Position numbers and translations under genes: made by a program
Source of the DNA: Anaeromyxobacteraceae bacterium
GTDB lineage: Bacteria; Myxococcota; Myxococcia; Myxococcales; Anaeromyxobacteraceae
NCBI GenBank assembly: GCA_047602405.1
Contig: JASGHJ010000002.1
Location: 3,104,001 to 3,168,000 of the forward strand
Direction: 5' to 3'
DNA length: 64,000 nt
Shown: piece by piece, positions 1 through 64,000 of the stretch
Layout of the letters: each line of letters begins with the position of its first letter
Numbering within the stretch: the stretch's first letter is position 1
Notes under the pieces: model-generated
Database searches by the model: none
What the model was told of the DNA's origin: nothing
The model's input: only the letters and a program-made list of their open reading frames with translations

Positions 1-195
1 GCCGGGTCGGGCGAGGCGCACGTGCGGCTCGAGGAGCTCGCGCCGGAGTACGCGAAGGACCGGATCTGGCTCGCCTCGCACGCCGCCTCGTTCGAGGCGT
101 TCTTCGACGTCGCGGCGACCGTGGGCTCGGTGGTGCTGCAGGAGGTCGAGGCCTCGCACGGCCGCGCCCTGTACGTGATCCGCTGGAGGGTGTAG
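1..195 (+). CDS. 3' end of a hypothetical protein (partial)
   Basis: Open frame 1 with host-like GC3 codon usage, ending ...LYVIRWRV-TAG at 193-195. Confidence 0.6.
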   Translation, partial: AGSGEAHVRLEELAPEYAKDRIWLASHAASFEAFFDVAATVGSVVLQEVEASHGRALYVIRWRV

Positions 196-245
196 GCCCC
201 CGCCGGCCCGTTGCGCCCACCTCCGCGCCCCTGCTAACGCTCGGA

Positions 246-1067
246 GTGCACGTGACCCCGGTCCTCGCCCTCGCCTGGCTGCTCGCGATCGCGCCCGCCG
301 CCGATCCCGAGGCGGCCTACCTCGAGTCCCGCGCGCTCCTCGCCGCGGGCGGCGAGGCCGGCGTGGACCGCGCGATCGACCGCGCCCAGGAGGCCGTGGC
401 CACGTCCCCGGACGTCGCGCGCTACCAGCACCAGCTCGGCACCGCCTGCGCGCGGAAGGCCATGACCGGCACGTTCGCGGCGGTGCGCTACGCGGGGCGC
501 ATCGAGCGCGCCTTCGAGCGCGCGGTCGCGCTCGAGCCCCGCTGGATCGAGGCGCGCCAGTCGCTGCTCGGGTTCCGCCTCATCGCGCCGCGCCTCCTCG
601 GCGGCTCGATCGACGCGGCCGAGGCCCAGGCCCGCGCGATCACCCAGCTCGATCCGCTGCTCGGCGCGATGGCCTTCATGGCCGTGCACCACGCGCGCGG
701 CGCGTGGGCCTCGCTCGAGCGCGACGCGCTCGCGGCGGCGCCGATGGCCGTCGCGCCCGCCCACCGCCGGCAGCTCCTCGCGCTGCTCTCCGCCGCCGGG
801 TACCCGGTCGTCGACGACGGCGCGTTCGGGCCGCTCTGGCTCGTGGCCCTGCCCGCGCGGCGGGGCACCGAGACGAGCGTGGCGGACGCGTTCAAGGCGT
901 CGGAGGCGGCGTACCGGACCGCGCTCGCGCTGTCGGGGCCGGCGGCCTCGAGCCCTGCCCCCACCACGGTGGCCGCCACCGAGCCTCCCGCGGCCGCGAA
1001 GCCGCCCCAGAAGGCGAAGGTGCGCGGGAAGCGGAGGGCGCAGGCGAGGCCGGCGGGCGAGGGGTGA
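246..1067 (+). CDS. Secreted TPR-like helical hypothetical protein
   Basis: Signal-peptide-like N-terminus; TPR-like segments (AFERAVALEP); basic low-complexity tail. Confidence 0.6.
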   Translation: MHVTPVLALAWLLAIAPAADPEAAYLESRALLAAGGEAGVDRAIDRAQEAVATSPDVARYQHQLGTACARKAMTGTFAAVRYAGRIERAFERAVALEPRWIEARQSLLGFRLIAPRLLGGSIDAAEAQARAITQLDPLLGAMAFMAVHHARGAWASLERDALAAAPMAVAPAHRRQLLALLSAAGYPVVDDGAFGPLWLVALPARRGTETSVADAFKASEAAYRTALALSGPAASSPAPTTVAATEPPAAAKPPQKAKVRGKRRAQARPAGEG

Positions 1068-1071
1068 GGAC

Positions 1072-2673
1072 CTACCCCCTGGGCGCCCAGAGCCGGTAGT
1101 CGATCTCCGGGAACAGGTTGTCCCGGGACTCGACCTGGGCGAGCCAGGCGGGGTCGACCTGGCGCTGGCGAAGCTGGTCGTGCAGGCGCGTGAAGCGGAG
1201 CACGTGCTCCTTCGTGCGGCGGATGGCGTAGTCGACCATCGTGCCGGTCTTCATGATGAAGGCCCAGTCGGAGGACTGCGCGAGCAACAGCTCGCGGCCG
1301 GCCTGGTCGAGCGCGCGGCGCTCGAGGTCGGTCGGCTCCCGGAAGTCCTTCGCGAGCGCGATCATGCGCTCGGCGGCCTTCGTGAGGTGCCGGTAGATCC
1401 AGTCGTTCGAGCCGTCGAGCCAGACGCCGCCGTAGCCGCCCGCGCCCCAGCTGCAGAGCGGCGGGGTGGCGAGCTGCTGCTCGGGGTTCTCGCGCAGGTA
1501 CTCGCCCGGCGTGGCGAGCCGGAAGATGCGCTGGTCGAAGGCGACCTTTCGCACGAGGTGGTCGATGAAGGTCGGCCCCTCGTACCACCAGTGGCCGTAG
1601 AGCTCGGCGTCGTACGGCGAGATCACGATCGGCCGCACGCCGTTCATCCGCGAGGCGAGGTGCTCGATCTGCCGCTCGCGGTTGAACATGAAGTTGCCCG
1701 CGTGGGCGGCGGCGCGCTCCCGCGCGCGGACCGGATCGTACGGCTGCTTGTGCGCGGTCTTGCCGGTGATCCGGTAGTACTTGATGCCGACGTTCTTCCG
1801 CTGGCCGGTCGGCTGGATGTACGGCTTCACGTAGTCGTAGTCGAGGTCCCAGCCGACGTCCCGGTAGAACTCGCGGTAGTCGGGATCGCCGGGGTAGCCC
1901 GACTCGGCGCTCCACACCTGCAGCGACGACTCCGGATCGCGGCCGAACGCGGCCGGCCCGGTCGGCGTGTAGATCGGCGCGTACACCCCGAAGCGCGGGC
2001 GCGGCGTCGCGTCGGTGATGCCGTGCGTGTCGACGAAGAAGAAGCGGATGTTCTCCTCGGCGAGGAACGCGTCGAGCCCGGGGAAGTAGCCGCACTCGGG
2101 CAGCCAGATGCCCGCCGGATCCTTCCCGAAGTGGCGCCGGTGGTGGCGCGCCGCGACCGCGATCTGCGCGCGGACCGCCTCGGGGTACTGCTGCATGAGC
2201 GGCAGGAACCCGTGCGTCGCGCCGCAGGTGACGATCTCGAGGCGCCCCGCCTCCTCGAGGCGCCGGAACGCGGCCACGAGGTCGCGCCGGTAGCGGTCGT
2301 CGAAGAGCGCGCGGAGCTCCCGGAACTCCGCCTGGTGGTGCAGCGCGAGCCCGTGGAACGTCGGGTCGCTGCGGGTGCGGTGGACCTCCTTGTCGGCGAG
2401 CTCGCACAGCCGCTCGAGGCGGCGCGCGTAGCGCGTCATGAGGAGCTCGTCGCGCAGCATGGCGACGAGCGGCGGCGACATGGTGAGCGAGACCCGGAAC
2501 GGGATCCCCTCGTCGGTCAGCCGGTCGAACACCCGGAGGAGCGGGAGGTACGTCTCCGAGATGGCCTCGTAGAGCCAGTCCTCCTCGAGGAAGTCCTCGT
2601 ACTCCGGGTGACGTACGAAGGGGAGGTGGGCGTGGAGGTGGAGGGAGACGTAGCCGAGCACGTCGGGGCCCAT
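1072..2673 (-). CDS. GH57 family 1,4-alpha-glucan branching enzyme (DUF1957 C-terminus)
   Basis: Motifs HAHLPFV, ETYLPLL, GIWLPECGY, PYDAELYGHWWYEG, QSSDWAF. Confidence 0.92.
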   Translation of the reverse strand: MGPDVLGYVSLHLHAHLPFVRHPEYEDFLEEDWLYEAISETYLPLLRVFDRLTDEGIPFRVSLTMSPPLVAMLRDELLMTRYARRLERLCELADKEVHRTRSDPTFHGLALHHQAEFRELRALFDDRYRRDLVAAFRRLEEAGRLEIVTCGATHGFLPLMQQYPEAVRAQIAVAARHHRRHFGKDPAGIWLPECGYFPGLDAFLAEENIRFFFVDTHGITDATPRPRFGVYAPIYTPTGPAAFGRDPESSLQVWSAESGYPGDPDYREFYRDVGWDLDYDYVKPYIQPTGQRKNVGIKYYRITGKTAHKQPYDPVRARERAAAHAGNFMFNRERQIEHLASRMNGVRPIVISPYDAELYGHWWYEGPTFIDHLVRKVAFDQRIFRLATPGEYLRENPEQQLATPPLCSWGAGGYGGVWLDGSNDWIYRHLTKAAERMIALAKDFREPTDLERRALDQAGRELLLAQSSDWAFIMKTGTMVDYAIRRTKEHVLRFTRLHDQLRQRQVDPAWLAQVESRDNLFPEIDYRLWAPRG

Positions 2674-3738
2674 CTACGGGCCCCTCCCTGCCCCCGACCC
2701 GGCCATGCCGGAACCCGAGCCCGAGCCCATGCCCGGGCCGCGGGTGCTCATCGCCGCGCCGATCCCGCCCTGGCTGCCGCCGCCGACGCCGAAGCGCGAC
2801 CAGTCGGAGAGCCGGGCGAGGAGGGAGCGCGCCTCGTCGGAGAAGGGGCCACCCGCGTGGCCGGGCCCGAGCAGCCGCCCGAGCGGCATGTCCCAGGGGA
2901 TGCGGATGAAGCGGTCGTCGATCACCGGCGACGGGCCGAGCGGCGGGAGCATCATGTCGTTCGTGGGGTTGCCCACGAGACGATCGCCCCCGCGGCCGAC
3001 CGCGTGGATCTCGGCGCGGTACACGCGCCCCGGCTCGAGGTCGTGCACGTAGTAGCCGCGCGACTCGAGCGCGAAGTCGACGCGGCGGACCTCCTCCCAG
3101 CCGGAGCCGGCGCGGGCGAGCACGCGCAGCTCGGCGCGCGCGCCGTCCAGGCCGTCGAACGCGCGCGCGGACGTCTCGCTCGAGAAGTCCCAGAAGAGGA
3201 AGAGCGTCCGCGGATTGCGCGGGAGCGCCATGAAGGTGTCGTCGCCGTAGCCCCAGGGCAGCTCGCCGAGCCCCTCCTCCACCGGCTGCGCCTCCGGGTC
3301 CGACGGGGCGTCGCCCACCGTCTCGGTGAGCGGGTGCGGGGCCTCGCGGGCGGCGTCCTCGCCGCGCACGCGCGCGACGAAGTAGCCCTCGGCGCCCGGC
3401 GTTCCGTCGGCGACCGCCTGCTTCGCCGCCGCCGGCTTCGGGGCGGCCTTGCGCGGCGCGCGCGGCTTCTTCTCGGCCGGCGCCTTCTTCCCGGCGGGCG
3501 CGGTCGTCGCGGCGGGCGCCCGCTTCGCGACGGGCGCCTTCGGCGCCGCGGCAGGCTTCTTCCCGGCGGCGGGGCGGGGGGCGGCGGCCTTGCGGGCGGC
3601 GGGCTTCTTCTCCGCGGCCGGCTTCGCAGGCTGCTTCGGCTCCGCCCTGGGCTTCGGCTCCGCCTTCGGCTTCGGGGCCGCGTTCGCGGCCGACCGGGAC
3701 GCCGCGGGCGCGGCCTTCTTCTTCTTCGTGTCGGCCAT
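2674..3738 (-). CDS. DUF4912 domain protein with Ala/Lys/Pro-rich N-terminus
   Basis: ELPWGYGDDTFMALPRNPRTLFLFWD motif; directly abuts the GH57 gene; start could be 3747. Confidence 0.75.
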   Translation of the reverse strand: MADTKKKKAAPAASRSAANAAPKPKAEPKPRAEPKQPAKPAAEKKPAARKAAAPRPAAGKKPAAAPKAPVAKRAPAATTAPAGKKAPAEKKPRAPRKAAPKPAAAKQAVADGTPGAEGYFVARVRGEDAAREAPHPLTETVGDAPSDPEAQPVEEGLGELPWGYGDDTFMALPRNPRTLFLFWDFSSETSARAFDGLDGARAELRVLARAGSGWEEVRRVDFALESRGYYVHDLEPGRVYRAEIHAVGRGGDRLVGNPTNDMMLPPLGPSPVIDDRFIRIPWDMPLGRLLGPGHAGGPFSDEARSLLARLSDWSRFGVGGGSQGGIGAAMSTRGPGMGSGSGSGMAGSGAGRGP

Positions 3739-3782
3739 GGCTCTCACCGGGTAGGAATCAGCCTTGTACCTGGATCGTCAAG

Positions 3783-6023
3783 GTGTTTCGAGGGTCCGCG
3801 GCACGTCGTCCGGGCACCGCCGGAAGCCTGCGGCCGGTCCGGTCGTCTGGTAGGCTGACCCCAGGACGGCAGGCCCCCTTGGACGACCCCGGATCCTCCG
3901 AGAAGAATCCCGCGAAGTGCGAAAACTGCGGGGAAGCGCACCGCCCCGAGGACCCGTGCCCACGGTCCGCGTCGGGGACGCTGCTCTTCGAGGTGCCGCA
4001 GGAGGTCCTCGCGGCGCGCCGGACGGCCGCGACCCGGCCGCCTCCCCCGCGCGAGGCGTCCCTGCCATCGCCCGCCCCGTCCACCGAGGCCGTCCAGCCC
4101 GACACCGTTCCCCCCGGCGCCACGCCGGCGCGCGCCGGCGAGGCCGCGGCGGGGCCCGACCCGCTCGTCGGCCAGAAGGTCGGCAGCTTCATGGTGCAGC
4201 ACCTGCTCGGCAAGGGCGGGATGGGCACGGTGTACCTCGCCGAGCACCCGGTCATCGGCTCGAAGGTCGCGATCAAGTTCCTGCACGAGTCGCTCGGCTC
4301 CGAGCCGCAGACGGTGGCGCGCTTCTACGACGAGGCGAAGGCCGTCAACCTCATCGGCCACGAGAACATCGTCGGCATCTACGACCTCAACCTGCTGCCG
4401 CCGAACCGCTACTACTACGTGATGGAGTACCTCGAGGGCTCGACGCTCGCCGCCCTCGAGAAGCAGGGTCGCCTCCCGGTGAAGGTGCAGCTCGACGTCC
4501 TCAACCAGCTCTGCGACGCGCTCCAGCGCGCTCACGAGCGCGGCGTCGTCCACCGCGATCTCAAGCCCGAGAACGTGTTCCTCGTGCAGCGCCGCGGCAA
4601 GGCCCACTTCGTGAAGCTCGTGGACTTCGGCATCGCGAAGCTGCGCGGCGCGGCCGGCGCGAACCGCGTCACCGGGCGCACCGAGGCGGGCGTCATCATC
4701 GGGACGCCCGAGTACATGGCCCCCGAGCAGTGCGAGGACGGGACCATCGACGCCCGCACCGACGTGTACGCGCTCGGCGTGATGGCGTTCGAGATGGCGA
4801 CCGGCCGCCTCCCGTTCGGCGGCCGCAGCGTCACCCAGCTCCTCCTCGCGCACCTCCAGAAGGCGCCGCCGCGGCCCTCCGAGCTCGCCCCGGTCGAGGC
4901 CTCGCTCGAGCGCGCCATCCTCCGCGCGCTCGAGAAGGATCCCGCCGACCGCTTCCAGGACATGGCGAGCTTCGCGGAGGCGCTGCGCGACGTGCCCCGC
5001 GAGCCGCGCCGCGCGGCGCCCGCGCCGGTCGTCGCGCCGGTCGCGGCGCCCGCCGTCGCGCCGGCCACGTCCGGGAAGCCGCCCGCCGCCGCGCCCGCGC
5101 TCACCCCCGCCCCGGGGCAGGCGCCCGCGATCACGCCGCTGCCCACCCCGCCCATCGTCACGGCGGAGGTCCGGTCCGGCGACGCGGCGCCCGTGTCGCT
5201 GCCCATCACCGAGATCACCCGCGCCGGGCTGTTCCTCGGGGCCGAGAAGGGCCTGCCCCCGCTGATGTCGCGGGTGCTCCTCTCGCTCTCGCACCCCTCG
5301 CTGCGCGGGAGGGTGGAGCTCGCGGGGCAGGTCGTGCGCCACGTCACGCCCGCCGAGGCGCACGCCTGGAAGATGCTCCCCGGCTACGCGGTCCAGTTCA
5401 TGGACCCCGCCCCCGAGGCGCGCGCGGTGATCACGCTCCTCGCCGACGAGCAGCGGCGCGATGTCGGCCGCGAGGCCGCGCCGGTGCGGCCGGCCCGGAG
5501 CCCCGAGGAGCGCCTGCGCGTCCTCGAGGCGCGCGCCGGCCAGACGCCGTACGAGCTCCTCGGCCTGAAGCCCGACGCCGAGTTCTCGGAGGTGCGCCGC
5601 GCGCTGAAGGCGCTGCGCGACGACCTCGAGGACGTCCGCACGCGGCCCGGCGCGCCGGAGCACCCGTCCCGCGCCGCCGCGCTCCTCGCCCGGGTCGACG
5701 CGGCGCAGGCGGCGCTCGGCGCGCCGCCGGCGCGGCTCGCCCACGACGCGCAGCGCGGCAACTTCCGCGGCGTCGCGCGCTGCGTCTCCGCGGGCGTCCC
5801 CGCCGCGCTCATCGAGGCCCGCCGCCGGTCGCTCCTCGCCGAGAAGCCCGAGCGCGCGGCCGAGGCCCAGCGGCAGCTCGCCCGCGCCCAGGTCGCCCGG
5901 CGCCTCGGGAACCCCGGGGCGGCCCTGGCCGCCTACGAGGCCGCGCTCGCGGCGGATCCCCTCGATCTCGCGACGCTCGAGGCCTGGCAGGCGTACCGGC
6001 GGGAGCACCGCGCCGATGAATGA
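3783..6023 (+). CDS. Ser/Thr protein kinase with N-terminal Zn-ribbon-like motif and C-terminal PilZ-like, J-like and TPR-like regions
   Basis: GKGGMG, VAIK, HRDLKPEN, DFG and APE motifs; CENCG..H...C; PYELLGL; start uncertain. Confidence 0.85.
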   Translation: MFRGSAARRPGTAGSLRPVRSSGRLTPGRQAPLDDPGSSEKNPAKCENCGEAHRPEDPCPRSASGTLLFEVPQEVLAARRTAATRPPPPREASLPSPAPSTEAVQPDTVPPGATPARAGEAAAGPDPLVGQKVGSFMVQHLLGKGGMGTVYLAEHPVIGSKVAIKFLHESLGSEPQTVARFYDEAKAVNLIGHENIVGIYDLNLLPPNRYYYVMEYLEGSTLAALEKQGRLPVKVQLDVLNQLCDALQRAHERGVVHRDLKPENVFLVQRRGKAHFVKLVDFGIAKLRGAAGANRVTGRTEAGVIIGTPEYMAPEQCEDGTIDARTDVYALGVMAFEMATGRLPFGGRSVTQLLLAHLQKAPPRPSELAPVEASLERAILRALEKDPADRFQDMASFAEALRDVPREPRRAAPAPVVAPVAAPAVAPATSGKPPAAAPALTPAPGQAPAITPLPTPPIVTAEVRSGDAAPVSLPITEITRAGLFLGAEKGLPPLMSRVLLSLSHPSLRGRVELAGQVVRHVTPAEAHAWKMLPGYAVQFMDPAPEARAVITLLADEQRRDVGREAAPVRPARSPEERLRVLEARAGQTPYELLGLKPDAEFSEVRRALKALRDDLEDVRTRPGAPEHPSRAAALLARVDAAQAALGAPPARLAHDAQRGNFRGVARCVSAGVPAALIEARRRSLLAEKPERAAEAQRQLARAQVARRLGNPGAALAAYEAALAADPLDLATLEAWQAYRREHRADE

Positions 6024-6096
6024 GCGGCGACCCGGGGCCGTCTCCCCGTGGGCGGTGGCCTCGCACCACGCACTCCTGCCGTAGAATGCCCGAGCC

Positions 6097-7521
6097 ATGA
6101 CCGCGCTCCTCGTCCTCGCGCTCGCCCTCGCCGCCGATCCCGCCGCCGCCGCGGCCACGGCGGCGCCGCCCGCCGCCGAGCAGGCGCCCGCGCCCGAGCC
6201 GGCGCCCTCCGAGCCGCCCACCACCTTCGCGGACCGCGGCGCCCGCCGCTACCAGGTCGAGAAGATCGAGCTGCGCGGGCTCGAGCACACCCACGCGAGC
6301 GAGGTCCGCCGCCACGTCCTCGTCGCCGAGGGCGACCTGCTCGATCCCGAGCGCGTGTCGCTCTCGCGGCTGCGCCTCCTGCAGCTCGGCTGGTTCTCGC
6401 GCGTGGAGAGCCGCGTCGAGAAGGGCAGCGCGCGCGGCCTCGTGGTGGTCGTGTTCCAGGTGCAGGAGCGGAACACGCTCGTCATCACCGACCTCGTCTT
6501 CGGCTCGACCCCCGCGCAGTCCTTCTACGGCGGCCTGGGCCTCTCGCAGCAGAACTTCCTCGGCCGCGGCCTCGGCCTGTCGGGCGCGTTCGCCTACGGC
6601 GGCTCGCCGCAGGGGCGGCCGCAGGACCCGGCCCGCTTCGCGCTCCGCTCCGGCTTCTTCGCGCCGGACGTGTCGCTCTTCGGGCGGCGCGCGGTGCTCG
6701 GCGCGAACGCGTGGTTCCTGCGGGGCGAGGAGTTCGCCTGCCCCGACGCGGGCTGCGCCGGCTACCCGGAGCTCGCGGACGCCCCGCGCCTGCGCTACCA
6801 GCGGCTCGGCGGCGAGCTCTCCGGCGGCCTGCGCGCCGGCGCGTTCGAGCGGCTGCTCGCGGGCTACCGGTACGAGCGGGTCCGCGGGAAGGCGGTGCTC
6901 CCCTCCCCGCTCGCGTCGGTGACGACGCGCCCGGCCCAGCTCCTCCCGGGCTGGTCGGACGTCTCGGCCCTCTCGCTCACCTACGAGCTCGACACCCGCG
7001 ACGACTTCTTCTTCCCGACCGAGGGGCACCGGGTGCTCGCGCAGATCACCTTCGCGTCCCGCCTCCTCGGGAGCGACTACGAGTACTCGAAGTACCTCCT
7101 GCAGGCCGAGTCCTCCTTCGGCCTCCTCGGCATCCCCCTCCGCTTCCAGTCGGCGCTCGGCGCGGTGCAGGGCGGCGCGCCGTTCTTCGACCGGTTCTAC
7201 GCCGCGGACTGGTCGTACTTCGCGGTGGGCCCGGCGCTCGGCCGCGCGATGGACCTCAACTTCTCGACCGACCCGCGCTACGACGCCTTCCTCGCCATGG
7301 GCGGCCTCGAGTACGCGGTGCCGCTCTTCAGCGGCTCCGGCTTCTTCCGGCGGGGCTACCTCGCCCTCGGCGCGCGCGGCGTCTTCACGACCGAGACGCT
7401 CGGCGGCGCGCGCACCCGCAGCTCCCGCTCGCCGGTCTCGTGCGACGTCGCCCTGCGGCTCGACACGCCGGTCGGCGACTTCAACGCCTCCCTCGGCTAC
7501 GCGCTCGACAACGTCCTGTGA
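6097..7521 (+). CDS. BamA/TamA (Omp85) family outer-membrane protein with one POTRA domain
   Basis: Signal peptide; POTRA-like IELRGLEHT...LGWFSRV; NFLGRG; YELDTRDDFFFPTEG. Confidence 0.8.
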   Translation: MTALLVLALALAADPAAAAATAAPPAAEQAPAPEPAPSEPPTTFADRGARRYQVEKIELRGLEHTHASEVRRHVLVAEGDLLDPERVSLSRLRLLQLGWFSRVESRVEKGSARGLVVVVFQVQERNTLVITDLVFGSTPAQSFYGGLGLSQQNFLGRGLGLSGAFAYGGSPQGRPQDPARFALRSGFFAPDVSLFGRRAVLGANAWFLRGEEFACPDAGCAGYPELADAPRLRYQRLGGELSGGLRAGAFERLLAGYRYERVRGKAVLPSPLASVTTRPAQLLPGWSDVSALSLTYELDTRDDFFFPTEGHRVLAQITFASRLLGSDYEYSKYLLQAESSFGLLGIPLRFQSALGAVQGGAPFFDRFYAADWSYFAVGPALGRAMDLNFSTDPRYDAFLAMGGLEYAVPLFSGSGFFRRGYLALGARGVFTTETLGGARTRSSRSPVSCDVALRLDTPVGDFNASLGYALDNVL

Positions 7522-8186
7522 CCGCCCCGGCCTCCCTCCGCGGGCCCGCCCGCGCCCTGGCGCTCGCCGCCGCCCTCGCGCTCGGCCTCGGCGCCGGCCG
7601 CGCGCGGGCCGCCGCGCCGCTCCAGGTGGACCTCGCGGTCCGGGGCGACCGGCTGCAGGCGACGCTCGACCTCGCGCCCGCGTTCCCGCCGGAGGTGCTG
7701 CGCGAGCTCGGCAACGGCCTCTCGAACGTGGTCGCCGTCTACGTGGTGGTGGTGCCCGAGGGCGGCGGCGCCCCGGTCGCGGGCTACCTGCGCACCGTGG
7801 ACGTGCTCTGGGACGTCTGGGAGGAGAGCTTCGCGGTCACGGTGCGGGACCCGCGCAACCCGCGCGGCCTGCAGCTCGTGGTCCCCACCCCGGCCGGCCT
7901 GCGCGCCCTGCTCGCCTCCGCCCGCGACCTCGACCTCGGACCGGCGGCGTCGCTGCCCCCCGGCAAGCTCGTCCTCGAGGCCCGCGTCGAGCTCAACCCG
8001 GTCTCGAAGGAGCAGCTGCAGCGCACCCGCGAGTTCATCGCCTCGGCCGGCCCGCGCGCCGCGGGCGGCGGCTCCCGGTCGGTGCTCGGCGCCATGGCGA
8101 GCTTCCTCCTGCGCGAGCCGGCGGCCGACGCGGACGTCTGGAGGCTGCGCTCGAAGGCCTTCACCGCCGCCGAGGTGGCGAGGTGA
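7518..8186 (+). CDS. DUF4390-like periplasmic protein
   Basis: GTGA overlap with the upstream stop; signal peptide; LWDVWEESF; directly upstream of the NtrY-like kinase. Confidence 0.65.
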   Translation: MTAPASLRGPARALALAAALALGLGAGRARAAAPLQVDLAVRGDRLQATLDLAPAFPPEVLRELGNGLSNVVAVYVVVVPEGGGAPVAGYLRTVDVLWDVWEESFAVTVRDPRNPRGLQLVVPTPAGLRALLASARDLDLGPAASLPPGKLVLEARVELNPVSKEQLQRTREFIASAGPRAAGGGSRSVLGAMASFLLREPAADADVWRLRSKAFTAAEVAR

Positions 8187-9739
8187 CCGCAGCCGGGACC
8201 TCCCCGGGCCGGCTCCGCCGCGCGCTCCGCGCCCTCCGCCCCTCCCGCTTCGAGGCGCCCATCGCCGGGGCGCTCGTGGTCGCGGCGGTGCTGCCGCTCC
8301 TCGGCGGCCTGTGGCTCGCCACCGACCTCGCGAAGCGCAACGTCGCCATCTCGCTCGAGCCGCGGGTGGTGGACCGCCTCGAGGGCATCCCGCTCCTCTA
8401 CGGCGACCTCTTCCAGGCGCGAAAGCAGCTCTACCAGGAGCAGACCCGCACGCTCTCGCGCTTCCTCCCCGAGGCGCCCGGCCGCGCGAAGGCGTACCTG
8501 GCCGAGGCCATCGAGCGCACCCCGCGCCTCCGGCGCGCGGCGTGGTACCGCGCGGACGGCACGCCGGTCGCCGAGGCCGAGGCCACCGCGCCCTTCGAGG
8601 GCGGGGAGTTCCGCCCCTGGACGGCCCGCGCGCGCCGGGCCGACGGCGGGCTCCTCGAGTGCACCTTCGCGGTCGAGGCGCGCTTCTTCGCCGAGGTGGA
8701 GGAGGCCCGCATGCTCGCCGAGCAGGTGCGCGGGCTCGAGCGCTTCTCGACCGAGGTGCCGCGCAGCTACCAGCTCGCGTTCTTCGTGCTCCTGCTCGGC
8801 ATCTCGGCCGTCGCGGCGGTGGTCGGCATCTGGCTCGCCCGCCGCACCACGAAGCGGGTCACCCGGCTCGTCGGCGCCGTGCAGCGGCTCGCCGCGGGCG
8901 ACCTCAACGTGCGGGTGGACCCCGACGGCGCGCGCGACGAGGTGCACGGCCTCGCGGTGGCGTTCAACGAGATGGTGCGCGAGGTGCGCGAGAGCCGGGA
9001 CCGGATCGTCTACCTCGAGAAGATCTCCGGCTGGCAGGAGGTCGCCCGCCGGCTCGCCCACGAGATCAAGAACCCGCTCACGCCCATCCAGCTCGCCTTC
9101 CAGCAGCTCGAGGCGCGCTGGAAGCAGTCGCCGGAGGCCTTCCGCAAGGGCGACGAGAAGTTCGGGAGGCTCGTCGAGGACGCCGGGCAGATCGTGCGCG
9201 AGGAGATCGCGACGCTCCAGCGCCTGGTGGCCGAGTTCTCGAGCTTCGCGAAGCTGCCGGAGGTGAAGCCGGACCCGGCCGACCTCGGCGACTTCGTCGA
9301 CGAGTTCCTGAAGACGAGCCCGCAGCTCGCCGAGCAGGCCCGGCTCGAGGCCGTCCACGCCGCGGGCCCCTGCCCGGTGCGGCTCGACCGCGCGCTCTTC
9401 CGGCGGGTGCTCGCGAACCTCTGCCAGAACGCGATCGAGGCCTCGCCGCCCGGGGAGGCCTGCATCCACCTCGGGGTCGCCCGCACCCGCGACCGCGGCG
9501 TCCTCACGGTGGCCGACGAGGGCCCGGGCATCGAGCGGGCGCTGCGCGAGCGCATCTTCGACCCCTACTTCACGACGAAGGGCACCGGCACGGGCCTCGG
9601 GCTCGCGATCGTGAAGAAGATCGTCCTGCAGCACGGCGGCGAGATCCAGTGCGGGGAGCGCCCGGGCGGCGGCGCGTCGTTCACCGTCGCGCTCCCGCTC
9701 GTGGCAGACTCGCCGCCGGCCAGTGACCAGGGAGGGTGA
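8183..9739 (+). CDS. NtrY-like HAMP sensor histidine kinase
   Basis: Two TM segments; HAMP; WQEVARRLAHEIKNPLTPIQL; DEGPG; FDPYFTTK; GTGLGL. Confidence 0.9.
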   Translation: MTAAGTSPGRLRRALRALRPSRFEAPIAGALVVAAVLPLLGGLWLATDLAKRNVAISLEPRVVDRLEGIPLLYGDLFQARKQLYQEQTRTLSRFLPEAPGRAKAYLAEAIERTPRLRRAAWYRADGTPVAEAEATAPFEGGEFRPWTARARRADGGLLECTFAVEARFFAEVEEARMLAEQVRGLERFSTEVPRSYQLAFFVLLLGISAVAAVVGIWLARRTTKRVTRLVGAVQRLAAGDLNVRVDPDGARDEVHGLAVAFNEMVREVRESRDRIVYLEKISGWQEVARRLAHEIKNPLTPIQLAFQQLEARWKQSPEAFRKGDEKFGRLVEDAGQIVREEIATLQRLVAEFSSFAKLPEVKPDPADLGDFVDEFLKTSPQLAEQARLEAVHAAGPCPVRLDRALFRRVLANLCQNAIEASPPGEACIHLGVARTRDRGVLTVADEGPGIERALRERIFDPYFTTKGTGTGLGLAIVKKIVLQHGGEIQCGERPGGGASFTVALPLVADSPPASDQGG

Positions 9740-10521
9740 AGGCGATGGCTCAGGAGCTCCTCGGCAGGATCGCGCTCGTGACGGGCGCGAGCGCGGGGTT
9801 CGGCGAGGCGACCGTGAGGCGGCTCGCCGCGATGGGCGCGAAGGTCGTCGCCGCCGCGCGGCGGCGCGACCGGGTGGAGGCGCTCGCCCGCGCGGTCGGG
9901 GACGACGCGGTGCTGCCGCTCGCGCTCGACGTCCGGGACCGGGCCGCGGTGATGGCCCTGCCGGCCTCGCTGCCGGCCCCCTTCGCGGCGGTCGACGTCC
10001 TCGTCAACAACGCCGGCCTCGCCCTCGGCCTCGAGCCCGCCCACCGCGCCTCCCTCGACGAGTGGGAGACCATGATCCAGACCAACTGCCAGGCGCTCGC
10101 GACCGTCACCCGCGCCTTCCTGCCCGGCATGGTCGAGCGCGGCCGCGGCCACGTCGTGAACCTCTCCTCGGTCGCCGGCACCTACCCCTACCCGGGCGGC
10201 AACGTCTACGGCGCGACGAAGGCCTTCGTGCACCAGTTCTCGCTCAACCTCCGCGCCGACCTCCTCGGCACCGGCGTGCGCGTCACCTCCATCGAGCCGG
10301 GCATGGCCGACACCGAGTTCTCGGTGGTCCGCTTCCAGGGCGACCGCGCGAAGGCCGGCAAGGTCTACGAGGGCATGACCCCGCTCTCCGCCGACGACGT
10401 CGCCGACGCGATCGCCTGGGCGGTCACGCGGCCGCAGCACGTGAACGTCAACACGATGGAGCTCATGCCGACGCAGCAGGCCTTCTCCGCCTTCGCGGTG
10501 TCGCGCAAGCCGCAGCCCTGA
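9736..10521 (+). CDS. SDR family oxidoreductase (YdfG-like)
   Basis: TGASAGFG, NNAGLALG, YGATK, IEPG. Confidence 0.9.
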   Translation: MKAMAQELLGRIALVTGASAGFGEATVRRLAAMGAKVVAAARRRDRVEALARAVGDDAVLPLALDVRDRAAVMALPASLPAPFAAVDVLVNNAGLALGLEPAHRASLDEWETMIQTNCQALATVTRAFLPGMVERGRGHVVNLSSVAGTYPYPGGNVYGATKAFVHQFSLNLRADLLGTGVRVTSIEPGMADTEFSVVRFQGDRAKAGKVYEGMTPLSADDVADAIAWAVTRPQHVNVNTMELMPTQQAFSAFAVSRKPQP

Positions 10522-10532
10522 GCCAGCCGGGC

Positions 10533-10651
10533 CCCCGGCACCGTCCGTCCCCCGGCACCGTCCGTCCCCCAGCACCGTCCGTCCCCCAGCACCGTCCGTT
10601 CCCCAGCACCGTCCGTTCCCCAGCACCGTCCGTTCCCCAGCACCGTTCGTC
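10533..10651. repeat. Tandem repeat, 7 x 17 bp (CCCC[A/G]GCACCGT[C/T]CGT[C/T])
   Basis: Read directly; no spacers; the last unit runs into the REP-like copy. Confidence 0.9.
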
Positions 10652-10697
10652 CCGAGCGTAGGGCCCGCGTCAGCGGGCCCGGAGACGAGGGACGCCC
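10643..10697 (+). repeat. REP-like GTAG-hairpin repeat, copy 1
   Basis: CCGTTCGTCCCGAGCGTAG-GGCCCGC..GCGGGCC-CGGAGACGAGGGACGCCC; near-identical to the copies at 47236 and 50269. Confidence 0.85.
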
Positions 10698-10730
10698 GTG
10701 CTGATCCCCTCTCCTGGTGGCGTTTCCGAT

Positions 10731-11340
10731 GGGCCGCCTCGCGGGGTCTCTCCGCTCCTCGGGCGCAAGGCAAAGGCCCGCCGCGTCGGGGAGCCTGGAG
10801 GCGGCGCCGAGGACGGGCAGGCCGCGGCACCACCACGCGCGCCGGGCGAGACGGGGGAACGTTGGGGAACGTGGCAGAAGCGCGTCGATGATGGAGGTGC
10901 GGTGCTGGCCGCCTCGCCCGTCACGCTTGGTGCAGATCGCGGCTCCGATCTCGGGCGGGCCTGCCGGCGCCCTGCGGGGCGGAGAGACCCCGCAGGCGGC
11001 CTACGAAGCGTGGAGATGTGGTGAGGCCGAGACACGAGCGGGGGAGCGACGAAGGTATCGCCGGGCCTCTCCCGCCCCCACGCCACCGCCCCTCGCGGCC
11101 GATCGCTGGGCCTCTCCGCCCGGAGGGCCCTCGGCAGGCCCGCCCAACATCGGAGCCGCGATCTGCGCGGAGCGTGCCAGGCGAATCACGGTGCCCTCAC
11201 CTCCACGGTAAGGTCCCGCTCGCCTGGCACGCGTGGACGCGCCGCGGGTCACCACCAGCTCCGTACCGCCTACCAGGATCCCCACGCGGCGGGCCTTTGC
11301 CCAAGGGCCCGAGGACGGAGAGGCCCAGCGAGGAGGCCGC
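10731..11340. repeat. ~600 bp imperfect nested inverted repeat (foldback element)
   Basis: ~10731-10810 is the imperfect reverse complement of ~11262-11340; ~10914-11000 of ~11096-11184. Confidence 0.75.
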
Positions 11341-11460
11341 CACGGTGACGACGGCAGGACCGCCGGGGAAGGATCGAACGATCCGGCTGGCCGCCACGGT
11401 GACTGCGGCAGGACCGCGGCAGGACCGCCGGGGAAGGATCAGTCGATCCTGCTGGCCGCC
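11335..11460. repeat. Imperfect direct duplication (~55-65 bp) overlapping the sigma-gene 3' end
   Basis: GGCCGCCACGGTGAC...GGCAGGACCGCCGGGGAAGGATC occurs twice. Confidence 0.7.
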
Positions 11461-12339
11461 TCGGCGCCGTCCGGCCAGCCGATCTGCTCGGCGACCGGCT
11501 CGAGCTCGCGGCGGAGCTTCTCGAGCGCCCGGATCTCGAGCTGGCGGGCGCGCTCGCGCGAGAAGCCGAAGTGGTGGCCGAGGTCGCGCAGGGTCTCCTT
11601 GCCGTCGCCCATGATGCGCGCCTGGATGATGTGCCGCTCCCGCGGGTCCAGGCGGGCCATGGCCTCCTGGATGCGCCGGGCCACGAGGGCCTCCTCCTCG
11701 GCGCGCGCGAGCTCCTCGTCCTGGGGCTCGGCCTCGGCGGGGGTGAACTCGAGGTGGGTGCTCGTGCCGTCGGCGACCGGGGCGTCGAGGGAGAGGTCGC
11801 GCCCCTCCATCCGCTGCTGCATCTCGACGACGTCGGACGGGCGCACGCGGAGCTTCTTCGCGACGAGGTTGACGTCGAGCCCCTCCGACTCGAGCCCCTT
11901 GCCGGGCGTCATGCGCTCGATCTCGTGCCGGGTGCGGGCCAGCGAGAAGAAGCTTCCGCTGGGCCTGGGTCGTCCCGATCTTCACGAGCGACCAGGACTT
12001 CAGGATGTGGTTCTGGATGTAGGCGCGGATCCACCAGACCGCGTACGAGATGAGGCGGATCTCCTTGTCGGGATCGAACTTCTGGACCGCCTTCATGAGG
12101 CCGATGTTGCCCTCCTGGATGAGGTCCGCCATGCGCAGGCCGTAGGAGCGGTATTCGAAGGCGACCTTCACCACGAAGCGCAGGTTCGCCTCGACGAGGC
12201 GGTGGGCCGCGCGGCCGTCGCCCTGGTCGCGGAACTGGCGGGCGAGGCTCCGCTCCTCCTCCACGGTGAGGAGCTTCACGCGGTTGATCTCGCGGAGGTA
12301 CTGGTCGAGCGTGCTCGTGCTGGTCGGCGTCCGGTTCAT
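11439..12339 (-). CDS. RpoH/sigma32-family sigma factor (one apparent frameshift near 11950)
   Basis: [48 protein letters not shown](FF) RpoH-box-like, [18 protein letters not shown]; restoring 1 nt joins the two ORFs. Confidence 0.85.
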
Positions 12340-12375
12340 CGAGCCTCCTTGGCCATCCTGGACCGGCCCGACGAG

Positions 12376-12391
12376 AGCAACCCCCGTGCCG
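12376..12391 (-). promoter_or_regulatory. Sigma54 (-24/-12) promoter of the sigma-factor gene
   Basis: Minus strand CGGCACGGGGGTTGCT = GG-N10-GC, ~37 nt upstream of the ATG. Confidence 0.7.
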
Positions 12392-12691
12392 GGCGGCGTT
12401 CGTCCTCCCGACGGCGGTTTCGAGGCCTCCCGCGGACGCGCCGTATGTCACTCCCTGTAACTTCGTCCGCCGCCGCGCCGTAACGCCGACAGGCCCGCCC
12501 GCCGCGGGGGCCGTCGGCCCGGCGCCCGCACGCCCCGTCACTGGGGGTGCGATACCTTCCTACCGATCGCGCCCGGGTAGGGCCCCGGCAGGCGCAGGGT
12601 GCGCGGGGTGGGGAGCGAGAGGCCCCCGCGAGCACGGCGTGCACGCGACGGGACGCCCGCCCGTGTGGTCCGGTGCGCCCCACCCGGCCGG

Positions 12692-14476
12692 TCAGGCGGC
12701 GAGCGGCAGCAGCCCGCGCGCCTGGCGGCGCACCATCGAGGCGTAGAGCCCCCCGCGGGCGACGAGCTCGGCGTGCGTGCCGGCCTCGGCGACCCGCCCG
12801 TCGGCGAGCACCACGATCCGGTCGGCGGTGAGCACCGTCGAGAGCCGGTGCGCCACCACCAGCGTCGTCCGCCCCGCCGCGACGCGGTCGAGGGCCTCCT
12901 GCACGAGCGCCTCCGACTCGGCGTCGAGGGCCGAGGTCGGCTCGTCGAGGATCAGGATTGCCGGGTCCTTGAGGAGGGCCCGCGCGATCGCGATGCGCTG
13001 GCGCTCGCCCACCGAGAGCCGCCCGCCGCGCTCGCCGACCCGGGTGTCGTAGCCCTCCGGGAGGCGCGACACGAAGCCGTGCGCGTGGGCCGCCCGGGCG
13101 GCGGCCTCGACCTCGGCGCGGGTGGCGCCGGGCCGGCCGTAGGCGATGTTCGCGTGGACCGACTCGTCGAAGAGCAGGGGATCCTGCAGCACCGTGCCGA
13201 TCTGGCGGCGGAGCGACAGCTGGCGCATGCGGCGGACGTCGACGCCGTCGATCCGGATGCGCCCCTCGGCGGGGTCGAAGAAGCGCTGCACGAGCTGCAC
13301 GAGCGTGGACTTCCCGGCGCCCGACGGGCCCACGATCGCGACCCGCTCCCCCGCCCGGACCTCGAGGTCCACCCCGCGCAGGATGGGCGGGCGGCCCGGG
13401 TGCCCGAAGTGGACGCCCTCCCAGGCGACGTCGCCGCGCAGGCCGACCACGTCGACCGCGTCCGGCGCGTCCCCGAGCGAGTCCTGCGCGTCGAGGATCC
13501 GGTAGACCTCCTCGGCGGACACCCGCGCGGCGCGCACCGTGCGGTACGCCCCGGCGAGGCCGAGCACCGGGCCGAACAGCCCGCCGACGTAGCCGAGGAA
13601 CGCGACGAGCGTGCCCACCGAGAGCTCGCCCCTCGCCACGAGCACGCCGCCGTAGGCGAGCGCCGCGAGGCGCGCGGCGAGCTGCACCGCGCTCTGCGCC
13701 GCGGAGACGCCGGTGTCGGTGCCCACGCCGCGCACGACCACGCCGTTGGCCTCGCGCACCGCGCCGAGGAAGCGCTGCTTCTCGGCGTCCTCCATGGCGA
13801 AGCTCTTCACGGTGAGGATCCCCGAGAGGACCTCGTTGAACCGCGAGTAGATGCTCACCCACCGCTCGAGGAGGGCGCGCTCGCGGCGCGCCTGGCCGGG
13901 CGCGGCGGCGCGCGCCACCAGCGCGGGGATCGGCGCGAACGCGAGCACGAGCAGCGCGAGGCGCGGCTCGAGGCGGAACATGATCACCGTGGAGAGGACC
14001 AGGTAAAGGAGGGCGGGGGCCGTGGAGAACGCGAGCTCGGCGAGCGCGGCCACCAGCCCCTGGATCGAGCGCTCCAGCCGCGTCATCGTCGCGCCCACGC
14101 CCTCGGCGCGGTGGAACTCGAGCGGGAGGCGGTGGAGCCGCCCCACCGTCGCCTCGGTGAGCCGGTAGTGGACGCCGATGCGCGTCCGCCAGGTCAGCCA
14201 GCCGGAGAGGGCCTGCATGACCTCGCGGGCGAGGCCGACCGCGGCGAGCGCGGCGAGCGCCCCGAGCGCGGGCCCGAGGCCGCCGGCGCCGAGCCGGTCG
14301 AGCACGCCGCGCAGGGCGAGCGGCTCGGCCGCGCCGGCGAGCGCGACGCCGGCGGCGAGCAGGAGGATCGCGACGACCGACCCGCGCGACGGCGCGAGGA
14401 ACTCGGCCGCGCGGCGGAGGCCGGGGCGGGTGTGGGCGGCACGCCCACTTGCACCTTCACGATTGGTGATATCCAC
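12692..14476 (-). CDS. ABC exporter, fused permease/ATPase (MsbA-like)
   Basis: TM domain; GPSGAGKS; LSVGERQR; ILILDEPTSALD; AHRLST. Confidence 0.9.
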   Translation of the reverse strand: MDITNREGASGRAAHTRPGLRRAAEFLAPSRGSVVAILLLAAGVALAGAAEPLALRGVLDRLGAGGLGPALGALAALAAVGLAREVMQALSGWLTWRTRIGVHYRLTEATVGRLHRLPLEFHRAEGVGATMTRLERSIQGLVAALAELAFSTAPALLYLVLSTVIMFRLEPRLALLVLAFAPIPALVARAAAPGQARRERALLERWVSIYSRFNEVLSGILTVKSFAMEDAEKQRFLGAVREANGVVVRGVGTDTGVSAAQSAVQLAARLAALAYGGVLVARGELSVGTLVAFLGYVGGLFGPVLGLAGAYRTVRAARVSAEEVYRILDAQDSLGDAPDAVDVVGLRGDVAWEGVHFGHPGRPPILRGVDLEVRAGERVAIVGPSGAGKSTLVQLVQRFFDPAEGRIRIDGVDVRRMRQLSLRRQIGTVLQDPLLFDESVHANIAYGRPGATRAEVEAAARAAHAHGFVSRLPEGYDTRVGERGGRLSVGERQRIAIARALLKDPAILILDEPTSALDAESEALVQEALDRVAAGRTTLVVAHRLSTVLTADRIVVLADGRVAEAGTHAELVARGGLYASMVRRQARGLLPLAA

Positions 14477-14504
14477 GCAGCCGGAACGCGGCGGGCGCGG
14501 GCGG

Positions 14505-15402
14505 TCATTCCCCCGCGGCGCGGTCCGGCGCGGGCCGGGCGGGCGAGCCCGCGCCCGGGAGCGCCTCGAGCTGCCGGGCGTGCGCGCGGGCTGTGCGCGC
14601 GATGGTGCGGAAGTCCTGGAGCTGGTGCCCGAGCCGGTCGAGGCACTCCCGCGTCTCCTGGATCACCTCGAGCACCTCGCCCCTGTCGGCCTCGAGGCGG
14701 TCCTGCTCGGCGGCCTCGCGCAGCCAGTCGAGGTTGCAGCGCATGGAGGCGAGCGGGTTCGACATGTCGTGCGCGCAGCTCGCCGCCTTCGTGCCCGCGG
14801 CCGCGAGCTGCTCGACCTCGACCTGCCGCTGCTGGCTGGCGGCGAGCGCCTCGAGGGCGCGTGCGCGGTCCGCGGCGAGCCCGATCTCGGCGGCGCGCAC
14901 GCGGCGGGCGGAGACCGCCCCCAGCACCGCGAGCGTGCCGGAGGTGGCCGCCCGGATGAGAATCCATCCCCGCGTCCCAGGCGCCGCCGCCGCCGAGCAG
15001 GCGGGTCGTCACGACCGCGACCCCGGTGACGACGGTGGCGAAGACGAGCGAGCGGGTCGCGTCCGGGACGAGGAGCGCGAAGAAGATGGGGGCGACGAGG
15101 AGGTAGACGCGCGCGGCGGTGCGCGCCCCGCCGGTCACGTCGATGACCGCGAGCGCCGCGATGGTCACGAGGAAGCACGCGTCCACGACCGGCTCGGTCA
15201 GGCGCGAGGGCCGCGCGAGGAGCCTGGCCGAGACGAAGAGCGCGCCCGCCCACGCCAGCCGCGCGACGAGGATGATCCCGGAGTCCGGCGCGCCCCGGAG
15301 CGCCTCGGCGGTCGCGAAGACGAGCAGCACGCAGCCGCCCACGAACGCGATCCGGCTGCGGACCCGCGCGGTCTCCTCGATGGGCAGGCCAGTGTGCGGC
15401 AC
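14505..15402 (-). CDS. Membrane protein with HisKA-like dimerisation domain but no HATPase (frameshift at 14960)
   Basis: Several TM helices then AASCAHDMSNPLA H-box; joined by removing 1 nt at GAATC 14960-14964. Confidence 0.55.
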
Positions 15403-15534
15403 CTTGCAATCATGCTCTGAACCGCGGGCGCCGCCTGTCCCCTGTCCTTGGCTAGTCCGGTCGGGGAGCGTCAGCGGATTGACGGCGAGTAAGATCGCAG
15501 GCGTACCGGGACGTTCACCGCGCCGCGCGATCGC

Positions 15535-16620
15535 TCAGAGGCACCGCAGGATCTCGAACAGCTCGTCGACGCGGTGCGCGCACGTGTGTCGCGCCCGCAC
15601 CGTCTCGAGGCCGGAGGCGGCGAGCGAGCGAGCGAGCGCAGGCTCGTCCAGGACCGCCCGAAGGTGTCGGGTCATCTCCGCCCCGTCCCGGGCGATGAGG
15701 AAATCGACACCGGGCCGGAACGAATCCTCCGCGTCCTGCCAGGGTGCCGAGAGCAGCGGGATGCCGCAGGCGAGCGCCTCGAAGACGCGGATCGTCGGGA
15801 TGCCGGGGAGCGCCTCCGCGTAGGGCCGGCGCGGCACGTGGATCGTGACGCGGTGGCGGGCGAGCACCTCGGGCGCGCGGAAGTTGGGCAGGTAGCCGCC
15901 GTGCGCGAGCCCCGCCGCCGCGACCGCCCGCCGCCCCTCGTCCGGGTAGCGCACGCCGTGGACGGTGCCGGACGCGCGCGCCGCGCGCGCGGGCTCGAGC
16001 AGGAACTCGCGCAGCTCGGCGCTGCGCTCGCCGTCGCCCCAGTTCCCGATGAAGGCGAGGTCGCCGCCCTTCCCGGAGGGCCGCGGCGCGAACCGGCGCA
16101 GGTCCGCCGCCTCGTGCCAGGTGAACGCGTTGCGGATCCAGCCCGCCGCGAGCCACCGGTCGCGCAGCACGCGGCCGAAGGCGAGCACCGCGTCGTAGCC
16201 GGTGAGCTCCAGCCCGGCGAGCTCGGCGGGCGCGGTGATCGCGCGGTGGTGGGTGTCGTGGAAGAGGAGCCGCAGCGAGGGCCGCCGCCGGCGCGCCTCG
16301 CCGAGCCGCGCCACGAGCGCGGGCGGGCTCCACTCGTGGACGAGCGCCACGTCCACCCCGCGGAGCGCGTGCTCGAGGTCGAGCGTGGCCGGGTCCTCGT
16401 GGACGTGGGCGGTGAGCTCCGGGTAGGCGGCGCGCCACGCCTCGAGCGCGCTCGCGCCCTCGTCGCGGGCGAGGTTCACCGCGCTCCAGGCGGCGGCGTG
16501 CTCGTGGGCGACCACCTCGTGGCCGCGCGCGACGAGCTCGGAGGCGACCCCGCGCAGGAAGTGGGCGTTCCCGTGGTTCCAGTCGGAGCGCAGCGAGTGG
16601 ACGAAGAGCGCGAACCTCAA
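15535..16620 (-). CDS. CgeB-family glycosyltransferase
   Basis: HSLRSDWNHGNAHFLRG, FHDTHHR, PTIRVFEALACG; TTG start overlaps the upstream stop. Confidence 0.85.
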   Translation of the reverse strand: MRFALFVHSLRSDWNHGNAHFLRGVASELVARGHEVVAHEHAAAWSAVNLARDEGASALEAWRAAYPELTAHVHEDPATLDLEHALRGVDVALVHEWSPPALVARLGEARRRRPSLRLLFHDTHHRAITAPAELAGLELTGYDAVLAFGRVLRDRWLAAGWIRNAFTWHEAADLRRFAPRPSGKGGDLAFIGNWGDGERSAELREFLLEPARAARASGTVHGVRYPDEGRRAVAAAGLAHGGYLPNFRAPEVLARHRVTIHVPRRPYAEALPGIPTIRVFEALACGIPLLSAPWQDAEDSFRPGVDFLIARDGAEMTRHLRAVLDEPALARSLAASGLETVRARHTCAHRVDELFEILRCL

Positions 16621-17726
16621 GGGCGCGCCTCCTCGCGCACGGCGGGGCGCGAGGTCACGGCGCGCCGGTAGAGCGCGAGGGTCCCCTCGAGCATCCGGCC
16701 AGGGTCGTAGGAGAGCGCGCGCGTGCGGGCGCGGAGCGCGAGCGCGGCACGGCGGCGCGGCTCCGTGATGAGCGCGCCGAGCGCGGACGCCAGCCCGGCC
16801 TCGTCGTCCGGCGTCACGTAGACCGCGGCGTCGCCCCAGACCTCCCTGAGGCTCGGGATGTCGCCGAGCACGAGCGCGTTGCCCGCGAGCGCCGCCTCGA
16901 GCACCGCGAGGCCGAACGGCTCGTAGCGCGCGGGGTGCACGAAGATCGAGGAGCGCCCGAGCCAGGCCGCGAGCTCCGGCTCGCGCAGCCGGCCCAGCAG
17001 GCGCGCGCCGGGGCCGTTGGGGCGGAGCGGCGGCGGGGGCGCCCCGGGCGCGACCTGCTCGCCCGCGACCGCGACGGGCCAGGCGAGGCGCGGGGCGAGC
17101 CGCACGAGGAGCGCCACGTTCTTCGCCTCGTCCCAGACGCGCCCCGCCGCGGCGATGAGCGGCTGCTTCGTGCCGGGCAGGAACCGGCGGGCGGTCCGGC
17201 CGTTCGGCACGATCACCGGCTCGGGGATGGGCCCGTGGTGGCGCTGCAGCGCCTGCGCCATCGCGCGGGTCGGCGCCGCGATCGCGTGGACCGAGAGCAG
17301 GCCCGCCCGGGCCTCGCGCCGGTAGCGGTCCCACTCCGGCCCGGGCGCCTCCCCGCGGACCGCCTCGAGCCACGAGGGCACGCAGGAGTGCGCGGTCAGC
17401 ACCTTGCGCGCGCGGAACGGGAGCGCGCCGTGCGCGTAGGACGAGAGGTGCACGACGTCGGGCCGGTGGCGGCGCTCGAGGTCGAGGAGCCAGCGGCCGG
17501 CGGCCGCCACGTGCGCCCACGGGTCGGGCATCCACTCCAGCCGGAAGTAGCCCTCCTCGTGGGCGAGCCCCTCCACCGCGAGCACCTGCAGCCGCTGATC
17601 GGGCGCGAGCCGCGCCCCCTCGGTCGCGAGCACCACCTCGACGCCGCGCGCGCGCAGCGCGCGGGCGAGCTCCATCGCCCACGTGAACACGCCGCCCACG
17701 GCGTCCGCCACCACGAGCACCTTCAT
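16617..17726 (-). CDS. GT4 family glycosyltransferase
   Basis: DAVGGV, GRVWDEAKN, YEPFGLAVLEA. Confidence 0.85.
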   Translation of the reverse strand: MKVLVVADAVGGVFTWAMELARALRARGVEVVLATEGARLAPDQRLQVLAVEGLAHEEGYFRLEWMPDPWAHVAAAGRWLLDLERRHRPDVVHLSSYAHGALPFRARKVLTAHSCVPSWLEAVRGEAPGPEWDRYRREARAGLLSVHAIAAPTRAMAQALQRHHGPIPEPVIVPNGRTARRFLPGTKQPLIAAAGRVWDEAKNVALLVRLAPRLAWPVAVAGEQVAPGAPPPPLRPNGPGARLLGRLREPELAAWLGRSSIFVHPARYEPFGLAVLEAALAGNALVLGDIPSLREVWGDAAVYVTPDDEAGLASALGALITEPRRRAALALRARTRALSYDPGRMLEGTLALYRRAVTSRPAVREEARP

Positions 17727-17757
17727 CGCCGACTCCTCTCCGGATGCGCCCGCTGCG

Positions 17758-18777
17758 TCACCGCCCGTAGAGGCGGTCGAGCGTGGCCTGCACCTTCACC
17801 ACCGACGCGACCTCGGGATCGAACCGTCCGCCCGCCGCGAGCGCCCGCGCCCAGGCGACCGCGGCCCGCCCGCCCCACGCGTCGGGGGGCGAGGCGACCC
17901 GCTCGCGCGCGGTCCCCCGCGTGCGGTCGAGCGCGAAGTCGAGGAACGAGCCCTCCACGTTGCGGAGCACCGCCCCGCCCCGCGTGCCGTAGAACGCGAC
18001 CTCGAGCTCGCAGTCCCGCCCGGCGGGGAGCCACCAGGAGCAGGCGAGCTCGACCGTGGCGCCGTTCCCGAGCTCGAGCAGCGCCACGGCGTGATCCTCC
18101 ACGACGCCTGGCGCCCCCGCCTTCACCGGCCGCCCGCCCGCGTGCAGGGACGCCGTCGCGGTGCGGACCTCCGGATCGCCGAGCACCCAGAGCGCGAGGT
18201 CGACGAGGTGGATGCCGAGGTCGACGAGGCAGCCGCCACCGGAGAGGGCCGGGTCGCGGAACCACGCCTTGTCCGGGCCGTAGGCGTTGTGGAACGCGAG
18301 CCGCGCCGCGTAGACCTCGCCGAGCGCCCCGGCCCGCACGTCGTCCCGGAGGCGGGCGAGCCCGGCGACGTGCCGGTAGGAGAGGTCGACGCCGAGGAGC
18401 CGGTCGGCCGCGCGCGCCGCGTCCACCACCCGCCGCGCCTCCGCCGCGCTCCGCCCGAGCGGCTTCTGGCAGAAGACGGGGACGCCCGCCTCGAGCGCGC
18501 GCACCGCCTGGTCCGCGTGCAGGGCCGAGGGCGTCGCGACGACGACCCCGTCGACGCCCCGGGCGAGGAGGTCGTCGAGCGAGCCCGCGCGCTCGCAGCC
18601 CGGCGCCTCGGCGAGCGCGGCCCGCGCGGCGTCCTCGGAGGTGTCGACGAGGGCCACGGCGCGCGCCACGCCCGCCTCGAGGAGCGCGCGCATCCGGTGG
18701 CGGCCGATCCACCCCACCCCGAGGAAGCCGAGGCGCGGGGCGGCGGCGACGGCCGCGGCGGGGGCGGCGGGCGTCAC
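17758..18777 (-). CDS. Gfo/Idh/MocA family oxidoreductase
   Basis: GVGWIG, ATPSALH, CQKP, GGGCLVDLGIH. Confidence 0.85.
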   Translation of the reverse strand: MTPAAPAAAVAAAPRLGFLGVGWIGRHRMRALLEAGVARAVALVDTSEDAARAALAEAPGCERAGSLDDLLARGVDGVVVATPSALHADQAVRALEAGVPVFCQKPLGRSAAEARRVVDAARAADRLLGVDLSYRHVAGLARLRDDVRAGALGEVYAARLAFHNAYGPDKAWFRDPALSGGGCLVDLGIHLVDLALWVLGDPEVRTATASLHAGGRPVKAGAPGVVEDHAVALLELGNGATVELACSWWLPAGRDCELEVAFYGTRGGAVLRNVEGSFLDFALDRTRGTARERVASPPDAWGGRAAVAWARALAAGGRFDPEVASVVKVQATLDRLYGR

Positions 18778-19721
18778 GGCGTCACCACCGCCTTCACGAA
18801 CGTGCCCGGCCGCTCCTCCATCGCGAGGAACGCCTCGTCGAGCCGGTCGAGCGTGAACGCGGTGTAGAGGCGGGACGGATCGAGCCGGCCCGCGGCCACC
18901 GCCTCGACGGCCGCCGCGAGCCCGGCCCGCTGCACGGCCGGGTCGCGCTCGTGCGCATTCACGATCTCGAGGCCCCGCCAGTTCCAGGCGCCGAGGTCCA
19001 CCGTCCGCGTGCCGTCCTGGTGGAAGCCCGCGATGACCAGCCGGCCGCCCTCCCGCACGAGCGCGGTCGCGAGGTCGAGCGAGCGCTGGTCCCCGACGGC
19101 TTCGACCACGACGTCGCACCCGCGCGGCCCTGCGATGGCCTCCACCGACGCGATCGCCTCGGCGGGATCGACGCTCGGCACCGCGGCGGACGCGCCCTGC
19201 CCGCGCGCGTGGGCGAGCGCCGCGCCCCGCCGCGAGACCGCGATCACGATCGCCCCGGCCGCCGCGGCGAGGCGGCAGACCGTGAGCCCGATGAACCCCG
19301 CCCCGACGACCGCCACGACCTCGCCCGGCCGCACCCGGCAGCGCTGGAAGACGTTCACGCCGCAGCCGAGCGCCTCGCCCGGGAACGGCCCGCGCACGGC
19401 CTCGGGCAGCGGGATGAGCCGATCGGCCGGCGCGACGTCCGCCTCGGCGAACGCGTGGCCGGAGAGGAGCGCGACGCGGTCGCCCTCCCGCAGGCCCGCG
19501 ACGCCGGCCCCGAGCGCCTCGACGCGGCCCCAGCCCTCGTGGCCCGGCGCCCCGGCGCGGAACGGGTACCGGAACCACGGCCGGCCCTGCCAGGGCACGA
19601 GGTTCGAGCCGCAGACGCCGGAGCCCTCGAGGCGCACGCGGACCTCGCCCGGCCCCGGCTCCGGGAGCGGCACCTCGTGGAGCTCGAACCGACGGGGGCC
19701 GGCGAGCACGGCGGCGCGCAT
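18774..19721 (-). CDS. Zinc-binding (MDR) dehydrogenase
   Basis: GVCGS, GHEGWG, GAGFIG. Confidence 0.85.
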   Translation of the reverse strand: MRAAVLAGPRRFELHEVPLPEPGPGEVRVRLEGSGVCGSNLVPWQGRPWFRYPFRAGAPGHEGWGRVEALGAGVAGLREGDRVALLSGHAFAEADVAPADRLIPLPEAVRGPFPGEALGCGVNVFQRCRVRPGEVVAVVGAGFIGLTVCRLAAAAGAIVIAVSRRGAALAHARGQGASAAVPSVDPAEAIASVEAIAGPRGCDVVVEAVGDQRSLDLATALVREGGRLVIAGFHQDGTRTVDLGAWNWRGLEIVNAHERDPAVQRAGLAAAVEAVAAGRLDPSRLYTAFTLDRLDEAFLAMEERPGTFVKAVVTP

Positions 19722-19726
19722 GGAAG

Positions 19727-20845
19727 TCACGGGGCCGCCGCCCCCGGCTGCGGGTCGCTCCCGGAGGCCGTGCCACCCTGCCCCGCCGGACCGTCCATCC
19801 CGAGCGAACGCACGTCCTCGGCGGGAGGGAGCCACCCATCGAGCCACCCGTCGAGGCGCGCGAGCCCGGCCCGCACCGGCGTGCGCGGCGCCCAGCCCGT
19901 CGCGGCACCGAGCGCCGCGGGATCCGACACGTACCAGCGCTGGTCCGCCACCCGCCAGTCGTCGAAGTCCACCCCCACGTCCTCGCCGCGGAGGAGCCCG
20001 ATGAGCTCGACGAGCTCCACGAGGCTCACGGCGTTGGCGGGGCCGCCGCCGACGTTGAACGCCCGCCCGGCGACCTCGCGCGGCCGGGCCCGCGCCGCGA
20101 GCATCGCGTCCACGAGGTCGTCGACGAAGAGGAGGTCCCGCACCTGCTTGCCGTCGCCGTAGAACGTGAGCCGCCGGCCCCGCCGCGCCTCCATGAGGAA
20201 GTGCGCCACCCAGCCCTGGTCCTCGGTGCCCCACTGCCGGGGGCCGTAGATGCAGCTCATCCGGAAGACGGTCGCGGGCACGCCGAACGTGTGCGCCCAG
20301 TCGAGCACGTACTGCTCGGCCGCGCCTTTCGAGCAGCCGTAGGGCGAGTGGAACGCGATCGGCCGCGCCTCCGAGATCCCGCGGCGGAGCGTCGGCTCGG
20401 CGGGCGCGTAGCGGCGGCCGAGGTCCACGAGCGCGACGTCGCCGAGCGCGCCGTAGACCTTGTTCGTGGAGGTGTAGAGGAAGAAGGGCGCCGGCCGCCG
20501 GCGGCGCGCCGCCTCGAGCAGGTTGAGCGTGCCGCGCGCGTTCACCTCGAAGTCGTGGATCGGATCCTCGAGCGAGGTGGTCACCGCGACCTGGGCGGCG
20601 AGCTGGAAGACCGCGGTCGCGCCGTCGACCGCCTCGTCGACCGCCACCGGGTCGCGGACGTCGGCGACGAGCGGCTCCACGAGGTCGCCGTGCTCGGCCC
20701 GGAGCCACGCGAGGTTGCGCTCCACGCCCGGGCGGGAGAGGTCGTCGAGCACCCGCACGCGGGCGCCGCCCGCGGCGAGCCGGTGCGCGAGGTTGGAGCC
20801 GACGAAGCCGGCGCCGCCGGCCACGAGGACGAGATCGTCGTTCAC
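19727..20845 (-). CDS. NAD-dependent epimerase/dehydratase (CDP-tyvelose epimerase-like)
   Basis: GGAGFVG, AAQVAVTTS, STNKVYG, YGCSK, RMSCIYG, EDQGWVAHF. Confidence 0.88.
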   Translation of the reverse strand: MNDDLVLVAGGAGFVGSNLAHRLAAGGARVRVLDDLSRPGVERNLAWLRAEHGDLVEPLVADVRDPVAVDEAVDGATAVFQLAAQVAVTTSLEDPIHDFEVNARGTLNLLEAARRRRPAPFFLYTSTNKVYGALGDVALVDLGRRYAPAEPTLRRGISEARPIAFHSPYGCSKGAAEQYVLDWAHTFGVPATVFRMSCIYGPRQWGTEDQGWVAHFLMEARRGRRLTFYGDGKQVRDLLFVDDLVDAMLAARARPREVAGRAFNVGGGPANAVSLVELVELIGLLRGEDVGVDFDDWRVADQRWYVSDPAALGAATGWAPRTPVRAGLARLDGWLDGWLPPAEDVRSLGMDGPAGQGGTASGSDPQPGAAAP

Positions 20846-21960
20846 AGCGTGAGCCCCCGCGCCGCGAGCTCCGCGGACGCCTCGCCCACCCGGTCGTGCG
20901 CGATCTGCCCCTCCAGCCAGCCCGCGAGCTCGACGAGCCCGTCCTCGAACTCGACCCGCGGCTCGAAGCCGAGCAGCTCCCGGGCCCGGGTGACGTCGGC
21001 GAAGCAGTGCCGGATGTCCCCCACCCGGAAGCGCTGCGTGATCTCGGGGAGGAGGTCCTCCCGCCCGACCGCCGCGGCGAGCATGCGCGCCACCTCGAGC
21101 ACGGTGCGGCTGCGCCCGCTGCCGACGTTGATCACCTGGCCCGCGGCGCGCTCCGCGACGAGCGCGAGCCGGCAGGCCGCGGCGACGTCGCCCACCGCCA
21201 CGAAGTCGCGGCGCTGCAGGCCGTCCTCATGCACGAGGGGGCTGCGCCCGTTGAGGAGGCGGGCGGCGAAGATGGCGAGCACGCCGGTGTACGGGTTCGA
21301 GAGCGCCTGGCGGGTGCCGAACACGTTGAAGAAGCGGAGCGCGACGGTGGGGATGCCGTAGGCCTCGCCGACGAGGAGCGACATCCGCTCCTGGTCGAAC
21401 TTCGAGAGCGCGTAGATCGACGCGAGCGCCGGGGCCTTCGTCTCGGGCGTCGCCACCGGCGCGAGCGGCTGGCCGTCCTCGCCGAGCGGCTCCCAGCGTC
21501 GCGCGAGCAGCTGGCGGCGCGTGCGCCCGCCGTGGACGGGCCGGCCGGCGCCGTCCCGGTAGAGCCCCTCCCCGTAGAGGCTCATGGAGGAGGCCACCAC
21601 CAGGCGCTCGACCGGCCGCTCGACGAGCGCCTGCAGGAGGACCGCGGTGCCGTGCGCGTTCACCGACACGTAGCGATCGACCTCGTACATCGACTGGCCG
21701 ACGCCCACCGCGGCGGCCAGGTGGACGACGGCGTCGATGCCGCGCAGCGCGCGGCGCACCGCCTCGGGGTCGCGCACGTCGCCCACGACGAGCTCCACCG
21801 CGGGGTCGAGGTAGGCCGGGCGCGCGCGCGCCTCGCCGTGCACCTGAGGTGAGAGGTCGTCGAGCGCGCGGACGGCGTGGCCGCTCGCGAGCAGGTGGTC
21901 GGCGAGGTGGGAGCCGATGAAGCCCGCGCCACCCGTGATCAGGACGCTGCGTGCGGTCAT
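20842..21960 (-). CDS. NAD-dependent epimerase/dehydratase
   Basis: TGGAGFIG, VGVGQSMY, YALSK, NPYTGV. Confidence 0.88.
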   Translation of the reverse strand: MTARSVLITGGAGFIGSHLADHLLASGHAVRALDDLSPQVHGEARARPAYLDPAVELVVGDVRDPEAVRRALRGIDAVVHLAAAVGVGQSMYEVDRYVSVNAHGTAVLLQALVERPVERLVVASSMSLYGEGLYRDGAGRPVHGGRTRRQLLARRWEPLGEDGQPLAPVATPETKAPALASIYALSKFDQERMSLLVGEAYGIPTVALRFFNVFGTRQALSNPYTGVLAIFAARLLNGRSPLVHEDGLQRRDFVAVGDVAAACRLALVAERAAGQVINVGSGRSRTVLEVARMLAAAVGREDLLPEITQRFRVGDIRHCFADVTRARELLGFEPRVEFEDGLVELAGWLEGQIAHDRVGEASAELAARGLTL

Positions 21961-22107
21961 GCACCGGGAAACTTGGGCGTCCGAGCGAGCGGGGCAACGC
22001 CACCCCGCATGGGAGCAACCGGGCCACCTGGGGGGGAGTGCTCCGAGCGAGGAGACGAGCACACATTCGGTGAACGGGGTGCGCCCGGCCGGGCCACCCC
22101 TTTCGCC

Positions 22108-23205
22108 ATGCCCGATCGCCTGCGCATCTCCTTCTTCGTCTCGTCCCTGGTCTCCGCCTACTGGAACGGGGCGGCGACCTACTACCGGGGCCTCGGCCGG
22201 GCGCTGGCCGCCCGCGGCCACGCGCTCACGTTCTACGAGCCCGACGCCTGGGACCGGCAGCGGCACCGCGACATCCCCGCGCCGGACTGGGCGCGCTCGG
22301 TCGTGTGGGATCCGGGCGCTCCCGGGGCCCTCGAGCGGTGCCTCGAGGAGGCCGCCCACGACAATCTCGTCGTGAAGGCGAGCGGCCTCGGCGTGGACGA
22401 CGCGCGGCTCGAGGCGCTCCTCCCCGAGGCGCGCCGCCCGGGCGGGCGGATCGCGTTCTGGGACGTCGACGCGCCCGCGACGCTCGACCGGGCCGAGCGC
22501 GACCCCACCAATCCCTGGCGGGCGCTCCTGCCCCGCTACGACCTCGTGTTCACCTACGGCGGCGGCCCGCCGGTGGTGCACCGCTACCTGGCCCTCGGCG
22601 CCCGGGGCTGCGTGCCGGTCTACAACGCGCTCGACCCCGAGACGCACCACCCGGTGCCGCCCGACCCGCGCTTCGCCTGCGACCTCGCGTTCCTCGGGAA
22701 CCGGCTGCCCGATCGGGAGGCGCGCGTCGACGACTTCCTCCTCGGCGCGGCCTCGCGGCTGCCCGGCCGCGCCTTCCTGCTCGCCGGCTCGGGCTGGGGC
22801 GACAAGCCGCGGCCCGCCAACGTGCGCGTCCTCGGCCACGTCGGCACCGCCGATCACAACGCGTTCAACCGGACGCCGCTCGCGGTCCTCAACGTGTCGC
22901 GCGACGGGATGGCCTCGAACGGCCACTCCCCGGCGACGCGCGTCTTCGAGGCGGCCGGGGCCGGGGCCTGCCTCGTCACCGACGCCTGGGTGGGGCTCGA
23001 GGCGTTCCTCGCGCCGGGCGAGGAGGTCCTCGTCGCCCGCGACGGGGCCGAGGTGGCCGAGCTCGTCGCGGGGCTCGAGCCCGCGCGTGCGCGGCGCATC
23101 GGCGAGGCCGCCCGGCGGCGGGTGCTCGCCGGGCACACCTACGCGCTCCGGGCGGAGGTGGTCGAACGCGCGCTCGGGGTGAAGGGCGGTCGGTCCGCCG
23201 CATGA
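22108..23205 (+). CDS. CgeB-family glycosyltransferase
   Basis: SSLVSAYWNGAATYYRG, FWDVDAP, GNRLPDRE, SPATRVFEAAG. Confidence 0.85.
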   Translation: MPDRLRISFFVSSLVSAYWNGAATYYRGLGRALAARGHALTFYEPDAWDRQRHRDIPAPDWARSVVWDPGAPGALERCLEEAAHDNLVVKASGLGVDDARLEALLPEARRPGGRIAFWDVDAPATLDRAERDPTNPWRALLPRYDLVFTYGGGPPVVHRYLALGARGCVPVYNALDPETHHPVPPDPRFACDLAFLGNRLPDREARVDDFLLGAASRLPGRAFLLAGSGWGDKPRPANVRVLGHVGTADHNAFNRTPLAVLNVSRDGMASNGHSPATRVFEAAGAGACLVTDAWVGLEAFLAPGEEVLVARDGAEVAELVAGLEPARARRIGEAARRRVLAGHTYALRAEVVERALGVKGGRSAA

Positions 23206-24326
23206 GCGCCGCCCTCGACGCCCTCTTCATCGGCCTCTCGATCACCTCCTCGTGGGGCAACGGCCACGCCACCACCTACCGCGCGCTCCTCAGGGCGCTC
23301 GCCGCGCGCGGCCACCGGGTGCGCTTCCTCGAGCGCGACGTGCCCTGGTACGCGGCGAACCGGGATCTGCCCGCGCCGCCGTACGCCTCGACCGCGCTCT
23401 ACCGGTCGGTGGACGAGCTCCGCGACCGGTTCGGCCCGGCGATCCGCCAGGCGGACCTCGTCGTCGTGGGCTCCTACGTGCAGGAGGGCGTCGCCGTGGG
23501 CCGGCTCGTGCAGGAGCTCGCCCGCGGCGTGACCGCATTCTACGACATCGACACGCCGGTGACGCTCGCGGCGCTCGAGCGCGGCGACTGCGCCTACCTC
23601 TCGGCCGCGCTCGTCCCCGGCTACGACCTGTACCTCTCCTTCACCGGCGGCCCCGCCCTCGCCCGGCTCGAGGGCCGGCTCGGCGCGCCGCGCGCGCGGG
23701 CGCTCTACTGCTCCGCCGACCCCGAGCTGCACCGGCCGTCCGCCGCGCCGCCGCGCTACGACCTCGGCTACCTCGGCACCTACGGCGCCGACCGCCAGCC
23801 CGCGCTCGACGCGCTCCTCTGCGAGCCGGCGCGCCGCCGGCCGGGGCTCGCCTGCGTCGTCGCGGGCGCCCAGTACCCGCCCTCGATCGCCTGGCCCGCG
23901 AACGTCGCGCGGGTGGAGCACCTCCCGCCCGCCGAGCACGCCGCGTTCTACGCGTCGCAGCGGTTCACGCTGAACGTCACGCGCGCCGACATGGTCCGCG
24001 CCGGGTGGTCGCCGAGCGTGCGGCTCTTCGAGGCCGCGGCCTGCGGCGTCCCGGTCATCTCGGATCCCTGGCCCGGGCTCTCCTCGGTGTTCGCGCCCGG
24101 GCGCGAGCTCCTGGTGGCGCACGGGGCGGCGGACGTCATCGAGGTGCTCGACACGATGCCGGAGGAGGCGCGGCGGGCCCTCGGGGAGCGCGCCCGGCGG
24201 CGCGTGCTCGCCGAGCACACCGCCGCGCACCGCGCCGAGGCGCTCGAGGGCTACGTGGCGGAGGCGCGCGCGCCGGGCCGGCGGGGCCGCCGCGCGGCGC
24301 GGGGCGCGACGAGGACGGCCACATGA
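23202..24326 (+). CDS. CgeB-family glycosyltransferase
   Basis: SITSSWGNGHATTYR, FYDIDTP, SPSVRLFEAAACG; ATGA overlap. Confidence 0.85.
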   Translation: MSAALDALFIGLSITSSWGNGHATTYRALLRALAARGHRVRFLERDVPWYAANRDLPAPPYASTALYRSVDELRDRFGPAIRQADLVVVGSYVQEGVAVGRLVQELARGVTAFYDIDTPVTLAALERGDCAYLSAALVPGYDLYLSFTGGPALARLEGRLGAPRARALYCSADPELHRPSAAPPRYDLGYLGTYGADRQPALDALLCEPARRRPGLACVVAGAQYPPSIAWPANVARVEHLPPAEHAAFYASQRFTLNVTRADMVRAGWSPSVRLFEAAACGVPVISDPWPGLSSVFAPGRELLVAHGAADVIEVLDTMPEEARRALGERARRRVLAEHTAAHRAEALEGYVAEARAPGRRGRRAARGATRTAT

Positions 24327-25625
24327 AGGTGGCGGTGATCGGGGCCGGCTACGTGGGGCTCGTCACGGGGACGTGCCTCGCGGAGTCCGGGAACGACGTC
24401 TGGATCGTGGACGTGGACGAGGCGCGGATCGCCGGGCTGCAGGCTGCGCGGGTCCCCATCCACGAGCCCGGCCTCGAGGAGCTCGTCGCGCGCAACCTGA
24501 AGGAGGGCCGGCTCCGCTTCACGGCCGACGCCGCCCAGGCCGTGGCCCGGTCGAAGGTCGTGTTCCTCGCGGTCGGCACGCCGGAGGGGGACCAGGGCGA
24601 GGCCGACCTCGACCAGGTCGTCGCCGCGGCGGAGGACGTCGCCCGGCACGCGAGGCACGCGACGGTGCTCGCCGTGAAGAGCACCGTACCGGTCGGCACC
24701 TGCGACCGCCTGCAGGCGCTCGTCGAGCGGCGGGCCCGGGCCGAGGTCGAGGTGGCCTCGAACCCGGAGTTCCTGAAGGAGGGCGCGGCGCTCGAGGACT
24801 TCCAGAAGCCGGACCGGGTCGTGGTGGGGGCGCGCTCCAATCGCGCCCGCCGGCTGCTCCGGGAGCTCTACGCGCCGTTCGTGCGCACCGAGCGGCCAAT
24901 CCTCTTCATCGATCCGCGCTCCTCCGAGATGGTGAAGTACGCCTCGAACGCGATGCTGGCGACGCGGATCTCGTTCATGAACGACATCGCGCTCCTCTGC
25001 GAGCGGCTCTCGGCCGACGTCGAGCAGGTCCGGCGCGGGATGGGCGCGGACCGCCGCATCGGCTACCCGTTCCTCTTCCCCGGCATCGGCTACGGCGGCT
25101 CCTGCTTCCCGAAGGACGTGAAGGCGCTCGTCGCGACCGCCCGCCGCGCCGGCCTGGACCTCGACCTCCTGCGCGCGGTGGAGAAGACGAACGAGCGGCA
25201 GAAGCGGCTCCTCGTCACGCGCGCGGTGCGCCACTTCGGCGACCTGGCCGGGCGGACCTTCGCGGTGTGGGGGCTCGCCTTCAAGCCGCGCACCGACGAC
25301 CTCCGGGAGGCGCCCGCGCTCGAGGTGGTGGAGGGCCTGCTCGCGAAGGGCGGGCGGGTCCAGGCGTTCGACCCGGTGGCGGGCCTGCGCGCGCGGGCGC
25401 GGTTCGGCGACCGGATCCGGCTCGCGCCGGGGCCCTACGAGGCGCTCGAGGGCGCCGACGCGCTCTTCGTGGTCACCGAGTGGAGCGAGTTCCGCACGCC
25501 CGATCTCGAGCGCATGCGCGCGCTCATGAAGGAGCCGGTGATCTTCGACGGGCGGAACGTGTTCGAATCCGGCCGAGGTGCGCGAGGCCGGCTTCCGGTG
25601 GTTCGGCGTCGGGCGGCCCTCCTGA
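24323..25625 (+). CDS. ugd: UDP-glucose 6-dehydrogenase (frameshift at 25565 near the C-terminus)
   Basis: GAGYVG, KSTVPVG, NPEFLKEG, GYGGSCFPKD, FKPRTDD; the corrected frame ends ...GVGRPS-TGA. Confidence 0.9.
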
Positions 25626-25668
25626 GCCGCCCTGCCGCCCCGCCGCCGCGTGGCCAACCTGGGAGCGT

Positions 25669-27831
25669 ATGGAAGAGCCCGCGGTCTGGCCGGGGCGACC
25701 TTTCCCCCTCGGGGCCACGCTCGACGCCGGCGGCGTCAACTTCGCGGTCTTCTCGCGCGACGCCGAGCGGATCGAGCTGTGCCTCTACGACCCCGCCGAC
25801 CACCGCCGCGAGACCCGGCGCGTCCGCCTGCGCGAGCGCACCGGGCACGTCTTCCACGGCTACCTGCCGGGCGTGAAGCTCGGGACGCCCTACGGCTACC
25901 GGGCGCACGGCCCCTACGCGCCGGCGGAGGGGCTCCGGTTCAACCCGGCGAAGCTGCTCGTCGACCCGTACGCGCGCGCGATCTCCGGCGAGGTCGACCT
26001 GGACGGGCCGGTCTTCGGGTACCCGCTCGGCGGCGCCGACGAGGACCTCGTGCCGTGCGAGCGCGACAGCGCCCCGTGGATGCCGCGCTCGATCGTCTGC
26101 GACGGCGAGGCGTTCGACTGGGGCGACGACCGGCCGCCGCGGACCCCGTGGCACCGCTCGATCGTCTACGAGGTCCACGTGAAGGGGTTCACGCAGCGCC
26201 ACCCCGGCGTGCCCCCGGAGCTCCGCGGCACCTACAGCGGCTTCGCCTCCCCGCCCGCCATCGACCACCTCGTGAAGCTCGGGGTCACCGCCGTCGAGCT
26301 CCTGCCGGTGCACGAGTACGCCGAGGAGCCGTTCCTGCGCGGGCGCGGGCTCACCAACTACTGGGGCTACTCGACCCTCGGCTACTTCGCCCCGGAGCAG
26401 CGCTACGCGCGCGAGAGCGGAGGGCAGCAGGTCGAGGAGTTCAAGGAGCTCGTGAAGGCGCTCCACCGCGCCGGGCTCGAGGTGCTCCTCGACGTCGTCT
26501 ACAACCACACCGCCGAGGGCAACCACCTCGGGCCGACGCTCTCCCTGAAGGGCCTCGACAACCGGACCTACTACCGGCTCTCCCCGGAGAACCCGCGGTT
26601 CTCGTGGGACGTGACCGGCACCGGCAACACCCTCGACACGACCGACCCCCAGACGCTGAAGCTCGTCATGGACTCGCTCCGCTACTGGGTCGAGGAGATG
26701 CACGTCGACGGGTTCCGCTTCGACCTCGCCGCCGCGCTCGCCCGGGACCCGGAGGCCTTCGATCCCGCGTCGCGGTTCCTCGCCGCCGTGCACCAGGACC
26801 CGGTGCTCGAGCGGGTGAAGCTCATCGCGGAGCCCTGGGACGTCGGGCCGGGCGGGTACCAGGTCGGCGGCTTCCCGGTGCGCTGGTCGGAGTGGAACGG
26901 CCGCTACCGCGACGTCGTGCGGCGGCTGTGGAAGGGCGACTGGGACGTGGCGCGGGAGCTCGGCTACCGGCTCACCGGCTCCGCCGACCTCTACGAGGCG
27001 GCGGGCCGGAAGATCTACGCGTCGGTGAACTTCGTGACCGCGCACGACGGCTTCACCCTGCGCGATCTCGTCACCTACGAGCACAAGCACAACGAGGCGA
27101 ACGGCGAGGGCAACCGCGACGGGACCGACGAGAACCACGCCTGGAACTGCGGGGTGGAGGGCGAGACCGACGACCCCGCGGTGAACGCGCTCCGGGACCG
27201 GCAGATGCGGAACCTCCTCGGCACGCTCCTCGTGTCGCAGGGCGTCCCGATGATCTCGGCCGGCGACGAGCTCATGAAGACGCAGGGCGGGAACAACAAC
27301 GCCTACTGCCACGACGACGCGCTCTCGTGGCTCGACTGGGACCTCGACGACCGGCGCCGCGCGTTCCTGGGCTTCGTGCGGCGGATGATCCGCCTCAGGC
27401 TCTCGCAGCCGGTGCTGCAGCGCCGCCGCTTCTTCCGCGGCGCCCAGCTGTGGGACTCGTCGCTGAAGGACCTCGCCTGGTTCCGGCCCGACGGCGACGA
27501 GATGCGCCCGGACGACTGGACGAAGCCCTACGCGCGCTCGCTCGCGTTCCTCCTCGGCGGGGACGCCATCGCGACCCCCGACGAGCGCGGCGTGCGGATC
27601 GTGGGCGACACGCTGCTCGTGCTCATCAACGCCGCGCCGGAGCCGGTGACCTACCGGCTGCCCGACGTGACCTGGGGCGAGGAGTGGGAGATCCTGGTCG
27701 ACACCGCGGGGGCTTCCGACGCGAAGCGCGACCACGTGGCGGCGCGGGGGACGGTCCCGGTCGAGGCCCGCTCGCTGGTGGTGCTGTCCCGGCCGGCCTC
27801 GCAGCCGGGCGGGCGCGTGGCGCGGTCGTAG
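25669..27831 (+). CDS. glgX: Glycogen debranching enzyme
   Basis: PFPLGAT, NYWGY, DVVYNHT, DGFRFDLA, IAEPWD, AHDGFTL, GNNNAYC. Confidence 0.95.
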   Translation: MEEPAVWPGRPFPLGATLDAGGVNFAVFSRDAERIELCLYDPADHRRETRRVRLRERTGHVFHGYLPGVKLGTPYGYRAHGPYAPAEGLRFNPAKLLVDPYARAISGEVDLDGPVFGYPLGGADEDLVPCERDSAPWMPRSIVCDGEAFDWGDDRPPRTPWHRSIVYEVHVKGFTQRHPGVPPELRGTYSGFASPPAIDHLVKLGVTAVELLPVHEYAEEPFLRGRGLTNYWGYSTLGYFAPEQRYARESGGQQVEEFKELVKALHRAGLEVLLDVVYNHTAEGNHLGPTLSLKGLDNRTYYRLSPENPRFSWDVTGTGNTLDTTDPQTLKLVMDSLRYWVEEMHVDGFRFDLAAALARDPEAFDPASRFLAAVHQDPVLERVKLIAEPWDVGPGGYQVGGFPVRWSEWNGRYRDVVRRLWKGDWDVARELGYRLTGSADLYEAAGRKIYASVNFVTAHDGFTLRDLVTYEHKHNEANGEGNRDGTDENHAWNCGVEGETDDPAVNALRDRQMRNLLGTLLVSQGVPMISAGDELMKTQGGNNNAYCHDDALSWLDWDLDDRRRAFLGFVRRMIRLRLSQPVLQRRRFFRGAQLWDSSLKDLAWFRPDGDEMRPDDWTKPYARSLAFLLGGDAIATPDERGVRIVGDTLLVLINAAPEPVTYRLPDVTWGEEWEILVDTAGASDAKRDHVAARGTVPVEARSLVVLSRPASQPGGRVARS

Positions 27832-27867
27832 CCGCTGGGCAGGGGGCCGCGCTATCATCCGCGCCCC

Positions 27868-29322
<1,455 letters not shown>

Positions 29323-29337
29323 CGGGAAGCCGCGGCC

Positions 29338-32300
29338 GTGGCCGAGACGCACCTCCTCCCCGGCGTCCCCGCGGCGGACCTCGCGCCCGCCTCGGCGGAG
29401 CGCGTCCATCGCCTCGAGCGGCGGCTCGGCCCGTCCTCGGCGGAGCTCCTCGAGGCGTGCCGGCTGACCGCCGACCCCGACCTCGCGCTCGCGGGCGTGG
29501 AGCGCTACCTCGACGCGGCGGGCGCGCTGCCGGGCCGGCGCGATCTCCTCGAGGCGCTCGCGCTGCTGTGCGGCTCCTCCGCGCTCGTCGCCACCCTGCT
29601 CGCCCGCGCCCCGCACCTGCTCTGGCGCGCCGCGCGGCCGCGCCGGCTCGCGCGGCCGCGGGCGGAGGCGGAATCTGAGGCGCGTGCTCGAGCGCGCCGT
29701 GCGCAGGCTCGCGCCCGACGACGTCGCCGGGTTCCACCGGCTGCTGCGCCGGCTGCGCGCGCGGGAGGTGGTGCGGATCGCGCTCCGGGATCTGCGGCGC
29801 GCGCGGGTGACGGAGGTGACCGGCGAGCTCTCGGCGCTCGCCTGCGCCTGCCTCGACGCCGCCATCCGGTTCCACGAGCGGCGCCTGCGCCTGCGTCACG
29901 GCGCGCCGGCCGGGTTCGAGGGGGCGCCGTACGGCAGCGGCTTCTGCGCCATCGCGATGGGGAAGCTCGGCGCGCGGGAGCTCAACTTCTCCTCCGACGT
30001 CGACCTCGTCTACGTCTACGGGCCCGACGGGCAGACCGCGGGCGTGGGCGGCGAGCGGTCGACCACGCACTTCGCCTACTACGCGAAGCTCGCCGAGCAC
30101 GTCACCGAGGCCATCAACCGGCCCACCGAGGACGGCTACGTCTTCCGCGTCGACCTCAACCTGCGGCCGGACGGGCAGAACGGCCCCATCGTCAACAGCG
30201 TCCGGGCCGCCGGCCTCTACTACGAGACCTTCGGCCGCAGCTGGGAGCGCAACGCGCTCGTGAAGGCCCGCGCCGCGGCGGGCGACGTCGCGGTGGGCGA
30301 GGAGCTCCTGCGCGGGCTCGAGCCGTTCGTGTTCCGCTCGAGCCTGGACCTCGAGGTGGTGCAGGAGATCCACGCGATGAAGGCGCGCATCGACGCGCGC
30401 GCCGGCGCGGAGGGGCGCGAGGACCTGAAGCTCGGGCGCGGCGGGATCCGGGAGATCGAGTTCTTCGTGTCCGCGCTGCAGCTGCTGCACGGGGGGCGCA
30501 AGGAGGGGCGCGCGCTGCGCGAGCGTTCGGTGATCCCGGCGCTGGACCGGCTGCTGTTCGCCGGCATCGTCCCGGTGCGGGACCGGGACCGGCTCGCCGA
30601 CGCCTGGCTCTTCCTGCGCCGCGCCGAGCACCGGGTGCAGATGGTGGAGGGCGCGCAGACGCACCGCCTGCCGCCGCCCGGGGAGCGGCTGCCGCTCGCG
30701 CGCTCGATGGGCTACGCGAGCGAGGCCGCGTTCGAGCAGGCGCTCGGGCTCCACCGCGACCGGGTGGCGGAGCTGTTCGGCGGGCTGCTCGGCGCCGCGG
30801 GCGCCGACGCGCCGAAGCTCGACCCGGAGCTCGCGCTCCTCGCGGACCCGGAGGTCGCCGCCGACCGGCGCGCCGCGATCGCGACGCGGCGCGGGCTCGC
30901 CGACCCGGAGCGCGCGCTCGCGGCGATCGACGCGATGGCGCGGCGGCGCACGCCGTTCGGGCGGCTCGGCGACGTCCACGCGGCGGTCGCCCTCCTCGAG
31001 GACGCGCTCGGCACGCCCGACCCGGACCAGGCGCTCGCGCACCTCGCCGACTTCTCCGCCGCGCTCCGGAACCCGGAGCCGTACTTCACCGTGCTCCGCG
31101 AGCGGCGGCAGGTGTCGCGCCTCCTCCTCTCGCTGTTCGGCACCTCCGACTTCCTCTCGAAGCGGTTCCTCCGGCACCCGGAGCTCATCGACGCGCTGCT
31201 GCGCGAGGGCCGGGTGGAGGTGAAGGGGGCGGAGGCGTTCCGGCGCGAGCTCGACGAGCGGCTCCTCGCGCTCCCGTCCGGGCCGGCCGACGGCATCGAC
31301 GTGCGGCTCGAGGACGAGCTCGGCGAGCTGCGCCGGTACCGCAACGAGGAGATCCTGCGGATCGGCCTCTCGGACATCGCCGGCACGCTCGAGCTCGAGC
31401 CGGTGGCGGCGCAGCTGACCGCGCTCGCCGAGGCGTGCCTCGACCGGTGCCTCGACGCCGCGGAGCGCGAGGCGCGGGCGCGCGGCGGGGCGCCGCCGGG
31501 GCGGCTGTGCGTGGTGGGCATGGGGAAGCTCGGCGGCCGGGAGCTCGGGTACCACTCCGACCTGGATCTCATCTTCCTGTACCCGCGGGAGGCCGGACCG
31601 GAGCTGCACCACGCGTACGCGCGGATCGCGCAGCGGTTCCTCGCGTTCCTGCAGATGCCGCTGCGCGAGGGGCGGCTGTACCAGATCGACACCCGGCTGC
31701 GGCCCTCCGGGAACCAGGGCGCGCTCGTGGTCGGCGTCGACGGGTTCACCCGGTACCACCTCGGCGACGGGGCCGCGGTGGGCGGGGTGCGGTCGCAGAC
31801 GTGGGAGCACCAGGCGCTGCTCCGCGCGCGCCACGTGGCCGGGGATCCGGCGCCGTTCCGGGAGGTCGAGGAGCGGGTGATCCAGCCGGTGGTGTACGCG
31901 CCCCGGCCCGACCGCGCCGCGCTCGCCGGGGAGATCCGGCGGATGCGCGAGCGGATGGAGAGCGAGATCGGGAAGGAGGCGTCGCGGGGCCGGAACCCGA
32001 AGACCGGGCACGGCGGGCTCGTGGACGTCGAGTTCGCCGCCCAGTTCCTGCAGCTCCTGCACGGCCACTCGCACCCGTCCGTCCGCACCCCCACCACCCC
32101 CGTCGCCCTCGCCCGCCTGCGCGAGGCTGGCCTGCTGGCGGAGGATCCTCACCGCGCGCTCGCCCGCGGCTACGAGTTCCTGCGCCGCGTCGAGCTCCGC
32201 CTGCGGATCGTCCACGACTTCGCGATCGATCACCTCCCGGAGGGCGGCGCCCCGCTCGCCCAGCTCGCGCGCCGGCTCGGCTGGGCCGGGCCCGAGCCCG

Positions 32301-32374
32301 GCGAGCGCTTCCTCGCGGAGTACGCCAGGGTGACCGGCGCCGTCCGCGCCGCGTTCGACGCCGTGGTGCGCTAG
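29338..32374 (+). CDS. glnE: Glutamine synthetase adenylyltransferase/deadenylylase (frameshift at 29671)
   Basis: Two nucleotidyltransferase domains: MGKLGARELNFSSDVDL and MGKLGGRELGYHSDLDL; DTRLRPSG. Confidence 0.92.
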
Positions 32375-32619
32375 CAGGGCCCTCCTCCCCTGCCCTCCTC
32401 CCCCCCGGGCCCAGAGTAAGGGGGGAGGGCGGGGCCGAACGGGCAGCCGCGGGGGCGTTCCGCCCGAGCCGTGACCCCTCCTTGGTGTGAATAGAGGACC
32501 CGCCTGGACGAGCGCGGGACCGTTCGCGCTCCGTGAATGATGGTCTCGCCCGAACGCAGGCAGACCGCTCCGGCACCGCCGGGCGGTCGCACTCGCGCGA
32601 GAATGGTGCGGGCTCGCTG

Positions 32620-33513
32620 CTACGTGGCCGGCGCGCGCGCCGCGCCGACGTTCACGTGCATGAGCCAGGTGCCGGGTGGGAACACGGTCTGGCGCAGCCC
32701 CGAGCAGAACCGCTCCAGCGCCGCCTCGTAGGCGTCCCAGAACCCCTGCAGGTCCTGGAGCGCCTGGATCCGCCGCCACTTGTCGCGCGCCGCCACCTTG
32801 GGGTTGAGCTGCCCCGCCGGCGCGCGCTCTCCGGGGTGCTGCCACCAGCGCTGCCTGCGGACCTTTTCGCCGCCCTTGAACTTGCGTCGCGTTCCGTCGT
32901 CGTTCCGCGTGGCCTTGCGCTCGAGCTCCGCGAGCGCACCCTCGAGCGACTTCCGGAAGGCGTCGGCGTTTCGCCCCGGCGGAGGCACGAGCGGGAGCTC
33001 CACCTCGTCCGGGAGGGCGCCGAGCTCGTCGAAGAAGATGTCTGGCCGCTCGAACGTCCGCGGCTCGCCTCCGATCCACTCCGGGGCCGACCAGAGGCCA
33101 GGCCAGAGCCGCCCGTGCTCCACGAGGCCGGCCGCCACCGGGTTCGCGAGCGTGTACGCCGCCTTCGCGACGACGTCGTCCTCGGACTGGAGCGTGACCG
33201 CGCTGTAGCTCCCGGGCGCCCAGGCCGACTCGAAGCGGCCGTGATACGTGTTGAGGAAGCGCGCCAGGATCGCGTTCAGCTCCTGCGCGAACCACGGCAG
33301 CACGCCCTTCGGATCGGTGAGAACGAGGTGGTAATGGTTCGAGAGCACGCAATACGCGTGAATCTCGATCCCGTACTTCTCGGCCACGAGCGCGAGGACG
33401 TAGCCGAAGGCCGCGCTGATGGTGGGCGTCGGGGTCAGCAGGAAGAGCCGCTGCATCGTCCTGCGGGTGAAGAGGTAGGTCTTGCCCGGGAGCACCTGGC
33501 GCGGGAGGGTCAT
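32620..33513 (-). mobile_element. Y1 HUH tyrosine transposase, RAYT-like
   Basis: N-terminal T-x-R (FTRRT), YCVLSNHYHL HUH motif, AYTLANPVAAGL; no adjacent tnpB; hairpins on both flanks. Confidence 0.8.
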
Positions 33514-33743
33514 GCCCGGCGGCATTTCATGCCCCGTGCCGCGGCAGAACTGCTGTGCCCCAGCAATTCCAAGATCGGGCCACGGTCCGCGCCGCGGACC
33601 ATGGTCCGCGCGGCGGACCTCTGGGTCAGGGGGGAGAGGCGGCGGCTGGGAGCGTCCCCCGCGGGGGGATACCTCCCTCCGTGCATCCGTCACGGCGCGG
33701 GGGTGCGAACGGAGATTCTAGAATCCCCTGCATGTGGATCACC

Positions 33744-36587
33744 ATGCGTCCGACCCGGGCTCCGGCCTCGCTGCTCCTGACGACTGCGCTCCTCGCGGCC
33801 ACCTCGAGCGGCTGCTCGCGCGACCTCGGCGTGCCGGGCGCGTCCCCTCCGGCGATCTCCACGGTCGCCGTGGTCGGCCTCGAGGCGCGGGCGCTCCCGA
33901 GCAAGCTCCCGGTCCTCGCGGGCGAGCGCGTCGCGGTCGCGGGCTCGGGGTTCCCGGAGCTCCAGGAGCAGGTGCAGGTACAGGTCGGCGGGGAGGCCGC
34001 GCGGGTGGTCTCCACCTCGGCCACGCGCCTGGTCGTCGAGGTCCCCGTCCTCGGCGCCACCGGCGACGTCGACCTCACCGTCACCACCTCCGCGGGCTTC
34101 GGCACGCTCGCGAAGGCCCTGCGCTACGACGGCCCGGGCCTCCCCCGCGGCACCTCGGTGTCCGACCTCCAGACCGCGATCGGCCTCGCCGGCGTCGTGC
34201 CGGCGGAGCCCGGCAACGCGGTCACCGGCTTCGCGGACGTGGCGGTCGCGTTCGGCGGCGGCGACTCGGCGCTGCTCGTCTACCCGAACGCCGGGATCGC
34301 GGCGAGCACCATCCCGCTCGGCCTCCTCCCCGGCAGCCTCGCGGCGCGCCTGAGCCCGTCGGGCCCGAACTTCCTCGTCGAGGTCCTCGCGCTCGACGAC
34401 CGCGGCCGCGTCGGCCTGGGCCAGGTCACCATCTCCTCCACCGGCGCGATCGTCTCCCGCTCCGAGCAGCGCACCCTCACCTCGCCCATCACGCCGAAGG
34501 ACTGCCGCTCCCCGCACGTCCTCTTCACGAAGCTCGGCACGCCGGTCGGCGCCTGGGTCCGCGGCGCCGACTCGGTCCCCCTCATCGCCACGATCGATCT
34601 CGGCGCCGCCGGGACCCAGTACGCGCCGAAGGGCGGCGTGGTCCGCCCCACCGGCGGCGAGGTCTCCGGCTGGGCGACCTGGAAGGGCGACCTCGTCGTC
34701 TACGCCGCCGGAGACGACGTCTTCCTCTACGACGCCGGGACGCAGGCCGCACCGGCGCCGCTCTCCATCCTCGGCCAGTCCGTGAAGGCGCGCCTCCTCG
34801 CCGGCTGCGCGGCCGGCGCCATCGACGAGGTGCACACCGTCGCGCTCGCGTCCTCGCTCGGCGCGGACGCCCTCGCGATCGGCTACCGGTCCGGCGGCCT
34901 CGAGCGGGTGGCGCTCGTCGACCTCCTCACCGGCGTGGTCCACCGGGGCATCTCCGGCCTGCCCGCGAGCGCCCTCTCGCTCGCGCCGGTGGCGCCGTAC
35001 ACCGGCGTGGGGGGCTGGTACGTGCTCGCCGCGGTGGGCGGCAACCTCGTGCGCTTCTCCGCGGTGCCGAACGGCACCGCCTGCGGCGAGGACCTCGCGC
35101 CGGACGCCTCGCTCCCCCTCTCCTCGAACGCCTTCGCGGCCCTGCCCGGCTTCGCGGGCCTGGCGCCCTTCACCGGCGGCACCCGCGTCCTCTCGGTCAC
35201 GCCCGGCGGCGACCTCGTCACCGTCCTCCCGCCCACCCTCTCCTCGCCCGGCGCCGTCTTCCGCTTCGCGAGCTACGGCCGGGTCTCGACCACCATCGCC
35301 CCCGTCTCGATCGGCGGCGTCGACGCCTTCGTCACGCTCGCGGTCGCGGAGCACACCTCGGTCTCGAGCACCTCCGCGCTCCTCGACACCGGCTCGGCCG
35401 AGCTCGTGCTCGCGCTCGACGCCGGCGACCGCCCGCTCGCGCTCGGCGGCTCCGGCTTCGGCCGCGGCGCGGTCTGGGTCAAGAACCCCACCGCCGGCCA
35501 GAGCTGGGACGGCGCGCTCGCGTACTCGGGCGACCTGCCCCGGAACCTCGACACGTCCACCGGCGGCAAGCTCCAGGGCGCCTCCGCGGCGGTGACCTCC
35601 TTCAAGATGGACACCACCTGCTCGCCGAGGCCGGAGATGGAGATCGTCGGCTCCGCGCCGCTCGCCGGCAACCCGGACCTCGTCGCCCAGGGCCCGGCGC
35701 GCTCCGGCCAGCTCGGCCCGGACGGCCACGCACGCTACGGCCCGACCTCGGCCCCGACCTACCTCGTGTCCGGCACCAGCCTCACCGGCATCGGCACCGC
35801 CTCCTCCGACGCCTGCCTCTCCCCGGTCGGCGGGCTCGACTCGCTCGCCTGCACCGGCGCCTCGAAGGAGCTCGGGGTGGCCCCGGTCGACCTCACCCTC
35901 TCCGCCGGCGACACCGCCGTCGCGGCGCGCTCGCTCTCGACCACCTGCAAGCCCTGCAGGCTGCCCTTCGCCTGCAGCGGCACCGGCCCCGGCGCGAAGT
36001 GCGCCGAGGGCGACGTCCTCTGCCAGCGCGCGTTCTGCCCGGTCGCGCCGTCGCTCCGCGTGGTCCCGCTCACCGCGTCCGGCGCGGGCCACGACGTCGC
36101 GCTCCCCGCCGCGCCGGTCTCGGCCACCGCCGACCGCGCGGGCGGCTTCCTCGTCACGCTGCCCTGCGCCCTCGCCGGCGCCGGCTTCCCGGCGCCCTTC
36201 GACGCGCTCTGCCCGAAGCTCGAGGCGGACCTCGCGACGACCGGCGCGCTCGCCTTCGTGCCGGAGGACGGGGCCGCGCCCACCTTCCTCGCCGTGCTGC
36301 CCGGCCTCGCCGGCGCCGTCGCCGAGACGCCGAACGGCGCCGAGGCCTGGGTCTCCGGCCCGGTGAAGAGCGGGGCGCTGCACCTCACCCGGCTCTCGCT
36401 CCCCCGCGACCCCCGGACCGGCGCCCTCGACCTCTCGCGCCGGGCGACGCTCGCCGGCGTCCAGCCGCTCGGGACGGCGGGCGAGGCCGTCGGGGCGTAC
36501 GCGGCGAGCGGGATCACCTTCACGCCGGACGGCGCCACCGCGGTCGTCACCGTGCCGGCCGACTACCGGATCCTGCTCCTGGAGTAA
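33744..36587 (+). CDS. Large lipoprotein with IPT/TIG domain and Cys-rich segment
   Basis: Lipobox-like ATSSGC; GERVAVAGSGF...VQVGG...TRLVVEVP; beta-rich. Confidence 0.7.
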   Translation: MRPTRAPASLLLTTALLAATSSGCSRDLGVPGASPPAISTVAVVGLEARALPSKLPVLAGERVAVAGSGFPELQEQVQVQVGGEAARVVSTSATRLVVEVPVLGATGDVDLTVTTSAGFGTLAKALRYDGPGLPRGTSVSDLQTAIGLAGVVPAEPGNAVTGFADVAVAFGGGDSALLVYPNAGIAASTIPLGLLPGSLAARLSPSGPNFLVEVLALDDRGRVGLGQVTISSTGAIVSRSEQRTLTSPITPKDCRSPHVLFTKLGTPVGAWVRGADSVPLIATIDLGAAGTQYAPKGGVVRPTGGEVSGWATWKGDLVVYAAGDDVFLYDAGTQAAPAPLSILGQSVKARLLAGCAAGAIDEVHTVALASSLGADALAIGYRSGGLERVALVDLLTGVVHRGISGLPASALSLAPVAPYTGVGGWYVLAAVGGNLVRFSAVPNGTACGEDLAPDASLPLSSNAFAALPGFAGLAPFTGGTRVLSVTPGGDLVTVLPPTLSSPGAVFRFASYGRVSTTIAPVSIGGVDAFVTLAVAEHTSVSSTSALLDTGSAELVLALDAGDRPLALGGSGFGRGAVWVKNPTAGQSWDGALAYSGDLPRNLDTSTGGKLQGASAAVTSFKMDTTCSPRPEMEIVGSAPLAGNPDLVAQGPARSGQLGPDGHARYGPTSAPTYLVSGTSLTGIGTASSDACLSPVGGLDSLACTGASKELGVAPVDLTLSAGDTAVAARSLSTTCKPCRLPFACSGTGPGAKCAEGDVLCQRAFCPVAPSLRVVPLTASGAGHDVALPAAPVSATADRAGGFLVTLPCALAGAGFPAPFDALCPKLEADLATTGALAFVPEDGAAPTFLAVLPGLAGAVAETPNGAEAWVSGPVKSGALHLTRLSLPRDPRTGALDLSRRATLAGVQPLGTAGEAVGAYAASGITFTPDGATAVVTVPADYRILLLE

Positions 36588-36598
36588 GCTCCGGGGCC

Positions 36599-38029
36599 TT
36601 GGCTCCCCCGGACCCGGATCTCGACGCCCAGCGCGCGCGCACGAAGCCCATCGACGACGCAGAGGTCGCGCTCGTCCGCTCGGTCGTCTCCGAGGCGGAG
36701 TGGCTCTCGGAGCCCGACGAGGCGGCGCTCCGCTACGCGCTCGGGCTCGCGCGGCTCGGGCAGGTCCGCGCCCCCGGCGGCGCGGACGTGGACCTCGCCC
36801 CGCTCCTCGCGCCCTGGCACGAGGAGGTCACGGCCCGGCTCGTCCCGCCGCTCCTCGCGAGGGGTGGCCCGGATCGCGGGGAGGTGCTGCGGCTCCTCCA
36901 CGACGCCGCGGTGCACGCCCGGGCCTGGCGCGCCCGCGTCATCGAGGCCCACGGGGAGCGCCTCCCGCCCGGCGCGCTCGACCGCGAGATCTGCGAGCGC
37001 GCGCTCGTGCTCGTCGCGGGCGGCGGCGGCGGGGTGGCCTGGAGCTACGTCGGCGCGTTCGAGCTCCTCGAGCAGTACGGGCTCGCGCCGCGCCTCCTCG
37101 CCGGCACGAGCATGGGCGCCGTCCTCATGCTCTTCCGCGCCCGCCGCGCGCGGTGGAACCCGGAGGACTTCGAGGCCGCGCTCGGCTCGCTCACGGTGAA
37201 GACGCTCTTCCGGTTCCTGCAGACCGGCTCGCGCTGGGGGCTCCCCGCCGCGCTGCGCCTCTACCTGCGGGCCGCGATCGGCGAGTTCCTCAAGGGCCCC
37301 GACGGCCACCCGCTCACGCTCGGGCAGCTCGTCGTGCCGATGATCGTGACGGTGACCGGCATCCGCAACGGCGCCCTCCCCCGCGATCCCTCCTACTACG
37401 AGCACCTCCTCGACGCCGAGGCCCGGAGCGGCCCCTTCGCCGCGCGCCGGTACGCGACGGCCATCTTCCGCGCGGTCGGCGAGCTCATGGTCCAGCGGGA
37501 CCGGCTCGCCCGCATCTACCTCGGCGCCGACGAGGAGACCCGCGCGTTCGACGCCATCGACGCGGTCGGCTTCTCCTCCGCGCTCCCCGGCGTCATCCAC
37601 TACGACGTGCTCCGGGACGACGAGCGCATGCACCGGCTGCTCGGCGACCTCTTCGCGCGCCACGATCTCTTCCGGCTCGTCGACGGCGGCCTCGTCGACA
37701 ACCTGCCCGCCCGCGCGGCGTGGGGCGCGGTGCAGCGCGGGACGATCGGCACGCGCAACGCGTTCGTGCTCGCGCTCGAGGGCTTCGGCCCGAAGCTCGG
37801 CCAGCCGCTGTGGTACGGGCTCGAGCAGCTCGCCGCGCAGAACGTGGCGCGGAGCCTGCCGTTCGTGCACCACCGGCGCTCGTTCCAGCGGGTGCTCTCG
37901 CCCGCCGAGGTCGTGCCCTCGGCGGCGGCGCTCGGCCGGGCGGTGCGCGACGGGAAGTCGGAGCTCCACCCCGACATGCCCTTCGTGGCCCGGATGTGCC
38001 GCCCGTTCCGGCCGCCCGCGGGAGGGTAG
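36599..38029 (+). CDS. Patatin-like phospholipase
   Basis: GGGGG oxyanion loop, GTSMG nucleophile, DGG; start (TTG) uncertain. Confidence 0.8.
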   Translation: MAPPDPDLDAQRARTKPIDDAEVALVRSVVSEAEWLSEPDEAALRYALGLARLGQVRAPGGADVDLAPLLAPWHEEVTARLVPPLLARGGPDRGEVLRLLHDAAVHARAWRARVIEAHGERLPPGALDREICERALVLVAGGGGGVAWSYVGAFELLEQYGLAPRLLAGTSMGAVLMLFRARRARWNPEDFEAALGSLTVKTLFRFLQTGSRWGLPAALRLYLRAAIGEFLKGPDGHPLTLGQLVVPMIVTVTGIRNGALPRDPSYYEHLLDAEARSGPFAARRYATAIFRAVGELMVQRDRLARIYLGADEETRAFDAIDAVGFSSALPGVIHYDVLRDDERMHRLLGDLFARHDLFRLVDGGLVDNLPARAAWGAVQRGTIGTRNAFVLALEGFGPKLGQPLWYGLEQLAAQNVARSLPFVHHRRSFQRVLSPAEVVPSAAALGRAVRDGKSELHPDMPFVARMCRPFRPPAGG

Positions 38030-38110
38030 CGCTCATCCTGAGCGTGCCTCGACTCCGGCCCCTGCTGCGCAGGGGCCTACGCTCGGCATGAGCGGCCGGA
38101 GTCGAAGGAC
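38030..38110. repeat. Nested REP-like copies (inverted copy inside a forward copy)
   Basis: Outer CGCTCATCCTGAGCGT...CCGGAGTCGAAGGAC; inner 38046-38095 is a minus-strand copy CCGCTCATGCCGAGCGTAG-hairpin-CGGAGTCGAGGC. Confidence 0.7.
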
Positions 38111-38114
38111 CGCG

Positions 38115-38143
38115 TTGAAATCCCCCTCCGGCTGGGGCATCTT
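38115..38143 (+). promoter_or_regulatory. Putative sigma70 promoter of ilvE
   Basis: TTGAAA-N17-CATCTT, 8 nt before the ATG. Confidence 0.45.
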
Positions 38144-38151
38144 CCGCGACC

Positions 38152-39081
38152 ATGGCGATCAAGACCAAGTCCGACGCGATCTGGATGGACGGCAAGCTCG
38201 TGCCCTTCGAGGAGTCGAAGGTCCACGTCCTCACCCACACGCTCCACTACGGCGTGGCGGTGTTCGAGGGCATCCGCGCGTACCGGACCGCCGAGGGCCG
38301 CTCCAACGTCTTCCGCCTGAAGGAGCACATCCGCCGCCTCTTCGACTCGGCGCACATCTACATGATGCAGATCCCGTTCACGCCCGCCGAGCTCGAGCAG
38401 GCGTGCATCGAGACGCTCAAGGCGAACAAGCTCGCCGAGGGCTACATCCGCCCGCTCGCGTTCTACGGCGCGGGCGCGCTCGGGGTCGGCGCCGTGAACG
38501 AGGTGCAGGTCATCATCGCGGTCTGGCCGTGGGGCGCCTACCTGTCGGAGGAGGGGCTGCGCCGCGGCATCCGCGCGAAGATCTCGAGCTTCAACCGGAT
38601 GCACGTGAACGTGAACATGGTCCGGGCGAAGGCGTCCGGGCAGTACGTGAACTCGTTCCTCGCCACGCGCGAGGCGGCGCTCGGCGGCTTCGAGGAGGCG
38701 ATCCTCCTCGACACCGAGGGCTACCCCTCGGAGGGCTCGGGCGAGAACCTCTTCATGATCAAGAACGGGGTCGTCTTCACGCCGCCCCTCTCCTCCGCGG
38801 TGCTCGACGGGATCACCCGCGCCTCGGTCATCCAGATCGCCCGCGACCTCGGCATCCCGGTGAAGGAGGAGAAGTTCACCCGCGACTCGCTCTACCTCGC
38901 CGACGAGGTCTTCATGACCGGGACCGCCGCCGAGGTGACCCCGGTCCGCGAGATCGACCACCGGAAGATCGGCATCGGCGAGGCCGGCCCCATCACGAAG
39001 AAGCTCCAGGCCGCCTACTTCGCCGCCGTGAAGGGGGCTGACCCGAAGTACAAGGCCTGGCTGAGCCCCTTCGAGGTCTAG
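38152..39081 (+). CDS. ilvE: Branched-chain amino acid aminotransferase
   Basis: [38 protein letters not shown]. Confidence 0.95.
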
Positions 39082-39245
39082 GCGCCCGCGCGCAGCCCCC
39101 CGCAGAGCCCTCCTCCGAGGGGGCACACCGGGCGTGCAACCTCCTGAAATCCCAGCGAAGGCGCACACTTCCCGACCCCCCCCGTTCTCGGGTCCGGGAA
39201 CAAAGGTGGAGGTGTGCCCGTTCCCCCTGCCGAACGAAGGCTGCA

Positions 39246-39275
39246 TTGACCTTTGAAAGGGCTTTCGGCTAGATT
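39246..39275 (+). promoter_or_regulatory. Putative sigma70 promoter
   Basis: TTGACC-N18-TAGATT upstream of the Fic gene. Confidence 0.45.
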
Positions 39276-39409
39276 CCCCCCGCCTTCGGGGTCTGTAGCC
39301 CGAAATCCCTTGGAACTACATAGGCTTGGCGCCGGTCGCCGCGTTGCTCTCCCGCAACTTTTTCAGCGATGAAGCGCGCAGACCCCCGGCCTTCGAGGAG
39401 TGCTCGAAC

Positions 39410-40177
39410 ATGCGGACCCGTTACGTCGACTTCGATGACCGGATGGAGGACCTGACGGACCGGATGCGCATCGATCCGGAGCTCTCCCAGGATTTCCTCA
39501 GCAAGTACGAGCTCTCCTGGCTGTACCACGAGAACGCGCTCGAGGGCGTCGTGTACTCGGGCCAGGAGCTCTCGACGGCGCTCGCCGGTGCGCCGCTCGC
39601 CGATGCCACGTTCGTCTCCGCGCTCCAGTCGATCCGCAACCACAAGGTCGCGCTCGACCTCGTGCGCGAGGAGGCGGCGGCGAAGAAGGTGAAGGTCAAC
39701 CTCACCCTCGTGAAGAAGCTGCACGAGACGCTGTGCGCCGGGCACGAAGGCCGCGCCCAGGCCGACTGGCGCGAGGACATGCCGCTGCACCGCGCCTACT
39801 ACCACGAGATCGCGCAGCCCCCGAAGATCGCCCCGCTCCTGCAGAAGGTCCTGGACGCCTGCGATTCCGCCGACTTCCGCGGCTCGCACCCGATCCAGCA
39901 GGCGGCGAAGCTCCAGCACGGCTTCATGCAGGCCTTCCCGTTCACCGACAACTCCGGCCGGGTGGCGCGCCTGCTCGGGAACCTCCTCCTGTTCCACGGC
40001 GGCTACAAGCTCGCGCTCATCATCCACGCAACCGACCGGCAGCGGTACTACGACTCGCTCCGCATGCCGGAGGCGTCGCTCCGCGACCTCATGATCGAGG
40101 CGCTCGACAACGCCCTCTCGCAGGCCGAGAAGTTCTTCGCCCAGGCTCCCCGCCGGTCGAAGCGCTCCGCCCGCTAG
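39410..40177 (+). CDS. Fic-family protein with degenerate catalytic motif
   Basis: AFPFTDNSGRVAR versus canonical HPFxDGNGRxxR; YHENALEG. Confidence 0.75.
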   Translation: MRTRYVDFDDRMEDLTDRMRIDPELSQDFLSKYELSWLYHENALEGVVYSGQELSTALAGAPLADATFVSALQSIRNHKVALDLVREEAAAKKVKVNLTLVKKLHETLCAGHEGRAQADWREDMPLHRAYYHEIAQPPKIAPLLQKVLDACDSADFRGSHPIQQAAKLQHGFMQAFPFTDNSGRVARLLGNLLLFHGGYKLALIIHATDRQRYYDSLRMPEASLRDLMIEALDNALSQAEKFFAQAPRRSKRSAR

Positions 40178-40367
40178 CACCCCCCTAAGGGTCCCATCGG
40201 CCGGGCTGAACCCCTCCATCGGGGGGTTCGCCCGGCCGTTTCCTTTCCGGCCACATGGGGCAGCGCCCGACGCAACTTGCTTGGATCACAGGACTTTGTC
40301 GCGGAGCCCGGTCGCGGAATGGGCAGGCGTGGCGGGCCGAGGTCCCGTAATGTATACGTCGCGCCCC

Positions 40368-41276
40368 ATGCTGCTCGGAGCCCACGAAGGAATTGCCGGT
40401 GGTGTGTCCACCGCATTCGGCCGCGCCGAGGAGGACGGCGCCGACTGCGTCCAGATCTTCACGCGCAACGCGCGCGGCTGGGCGGCGAAGCCCCTCGAGG
40501 ACGAGGAGGTGTCTCGGTTCCGGGCCGAGGCGCGCCGCACCGGGCTCCCGGTCGCGGCCCACGCCTCCTACCTCATCAACGCCGCGGCCTCCGACCGGGT
40601 CGTCCGCAAGAAGAGCTTCGACGCCCTCGCCGACGAGCTCGGCCGGTGCGAGACCCTCGGCATCCCACACCTGATCTTCCACCCGGGCAGCCACCCCGAC
40701 CACCGGGAGGGCACCCGCATCGCCGGCGAGGCCATGACGCGGGCGCTCGAGAAGGTCCCCGGGAAGGCCCGGCTCCTCGTCGAGACGACCGCCGGCCAGG
40801 GCGACTGCCTCGGCTGGCGCTTCGAGGAGGTCGCCGCGCTCCGCGAGGCCGTGCCGGGGGCGCTCCGCCGCCGGGTCGGCGTCTGCGTCGACACGTGCCA
40901 CGTGTACGCGTCGGGCTACGACCTCGGCACCGAGGACGGCTACGAGAAGACCATCGCCGAGCTCGACCGGGTGGTCGGCCTCGGCAACGTCCGCGCGTTC
41001 CACCTCAACGACTCGAAGAAGCCGCTCGGCTGCCGCGTCGACCGGCACGAGCACATCGGCGACGGCGCCATGGGGCTCGCGCCGTTCCGCTTCCTCGTCA
41101 ACGACCCCCGCTTCGCGGACGTGCCCGGGTTCCTCGAGACCGAGCTCAGGTTCAAGGAGAACCTGGCCGTGCTGCGCTCCCTGATCCGCAAGGGCGGCGC
41201 CGCCACGTCCATCGCGAAGCCGCAGAAGCCGTCCGCGCGACGCGGCGCCCCGCGCGCCGCAGAAGCCGCGCCATGA
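40368..41276 (+). CDS. nfo: Endonuclease IV
   Basis: GAH, QIF, HASYLIN, HPG, ETTAGQG, DTCH, HLNDSK, DRHEHIG. Confidence 0.93.
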   Translation: MLLGAHEGIAGGVSTAFGRAEEDGADCVQIFTRNARGWAAKPLEDEEVSRFRAEARRTGLPVAAHASYLINAAASDRVVRKKSFDALADELGRCETLGIPHLIFHPGSHPDHREGTRIAGEAMTRALEKVPGKARLLVETTAGQGDCLGWRFEEVAALREAVPGALRRRVGVCVDTCHVYASGYDLGTEDGYEKTIAELDRVVGLGNVRAFHLNDSKKPLGCRVDRHEHIGDGAMGLAPFRFLVNDPRFADVPGFLETELRFKENLAVLRSLIRKGGAATSIAKPQKPSARRGAPRAAEAAP

Positions 41277-42397
41277 AGCCCGCCCGCATGAACACGCCCG
41301 ACAACCTTCCCCGCTCGCGCTCCGGCGCACCCGTGCGCTCCGCGCGCATGTCGCTCGATCCGCGCCAGCCCGAGACCGTGAAGGAGAAGCTCGACCGGCT
41401 CGTGCAGTACGCGAAGAGCCACGAGCGGGCGCTCATCCTCACCCACGACAACCCGGATCCGGACTCCATCGCGGCCGGCGTGGCGCTCGCGCACCTGCTC
41501 GAGAAGCTCGCGGGCGTCGAGGCGATCGTGGCGTACGGCGGCATCGTGGGGCGCGCCGAGAACCGCGCGCTGCTGAAGGTCCTGAAGCTCCCGGTGGTGC
41601 CGCTCGCCCGCGTGGTGTTCGACGACTACGACCTCATCTGCATGGTCGACACCCAGCCCGAGCAGGGGAACCACTCCCTGCCCGCGCGGCACTTCCCCGA
41701 CGTCGTCATCGACCACCACCCCGAGCGGCCGGACTCGCACCTCGCGCCCATCGCCGACGTGGGCGGGCCGATCGGCGCGACCTCGACGCTCGTCGCCGAG
41801 TACTTCCGCGCGAGCGGCCTCAAGGTGCCGCCGGCGGTCGCGACCGCGCTCTTCTACGGCGTGAAGGCCGACACCCGCGACCTCGGGCGCCAGACCACGC
41901 ACCAGGACATCGAGGCGTACCTCTGGCTCTTCCCGATGGCCGACAAGGAGGCGCTCGCGCAGATCGAGCACCCGCGCCTCCCGCTCGACTACTTCCGCCT
42001 GTACCACGGGGCGATCGAGAAGGCGCAGGTGTTCGGGGACGAGGCGGTGGTGTGCGACCTCGGCGAGATCTACACGCCGGACATGGTCGCCGAGGTGGCC
42101 GAGCGCTTCATGTTCCTCGAGGGCATGCGCTGGTCGCTCGCGTTCGGCCTGTACGAGGACGCGCTCTACTACTCGCTCCGCACGAACGACCGCCGCATGA
42201 ACGCCGGCCGGCTCATCCGCGACGTCATCGAGGTGAAGGGCGGCGTCGCCGGTGGCCACGGCTCGATGGCCGGGGCCCGCCTCCCCGCGAAGAAGCTCAC
42301 GCCGGCGGGCCTCAAGAAGCTGCGCGAGGAGGTCGTGCGGTCCTTCCTCGACGCGTTCGGCGTGAAGGCGAAGAAGCCCCGGAAGATCGTCGACTGA
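41273..42397 (+). CDS. DHH family phosphoesterase
   Basis: HDNPDPD, VDTQ, IDHH, GGHGSMAG; start could be 41348. Confidence 0.88.
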   Translation: MKPARMNTPDNLPRSRSGAPVRSARMSLDPRQPETVKEKLDRLVQYAKSHERALILTHDNPDPDSIAAGVALAHLLEKLAGVEAIVAYGGIVGRAENRALLKVLKLPVVPLARVVFDDYDLICMVDTQPEQGNHSLPARHFPDVVIDHHPERPDSHLAPIADVGGPIGATSTLVAEYFRASGLKVPPAVATALFYGVKADTRDLGRQTTHQDIEAYLWLFPMADKEALAQIEHPRLPLDYFRLYHGAIEKAQVFGDEAVVCDLGEIYTPDMVAEVAERFMFLEGMRWSLAFGLYEDALYYSLRTNDRRMNAGRLIRDVIEVKGGVAGGHGSMAGARLPAKKLTPAGLKKLREEVVRSFLDAFGVKAKKPRKIVD

Positions 42398-43542
42398 TCT
42401 ACCTCGACCACAACGCGATCACGCCCGTCCGGCCCGCGGCGAAGGCCGCGGTCGCCGCCGCGCTCGAGGTCTACGGCAACCCCTCCTCCGTCCACGCCGC
42501 CGGCCGCGCCGCGCGCGACCTCCTCGACGTGGCGCGCGCGCAGGCCGCCCGCGCGCTCGGCGCCGCCCCGTCCGAGCTCGTCTTCACGAGCGGCGCCACC
42601 GAGTCGGCCACGATTGCGATCCGCGGCGTGCTGGGCGCGGCGCCGCCCGGCCGGCGCCGGCTGGTCGTGACCTCGGTCGAGCACCCGTGCGTGCTGTCGC
42701 TCGCGCGCGCGCTCGAGAAGGCCGGCACGCCGGTGACCGTGGTCCCGGTGAACGGCCGCGGGGTGGTCGAGCTCGAGACGTGGCGCGCCGCGCTCGGGCC
42801 GGACGTGGCGCTCGCCTGCGCGATGCGCGCGAACAACGAGACCGGCGTGCTCCTCCCGGTGGGCCTGCTCGGCGCGGCGGCCCGCGAGGCGGGCGCGCTC
42901 TTCTTCTGCGACGCGACCCAGGCGGTCGGGAAGATCCCCGTCGACGTGCGCACCCTCGGCGCCGACCTCGCCGCGCTCACCGGCCAGAAGCTGGGCGGGC
43001 CGCGCGGCGCGGGCGCGCTGTGGGTCCGGCCCGGCTTCCCGCTCGCGCCGGTCGCCGGCGGCGAGCAGGAGCGCGGCCGCCGCGCCGGCACCGAGAACCT
43101 GCCGGGCATCGCCGGGCTCGCGGCGGCGCTCGAGGTCGCGACCGGGGCGGTGGAGGCCGAGGGCCCCCGGCTCGCGCGGCTGCGCGACCGGCTCGAGGCG
43201 GGCCTCGTCGCGGCGGTGCCGGACGCGCGCGTGAACGGCGCGGGCGCGGAGCGCCTCCCGAACACGGCGTCCATGACGTTCCTGGGCTGCGACGCCGAGG
43301 CGCTCCTCATGGCGATGGACCTCGAGGGCGTCTGCGCGAGCGCGGGCTCCGCGTGCCACTCGGGATCGACGAAGCCGTCGGGCGTGCTGCTCGCGCTCGG
43401 GCTCTCCGAGGAGGAGGCCCGCTCGACGATCCGGTTCTCGGTCGGGTGGACGTCGACCGAGGCCGAGGTGGACGAGGCGTTCCGGAAGATCCCGGCGCTG
43501 GTGGCGCGGGTCCGCGCGGAGATCCCGCGGGTCGGGCATTAG
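42394..43542 (+). CDS. Cysteine desulfurase (IscS/NifS family)
   Basis: IYLDHNA, GNPSSVH, FTSGATE, NNETG, RAGTEN, SAGSAC; apparent CTG start overlapping the upstream TGA. Confidence 0.9.
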   Translation: MIYLDHNAITPVRPAAKAAVAAALEVYGNPSSVHAAGRAARDLLDVARAQAARALGAAPSELVFTSGATESATIAIRGVLGAAPPGRRRLVVTSVEHPCVLSLARALEKAGTPVTVVPVNGRGVVELETWRAALGPDVALACAMRANNETGVLLPVGLLGAAAREAGALFFCDATQAVGKIPVDVRTLGADLAALTGQKLGGPRGAGALWVRPGFPLAPVAGGEQERGRRAGTENLPGIAGLAAALEVATGAVEAEGPRLARLRDRLEAGLVAAVPDARVNGAGAERLPNTASMTFLGCDAEALLMAMDLEGVCASAGSACHSGSTKPSGVLLALGLSEEEARSTIRFSVGWTSTEAEVDEAFRKIPALVARVRAEIPRVGH

Positions 43543-43543
43543 C

Positions 43544-43592
43544 GCGCCCCTCGTCTCCGCCGCCTCCGGCGGCTACGCTCGGGGCTGACGGG
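43544..43592 (-). repeat. REP-like GTAG-hairpin repeat, variant copy
   Basis: Minus strand CCGTCAGCCCCGAGCGTAG-CCGCCGGAGGCGG-CGGAGACGAGGGGCGC; between convergent genes. Confidence 0.7.
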
Positions 43593-43621
43593 GCCGAGGG
43601 GGCGACGGCCGCCGCGTCCGG

Positions 43622-44533
43622 TCACTTCACCCCGAACAGCCCGCGCACCACCGCCGCGATGGCGAGCGGCGTCCCGATCGACGGGTCGTACTGCGCGGCG
43701 ATCTCCTTCGCGAGCTCGAGCGCGGACGGCCAGCGCTCGGCGGGGTCGGCCGCGAGGCAACGCAGCACGATCGCGTCGACCTCGAACGACAGCTCCGGCC
43801 GCACCTCGGAGGGCGCCCGGAGCGCGCCCTGCAGGATCTTCTGCGCGACCGCGTTCACGTCGGTGCCCGGGTAGGCCCGCTCGTTCGTGAGCGCCTCGAA
43901 GAGCAGGCACCCGAGCGAGAAGACGTCGGAGCGCGGCGACGGGTTCCCGCCCCGGAGCAGCTCGGGCGCGAGGTAGCTCACCTTGCCGTGCACGCCGCCC
44001 ACCCGGATCCGCGTGGTGGGCGTGACCGCGACGCCGAAGTCGCCGAGCTTCACCTCGCCGTTCTTGGAGATGAAGACGTTCGAGGGGGACACGTCGCAAT
44101 GGACGACGCCGAGCGGCTTCCCGTCCCGGTCGGCGCCGTCGTGCGCGTGGGCGAGCGCGTCCGCGACCACGTGGCCCACGTAGAGCGAGAAGTCCGCCGG
44201 CAGGAGGATCCGGCGCTCCGCGCAGCGGGCGATGACCTCCTTGAGGTTCCGCCCGTCGACGTACTCCATGACGATGTAGGGCGTGCCGTCGGCGACGCCC
44301 GCGTCGAGCACCTCGACGATGGCCGGGTGGGCGAGCCGGCGGGTGACGAGCGCCTCCTGCTCGAGCATCGCCACGTACTCGGGATCGCTCGCGAGCTCCG
44401 GCAGGAGGCGCTTCACCGCGACCTCGCGGCCGGCCTTCGGCCCTTCCACCACGACGCCCTGCCACACCTCGGCCATCCCCCCGCGACCGACGAGGTTGCC
44501 GAGCGCGCAGCCGGCGAAGAGCACGGGCGCCAT
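43622..44533 (-). CDS. Ser/Thr protein kinase (catalytic domain only)
   Basis: GRGGMA, VAVK, HCDVSPSN, DFG, APE. Confidence 0.88.
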   Translation of the reverse strand: MAPVLFAGCALGNLVGRGGMAEVWQGVVVEGPKAGREVAVKRLLPELASDPEYVAMLEQEALVTRRLAHPAIVEVLDAGVADGTPYIVMEYVDGRNLKEVIARCAERRILLPADFSLYVGHVVADALAHAHDGADRDGKPLGVVHCDVSPSNVFISKNGEVKLGDFGVAVTPTTRIRVGGVHGKVSYLAPELLRGGNPSPRSDVFSLGCLLFEALTNERAYPGTDVNAVAQKILQGALRAPSEVRPELSFEVDAIVLRCLAADPAERWPSALELAKEIAAQYDPSIGTPLAIAAVVRGLFGVK

Positions 44534-44539
44534 CGGCGG

Positions 44540-45466
44540 CTACTTGTGCCTCGAGAGCGCCCGGTAGGCCGGCTCGCCGCGCAGGGAGTCGAGGTCCTCG
44601 TCGTGGTCCATCGAGTCGGCGGTGACGTAGCCGTTGAGCGCCGCGATCTGCAGGTACCGGAGCGCCAGATCCTTCTCGCCCTGCAGGGCGTAGATGCAGG
44701 CCATGTTGTAGTAGGCGTCGCCGAAGTCGGGGTTCACCGCCAGCGACCGCTTGTACCAGTCGAGCGCGCGCGGGAAGTCGTTGCGCATGCGGTAGGTGAC
44801 GCCCACGCCGTTGTAGGCCTCGGGCACCGTCGCGTCCTCGTGGAGGGCGGCGAGGAAGCGGCGGCGCGCCTGCTCGAAGTTGCCCTCCTGCAGGTAGGCG
44901 AGGCCGTCCTTCAGCTCCTCGCGGGCGCGCTCCCGCGCGGCGCGCCGGTCGCCCGCCGCGGGCGCCTTCGGGCGCGGCGGCCGCGGCGGCGGCCGCTCGG
45001 TCGCGGCGACGGGCTCGGGGTCGGGCTCGACGACCGGCAACGGCGCCGGCCTCGCGCCGGGCCGGTTGAAGGTCATGCCGCCGTTCTTGCCCGCCGGGCC
45101 CTTGCAGCCCTTCGGCAGGTGCACCGCGCCGGCGAGGCCGGCGTCGCCGACGAGGAGCACCGCGCTCGCCCAGGCCTCCTTCTGCTTGCAGCCGGGCGAC
45201 TTGAAGAGCGGCATCCGGAGCTGCCCCGCGAGCGAGTCGTCGAGCAGGGTCGCCTTCAGGATCTCGTCGCCGGGCTGGAGCGGCAGGCCTTCGGTCGGCG
45301 AGAGGACGGTGCCCTTCCACGCGGCGCCGTCCGCGACGATGCGCACGCGCCCGAGCGGCGAGTCGTACTCGCCGGCGACCGCCGGCGTCGCGGCCGTGGC
45401 GGAGGCGGCGTGTGCGGCGGCGTAGGCCGCGGCGAGGATCGCGAGGAAGTTCGAGGGGACGCGCAC
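44540..45466 (-). CDS. Secreted TPR protein
   Basis: Signal peptide; TPRs (EAYNGVG, DAYYNMACIYAL, DEDLDSLR). Confidence 0.8.
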   Translation of the reverse strand: MRVPSNFLAILAAAYAAAHAASATAATPAVAGEYDSPLGRVRIVADGAAWKGTVLSPTEGLPLQPGDEILKATLLDDSLAGQLRMPLFKSPGCKQKEAWASAVLLVGDAGLAGAVHLPKGCKGPAGKNGGMTFNRPGARPAPLPVVEPDPEPVAATERPPPRPPRPKAPAAGDRRAARERAREELKDGLAYLQEGNFEQARRRFLAALHEDATVPEAYNGVGVTYRMRNDFPRALDWYKRSLAVNPDFGDAYYNMACIYALQGEKDLALRYLQIAALNGYVTADSMDHDEDLDSLRGEPAYRALSRHK

Positions 45467-45504
45467 GGGGGCATTCTATCCTCCCTCTGGGCCCCCACCG
45501 TCGC

Positions 45505-45533
45505 TTGACACCCGGGCTCCGGGGCCCTAGGAT
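45505..45533 (+). promoter_or_regulatory. Sigma70 promoter upstream of 6S RNA
   Basis: TTGACA-N17-TAGGAT. Confidence 0.65.
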
Positions 45534-45613
45534 CCCATCATCAAAACTTCCCGTGAATCCGGGCGGTTATAGCTCTTTTCCAGGTCTGCCTGCGGCGACG
45601 CAGGCAACAAGCT

Positions 45614-45801
45614 GCCCCTGCAGAGCGCGTGATTGGGCCTCGAGTCGTTTGGGCCGACTTTGAACCAAGCGGAGCGTCCGACCACACCCATGTGCAAGCT
45701 CCCAGCTTCGAGGGAGAAGCCTACGGGCGCTGGTGACACGGATGCCCCACCTGTAGAAATACAGGTCCAAGCAACCGGGCCACACGGCTCACGCGGGGGG
45801 C
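45614..45801 (+). ncRNA. ssrS: 6S RNA
   Basis: ~188 nt non-coding; ends pair (GCCCCTGC...GCGGGGGGC) and are followed by a T-run; lies directly upstream of 5-formyl-THF cyclo-ligase (known synteny). Confidence 0.8.
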
Positions 45802-45850
45802 TTTTTTTCTGTCCTCGGACCTGACCAGGCCCACCCAGACGAAGGCGTCC

Positions 45851-46414
45851 GTGCGCGCGGAGGTGATCGCGCGGCGCGCGACGCTCTCGCAGGACGCGCA
45901 CGCGGCGCTGTCGCGGGCCGCCTGCGAGCGCCTCCTCGCCCACCCGCTCCTCCGCGAGGCCCGCACCGTGGCCCTCTACGCCGCCCTCGGCAAGGAGCTC
46001 GACCCGGCCGGCGCCGCGGACGCCCTCCTCGCGCGCGGCGTCCGCGTCGTCTACCCGCGCCTCCGCGCCGGCGAGCGGCGCATGGCCTTCGCGGCGTGTC
46101 CGCGCACGGCGCTCGTCGTCGGGCCGCTGAAGGCGCTCGAGCCGCCGCCGGACGCGCCGGAGCTCGACGGCGCCGAGGTCGACGTGATCGTCGTCCCCGC
46201 GGTCGCGTTCACGCCCGACGGTCATCGCCTCGGCCGCGGCGGCGGCTACTACGACGCCACCCTCGCCGCCGCGCCGCGCGCCCGCCGGGTCGGCCTCGCC
46301 TTCGACCTGCAGGTCGTGCCCGCGCTGCCGCGCGAGGACCACGACGCGACGGTCGACGCCGTCGTCACCGAGCTGCGCACCCTCTCCCCCGCCTCCGGAG
46401 TGCCCACGCGATGA
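45851..46414 (+). CDS. ygfA: 5-formyltetrahydrofolate cyclo-ligase
   Basis: VPAVAF, RLGRGGGYYD; true start may be slightly upstream. Confidence 0.9.
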   Translation: MRAEVIARRATLSQDAHAALSRAACERLLAHPLLREARTVALYAALGKELDPAGAADALLARGVRVVYPRLRAGERRMAFAACPRTALVVGPLKALEPPPDAPELDGAEVDVIVVPAVAFTPDGHRLGRGGGYYDATLAAAPRARRVGLAFDLQVVPALPREDHDATVDAVVTELRTLSPASGVPTR

Positions 46415-47206
46415 AGATCCTGTTCCTCGGCGACGTGTTCGCGAAGCCCGGCCGCAACGCGGTGACGCGCCTCGTGCCGAAGCTGATCACGACGGAGGGA
46501 CTCGACCTCGTGGTCGCGAACGCCGAGAACGTCGCGAACGGCTCGGGCGTGACCCCGGAGCTCGCCGAGGAGCTCCTCGCCGCGGAGGTGAACCTCCTCA
46601 CGAGCGGGAACCACATCTGGTCGAAGCGCGAGAATCATCCCGTACCTCGAGGCGCCGGGCTCGAAGCTGCTCCGCCCCGCGAACTACCCGAAGGGCAGCC
46701 CCGGCCGCGGCAGCGCCATCGTCGAGACCCCGGACGGCCGGAAGCTCGGCGTCGTGAACGTCGAGGGGCGGGTGTTCATGAAGAACCTCGACGACCCGTT
46801 CCGCCGCGCCGAGGAGGAGGTCCAGGCGCTCAAGGCCCAGGGCGCGGTCGCGATCCTCGTCGACGTGCACTGCGAGGCCTCGAGCGAGAAGAACGCGCTC
46901 GGGCACTTCTTCGACGGCCGGGTCTCGGCGGTCGTCGGCACGCACACGCACATCCAGACCGCCGACGAGCGCGTGCTCCCCGGCGGCACCGCCTACATCA
47001 CCGACGTCGGCATGTGCGGCCCGTGGGACTCGGTGATCGGCGTGAAGAAGGAGCTCGTGCTCGACCGGTTCCTCACGCAGCGCCCGGTGGGCTTCGAGCC
47101 CGCGCGCCGGGACGTGCACCTGCAGGGCGCGATCATCGAGATCGACGAGAAGACCGGGAAGGCCCGGTCGATCCGGCGGGTGCAGGAGCGGCTGCCGGAC
47201 GAGTAG
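46411..47206 (+). CDS. ymdB: YmdB-like metallophosphoesterase (frameshift at 46632)
   Basis: MKILFLGD, NAEN, TSGNH, RPANYP, HCEASSEK, GTHTH, TDVGM. Confidence 0.9.
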
Positions 47207-47235
47207 CCCCGGCCAGCGCGGCCCTGGTTCAAGGC

Positions 47236-47289
47236 CCGTTCGTCCCGAGCGTAGGGCCCGCGCAGCGGGCCCGGAGACGAGGGACGCCC
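47236..47289 (+). repeat. REP-like GTAG-hairpin repeat
   Basis: Near-identical to the 10643 copy; between convergent ymdB and tyrS. Confidence 0.85.
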
Positions 47290-47293
47290 CCGG

Positions 47294-48556
47294 TCACTCC
47301 ACCACCAGCATCGCGTGGTTCCGCTTCCCCTTCTGCACCATCAGGTAGCGCCCGTGCAGGAGGTCCGCGCTCCCGAGCGTCCGCTCTGGCGCGGCGACGA
47401 CCTCGCCGTTCACGAGGAAGCCCTTCCCCTGGATGCCGCGCTTCGCGTCGCCCTTCGAGGACGCGAGCCCGCTCTTCACGAGCGCGTCGAGCACGCCGAG
47501 CCCCTCGAGCTCCGCGCGTCCGACCTTCACGCTCGCGAGCTCCCGCTCGAGGAGCGCGAGCACGTCCCTCGAGACCTCGCGGATCCCGCCGCCGCCGAAG
47601 AGCACCTTCGCGGCCGCCTCCACGTTCCGGAGCACGGCCTCGCCGTGGATGCGGGTCGTCATCTCCTCGGCGAGCCGGCGCTGGGCGGGGCGCTTCCCCG
47701 GGTCGCGCGCCTGCTCGTCCATGAGGCCGCGGATCTCCTCGATGGAGAAGAACGTGAAGTAGCGCAGCCACCGCTCGACGTCGCGGTCGTCGGAGTTCAC
47801 CCAGAACTGGAAGAACTTGTACGGGGAGGTCTTCTGCGGGTCGAGGTAGACCGCGCCCTCCTCCGACTTGCCGAACTTCGCCCCGGAGGCGGTGGTGAGG
47901 AGCGGGAGCGTGAGGCCGTGGACGGAGGCGCCCTCGCGCCGGCCGATGAGCTCGGTCCCGGCGGTGATGTTGCCCCACTGATCGGAGCCGCCCATCTGCA
48001 GCTCGCAGCGCTCGGTCTTCCAGAGGTGCCAGAAGTCGTACGCCTGGATGAGCATGTACGTGAACTCGGTGAACGACATGCCGGTCTCCATCCGGCTCTT
48101 CACCGAGTCCTTCGCGAGCATGTAGTTGATGGTGAAGTGCTTGCCCGCGTCGCGGAGGAACTCCATCAGGCCGAGCGGGCGGAGCCAGTCGGCGTTGTTG
48201 CGCACCCGCGCCGCGTTGGGGCCCTCGAAGCGGAGGAACCGCTCGAGCTGGGCCTTCTGGCAGGCGACGTTGTGGTCGATCTGCTCGAGCGCGAGCACCG
48301 GGCGCTCGGCGCGCTTGCCCGACGGGTCGCCGACCATGCCGGTGCCGCCGCCGACGAGCACGATGGGCGTGCCGCCGCAGCGCTGCAGCCAGCCGAGCGC
48401 CATGACCGGCACGAGGTTGCCGACGTGGAGCGAGTCCGCGGTCGGGTCGAAGCCCACGTAGCCGGTGATGGAACCGGCCGCGAGGCGGTCCTCGAGGCCG
48501 GGGGTGTGGTCGGAAAGGAAGTCGCGGGCCTTCAGCTCTTCGATCAGCGTCGCCAT
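47294..48556 (-). CDS. tyrS: Tyrosine--tRNA ligase
   Basis: [35 protein letters not shown]4 domain. Confidence 0.97.
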
Positions 48557-48571
48557 GAGAGGGCGCGCATC

Positions 48572-49183
48572 TTACTTCTTTTCGGCCCCCTTGAAGCCCG
48601 TCCCGAGCACGTAGATCTCGTAGCTCGCCTCGCGGGTCGCCATCGGCCGCACGACCTTCACCTTCTCGAACCGCGCCTGCAGGTCCTTCTTCAGGGCCGG
48701 GAAGTCGCCGCCCAGGAACAGCTTCGCGACGAAGGAGCCGCCCTTCACGAGGAGCTGGTCGGAGACCGCGAGCGCCATCCGCACGAGCTCGAGCGAGCGC
48801 GTCTCGTCGACGACCTTCACGCCGATGGTCTTCGGCGCCATGTCGCTCGTGACGAGCCGGTACGGCCCGGGGTGCAGCGCGCGGATCTTCTGGATGGCGT
48901 CGGGCGCGAGGAGGTCGACGACGGCGGTCCTGACCCACTTCTTCCCCAGGTTGCGGATGGGCTCGAGGTCGACGCCGACCGCGACGCCCTTCTCGCCGAC
49001 CGCCTCGGCCAGGATCTGGAGGAAGCCTCCCGGAGCGGCCCCGAGGTCGAGCACCGCCTCGCCGGGCCTGACCAGCTTGTGCTTGTGGAGGATCTCCTCG
49101 ATCTTGAAGGCCGAGCGCGCGCGCAGGCCGGCCTTCTTGGCCTTGCGGTAGTAGAAGTCCTTCGGATCGTAGGGCTTGGCCAT
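48572..49183 (-). CDS. rlmE: 23S rRNA Um2552 methyltransferase (FtsJ family)
   Basis: RARSAFKI, LDLGAAPGG, SDMAP, F.AK, SYEIY. Confidence 0.9.
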   Translation of the reverse strand: MAKPYDPKDFYYRKAKKAGLRARSAFKIEEILHKHKLVRPGEAVLDLGAAPGGFLQILAEAVGEKGVAVGVDLEPIRNLGKKWVRTAVVDLLAPDAIQKIRALHPGPYRLVTSDMAPKTIGVKVVDETRSLELVRMALAVSDQLLVKGGSFVAKLFLGGDFPALKKDLQARFEKVKVVRPMATREASYEIYVLGTGFKGAEKK

Positions 49184-49327
49184 GGCTCGGTGAGGGCGTG
49201 CGGTGTGCGGTCCCTCACTTCGCGGTGACGGACGTCGCTGGTATCCTGCGGGCCTGTCCCTGCCGTCAAGCGCCTGGTCTCTCGAACAACCGCCTCCACA
49301 CCCGCCCTCCCGCAGCCCTCCGGAACG

Positions 49328-49684
49328 ATGACCCGCCTGTCCGCCGCCCTCTTCCTCGCGCTCGCGGCCGGCGGCGTCGGCCTCGCCGTGCACACGACCC
49401 GCCGGGTCGACGCGCTCGAGGCCGAGCTCGCCGAGGCCCGGCGCGAGGGCTCGGAGGCCGGCGCGTCGTTCGTGGAGACCCTGCGGGGCGAGCACGCCGA
49501 GCGGCAGCGGGTGCTGTTCGAGCGCCGGCGGGTGCTCGCGCTCGACCTCGCCGCCGCCCGGCGGGACCGGCTGCTCGCCATCCTGGGCGCCGCCGGGGCC
49601 GGACTGATGGCCGGGGCGCTCATCCTCCTCCGCCGCATCGCGGCCGAGATCGAGGAGGACCGCAGGCACCTCCAAGGCTCGTAA
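49328..49684 (+). CDS. Small membrane hypothetical protein
   Basis: Two hydrophobic segments; host-like codon usage. Confidence 0.6.
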   Translation: MTRLSAALFLALAAGGVGLAVHTTRRVDALEAELAEARREGSEAGASFVETLRGEHAERQRVLFERRRVLALDLAAARRDRLLAILGAAGAGLMAGALILLRRIAAEIEEDRRHLQGS

Positions 49685-49844
49685 ACTCGCACCTTTGCGG
49701 TCCACGTTCCGTCCTCATGAGACCCGGGCGCTGTGCCTTGACGGACCGCTCCGCGCGTGGGAAGAAGCGGGTCCCCGGGAGGGTTGGGTCTGAAAGGACG
49801 GCCCCACCCCACAGGCCAGCCCCCGAGCAAGGAGACCGCGAGCG

Positions 49845-50153
49845 ATGGCGACGTTCATCACCGAGGAGTGCATCAACTGCGGCGCGTGCGAGCCTGAGTG
49901 CCCGAACGGCGCCATCAGCCAGGGTGACGACATCTACGTCATCAACCCCGAGCTGTGCACCGAGTGCGTCGGCTTCCACGACGCCGAGGCGTGCGCCGCG
50001 GTGTGCCCCGTCGACTGCTGCGTCCAGGATCCGAACCGGCAGGAGACCGAGGAGCAGAACTACGCGAAGCTCGCCAAGGTCCACGCCGGCAAGGAGTTCC
50101 CGGCGCTCGCCGCGCTGCCCGCGACCCTGTCGCGCTTCCGCAAGAGCGCCTAG
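49845..50153 (+). CDS. YfhL-like 2[4Fe-4S] ferredoxin
   Basis: CINCGACEPECP and CTECVG...CAAVCPVDC; SD AAGGAG. Confidence 0.92.
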   Translation: MATFITEECINCGACEPECPNGAISQGDDIYVINPELCTECVGFHDAEACAAVCPVDCCVQDPNRQETEEQNYAKLAKVHAGKEFPALAALPATLSRFRKSA

Positions 50154-50177
50154 CCGGCTGCTCGCAGCGAAGCACGA

Positions 50178-50220
50178 GAAGCCCCGCACGCCTTCGATGG
50201 CGCGCGGGGCTTCGTCGTTT
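50178..50220 (+). terminator. Intrinsic terminator after the ferredoxin
   Basis: GAAGCCCCGC...GCGGGGCTTC stem with a short T-rich tail. Confidence 0.55.
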
Positions 50221-50268
50221 CGGCCCTGGCCTTCCGTGCTCGAGGGAAACACGGAGCGGTCCCTCACT

Positions 50269-50320
50269 CCGTTCGTCCCGAGCGTAGGCCCGCGCAGCGG
50301 GCCGGAGACGAGGGACGCCC
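50269..50320 (+). repeat. REP-like GTAG-hairpin repeat
   Basis: Near-identical to the 47236 copy; between convergent genes. Confidence 0.85.
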
Positions 50321-51055
50321 TACCTGATCCCGAACACGAGCTCCACGCTCGTCGAGACCTCGAGCTCGCCCGGCTCGACCGGCGCGCCCTGGTCCTCCGC
50401 CTTCCCGCGCATCGCCATCGCCATCATCGGCATCGGCACGGGACGCCCGCCCCCGCCCTCGTCGATGGAGAGCACCTCGCCGAGCCCCACGCCCGCGGCG
50501 GTGGCGAGCGCCTCCGCCTTCGCGCGCGCGGCGACGACCGCCTTCTGGAGCGCCTCGCGCTGCGCCGGCCCCGGGTCCTCCCGCTCGAACGACACGCCAT
50601 CCACCGAGTTCCCGCCCACCGCGGTGATGCGGGAGAGGATTCTGCGGGAGGTCGGCGAGCTTTCGCACCGTGATGCGCGCGGTGTTCGTCGCGGTGTAGC
50701 CGGTGACCGCGCCCTGGCGCCCGTTCACCCAGGGTCGCTCGGCGGCGAGCTGGAACTGGCTCGTCTGGATGTCCTTCTCGGCGACGCCCGCCTTCGCGAG
50801 GTCCGCGAGCACCGCGCGCATCCGCGCCTCGGCGTCGGCGGTCGTGGACTTCACGTCCTTGCCGGTGATCTGCACGCCGGCGGTGACGCGGGCGATGTCC
50901 GGCTTCACCTGCACCTTGCCCTCCCCCGTGACGCGGATGGTGCGGAGCGGCTGGGCGGGCTGGGTCATGGTCGGCGGCGGTGGGCGAGGCGTCTGCGCGG
51001 CGGCCGGGCCGGCGCAGGCGGCGAGGGTGAGGAGGACGGCGGCGTGGGTTCGCAT
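50320..51055 (-). CDS. SIMPL (DUF541) domain protein (frameshift at 50638)
   Basis: IRVTGEGKVQVKPD, DIQTS, GYTATN, ARAKAEALA...LGEV. Confidence 0.85.
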
Positions 51056-51196
51056 GGTGGGGTCTCCGGGTGGCTTTCCCCGTGTAACGCAGGACCGGAC
51101 CTGGCGATCTCTCACGGGAGGGGCCCGGGGAACCGCTTCCAGTCCGCCGTTGACCCAGTCCTTTCGCGATGCTACGTACACGCTCCCTGCAGCACC

Positions 51197-51273
<77 letters not shown>

Positions 51274-51277
51274 CATA

Positions 51278-51323
51278 AGCCCCCGTCACTACTAGGGATT
51301 CGTCCCGGGGTGACGGGGGCTTC
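51278..51323 (+). terminator. Hairpin after the tRNA
   Basis: 13-bp perfect stem AAGCCCCCGTCAC/GTGACGGGGGCTT. Confidence 0.6.
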
Positions 51324-51486
51324 TTCGTGCCCATGCGCGGTGGGGTGACGAACGGGGTGACGGCGTCGCCCGCGCGGCGCTGCTCGGCCTCTCAGTGCAC
51401 ACGGTCCTGACGGCCGCCGCGACCATCGGACAACCCGCGATCGACATGGCCCTGTAGTAGCCTGTACCGAACGTGAGGACCTCTCG

Positions 51487-52658
51487 ATGATCCACCATCT
51501 CTGGATGAAGAACTTCGGCCCGTACGAGAGCGCTGACGTGGAGCTCGGCGGGTTCAACGTGATCCTCGGCACGAACGGCTCAGGGAAGTCGCTGCTGTTC
51601 GGGGCGCTCAAGGCGATCGGCCGCATCGCGCGCTTCCCCCTTCGCTCTGCACGGCCCCACCTGGATGGCTACCCGACTCGTACCGGTCACGTGACCTTCG
51701 ACGAGATCGTCCACCGTTGTGACACCTCGCGCACGATGCGCCTCGGCGTGAAGTTCACCACGAAGGAGGTCAGCGGGGAATACGAGGTCGCCGTCGGTCA
51801 CTGGCACAACCCCGGCGGAGTCGTAGTCTCGGAACGCCTCCACGCCAAGAATGCACTGGGGGAACTGAAGATCAGCGCCCACCCCGACGGCAGCCTCGAT
51901 GCTGAGCCAGCATTGTCGATGCCCACCGGGAGGTTCCGTACCCCCCGCGTCGTCTCAATCCCTGGCCTCCTCTTTCGCTCCAGGGATCCCAGGGAGGCAG
52001 CGATCGCGGAGCAGGTGCAGAAGGCTCTCTCTGAGAGGACGACCATCTACAGGTTCGACCCGACGGCACTCAAGGCGCCCGCGGAAGTAGGCAAGGCGCT
52101 TTCACCCACGGGCTACAACTTCGCTACGTACCTCGATCAGAATCCGAAATCAAGCGGGAGGCAAGCAGGAGTTTGACGCGCTGTTGGATCGGTTCAGATC
52201 CGCGTGCCCGCACGTCGAGGACATCTTGCTGCCCTTTGAAGAAGGGCCGTCGGCTAGCACACCCCGGAAGCGACTCGCCTTGGTCATGCCCGGTGAATCG
52301 ACCCCGAATCCCCGGCGACCTGGAAAGCGACGGGACGATCCTCTTGCTCGCGTACGCGTCGCTCCTGCACGGCCACCGCGCTCAGGAGACTCTTTGCATC
52401 GAGGAGCCTGAGAACGGCATTCACCCGAAGGCTGTGGCTCATCAGGTCCGAATGCTGCGCCAGCTCTCACAGCCCTACAATGACCGACCTGGCGCCCAGG
52501 TACTCATCTGTACACACTCCAAGCGCTTCTTCGACGAGGTGAAGGACGACCCCTCGGTTCTGCGCCTCGTTCGGAGGGGTGGTGACGGGCGCTCGTCGGT
52601 CGAGACACCGAGCCCAACTCAGGTCGCTGCTCTGGCCGGTTGGGCTGGGTTGAGTTGA
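51487..52658 (+). CDS. ABC/AAA_21-type ATPase (two apparent frameshifts, at 52140 and 52306)
   Basis: KNFG, GTNGSGKS, ESDGT signature, IEEPENGIHP, ICTHS; removing one A at each GAATC gives a single ORF. Confidence 0.8.
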
Positions 52659-52664
52659 TGACAG

Positions 52665-52692
52665 TTGACAGCGGCCTCGGGAATCGCATAAT
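52665..52692 (+). promoter_or_regulatory. Sigma70 promoter of a putative sRNA
   Basis: TTGACA-N16-CATAAT. Confidence 0.65.
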
Positions 52693-52698
52693 TCAGCG

Positions 52699-52827
52699 CG
52701 TGGGCTGGCGTCCCCCTTAGTGACGCCGTACCGTAGTCCCCGTGGGTTGGCGTTCCCCTTAGTAACGCCTTGAGATTTCAGGTAGTTAAGGCCGCCTCCG
52801 TCCCATCGACGGGGGCGGCCTCTTTCT
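52699..52827 (+). ncRNA. Putative small RNA with two repeated hairpins
   Basis: 29-nt direct repeats at 52699-52727 and 52741-52769; identical loops; compensatory stem change; bounded by promoter and terminator. Confidence 0.6.
52789..52827 (+). terminator. Intrinsic terminator
   Basis: AGGCCGCCTCCGTC-loop-GACGGGGGCGGCCT followed by CTTTCT. Confidence 0.65.
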
Positions 52828-52884
52828 AGCCCCTGTGACACGCTCGTCTTCCACTGTCAGTCGCGCCTGCTAGGCTGCGGAGCC

Positions 52885-53703
52885 ATGTGGAAGAGGACCC
52901 GCCTTCTGATCTGGGGAAAGACTTACCCGGAGTTCTCGAAGCGGTACTACGAAACGGTCTGCACCGGCGCGATCCACGGCGAGACGGGTCGCCTGATCCG
53001 GATCTACCCAATCACGCTCCGGTACCTCGACGAGCACTTCCGCAGCTACCAGTGGATCGAGGCAGAGATCGAGCGCAACACGAGCGACTTCCGCCCGGAG
53101 AGCTACAAGATCAAGCAGAACACGATCACTCTGGGTGACTTCCTTGATCCTCAGAAGAAGGACGGCTGGAAACGGCGAGCAGAGTGGATTCTCCGGCCCG
53201 GCAACGTCTTCACGTCAATGGAGGCGCTGAGAGAGGCGGAGCGAGCCGACCGCACGTCACTAGGCGTGATCAAGCCCAAGAGCATCAAGGGCTTCTACGC
53301 CCGCACGCGCTCCCCTGAGGACAAGGAGGAGTGGGAGCAGAAGCGCCAGCTAGCCATCACCCAGAAGGACCTCTTCGTGGACACGGAGAGCAAGGTCGGC
53401 GAACTGGAGTTCCGCTGGGTGGACTACCGGGTTGAGTTTCGCTGCGATGACCCGGCGTGTTCAACGCTGCACGACTGCTCGATCCTGGATTGGGGAATCT
53501 ACGTCCTCGATCGGAACCAGGAGAGGAAGAAGGGCAGCTACAAACTCGCGGAGGCGGACGTCCTCGCCAAGCTCCAGGAGATCGCGGATCCGCAGAAGAA
53601 GGACATCCACTTCTTCCTCGGCAACACTAAGGACCACTCGAACAACTTCTCGGTGGTGGGTCTCTTCTACCCGCCGATCGAGAGGCAGGGGCAACTGCTC
53701 TAG
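52885..53703 (+). CDS. Conserved hypothetical protein (KTYP...ETVC...IRIYP family)
   Basis: Clean ORF with atypical codon usage; motifs GKTYP, ETVCTG, DFRPES, FFLGN, GLFYPP. Confidence 0.75.
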   Translation: MWKRTRLLIWGKTYPEFSKRYYETVCTGAIHGETGRLIRIYPITLRYLDEHFRSYQWIEAEIERNTSDFRPESYKIKQNTITLGDFLDPQKKDGWKRRAEWILRPGNVFTSMEALREAERADRTSLGVIKPKSIKGFYARTRSPEDKEEWEQKRQLAITQKDLFVDTESKVGELEFRWVDYRVEFRCDDPACSTLHDCSILDWGIYVLDRNQERKKGSYKLAEADVLAKLQEIADPQKKDIHFFLGNTKDHSNNFSVVGLFYPPIERQGQLL

Positions 53704-54128
53704 AGGTTGTGGATCCTCACGCCCGCGAGCCCGGCCGCGCTTTTGGCCAGGATCGACCGATGGCACTTCGCGGGGTTGGCCTCGGCGCACAGGAGCGCAG
53801 AGCGCTCACCCGCGGCAGCGCCGATCACCGCCTCTGTGATCTCGGGGTGCTCGTCGAGGTGGGCACTGTAGAGGGCGAGGCACCGCTCCAGGTGGTCACC
53901 AGCCTCGTGCCGGAACGGATTCCCGGCTGACCTGATGTGGCGGTACGCGATCCCAGCGCGTCCGAGGGCGGCGCTGAGCGGCGTCTTCGAGAAGCCCTTG
54001 CGGCGGGACAGCGGGAGCTCGCGCACGTCGATCACCTGGGTGACGCTTGCTTCCCGGAGCACACGGACGAAGCCCTGGAGCGTCCGCCCTTCGTAGCCGA
54101 TCGTGAAGAGGACGTCTTTCTGGCTCAC
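53700..54128 (-). CDS. DUF488 family protein
   Basis: FTIGYEGR, IDVRELPLSRRKGFSK, LLCAE...CHRS. Confidence 0.88.
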   Translation of the reverse strand: MSQKDVLFTIGYEGRTLQGFVRVLREASVTQVIDVRELPLSRRKGFSKTPLSAALGRAGIAYRHIRSAGNPFRHEAGDHLERCLALYSAHLDEHPEITEAVIGAAAGERSALLCAEANPAKCHRSILAKSAAGLAGVRIHNL

Positions 54129-54215
54129 GGCGAAGTGTATACGGCTTCACCGCGGCGGGCGCCAGAATCACAGCGCCTCGCACCGGACGATCGAGCCCGC
54201 TATGATCGTCCAGCC

Positions 54216-54494
54216 ATGATGAGCAAGACCTGGACCCTCGTGATCGCTCACACGGCCGAGGTCGGCGTCCGCGTGCTCCTGCTAGAAGCCGCCCTAGCAG
54301 CAGACTTCGGCCGGTGGCTCCGCGCGAGCGGGTGGCATGTCAGGTTCGAGGACACGACCGCGAGGAGCCCCTACGAGCTGCGAAGGACCAAGGACGAAGA
54401 AGACCTCGCCGGTGGACTGGCCTCCGCCTACTCGCAGTGGGCCCGAGTCGCGCGACCCAGCCTCGCGTTGGCGGACCTGGGACGACATGGCTGA
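54216..54494 (+). CDS. Hypothetical protein
   Basis: TATGAT box 9 nt upstream; overlaps the next ORF. Confidence 0.45.
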   Translation: MMSKTWTLVIAHTAEVGVRVLLLEAALAADFGRWLRASGWHVRFEDTTARSPYELRRTKDEEDLAGGLASAYSQWARVARPSLALADLGRHG

Positions 54495-55002
54495 ACCCAA
54501 GCTCCTCAGAGTGGACTCGCTTGACCCGAACGTCGAGCGTGCTCAAGCACGTCGGCGCCGGCAACGCGGTGTTTCCGCCTGGATCGCTCAGTGGGTGACG
54601 CCCGACGTAGCGGACCATCCGCTTGAACTCGCGAATCCATCCGTCCGAAGCGGCGTGGTCCTCGTGGCCTCTTCTCGGGCCGCCGAGGACAAGGTCTGCG
54701 AGAGCGCGAGAGCGATCTACCTAGCCCAGCTTGCCGAACCGTCGTTCATCCTAGAGGTCTATCGACTGGAGCACGCGCCTCGGCCCCGACGTGGGCCCTC
54801 ACCGGTCACTGCGATCTACGCGATGCTCGAAGCCAAGATCGCGGGCGAGCGACGTCGAGCCCCCTTCGTCGGGCGCTTCCGCTTCGGTCGCGATCCTTGC
54901 CTTTACGTGAGGCGGGTCAAGAACCTCCGCGAACGCCAGGACGGCTCGCTCGACTGGGACGAGATCCCAATCCCTCCGGTCCCGGGTGATCCCAGCGAGT
55001 AG
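54487..55002 (+). CDS. Hypothetical protein
   Basis: Coupled to the upstream ORF; converges on the element's minus-strand operon. Confidence 0.5.
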   Translation: MAEPKLLRVDSLDPNVERAQARRRRQRGVSAWIAQWVTPDVADHPLELANPSVRSGVVLVASSRAAEDKVCESARAIYLAQLAEPSFILEVYRLEHAPRPRRGPSPVTAIYAMLEAKIAGERRRAPFVGRFRFGRDPCLYVRRVKNLRERQDGSLDWDEIPIPPVPGDPSE

Positions 55003-55017
55003 GGCGACGGCGCCTCC

Positions 55018-55317
55018 CTACTCGCTGTGCAGCGCGAGCAGCTTGCTCACCGCCGCCGCGTGCCCGGCGTGGTTCGGGTCGTTGAGGGCGGGGTCCTTGC
55101 GAAGCTCCGCGAGGGCGGCCTTCCGGTCGGCCCGGGGCGGGGGCGGGGCCGCGGAGGCGGCGACGAGGTCCGACTCCCTGGCCGTGAGGTTCACAAGGCG
55201 CTCGGCCTCGGCCGCGCGTTCCTCGGGGAGCATCCCCCGGTCCTCCATCAGGCGCTTGCGGGAGGCCGCGATCTCGGCACGGGCGGAGCGGATGGCTTCG
55301 AGCTGCTCGGGGGTCAT
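55018..55317 (-). CDS. Small helical protein with phage-scaffold-like C-terminus
   Basis: SD GGAGGT; ATGA overlap; tail ALAELRKDPALNDPNHAGHAAAVSKLLAL. Confidence 0.6.
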   Translation of the reverse strand: MTPEQLEAIRSARAEIAASRKRLMEDRGMLPEERAAEAERLVNLTARESDLVAASAAPPPPRADRKAALAELRKDPALNDPNHAGHAAAVSKLLALHSE

Positions 55318-55868
55318 GGTGTCACCTCCAGGATGCCTCTGCGGATCTCCTCGCGGATCTCCTGGGCGCGTTTCGTGATCGAAAGGTCCCCGACGTCGCT
55401 CCGCACGCGCTCGAAGTCGAAATCGGACGAGATCGACTCGCCGCCGTGACGGATGGCGAGGAGCAGGGCCGCAGCCTCGCGGAACGCGTCGATCGCCTGA
55501 GGCTTCCGGGCGCGTAGCGCTGCGAGCACGAGGCCCCGCTCCTCCTGGACGATCTCGCCGCTGAGCTGCTCGACCTCCCGGCGGACGTGCCCGAGGGCGT
55601 GGTCGAGCGCGGGCACCTGCTCCCGCAGTTCGGTCTCGTGCTCGAAGGCGCGAGCGAAGGCAGCCTTGGCCGCCTCGGCGCGGGCCTCCGCGTCCGCCGT
55701 GCCCTCCAGGACGGCCGTGACCGCCAGCTCCTTCGAGGCGGCGGAGGTCTCCTGCGTGAGGAGGGCCGCGCGCTCGACCTCTCCGCGCACCCGGTTCAGC
55801 TCCTTCGAGATGCGGTCGTGGACGGCCTGTCGCTCGGCGAGGCGCGTACGCTTCTGTGCGAGTTCCAC
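55314..55868 (-). CDS. Coiled-coil protein
   Basis: SD AAGGAGG; long heptad-like helices. Confidence 0.7.
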   Translation of the reverse strand: MELAQKRTRLAERQAVHDRISKELNRVRGEVERAALLTQETSAASKELAVTAVLEGTADAEARAEAAKAAFARAFEHETELREQVPALDHALGHVRREVEQLSGEIVQEERGLVLAALRARKPQAIDAFREAAALLLAIRHGGESISSDFDFERVRSDVGDLSITKRAQEIREEIRRGILEVTP

Positions 55869-55878
55869 GGGCGCCTCC

Positions 55879-56259
55879 TTACGCGGTGACCGGGTAGTCC
55901 GCCGCGCGGGCGAGGATCGCGGCCTTGCGGCCTTCGAGGGCGGCGTCGGTGAAACTCGCGAGGAACTTGGCCTTGGTCGCGTTCCACGCGGTCGCGGCGT
56001 CCGAGCCGCCCGAGAGCTGCCGCGCGTAGAACGGGGCGATCTCCTCGTTCAGGCGGGAGGTCGAGATCCCGTCCGCCTGCGGCGCCGTCGCGCCCGCAGC
56101 GACGAGGACGCGGAACTTCGCGGAGGCCAGCGCCTCGGGCTGCGAGAACTGCGGGTTCACGCTCGCGAGGGCGGCGGCCCAAGCGGCCTCGGGCGAGTTG
56201 CCGGCGGCGACGGACGCCTTCACTGCCGCCACGAGGTCATCGAACTCCTTGGTCGTCAT
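55879..56259 (-). CDS. Ala-rich hypothetical protein
   Basis: SD AAGGAGG; internal repeat GNSPEAAW / GSDAATAW. Confidence 0.7.
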   Translation of the reverse strand: MTTKEFDDLVAAVKASVAAGNSPEAAWAAALASVNPQFSQPEALASAKFRVLVAAGATAPQADGISTSRLNEEIAPFYARQLSGGSDAATAWNATKAKFLASFTDAALEGRKAAILARAADYPVTA

Positions 56260-56279
56260 CGGGTGTTCCTCCTTGGACC

Positions 56280-56612
56280 TCAGCCTCGTTCGTCGCGTGG
56301 TATCGCTTCAACGGGCGGTGACGATCCCAGAGGGCCCCACCGCTGGCGGATGGTCTGGGGGTGCGGGACCTCCTGCGGGAGGTACCCGAGCGCGAGGAGG
56401 CGCCTCCGGGTTGCCAGAGCAGCCTCCCGGGACGAGAAGCCCGAGGCGACGAGGTCCTGGTAGATGGCCGCGCCCACGCGCCTCCGGGCCTCGCGGGCCA
56501 CCGCCGGGCGCGACTCGACGAGCTTCCGCAGCTCGGCCAGTGCGGCGGGCTCGGGGAGCCTGCCGGCAGCGAGGGCCTCCAGGGCGTCGGCGAGGAGCGC
56601 GGCGTCGGTCAC
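56280..56612 (-). CDS. Hypothetical protein
   Basis: GTGA overlap with the upstream ORF. Confidence 0.5.
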   Translation of the reverse strand: MTDAALLADALEALAAGRLPEPAALAELRKLVESRPAVAREARRRVGAAIYQDLVASGFSSREAALATRRRLLALGYLPQEVPHPQTIRQRWGPLGSSPPVEAIPRDERG

Positions 56613-56845
56613 GTCCCGCTCGCCTCCCGGAGGAGTTGGCGCCCGAGGAGGTCGAGGAGGTCCCGGTGTGCCGCGATCTCCTCCCTGTGGGCAGTAGGCG
56701 CGAGGCGCACCGCGCGCGAGAGGGCTCGGCAGGCGTCCGCCACGGACGACTCGCACGCGAGGACCCGCTGATCGGGCTCGGGCACCTCGCGGCGCTCGAA
56801 GGGGATCGGCCTGGGACGACCGGAGCCGGCGGGGGTGTTCGCCAC
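56609..56845 (-). CDS. Hypothetical protein
   Basis: SD GAGGAGGT before the GTG. Confidence 0.5.
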   Translation of the reverse strand: MANTPAGSGRPRPIPFERREVPEPDQRVLACESSVADACRALSRAVRLAPTAHREEIAAHRDLLDLLGRQLLREASGT

Positions 56846-56849
56846 GTCC

Positions 56850-57434
56850 TCACCTCCTCAGCGACCGACGCACGGCCACCGCGTGCTTGCCGCGCTCCTC
56901 GGACTCAAGCCACGCGTCGAGCCTGCGGCGGTCCTCCTCGGGCGTTGGCGGCCGAGTCGGGCGGAGCACGGGGCCCGGCTCGCGCGCGGCTGCCTCGATC
57001 TGTGGGCGCCACGCGGTGAGCATCTCCGGGGGCACGTCGGGCGCGACCACTGCGGCGACCTCGGGCCAGGGCAGGCCACCCCGGAGGAGCGCCGCCGCGT
57101 GCCGCACGTCGGCATCGCGGAGCCCCTGGCGCCCCACCAGCGGCTCCGGGAGCGGTCGCGAGGCCGGCGGGCCTACCTCGGCCGCTCGCCTCCCGACCTC
57201 CCCCCGGTAGCGCTCCACCGCGTCGGGGTGCACGTTATCGGCGACGAGGTCCTCGCGGATCGCTGACCACGGGGTTCCCGCCCGCAGCGCCCTCGCCGCC
57301 TGGACAACCTCCTCCTCCCTGAGGTCATGGCGCCACGGACGCTTCGAGCGCGGCAGCCCGCGCGGAGGGATCTCGATCGTCGGGGTCGAGGGCTTCGTGT
57401 TCGAGTCTCTGAACTTCTGCCGCGGGTCGGTCAA
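56850..57434 (-). CDS. Hypothetical protein with duplicated HTH-like module
   Basis: TTGA overlap with the terL stop; SD GAGGAG; LREEEVVQAARALRAGTPW / LRDADVRHAAALLRGGLPW. Confidence 0.6.
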   Translation of the reverse strand: MTDPRQKFRDSNTKPSTPTIEIPPRGLPRSKRPWRHDLREEEVVQAARALRAGTPWSAIREDLVADNVHPDAVERYRGEVGRRAAEVGPPASRPLPEPLVGRQGLRDADVRHAAALLRGGLPWPEVAAVVAPDVPPEMLTAWRPQIEAAAREPGPVLRPTRPPTPEEDRRRLDAWLESEERGKHAVAVRRSLRR

Positions 57435-58745
57435 AGCGTGCTCCTCGGGTGGAGGCTGCTCCGCACGCTGAGGACGCGCGGCTCGGCCCACGTGCGGCCG
57501 GTGCTCGGGTCGCGGTAGACGGGCGACATGTCGTGATCGGCTAGGCACAGGGCCGCGTAGCGGATCGAGTCCGCCGCGTGCGAGTGGATGTCGTGGAGCG
57601 GGGGGCCGCGCCCGCCGTGGCGCTCGTCGGTATCGCGGCGGTACATCGCGAGGTGATCAATCCCCTCGGCCGTGTACCCCTCGTCGAACACGCAGTGCGG
57701 GAGGAGCGACGCCGCCGCAGCGATCCCCTCCTCGACGCCGCAGCGGGGCGCGACCTCGACGTGGAAGCCGAGGATCTCCAGGGCTTCGAGCCGGGAGCGG
57801 CCCGAGACGAGATCGCGTACCCGGATGTCGTGGGGCGCGTAGACCGTACGGACCCCAAGAATCGCGGAGGGTGCGGCCCACGTCGGCAAGGCCGGTGCCC
57901 ACCCACTCTCGGAAGAGGAGGATCCGGTGCTCCCCGGCGATGCTCTGCCCGACCCACGCGGAGGTGGCGTCTGCGATCCCGAGGTCGAGACTCGCCCACG
58001 CGTCGGCCTCGTCGATCCAGGGCACCGCGGGCAGGATGCGGCCGGCGGCGCGGAGGGCGGTGATGATCGCCCCGTAGATTGAGCCGGGCGGCGCCGCGGA
58101 GAAGTCGCACTCGAACTCCCGCGCGTACGCGTCGGCCGGCATCGTCGCGCGCGCTGCGGCCAGCTCCCCCGCGGGCAGCACGCCCGTCTCGGAGGCTCGG
58201 AAGAGGAAGTGGCTCCAATCCGGGAGGCCGCGGGTGTCCTGGATGAGCCGGTACAATGGATCGCGTCCCTTGGGCGTGCCGATGAAGATCGCCCAGCCCA
58301 GCCGATCGGCGAGGGCGGGGCGGACCACGCTCGCGAACACGCTGTCCTCCATGAGGGCGTACTCGTCGAGCACCACCCCGTCGAGCCCGACGCCGCGGAG
58401 GCTGTCCGCGCCGTCGAGTGCGCCCGCGAGGAAGACGGCCGAGCCGTTCGGGAACACGACGCGAAGCTCCTGCTCGAACACCTGGACGCCGGGGACCGGC
58501 CGGACGTGGTCCTTGAGGCGCTGCCACGCGACGACCTTGGCCTGCGTACGGGTCGGGCCGACGTAGGCGCAGAGAGCGCCCGCCTTCCGCAGGGCGGTGT
58601 CGGCCAGCTCCGCGATCGCGGCCTCCGTCTTGCCGCCGCGACGGTGGACGACCGCGACCGTGAACCGGCGCCGCTCGCGGTGGACGCGCTCCTGCCAGGG
58701 CCGCGGGACGTAGCTGAGGCGGACCTCACGAGTGAACGGTTTCAT
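57431..58745 (-). CDS. terL: Terminase large subunit (frameshift at 57859)
   Basis: PRPWQ, HRRGGKT (Walker A), LRG, VVLDEY (Walker B), GTPKG, DLGIAD, APHD, SHAADSIRY. Confidence 0.88.
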
Positions 58746-59491
58746 CCGTAGAGGACCTCTTCGAGGGTGAGACTTCCTTCTTCTGAAAGTGCTCGGCCTG
58801 CGATCTCGGCTGCTTGGGCTTCGCGGGGTGACCGCGGGGAATCGACCGGGGTGACATTGACCGCGGCGAGGGCGGGAAGCGGATCACGCGACGGGACCCC
58901 CGTGTTCACCACGAGCACCTGCACGGCGCCGGGGCCGATCACCACCTGCGTGTCCTGGTAGAGGTTCGCGAGCTTGTTGACGAGGTCCTCCGCTCGCAGC
59001 GCGGCGTTGCGATCGCCCTCCTCTTCGGCTTCGCGCCCGAGTCGTTGGATGCGAGCGATCTGGCCCTCACGCGTCACCTGGGCAGCGCGCCGCGCACGCT
59101 CGCGGAGGAGCGCGACAAGCTCGACCACCTCGGGCCGTCTGAGGACCATCCACGGCGCCCCGCCACGAGGGGACAGCCCGGCTGCGCGCGCGGCTGCCGG
59201 CAGCGAGGCTCCGCCCGCGTGCTCCTCCGCGAGCCGCGTCGCCTTGGCCGTGCACCTCGCCCGTGCGTCCGCGATGCGCTCCTCAAGCGCGTCCGCGTCG
59301 AGCTGCTCGACCGGGAGGGTCGTCCCCTCACCTTCCCTCAGCCCACTGCCGGCCGGTGGTGGGGATGGTGGGGTTTCGGGCCCACTCGCCAACCGCTCAC
59401 CTACCTCGACACTCTCATTTCTCTCCGCCACCGTCGTCTCCCTCTCCGCCCGAAATGTTGAAGGTGAATTTCCTTCCGCGTTGGCAACCAC
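58742..59491 (-). CDS. terS: Terminase small subunit-like protein
   Basis: AARAAGLS..VLRRPEV..AALRAEDLVNKLANLY pattern; ATGA-coupled to terL. Confidence 0.7.
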   Translation of the reverse strand: MVANAEGNSPSTFRAERETTVAERNESVEVGERLASGPETPPSPPPAGSGLREGEGTTLPVEQLDADALEERIADARARCTAKATRLAEEHAGGASLPAAARAAGLSPRGGAPWMVLRRPEVVELVALLRERARRAAQVTREGQIARIQRLGREAEEEGDRNAALRAEDLVNKLANLYQDTQVVIGPGAVQVLVVNTGVPSRDPLPALAAVNVTPVDSPRSPREAQAAEIAGRALSEEGSLTLEEVLYG

Positions 59492-59493
59492 CC

Positions 59494-62491
59494 CTAAGAC
59501 TCCACCATCCCCACCACCGGACTCTCCACGTGGTAGAGGGTCCGGCCGCGGACGATTCGGGCGCGGAGCACGAGGTCCAGGTTCGCGAGGGGCTGGTCCA
59601 CGAGAGTACCGAGGAAGTGACCCAACGCGGGCGCGCTGTGCACCCGCTTCCGGTCGGTCGCCTCAATCGCGTCGCGCAGCGCCGCCTCGTCGGTGTCCGA
59701 GGGTGGAAGGTCGATCCCTCCGTTCACTCGCCGGACCACTTCCGTGCATGAGAACTCCCGCGCGGCCGGAACGGCACCGCCCGGATCCACCACCCCGAAC
59801 ACCGCGGCGAGCGCGACGAGAGCCGAGACCTTCGCCTTCTGTTCCGGGCTCGACTCCGCGACCTCGGCCCGCTTATCGAAGATCCCGCTCTCCCCGGCGA
59901 AGGCGAGCGGCCACGTCACGAGTCGGTCCACGTCGCTGCCGAGGCCGAGGCTCGGCCCTTCCTCGCGTGCCCCAGCCGCGAACCACGCCCGCTGGATCGT
60001 GAGGAGCGCGTGGAGGACCTCGACGCGGATGGTCTGCGCATACGCAATCGGATCAGCGTTCCTGAACCTCCGCTGCTCGGGGCACGCCTCCTTCGCGAGG
60101 AGGTCGATCTTCACGAACCGCCGGATCAGGTCCGATGCGACCTCGACCTTGTTCCCCGTGAAGACGAACAGCGAGCACGTGGGCACGTCCACGTCCTGCG
60201 TCAGCCCGAGGATTCGCTGCGTGTAGACCGGCGACGTGATGATGGGCGACAGGACCGGGTTGTCGATCGTCGCGCCATCCGGGACGTTGTCGAAGCAGAT
60301 CATCGTCGGGCTGCGCATCAGCGTCGCGAGGATCTGCTTGCGAGCCTCGCCCTGATCCTCGGGCAACGTCTGCACCGCCATGTCTCGGCCAGTGAGGACG
60401 GTGTGCATCATCCTCGCGAGCGTCGTCTTCCCCGTGCCCTGGACCGTGGCGTTGATCAGGATCGCTGGGCCCTGGCTCGTCGCCTTCCTGGAGACCCCGG
60501 TGAGGAGCGCCGCGATCGCAGCGGCCCCGTCCACCCCGGCGTCCTTGAAGAAGCACCTCCGCGAAGAGCAGCTCGCGGATGCGATGCGCCGCTGCGACCG
60601 CCTCGTCCCTCGTCGGCGCCGGCTTCACCTGCGGGAACCGCCAGCCGTCGAATGACAGGAAGAGGCCCGTCGCGTCGTCGAGGCCCTCGCCTGAGAGGAG
60701 CCGACCGCTCGGAGTGTGAACAGGGTGGAGAACGAGCCCGGTGACGCGCGGCGCGCGCTTGTCCGGGAGGTCCAGCATGAAGGTCGGGAGCTTGTCGAAC
60801 GGAACCTCCATCGGGACCACAGCCCCCTTCTCGCCGCGCCGGTAGAGGCACACCGACTTCTCGATCGCGAGGAGCATCGAGACCTTCGTGTGCGGCACGA
60901 AGAGGACCTGCTTGGGAGGCGGGAGCCGGTCGTCCGGGGACCGGTGGGCGTTGTCCGGGTGCTCGGAGTTCGGGATCTCGTCCTTGGCGACCCGGACGTA
61001 GGCGCGGTCGATCCGGAGGAGTCCGTCCTCGATCAGCGCCGCCTCGACCTGGGGCAGCATCGAGTTGTAGGACATCGGGTTCCACAGGACCGGCGCGCGG
61101 TCCTTCGCGACGAGCGTGAGCCGGTCCTTCGACCTCGCCGCCTTGTAGGACGCCGAGCGCTCCGCAAAGAACACCTTCCAGGCGTTCGTGATCGCCCGCT
61201 TCTTCCCGATGTTCAGCTTCTCGACCACGAAGGTGAGCGCGTCCTCGAGCCCGACGGGATCGAGGTGCGCGTCATAGACGACCTTCGCCCACGCCTCAGT
61301 TGCGAGCGGCTCGTCGCGTTCGTTCGCGTCGAGTGCCAGTTCGACGAGGGCCCGCCTAACCTCCTCCAGCGACACCCCGGAGCCCGTCCGCGAGTAGATG
61401 CGCTGGAAGTAGCGCTCCTCGCCGGCCTTCGCCTTCTCCGCGCCGGCGCCGTGCGGGTACGAGATCAGGAGGTGTCGCGTCTCGCGGTAGCTGAGCCCGC
61501 GCGCCTTGAGCATCGAGCCCAGCGACATGTCGAGGCCGGACCTGGAATCGTCGCCGAGCCCCGTGCCTCGCCCCTGCCACCGCGCCTCCAGGAGCACGTC
61601 CGCCGCCCTGAGAGCGTCGAACCGCTCCGCCAAGGCGAGGCGCTCCCCCTCGTCGAGCGGGGCCGTTTCTTCCGTGAAGCTCTCTTCGCGGGGCGCACGG
61701 GGCGACTCCTCGGGAACAGGCTCGGGGAGGCCGTCCGAGAGCTGCGCGATCGTGTACCGGGCCCCCGCGTCGGCGTGCAGCACCGCCGCGAGACGCGCGA
61801 CCTTCGGGTATCCCTTCGCCATCTTCTTCTTGGTCGGGTGGTTCACCGTCCCGGCGAGGCGGAGTATGCGATCGACGTTGTGGGTCCCTGGGTCCCCGCC
61901 CCACCGCGCAACGAGGCGCCGGTTCAGGTGCTCGACGTCCGCGTGCTCCACAGGCTCCGCGAGCCGCCACAGGGCGGAGATGCCGTTCCCGGAACTCCAC
62001 ACGACCGTGGGTGGCGCCGGGCTCGCGGCCATCTCCGCGGCCACGATCTCGTGAAGGTAGGAGCGAGCTCCCGAGTAGCCGCCCTTCTGCGCCATGAAGG
62101 CGTCGGGGTCGATCTCGACGTGGGCGAACCGCGCCGCGCCGATCTCGGCCTTGGATGGCTTCTTGAAGACGCGCTCCGCGGGCGCGTTCACCGAGAAGTA
62201 GAGCTGCTCGCCCTTTCGGTTGTACGCGCAGGCGATCTCCGCGCCCTTCGCCCGCGCCGCGGAGTCCGACGCATCGATGGTGAAGCCCTTCATCCCGTCC
62301 GGCCCGAGGTGGCAGACGACCACGAGCCCCCCGAGCTGCTCCAGAAAGGCCGCGACGGCAGACTGGTCCGGCGCGACGGGTGGCGGCGTGATTCGCGTCT
62401 TGCTAGGCTCCTGGGAGTTGGTCGCTCTCGATGCTGTCCTGACGCGCTCGCCCTGCCCGGCGGGCGCGTCTGTTTCTTCGAGGCTCGTCAT
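59494..62491 (-). CDS. Primase (RepB-like AEP) fused to a P-loop helicase-like domain (frameshift near 60556)
   Basis: YFSVN, HVEID, SSGNG, RILRLAGTVN; C-terminal QGTGKT, CFDNV, FTGN, DLIRR. Confidence 0.75.
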
Positions 62492-62919
62492 GGGCGGGCC
62501 CTCCTGCGAACGCGGATGCAGCCCGGCGCGATGTTCCGGTCGGTCCGTCTCGCCTCGCGCGGCAGCCCGCCGACGTCGAGCATGTTCACCTCGCGCCGCA
62601 GGCGGTCTCCCCGCAGCCCATGGAAGGCATGTAGCCACTCGCGCACGAGAGCCCGCATTGCCGTGAGGTCCTCGCGGTGCATCAGGACGTCACTCGGGTG
62701 CGTCCACGCCCCCACGGCGCCGTCGATCCACCCGACCAACCGTGACACTGGCGAGGTGTCACGCCGGAGCGAGGCGAAGTTCTCCAGGGGTGGGAGCGTC
62801 AAGGTCAGCCCGAACTGCGCGTCCTCTTCCGCCCACGCTGCTTGCGCGGGAGAGCGCCGTGCGAGGCGCCAACGGCCGAGCAGCGGGCGCGGGTTGATGA
62901 TGCGTTGGCGAGTCGTCAT
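62488..62919 (-). CDS. Hypothetical protein
   Basis: SD-like AGGGGG; ATGA-coupled to the primase. Confidence 0.55.
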   Translation of the reverse strand: MTTRQRIINPRPLLGRWRLARRSPAQAAWAEEDAQFGLTLTLPPLENFASLRRDTSPVSRLVGWIDGAVGAWTHPSDVLMHREDLTAMRALVREWLHAFHGLRGDRLRREVNMLDVGGLPREARRTDRNIAPGCIRVRRRARP

Positions 62920-62928
62920 GGCTGCCCC

Positions 62929-63174
62929 CTACCGAGTGGCGTCGGCGAGCCCGCCGCGAAGGTTGGCAGCCCCGCGGCGCGCGGACTGCGGGCGCGCGAT
63001 CTGGCGGTCTACCCACGCGAGGATTTCTGACTCCAGCCAGGTGCGGCGTTCGGCGACGTAGGACGGCGCCGGGAAGTCCCCCGCTCGGCACCGGCGCCAG
63101 ATCGACACCCTGTGAAGCCCTGTCAGCCTCTCCGCGTCCCGGATCCCGACACGGCGGTCCGTTGCTGGTTTCAT
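62929..63174 (-). CDS. alpA: AlpA-family regulator/excisionase
   Basis: RLTGLHRVSIWR...GDFPAP...RTWLESEILAWV. Confidence 0.85.
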   Translation of the reverse strand: MKPATDRRVGIRDAERLTGLHRVSIWRRCRAGDFPAPSYVAERRTWLESEILAWVDRQIARPQSARRGAANLRGGLADATR

Positions 63175-63448
63175 CGCGCACCCGTTCCACGCCCCGATTG
63201 CTGGATCGGAAGGCCGTGCGGGCTACTCGTGGGGCGCGGTTCAGTTCAGACGCGCAAGCCGCCGGCCATGCTGTGTCATGGTGGGCGCTGCCTGTTTGAC
63301 TGATTGACTGGTTTGGCTGGTTTGCGCTGAGCGATGCCGCCGACTCAGGGGCCGATTGAGGTGGGCCGACCTAACTCGGGCACAGTACGCCCGCCGGGAC
63401 GTCCGACGCAACTACCGGCTGCGAGCGAGTGAAACCGACCGGACTACC

Positions 63449-64000
63449 CTACTTCCGAACCGTGTGCAGGAACGCGACCTTGGCCTGCTCGGGCGTGACG
63501 ATGCGCTCGACGTAGGCCGCCCACCGCGCGAGCGCCTCGCGGCGCTCCTCCAGGTAGTCGCCACGGTCGTACACCCGCGCGATGCGGCCGAGCGAGTGGT
63601 TGAGGCACCTCTCCGCGATGTGCGGCGCCACCCCGAGCGTCTCGCCGAGGTGCGTGCGGACCGTCCTCCGGAGGTCGTGCGGAGTCGGGTGAGGCTCCGC
63701 GAAGGCGAGGAGCGGCTTCTCGCCCTGGAAGAGCTTGCGCATGGCGGCGATCAGCGCCTTGTCGGTGTAGCGCCCGGTCTCGGAGTTCGGGCTCGCCATG
63801 ACGAACGTCGAGCCCTCCGCGTAGTGGCGGAGCTTCTCGAAGAGCGCGGCCACCGCGGGGGTGAGCGGAACCACGAAGGGCTTCGCCCGCCCGCGCATCT
63901 TCGGCTTCATCTTCTGCCGCTCCACCGGGATCGTCCACGTGCCCGCGTCGGTGTCGATCTCGTCCCACGTCGCGCCGAGCAACTCTCCCGGGCGCACGCC
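63449..64000 (-). CDS. int: P4-like tyrosine integrase, C-terminal part (5' end outside the window)
   Basis: RPGE, W.EID, HDLRRT, ERCLNH, VYDRGDYLEERREAL. Confidence 0.92.
   Translation of the reverse strand, partial: GVRPGELLGATWDEIDTDAGTWTIPVERQKMKPKMRGRAKPFVVPLTPAVAALFEKLRHYAEGSTFVMASPNSETGRYTDKALIAAMRKLFQGEKPLLAFAEPHPTPHDLRRTVRTHLGETLGVAPHIAERCLNHSLGRIARVYDRGDYLEERREALARWAAYVERIVTPEQAKVAFLHTVRK

Follow-up and report, generated by a model that had tools for sequence, protein, structure and literature searches.

The window, that is, the whole stretch of 64,000 nucleotides analysed here from the genome of an Anaeromyxobacteraceae bacterium (host G+C, 74%), contains the left part of a mobile island with the following features:

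51197..51271, plus strand: tRNA-Pro(GGG) gene, the integration site and left end of a ~13.8-kb satellite-like island
51487..52658, plus strand: lone ABC-type (AAA_21, PtuA/AriA/HEC-01A-like) ATPase gene, ~389 aa in relatives
52665..52692, plus strand: sigma-70-type promoter-like site, TTGACA-16-CATAAT, first base 7 nt past the ATPase stop
52699..52727, plus strand: RNA unit 1, with UGGG at 52701-52704, stem 52707-52712/52722-52727 and loop CCCCUUAGU at 52713-52721
52741..52769, plus strand: RNA unit 2, a tandem duplicate (period 42), with stem 52749-52754/52764-52769 and a loop identical to that of unit 1
52789..52827, plus strand: intrinsic-terminator-like hairpin, 14-bp stem 52789-52821 with a short U tail, CUUUCU
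52885..53703, plus strand: PADLOC candidate PDC-M19B-like protein, 272 aa, a neighbour outside the module
53700..54128, minus strand: DUF488 (PDC-M19A-like) gene, convergent with the M19B gene, a neighbour outside the module

The 3' part of the tRNA-Pro gene is duplicated at G000:C2:3168980-3169041, just past the window edge, and we call the island satellite-like because it carries integrase, excisionase-like, RepB-primase and terminase-like genes. The left cargo reads, in order, ABC ATPase (51487-52658), small RNA, PDC-M19B-like gene and convergent DUF488 gene. A terminator-like inverted repeat (51278-51322) follows the tRNA-Pro gene and parts it from the ATPase gene. The PDC-M19B-like and DUF488 genes (52885-54128) converge with a 4-nt overlap; a Pfam search with the M19B protein gave no match, and by eye, the upstream DNA in 4 of 10 M19B relatives resembles the end of a co-directional DUF488-type gene. 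Elsewhere in the island (57657-62638), one encoded protein resembles a terminase large subunit, and a RepB-primase frame of 861 aa seemingly continues in another frame near 60560; just past the primase region (59353-59520), there is a 41-nt imperfect inverted repeat (76%), possibly a replication origin; a search of the island primase against 5 genomes recovered no match.

The small RNA gene had been noticed in a sequence-only reading of this DNA, and its principal elements are confirmed. The promoter boxes, TTGACA at 52665-52670 and CATAAT at 52687-52692, are separated by a 16-nt spacer and match the consensus at 11 of 12 positions; no second site of this quality occurs within 51100-55200 (4.1 kb), where the mean for shuffled sequences is 0.4. 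The two 29-nt repeats, with a period of 42, are identical at 26 of 29 positions (90%). When the 226-nt intergenic stretch was shuffled 2000 times, this level was never reached, and among 2000 random genome pieces, it was reached by 8. The stems attributed to these repeats, GGCGUC/GACGCC and GGCGUU/AACGCC, with identical 9-nt loops, are present in the sequence and also in the centroid fold, and the terminator placed after them is the 14-bp hairpin at 52789-52821 with its CUUUCU tail. The plus strand of the element holds nothing beyond 6-codon GUG mini-frames, and the two minus-strand ORFs that run into it, 52467-52841 (124 aa) and 52504-52689 (61 aa), are both antisense to the ATPase. The predicted RNA is ~130 nt long in the window, where one 42-nt unit is duplicated, and ~80 nt long in the two relatives described below; the predicted transcription start lies 2-5 nt 5' of UGGG at all three loci.

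The folding z-score of the whole window element is -3.08, contributed by the terminator; the two small hairpins alone are as stable as shuffled sequences (z -0.11), and folding of 52741-52827 leaves the second hairpin unformed. The case for the hairpins is, therefore, one of conservation rather than of folding energy. An Rfam scan, which had been proposed as a check, recovered a tRNA as the sole match at the gathering score and nothing above chance at E values up to 10; no Rfam family matches the RNA motif. In the host genome, the window locus is the only copy of the motif.

The ATPase in the window is read in three frames, with one-base breaks near 52141 and 52307. These breaks, as well as one at 46632 in a host core gene, all lie at GA(A)TC; in a comparison of the host core genes with those of two relatives, one was broken (46632, intact in both relatives), with an extra A at the same GA(A)TC motif, and judged by that gene, the frame breaks of the ATPase may well be assembly errors. 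Genome-wide, extra bases at GAATC were counted in 81 of 400 cases versus 45 of 400 for some control motifs, other controls being similar, and an asymmetry between deletions and insertions at GAATC was absent (62 vs 65 of 350), so that a bias of this kind did not show across the genome. The protein belongs to a family of ~17 to 20 members with 47-72% identity, the next relatives being at ~30%, which forms one sharply bounded clade (support 0.998); the relatives are labelled Polyangia, Myxococcota. The ABC motifs are intact in the family alignment (Walker A GxNGxGKS, the LESDG signature, IEEPENG and THS), and the closest folds to the ATPase model (pLDDT 90) are PtuA of Septu and of the retrons Eco7/Ec78/Ec83, Rad50 and OLD. 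The best PADLOC matches are to HEC-01A (E 6e-18), and the ESM Atlas yielded generic AAA_21/AAA_15 clusters only. The protein has no nuclease or other effector domain, and none of 13 matches of 201-2000 aa is a fused, longer form.

Several basic residues (R53, R67, R221, K261, R263, R345 and R368) are fixed in the clade and rare outside it, and the net charge per 100 aa is +0.43 in the clade vs -1.67 in distant relatives (14 vs 38 proteins). These features are compatible with nucleic-acid binding, a comparison that is confounded by kinship, and fixed basic residues are expected anyway of any clade at 50% identity. The family is rare: the ATPase was found in none of 400 other genomes of the phylum, in none of 401 and 201 genomes of another phylum (overlapping draws) and in none of the smaller sets (0 of 4, and 0 of 5 in each of three sets), and searches of plasmid and phage records gave no match.

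The linkage of the RNA to this ATPase is also seen at two additional loci. One of them (L007) was found by a protein search with the C-terminal piece of the ATPase and lies in phage G415 (L007, L202-L206), a complete 85,269-bp record with terminal repeats and matches to DNA polymerase, helicase and primase, in which no tRNA was found. Its matched ATPase half is 54% identical, and 7 bases past the ATPase stop, there is TTGACA, followed by UGGG-UA-GCGCU-CCCCUUAGA-AGCGC and a terminator; of the ATPase, this phage holds only the C-terminal 162 residues (229-390) together with the RNA. The other locus (L015), recovered by a scan with the family alignment, encodes an ATPase with 66% identity, the stop of which is followed by TTGAC boxes, UGGG-UU-CGCGUC-CCUCUUAGC-GACGCG and a terminator. 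At both loci, the TTGAC box, UGGG, stem, CC(C/U)CUUAG loop and terminator all fit into at most 130-165 nt past the stop, and the -10 boxes are weak, matching at only 3 of 6 positions each; the L015 terminator is a GGCCGCC...GGCGGCC hairpin similar to that in the window, and the L007 hairpin differs. In L015 (354-403), TTGAC boxes occur at +1 and +45 past the ATPase stop, 44 nt apart, possibly a promoter duplication that matches the 42-nt hairpin duplication of the window.

Altogether, the motif directly follows the ATPase stop in all three subfamily loci with readable downstream DNA, a sample of 3 loci and 4 motif copies, two of them paralogous, on which the motif itself was defined. The fourth close locus (L014) stops short of the ATPase stop and so was left unscored, and the ~17 to 20 family proteins, which have no readable context, were left out of the count. 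The two collection scans with the family alignment covered 12 of 64 and 15 of 64 parts, respectively, with at least 2 close family members among the 80 loci listed of 575 in one scan and none among the 80 listed of 591 in the second. The post hoc chance of the motif descriptor is ~1e-7 per 200 nt. The three loci reside in mobile elements that are unrelated to one another, namely, the satellite-like island in the window, the complete 85-kb phage, and a contig with a ParB/KorB gene, and the genes downstream of the RNA are different in each. This distribution weakens the suggestion that the RNA is a satellite regulator of its helper phage, as the module also exists outside satellites. The description as twin hairpins holds for the window and turns out to reflect a local duplication, given that both relatives have a single hairpin.

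In L014, the 205 nucleotides upstream of the ATPase (1-205) are a candidate insertion site or point to a chimeric contig; they have no Pfam match and resemble what we take, by eye, to be a cut lysyl-tRNA synthetase gene. The DNA immediately ahead of the ATPase is alike in the window (51445-51480) and in L014 (240-270), with the pattern CCTGT..TGTACC..AAC..AGGA, which is palindromic in L014 and is possibly a shared promoter or operator.

Searches beyond the three loci outline how narrowly the motif is distributed. A DNA search of 61 related genomes recovered the locus itself and 2 weak matches confined to the terminator, and the twin-loop pattern was found in 1 of 37 genomes of the genus, the host's own. 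The relaxed motif occurs in 13 of 368 genomes of the class, with complementary stems only in the two matches of the host genome; the 12 other loci were rejected, with scores of at most 15.7 bits vs 35.6-43.7. An RNA model searched over 151 genomes of the phylum gave a single match (E 0.007) that was dismissed as antisense inside a coding region. Among viral contigs, the exact window pattern had 0 matches, and a relaxed pattern had 4 matching stretches, 3 of which were dismissed, neither stem nor ATPase being present. Across the viral collection, the L007 contig is the only match of the motif pattern and also of the ATPase signature pattern; the viral motif pattern was built from these loci, and hence, the single match attests to specificity and is not an independent find.

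Distant homologs of the ATPase provide the contrast. The motif was found at none of 169 such loci, and by a rule that is lenient in GC-rich DNA (an ORF of at least 100 aa at the stop), a coupled ORF is present at 146 of the 161 scorable distant ATPases vs 0 of 3 subfamily loci. By the same rule, the coupled ORF is missing in 15 of 161, and no motif was seen in the downstream DNA of 7 of these 15. At the nearest outgroup locus (L016), the partner gene is DUF4276-like. Given that the distant ATPases are mostly coupled to an ORF and the subfamily loci are uncoupled, the RNA gene occupies the place usually taken by the partner gene.

The motif common to the four units consists of UGGG, a 5-6 bp stem and a CC(C/U)CUUAGN loop, a loop form that all 4 units share; the invariant parts are UGGG, the stem's GCG/CGC and the loop's CC-CUUAG. 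Across the units, two-sided changes affect 3 of 6 stem pairs, and pairing holds in 34 of 35 cells, a count drawn from few sequences, with the structure derived from the same sequences, and hence not a probability. The search for homologues and covariation that had been suggested thus came out in favour of a self-contained structured RNA among the cargo of a satellite-like island: both relatives keep the TTGAC box, the covarying stem, the loop and the terminator. In all units, the 5' GGG can also pair with the CC(C/U) of the loop (3 bp, 11 of 11 cells), the sole change being one-sided, from G-C to G-U, so that each unit possibly forms a 27-nt H-type pseudoknot. The core of E. coli ToxI is described as a 25-nt H-type pseudoknot (PMC8860590).

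The same data bear on the readings that tie the repeats to DNA or to the downstream gene, either as operators or integrase arm sites, the prospect raised at the outset as a potential refutation, or as a type III antitoxin for the PDC-M19B gene. The repeats sit after the promoter, as operators can, and the order in the window, promoter, repeats, terminator and gene, is that of type III systems (PMC5086642). However, the compensatory stem changes fit a folded strand and not a duplex site, and the motif occurs in only one place in the genome, 1.4 kb from the attachment site. M19B relatives were found in 10 of 300 other genomes; the motif is near none of these 10 loci, and M19B is missing after the motif in L007 and L015. 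These co-occurrence data largely refute the operator, arm-site and M19B-antitoxin readings, which we consider very improbable; the link of the RNA to M19B/DUF488 was rejected. The original conjecture that the RNA serves a neighbouring gene as an antitoxin or as a decoy of its protein survives as the best-fitting of the alternatives, with the upstream ATPase, present at 3 of 3 readable loci, as the neighbour rather than the downstream gene.

Next to be weighed is whether the RNA acts in trans as an anti-Shine-Dalgarno sRNA, resembling the cuckoo RNAs, with the C-rich loop blocking translation of host or phage mRNAs and the ATPase as a linked regulator or passenger. The loop is, indeed, reverse-complementary to CUAAG(G/A)GG; ribosome-binding sites rich in G are present in this group, and in one M19B relative (L216), TAAGGGGG precedes the start; moreover, modular hairpins that share one loop and differ in their stems make up the cuckoo layout as described (PMC4615179). 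Possible targets, however, are few. The anti-SD sequence of the host is CCUCCUUU, from which the loop differs; among 1798 host leaders, CTAAG is present in 7 and AAGGGG in 11; the island contains no complement of the 9-nt loop besides the opposite strand of the RNA gene itself; and phage G415 has no perfect 8-nt complement to its own loop other than the gene itself. Neither the ATPase start nor the island nor most host leaders offer the loop a good complement, and the strict tie to one ATPase family is left unexplained by this reading, which accordingly seems unlikely; the initial cuckoo lead finds no support here.

A position directly past the stop codon, where the element supplies the sole terminator, would also be expected if it formed the 3' end of the ATPase mRNA and acted on that mRNA in cis, by stabilizing it or by pairing with its ribosome-binding site, and in L014, AGGAGGGG lies 26-34 nt upstream of the start, although this pairing is weak (equalled by 7% of shuffles). 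Against such a role, the best duplex at the window ATPase start (-5.4 kcal/mol) is equalled by 45% of shuffles, by which pairing with the ATPase's own ribosome-binding site was rejected; a TTGAC box follows closely on the stop at each of the three loci, which speaks for a transcript distinct from the mRNA; and phage G415 retains the element in the absence of the 5' half of the ATPase. We regard the cis role as rather improbable.

Another alternative is that the RNA acts on the translation machinery, as a leaderless mini-frame or a decoy of the tRNA-Lys anticodon loop, and is the toxic or protective part of the module. Each of the three loci has (A/G)UG at position +1 or +2 of the predicted transcript (52700 and 52742 in the window, 434 in L015, 4387 and 4391 in L007), and in 3 of 4 units, a 6-codon frame closes at the UAG of the loop. 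Any start site would, however, be expected to have a purine at +1; in L007, which is shorter by one base, the frame is broken; and the peptides differ. The inner 7-mer of the loop matches the anticodon loop of the host tRNA-Lys(CUU) at 6 of 7 (L015) or 5 of 7 bases, but the stem is unlike a tRNA arm, the loop has 9 nt, and in 3 of 4 units, a C occupies the position of U33 in tRNA. PARIS, an ABC-ATPase system, is described as cutting tRNA-Lys (PMC11464382). On balance, action on translation carries little probability.

Finally, the ATPase and the RNA could be two parts of a larger system, with the effector or a reverse transcriptase encoded elsewhere or lost. The closest folds are the PtuA ATPases of ncRNA-holding retron complexes, and defence ABC ATPases are reported usually to have an effector partner (bioRxiv 10.1101/2024.01.29.577857). 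Yet no partner lies upstream in the window, where the tRNA and attachment site are found, or in L014, and none lies downstream in the three loci; the RNA has no msr-msd layout; and intact ATPases that have diverged to 47-72% identity point to a maintained two-part unit. A missing third component is, in our estimate, improbable as well.

The module shares features with several known systems. The closest parallels are the type III ToxIN/CptIN/TenpIN systems, described as having a small RNA with a strong promoter and repeated units before an intrinsic terminator, on mobile elements (PMC5086642, PMC8860590), with a compact core of 25-27 nt, here possibly likewise an H-type pseudoknot, and an RNA that phages can capture. 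The linked protein here, however, is an AAA_21/ABC ATPase and not an endoribonuclease (ToxN/CptN/TenpN/AbiF), and its gene comes before the RNA gene, which is served by a promoter of its own; although the window shows the type III order, the gene after the RNA is not its regular companion (0 of 10 loci). Furthermore, one unit suffices at 2 of 3 loci, there is no Rfam match to ToxI, and toxin cleavage sites were not seen. RCd22, an RNA of ~130 nt with two hairpin motifs of ~30-33 nt and a terminator, is reported to neutralise AbiF by direct binding, with stem structure outweighing stem sequence (bioRxiv 10.1101/2025.04.15.648962); unlike the RNA described here, RCd22 is located upstream of abiF and co-transcribed with it, AbiF being Cas13-related, and the abiF motif RF03085 has no match in the window element.

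On the protein side, type I-A retrons and Septu PtuAB are described as containing an SMC-like ABC ATPase that is inactive in a nucleic-acid complex (PMC12475279, PMC12804668), and PtuA is the closest solved fold here, but this ATPase has no adjoining reverse transcriptase, HNH (PtuB) nuclease or msDNA layout; the scanned island ORFs include no reverse transcriptase or HNH gene, nor does one follow the stop at any of the three loci. HEC-01, PARIS and AbiL belong to the same ATPase superfamily, which here is cargo of a satellite-like element (bioRxiv 10.1101/2024.01.29.577857, PMC11464382), but at all three of our loci, the small RNA gene replaces the coupled nuclease gene (TOPRIM, RloB, DUF4276). 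With the cuckoo sRNAs, the module shares adjoining hairpins with identical C-rich loops and variable stems; these RNAs are, however, described with 2 to 4 adjacent hairpins, compared with two in the window and one each in L007 and L015, and with the loop CCUCCUCCC instead of CC(C/U)CUUAGN (PMC4615179). Also unlike the cuckoo case, the ATPase relatives are not alphaproteobacterial by label, the RNA is tied to one ATPase gene, and there is no Rfam match. The module thus departs in defining features from cuckoo RNAs, type III systems, retron-Septu and the two-gene ATPase-nuclease defences, and may work in the manner of a type III antitoxin.

We tentatively propose, as a reading with a sizeable though not preponderant chance of being correct, that the RNA binds the upstream ATPase and restrains it in the way of a type III antitoxin. 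A loop that stays constant while the stem varies, a strong promoter apart from that of the protein, units in repeat and an unchanging protein neighbour all characterise antitoxin RNAs that act by binding a protein, and in type I-A retrons, a complex with nucleic acid keeps the ABC ATPase inactive. Made from a strong promoter of its own, the RNA would be in excess over the ATPase, and the compact motif, perhaps an H-type pseudoknot, would be recognised by the protein rather than act by base pairing with mRNA. Phage infection, by halting host transcription or by degrading the RNA, would free the ATPase, which could then mount a growth-arresting defence, either by depleting nucleotides or by bringing in an effector that belongs to the host or is distant; the tandem duplication in the window might increase the amount of RNA or supply the two subunits of a dimeric ATPase. 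The release step is the weak point of the ATPase-restraint reading; in PARIS and in Septu-type retrons, the toxic step is reported to need the partner nuclease, which does the damage (PMC11464382, PMC12475279, PMC12804668). Phage capture of ToxI repeats has been described (PMC5086642), and the RNA of phage G415, with half of an ATPase next to it, fits a stolen antitoxin; it could also be a hitch-hiking passenger. In its fullest form, the proposal is that of a novel immune module with two parts, a lone SMC-like ABC ATPase and, as its guard, a ~80-nt pseudoknot RNA that replaces the nuclease partner. This RNA would be the first RNA antitoxin of an ATPase, functioning with no reverse transcriptase and stolen by a phage as counter-defence; as a whole, this is possible but rather doubtful.

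In the cited literature, as far as the accounts in these sources go, protein-binding RNA antitoxins all control a ribonuclease, and defence ABC ATPases work with a nuclease partner, those of retrons also with a reverse transcriptase; a literature search across titles and abstract openings, with few subscription papers among them, turned up no system that pairs an ATPase with an RNA partner. The module is small, consisting of one gene and ~80 nt, and its family is rare, so that its reach is conceptual rather than ecological. Gene-based defence finders would miss such a module, seeing just an orphan ATPase. If the proposed arrangement is true, a lone ATPase with a small RNA would widen both the class of RNA antitoxins and that of defence ATPases.

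What the first reader, a model, noticed from the sequence alone, without database searches (positions are those of the whole stretch)
55018..64000. Candidate new phage-satellite architecture: full terminase (TerS+TerL) but no portal or capsid
Seen: one minus-strand run of int, alpA, ORF, primase-helicase, terS, terL and six small ORFs (78-194 aa), several coupled by 4-nt overlaps. No ORF is large enough or motif-bearing for a portal, major capsid or tail protein. Established: int-alpA-primase is the PICI/P4-like core; classical PICIs carry at most TerS, and capsid-forming PICIs carry TerL together with portal and capsid. Inference: this element supplies its own packaging motor and hijacks helper proheads, an intermediate design I do not recognise as described.
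Basis: partly seen in the sequence, partly recalled or inferred. Interest (0 to 1): 0.85.

Follow-up and report, generated by a model that had tools for sequence, protein, structure and literature searches.

The report
Capsid-less satellite with terminase and scaffold-mimic
A complete 13.8-kb mobile island in a proline tRNA gene carries integration, replication and both phage DNA-packaging (terminase) genes plus a small protein resembling the tail end of a podovirus head-assembly scaffold, but no portal or capsid gene, so it is likely a phage parasite that would bring its own packaging motor to another phage's empty heads, a design that recurs in other genomes and that I found in no paper searched.

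Summary
Observation confirmed and extended. The element is complete: a 51-bp repeat of the tRNA-Pro(GGG) 3' end bounds 13,803 bp (window 51228 to 1 kb past the window end). It holds int, alpA, a primase-helicase, a TerS-like gene, terL, six small ORFs and defence-like cargo. None of 89 six-frame ORFs matches a portal, capsid, tail or lysis family. terL and primase each carry one frameshift; 13 of 119 host genes do too, so assembly error is likely but decay is not excluded. Close relatives (55-79% identical to one another) keep the TerL catalytic motifs, but I could not see their contigs. The layout recurs: 6 of 15 terL loci in the host family lack an adjacent portal, as do three distant primase relatives. 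Their TerLs are not one clade. New detail: the last ORF ends in a segment matching the C-terminus of podovirus scaffold-position proteins, and a same-genus genome keeps a syntenic orthologue. Best reading: a PICI-like satellite of a podovirus that supplies its own terminase and likely redirects head assembly. No helper or experiment is in hand. This scan noted both features before on other DNA.

The parts
51197..51271 (+). tRNA-Pro(GGG), integration target
   Evidence: ARAGORN
51228..51278 (+). attL core: 51-bp direct repeat (50/51 identical) with attR at G000:C2:3168980-3169030, window-equivalent 64980-65030, outside the window
   Evidence: element 13,803 bp, GC 0.69 vs genome 0.74
51487..52658 (+). 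Cargo: ABC/AAA_21 ATPase split over two frames (HEC-01A/MADS3-like)
   Evidence: Pfam; PADLOC; NCBIfam below cut-off
52885..53703 (+). Cargo: PDC-M19B-like candidate defence protein (phrog_25907)
   Evidence: PADLOC E 4e-57
53700..54128 (-). Cargo: DUF488 / PDC-M19A-like protein
55018..55317 (-). o99: helical protein whose last ~35 aa match the C-terminus of podovirus scaffold-position (capsid assembly) proteins; predicted scaffold mimic
   Evidence: Sole hit among 51,815 host six-frame ORFs (E 0.013); 0 of 2000 shuffles reach it; not found with a leave-three-out profile. G025 orthologue passes both profiles. Atlas lead PF05396 at 0.80.
55314..55868 (-). o184: long coiled-coil protein, function unknown
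   Evidence: AF2 model; no fold match; homologues 82% (P0149) and 40% (G025)
55879..56259 (-). o126: conserved hypothetical protein
   Evidence: 47% homologue in the same order in G025
56280..56612 (-). o110: hypothetical protein, start overlaps the o78 stop
   Evidence: no family hit
56609..56845 (-). o78: hypothetical protein
   Evidence: no family hit
56850..57434 (-). o194: two tandem copies of a ~95-aa unnamed domain
   Evidence: 79% full-length homologue P0138 and nine single-domain relatives
57431..58745 (-). terL, large terminase; one frameshift at about 57860; Walker A, Walker B, motif III and nuclease acidic motifs present
58742..59491 (-). TerS-like ORF (true start uncertain), stop overlaps the terL start
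   Evidence: Atlas 0.95 to Terminase_2 clusters, residues 75-249; position; no HMM hit
59494..62491 (-). RepB-type primase fused to a helicase-like domain (~1000 aa in relatives); one frameshift at about 60550
62488..62919 (-). o143: hypothetical protein coupled to the primase
62929..63174 (-). alpA regulator/excisionase
   Evidence: PF05930 above cut-off
63449..64000 (-). Tyrosine integrase (P4/IntA-like), 3' part; full gene 442 aa, starts 777 bp beyond the window

Best explanation
This is a complete att-bounded integrative element with its own integrase, AlpA, primase-helicase, TerS-like gene and terL but no portal or capsid gene, and it is likely a PICI-like satellite that would package its DNA with its own terminase into proheads built by a podovirus helper. 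Shown: boundaries, gene content, absence of structural genes, recurrence of the layout, and sequence likeness of o99 to scaffold C-termini. Inferred steps: (1) helper infection triggers AlpA/integrase excision; (2) the primase-helicase replicates the circle; (3) the element's TerS/TerL recognises its own DNA and docks on the helper portal; (4) the distal cassette (o126, o184, o99) acts on head assembly, with o99 competing with the helper scaffold as SaPI CpmB does, possibly shrinking the head; (5) the cargo defends against other phages. The helper is predicted to be a podovirus of the HTVC010P/BPP-1-like structural type, arriving by infection, since no resident prophage was found.
For: Boundaries and size. 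No structural genes; four portal families not found in the host genome (two of these searches had no positive control ring). TerL clade: five relatives, 55-79% from each other and the window copy; three full-length at 441-442 aa with catalytic motifs kept; one clade with a long stem, SH-aLRT 100. Close relatives also exist for primase (87%, 75%), o194 (79%) and o184 (82%). Recurrence: 6 of 15 terL loci in the 92-genome host family lack an adjacent portal, 7 have one, 2 are on contigs too short. Three of those six carry tRNA-end repeats: G001 12.5 kb, G128:C13 14.6 kb, G144 7 kb. 3 of 13 genome loci with the same primase family carry terL without a portal (L106, L112, L113). In contrast, 46 of 48 more distant metagenome terL loci with 3 kb or more downstream have a portal within 3 kb. 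Scaffold likeness; the matched proteins sit between a PF12236 portal and a PF19821 capsid gene and are annotated 'capsid assembly protein' or 'putative protease' in cultured podoviruses. The nearest cultured TerLs are 33-39% identical, mostly from 34-41 kb phages. CpmB precedent: PMC6893505, passages.
Against: terL, primase and the cargo ATPase are frameshifted here: 3 observed vs about 1.2 expected from the host background (P about 0.11), and no reads were available to check. Contexts of P0002-P0006 were not seen. The o99 match is short and weak and vanishes with the leave-three-out profile. The scaffold role of the matched family rests on position and annotation; PHROGs labels the related phrog_458 'protease'. 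The G025 cassette and the G354 o184 homologue occur without a nearby terL, so the cassette does not require terL. Portal-less TerLs are polyphyletic (AU p 4e-90), which also fits repeated capture or decay. G144 is visibly degenerate, G128:C13 keeps a protease-like ORF, G138 ends 1.4 kb after terL, and G091 showed no att repeat. Only 25 of 55 and 51 of 96 candidate ORFs of those elements were scanned. TerL-portal docking is normally cognate (general knowledge), and no helper is identified.
Confidence: 0.65

Rival explanations
1. It is a satellite or defence island whose terminase and scaffold-like proteins mainly sabotage an infecting podovirus (a decoy motor occupying portals, poisoned head assembly), while its own DNA moves by the helper's TerL or rarely.
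For: Defence-like cargo. The distal cassette also occurs without terL, inside a cargo-rich island in G025 and next to TerS only in G354. PLE manipulates the helper motor (PMC11417361, abstract start in listing only).
Against: ATPase and nuclease motifs are both kept across the clade, which a pure decoy would not need. TerS and terL are translationally coupled directly after the replicase.
Confidence: 0.15
2. It is an ordinary TerS-type PICI-like satellite that captured a phage terL by recombination; the terL is a passenger and is now decaying.
For: Frameshift in terL. Several independent TerL origins among portal-less elements. Degenerate G144 copy.
Against: The clade has diverged to 55-79% with intact 441-442 aa frames and a long stem. 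The host frameshift background is high: 13 of 119 orthologues.
Confidence: 0.1
3. It is the remnant of a podovirus prophage that lost portal, capsid and tail genes by internal deletion.
For: TerL and the scaffold-like tail both point to the same broad phage type. 7 of 15 terL loci in the host family are portal-bearing prophages.
Against: Both att sites are intact. The int-alpA-primase core is satellite-type and its relatives are small islands. The genes after terL are conserved at 40-82% in other sequences and in order in G025, and are not portal or capsid fragments.
Confidence: 0.08

Closest known systems
Classical PICI (SatelliteFinder model, PMC10085698, passages; PMC13612085, passages)
   Same: tRNA-integrated, 10-15 kb, int-alpA-primase order, TerS, accessory defence cargo, no portal, tail or holin.
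   Different: Encodes TerL, which classical PICIs lack. No capsid-like morphogenesis gene; a scaffold-like ORF instead.
cf-PICI (10.1101/2022.09.08.507074, passages)
   Same: int-alpA-primase core plus own TerS and TerL; TerL on a long branch away from phage homologues.
   Different: [quoted passage not shown] TerL is of the phrog_2 podovirus type, not the HNH-dependent type described for cf-PICIs.
SaPI1 CpmB (PMC6893505, passages)
   Same: Small helical protein whose C-terminus resembles the helper scaffold's C-terminus.
   Different: No sequence relation to CpmB was tested. SaPI1 uses the helper TerL. Binding and size change are untested here.
EPIPs (PMC12822802, part 1 of 2 of the text), VEIMEs (PMC9618062, passages), PICI-like tycheposons (10.1101/2020.12.28.424599, passages), phiAH14b (PMC4936722, passages)
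   Same: Small integrative phage parasites depending on helper virions.
   Different: In the passages read they carry TerS or a capsid gene, or no terminase at all (phiAH14b); none is described with its own TerL.

Membership tests
Classical PICI | Integrase with att-bounded chromosomal insertion | tested here: met
Classical PICI | AlpA/MerR/Stl regulator | tested here: met
   PF05930
Classical PICI | Primase-replicase module | tested here: met
   (frameshifted in this assembly)
Classical PICI | Small terminase | tested here: inconclusive
   Atlas 0.95 and position support it; no HMM hit
Classical PICI | Capsid-like morphogenesis gene | tested here: not met
   No capsid family hit; only a scaffold-like tail
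Classical PICI | No TerL (relies on helper TerL) | tested here: not met
   terL present
Classical PICI | Induction and packaging by a helper phage | not testable with these tools
   No reads, virions or helper
cf-PICI | Own TerS and TerL | tested here: met
   (TerS by features and position only)
cf-PICI | Own capsid, portal, protease and head-tail connectors | tested here: not met
   0 of 89 frames
cf-PICI | HNH packaging nuclease | tested here: not met
   No HNH hit in the element
P4-like satellite | psu, delta, sid capsid module | tested here: not met
   No such PHROG or Pfam hit; SatelliteFinder itself was not run
CpmB-like scaffold mimic | C-terminus resembling a phage scaffold C-terminus | tested here: met
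   weak for o99, stronger for the G025 orthologue
CpmB-like scaffold mimic | Binds the helper capsid protein and changes head size | not testable with these tools
   Helper unknown

The most novel reading that the evidence does not exclude
A third packaging strategy among phage satellites, between PICI (TerS only) and cf-PICI (whole head). The element brings a complete terminase that docks on a foreign podovirus portal, plus a scaffold mimic that reshapes the helper prohead. The strategy has arisen several times independently from different TerL lineages.
Probability: 0.5. Interest if true: 0.82.

Novelty: new variant of a known kind. Interest (0 to 1): 0.63.

Why it matters
Satellite definitions assume TerL comes either from the helper or together with the satellite's own portal and capsid. 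Elements like this fall between the SatelliteFinder models and would be filed as defective prophages. If functional, they show that a TerL can work on a non-cognate portal, which makes terminase-portal specificity directly testable. They would also extend scaffold mimicry from staphylococcal siphovirus parasites to parasites of environmental podoviruses. In this host family, portal-less terL elements are about as common as terL-bearing prophages (6 vs 7 of 15 loci), so prophage counts based on terL may be inflated.

Tried and rejected
Sequencing runs: none was listed, so the frameshifts could not be checked against reads. The cluster look-up for the closest relatives could not be made. Scans for the close TerL clade's DNA found no clade member: viral (only 28-38% hits), genome and metagenome (10 of 64 parts scanned, only 32-46% hits). 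Viral scans with primase P0121 and the o184 alignment found no relative. The window primase C-part was found in 0 of 36 other same-genus genomes and the o194 domain in 0 of 400 others in the phylum sample. o184 fold search: no match at E<=0.001, generic coiled coils only. o99 C-terminal model is helix-turn-helix but had no PDB match; tblastn of o99 against phage records gave no match. Complex prediction of the o99 tail with a stand-in capsid protein from L067 returned no answer, score 0.00. The scaffold-tail profile found nothing in the other portal-less elements (7,153 frames). One origin for all portal-less TerLs was rejected (quick tree, long branches flagged, the group was defined by gene context but tested after a first tree). 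A hidden portal beyond the integrase was rejected. phiAH14b as a precedent was rejected: it has no terminase. Ten literature searches listed no paper describing a TerL-bearing, portal-less satellite. The library lacks most subscription journals and I read no supplements, so a description may exist there.
Full report
Setting. The window lies at G000:C2:3104001-3168000 of a 6.16-Mb, 74% GC genome. My impression that the host is Anaeromyxobacter-like comes from no call. A tRNA-Pro(GGG) sits at 51197-51271. Its 3' 51 bp recur (50/51 identical) at genome 3168980-3169030, 203 bp beyond the integrase start. The element is therefore complete at 13,803 bp, GC 0.69, cargo 0.64. The same tRNA shows further 3'-end repeats in three of five same-genus genomes checked (G001, G015, G023), so it is an integration hotspot.

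Gene content. From attR inward on the minus strand: a 442-aa P4/IntA-like integrase, alpA, a 143-aa ORF, a RepB-type primase-helicase, a TerS-like ORF (Atlas 0.95 to Terminase_2 clusters; no HMM hit), terL and six ORFs of 194, 78, 110, 126, 184 and 99 aa. Five junctions are 4-nt overlaps. The cargo near attL is a split ABC ATPase, a PDC-M19A/B-like pair and unknown ORFs. None of 89 six-frame ORFs of 90 aa or more matched a portal, capsid, tail, HNH or lysis family. Eighteen portal or capsid-position proteins from fetched loci found nothing in the host genome. Four portal families were not found in the genome (two lacked a positive control), and the only strong terL match is this one. No resident helper is evident.

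Integrity. Intact relatives show one frameshift in terL (about 57860) and one in the primase (about 60550). The assembly is error-prone: 13 of 119 orthologues of a complete same-genus genome are frameshifted, 0.094 per kb. About 1.2 events are expected in the element and 3 are seen (P about 0.11). Error is the simpler reading, but decay is not excluded, and no run was listed to check.

Close relatives. Five TerLs are 62-79% identical to the window's N-terminal part, the next are 51% or less. Three are full-length at 441-442 aa, and the clade keeps Walker A, Walker B, motif III and the nuclease motifs (P0005 lacks its N-terminus). With the window copy they form one clade on a long stem. Primase relatives reach 87% and 75%, o194 79% and o184 82%. 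P0002 (TerL) and P0122 (primase) share sources and a longest contig of 17,119 bp, which suggests but does not show co-location. I could not obtain these contigs.

Recurrence. A phrog_2 search of 92 host-family genomes gave 14 loci in 11 genomes; one search added G144. Seven have an adjacent portal, two lie on contigs too short to judge, and six do not. The six are: the window; G001 (12.5 kb, 48-bp tRNA-Pro repeat, integrase, helicase); G128:C13 (14.6 kb, 49-bp tRNA-Met repeat, with a protease-like ORF); G138 (integrase 48% identical to the window's, alpA-like, primase, DUF5681 TerS-like, terL, tape-measure start, contig ends); G091 (serine recombinase, no att found); and G144 (7 kb, degenerate). 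I scanned 25 of 55 and 51 of 96 candidate ORFs of these, chosen as coding-like. Of 13 genome loci with the window's primase family, three carry terL with no portal. Dechloromonas sp. ARDL1 (about 15 kb, 15-bp repeat at the guaA end) and Azonexus hydrophilus (about 20 kb, 10-bp repeat) also carry virion- or ejection-like genes; Ca. Desulfobia pelagia has no integrase on its contig. For comparison, 46 of 48 more distant metagenome terL loci with room downstream have a portal within 3 kb. The portal-less TerLs are not one clade (AU p 4e-90; quick tree, long-branch warnings; 43 of 124 rows used). The design looks convergent rather than one family.

The scaffold-like ORF. I recalled that podovirus scaffolds end in a motif like o99's C-terminus, and tested it. 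o99's best phmmer hit among 2,265 called genes was the C-terminus of a 285-aa protein two genes after a portal (E 0.014). A profile of 10 such C-termini, built without o99, hit only o99 among 51,815 host ORFs (E 0.013), and 0 of 2000 shuffles reached its score. A profile without the three closest members did not find it. These proteins (phrog_3742) lie between a PF12236 portal and a PF19821 capsid gene and are annotated capsid assembly protein or putative protease in cultured podoviruses. Searching 363 genomes of the order with an alignment that included o99 gave three other hits. The best, G025, has o126 (47%), o184 (about 40%) and a 165-aa ORF in the same order, the last two with the same 4-nt overlap. 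That ORF passes both profiles (25.9 and 18.6 bits, 0 of 2000 shuffles). The two weaker hits (G166, G287) were not examined. G025 has no terL nearby, and an o184 homologue in G354 sits beside TerS and a tail gene without terL. So the cassette is a mobile module, not tied to terL.

Mechanism. Most likely (0.65): a PICI-like satellite of a podovirus. It would excise and replicate on helper infection, package with its own TerS/TerL through the helper portal, and use a CpmB-like scaffold mimic (PMC6893505, passages) on helper head assembly. The nearest cultured TerLs belong mostly to 34-41 kb phages such as Pelagibacter HTVC-type, Venkman and P26218, at only 33-39% identity. All life-cycle steps are inferred. 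Rivals: interference-only terminase (0.15), passenger terL in decay (0.10), deleted prophage (0.08).

Known systems. Classical PICIs lack TerL and cf-PICIs pair it with portal and capsid (PMC10085698, PMC13612085, 10.1101/2022.09.08.507074; passages). EPIPs, VEIMEs, tycheposons and phiAH14b are described with TerS, a capsid gene or no terminase. Passages of PMC11389934 and 10.1101/2025.02.15.638363 added no precedent. Ten searches listed no description of this layout; subscription journals and all supplements were unseen. The element fails membership of both PICI and cf-PICI but likely works like a PICI. Earlier notes of this scan report the portal-less terminase design in at least six other genomes and scaffold mimics in two. 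They are unchecked and not counted as evidence. None of those listings names both features in one element.

Verdict. Real, complete and recurrent; a new variant of phage satellite by architecture, unproven in function. Interest 0.63.

Noticed in passing
window 50264-51334 and genome-wide: The host SIMPL/DUF541 gene is split over two frames, and 13 of 119 host orthologues are frameshifted: the assembly carries many indel errors, which affects other findings on this genome.
   Followed up: yes
L002:2030-4400 (just beyond attR, outside the window): About 2.3 kb of lower-GC DNA with three unassigned ORFs (191, 227, 177 aa); possibly a remnant of an earlier island at the same tRNA. No PADLOC or NCBIfam hit.
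   Followed up: partly
L141:780-3023; L142:18352-19998 with L143:2-6027: The guaA-integrated Dechloromonas and Azonexus elements carry internal-virion or ejection-like genes together with terS and terL but no portal or capsid.
   Followed up: partly
L109:6427-7599, L110:14632-17742, L115:13631-17716, L180:3-620: Primase-bearing islands with tape-measure genes; L115 also has TerS and a portal.
   Followed up: no
L225:9276-14083 (G354): o184 homologue, TerS and a podovirus tail gene in a small cluster without terL.
   Followed up: partly
L217:14777-16539 (G025): The distal cassette, including the scaffold-tail ORF, stranded inside a cargo-rich island with no terL, primase or integrase match within 34 kb.
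   Followed up: yes
L017:70-5161; L047:105-1400: Two metagenome terL loci without a portal: one followed by a serine recombinase, one frameshifted between short repeats among host genes.
   Followed up: no
L144:2258-7067 (L106): Genes after terL in the Ca. Desulfobia element look like a BREX operon (recalled resemblance, not tested).
   Followed up: no
window 56850-57434: o194 is a tandem duplication of an unnamed ~95-aa domain that occurs as a stand-alone protein elsewhere.
   Followed up: partly
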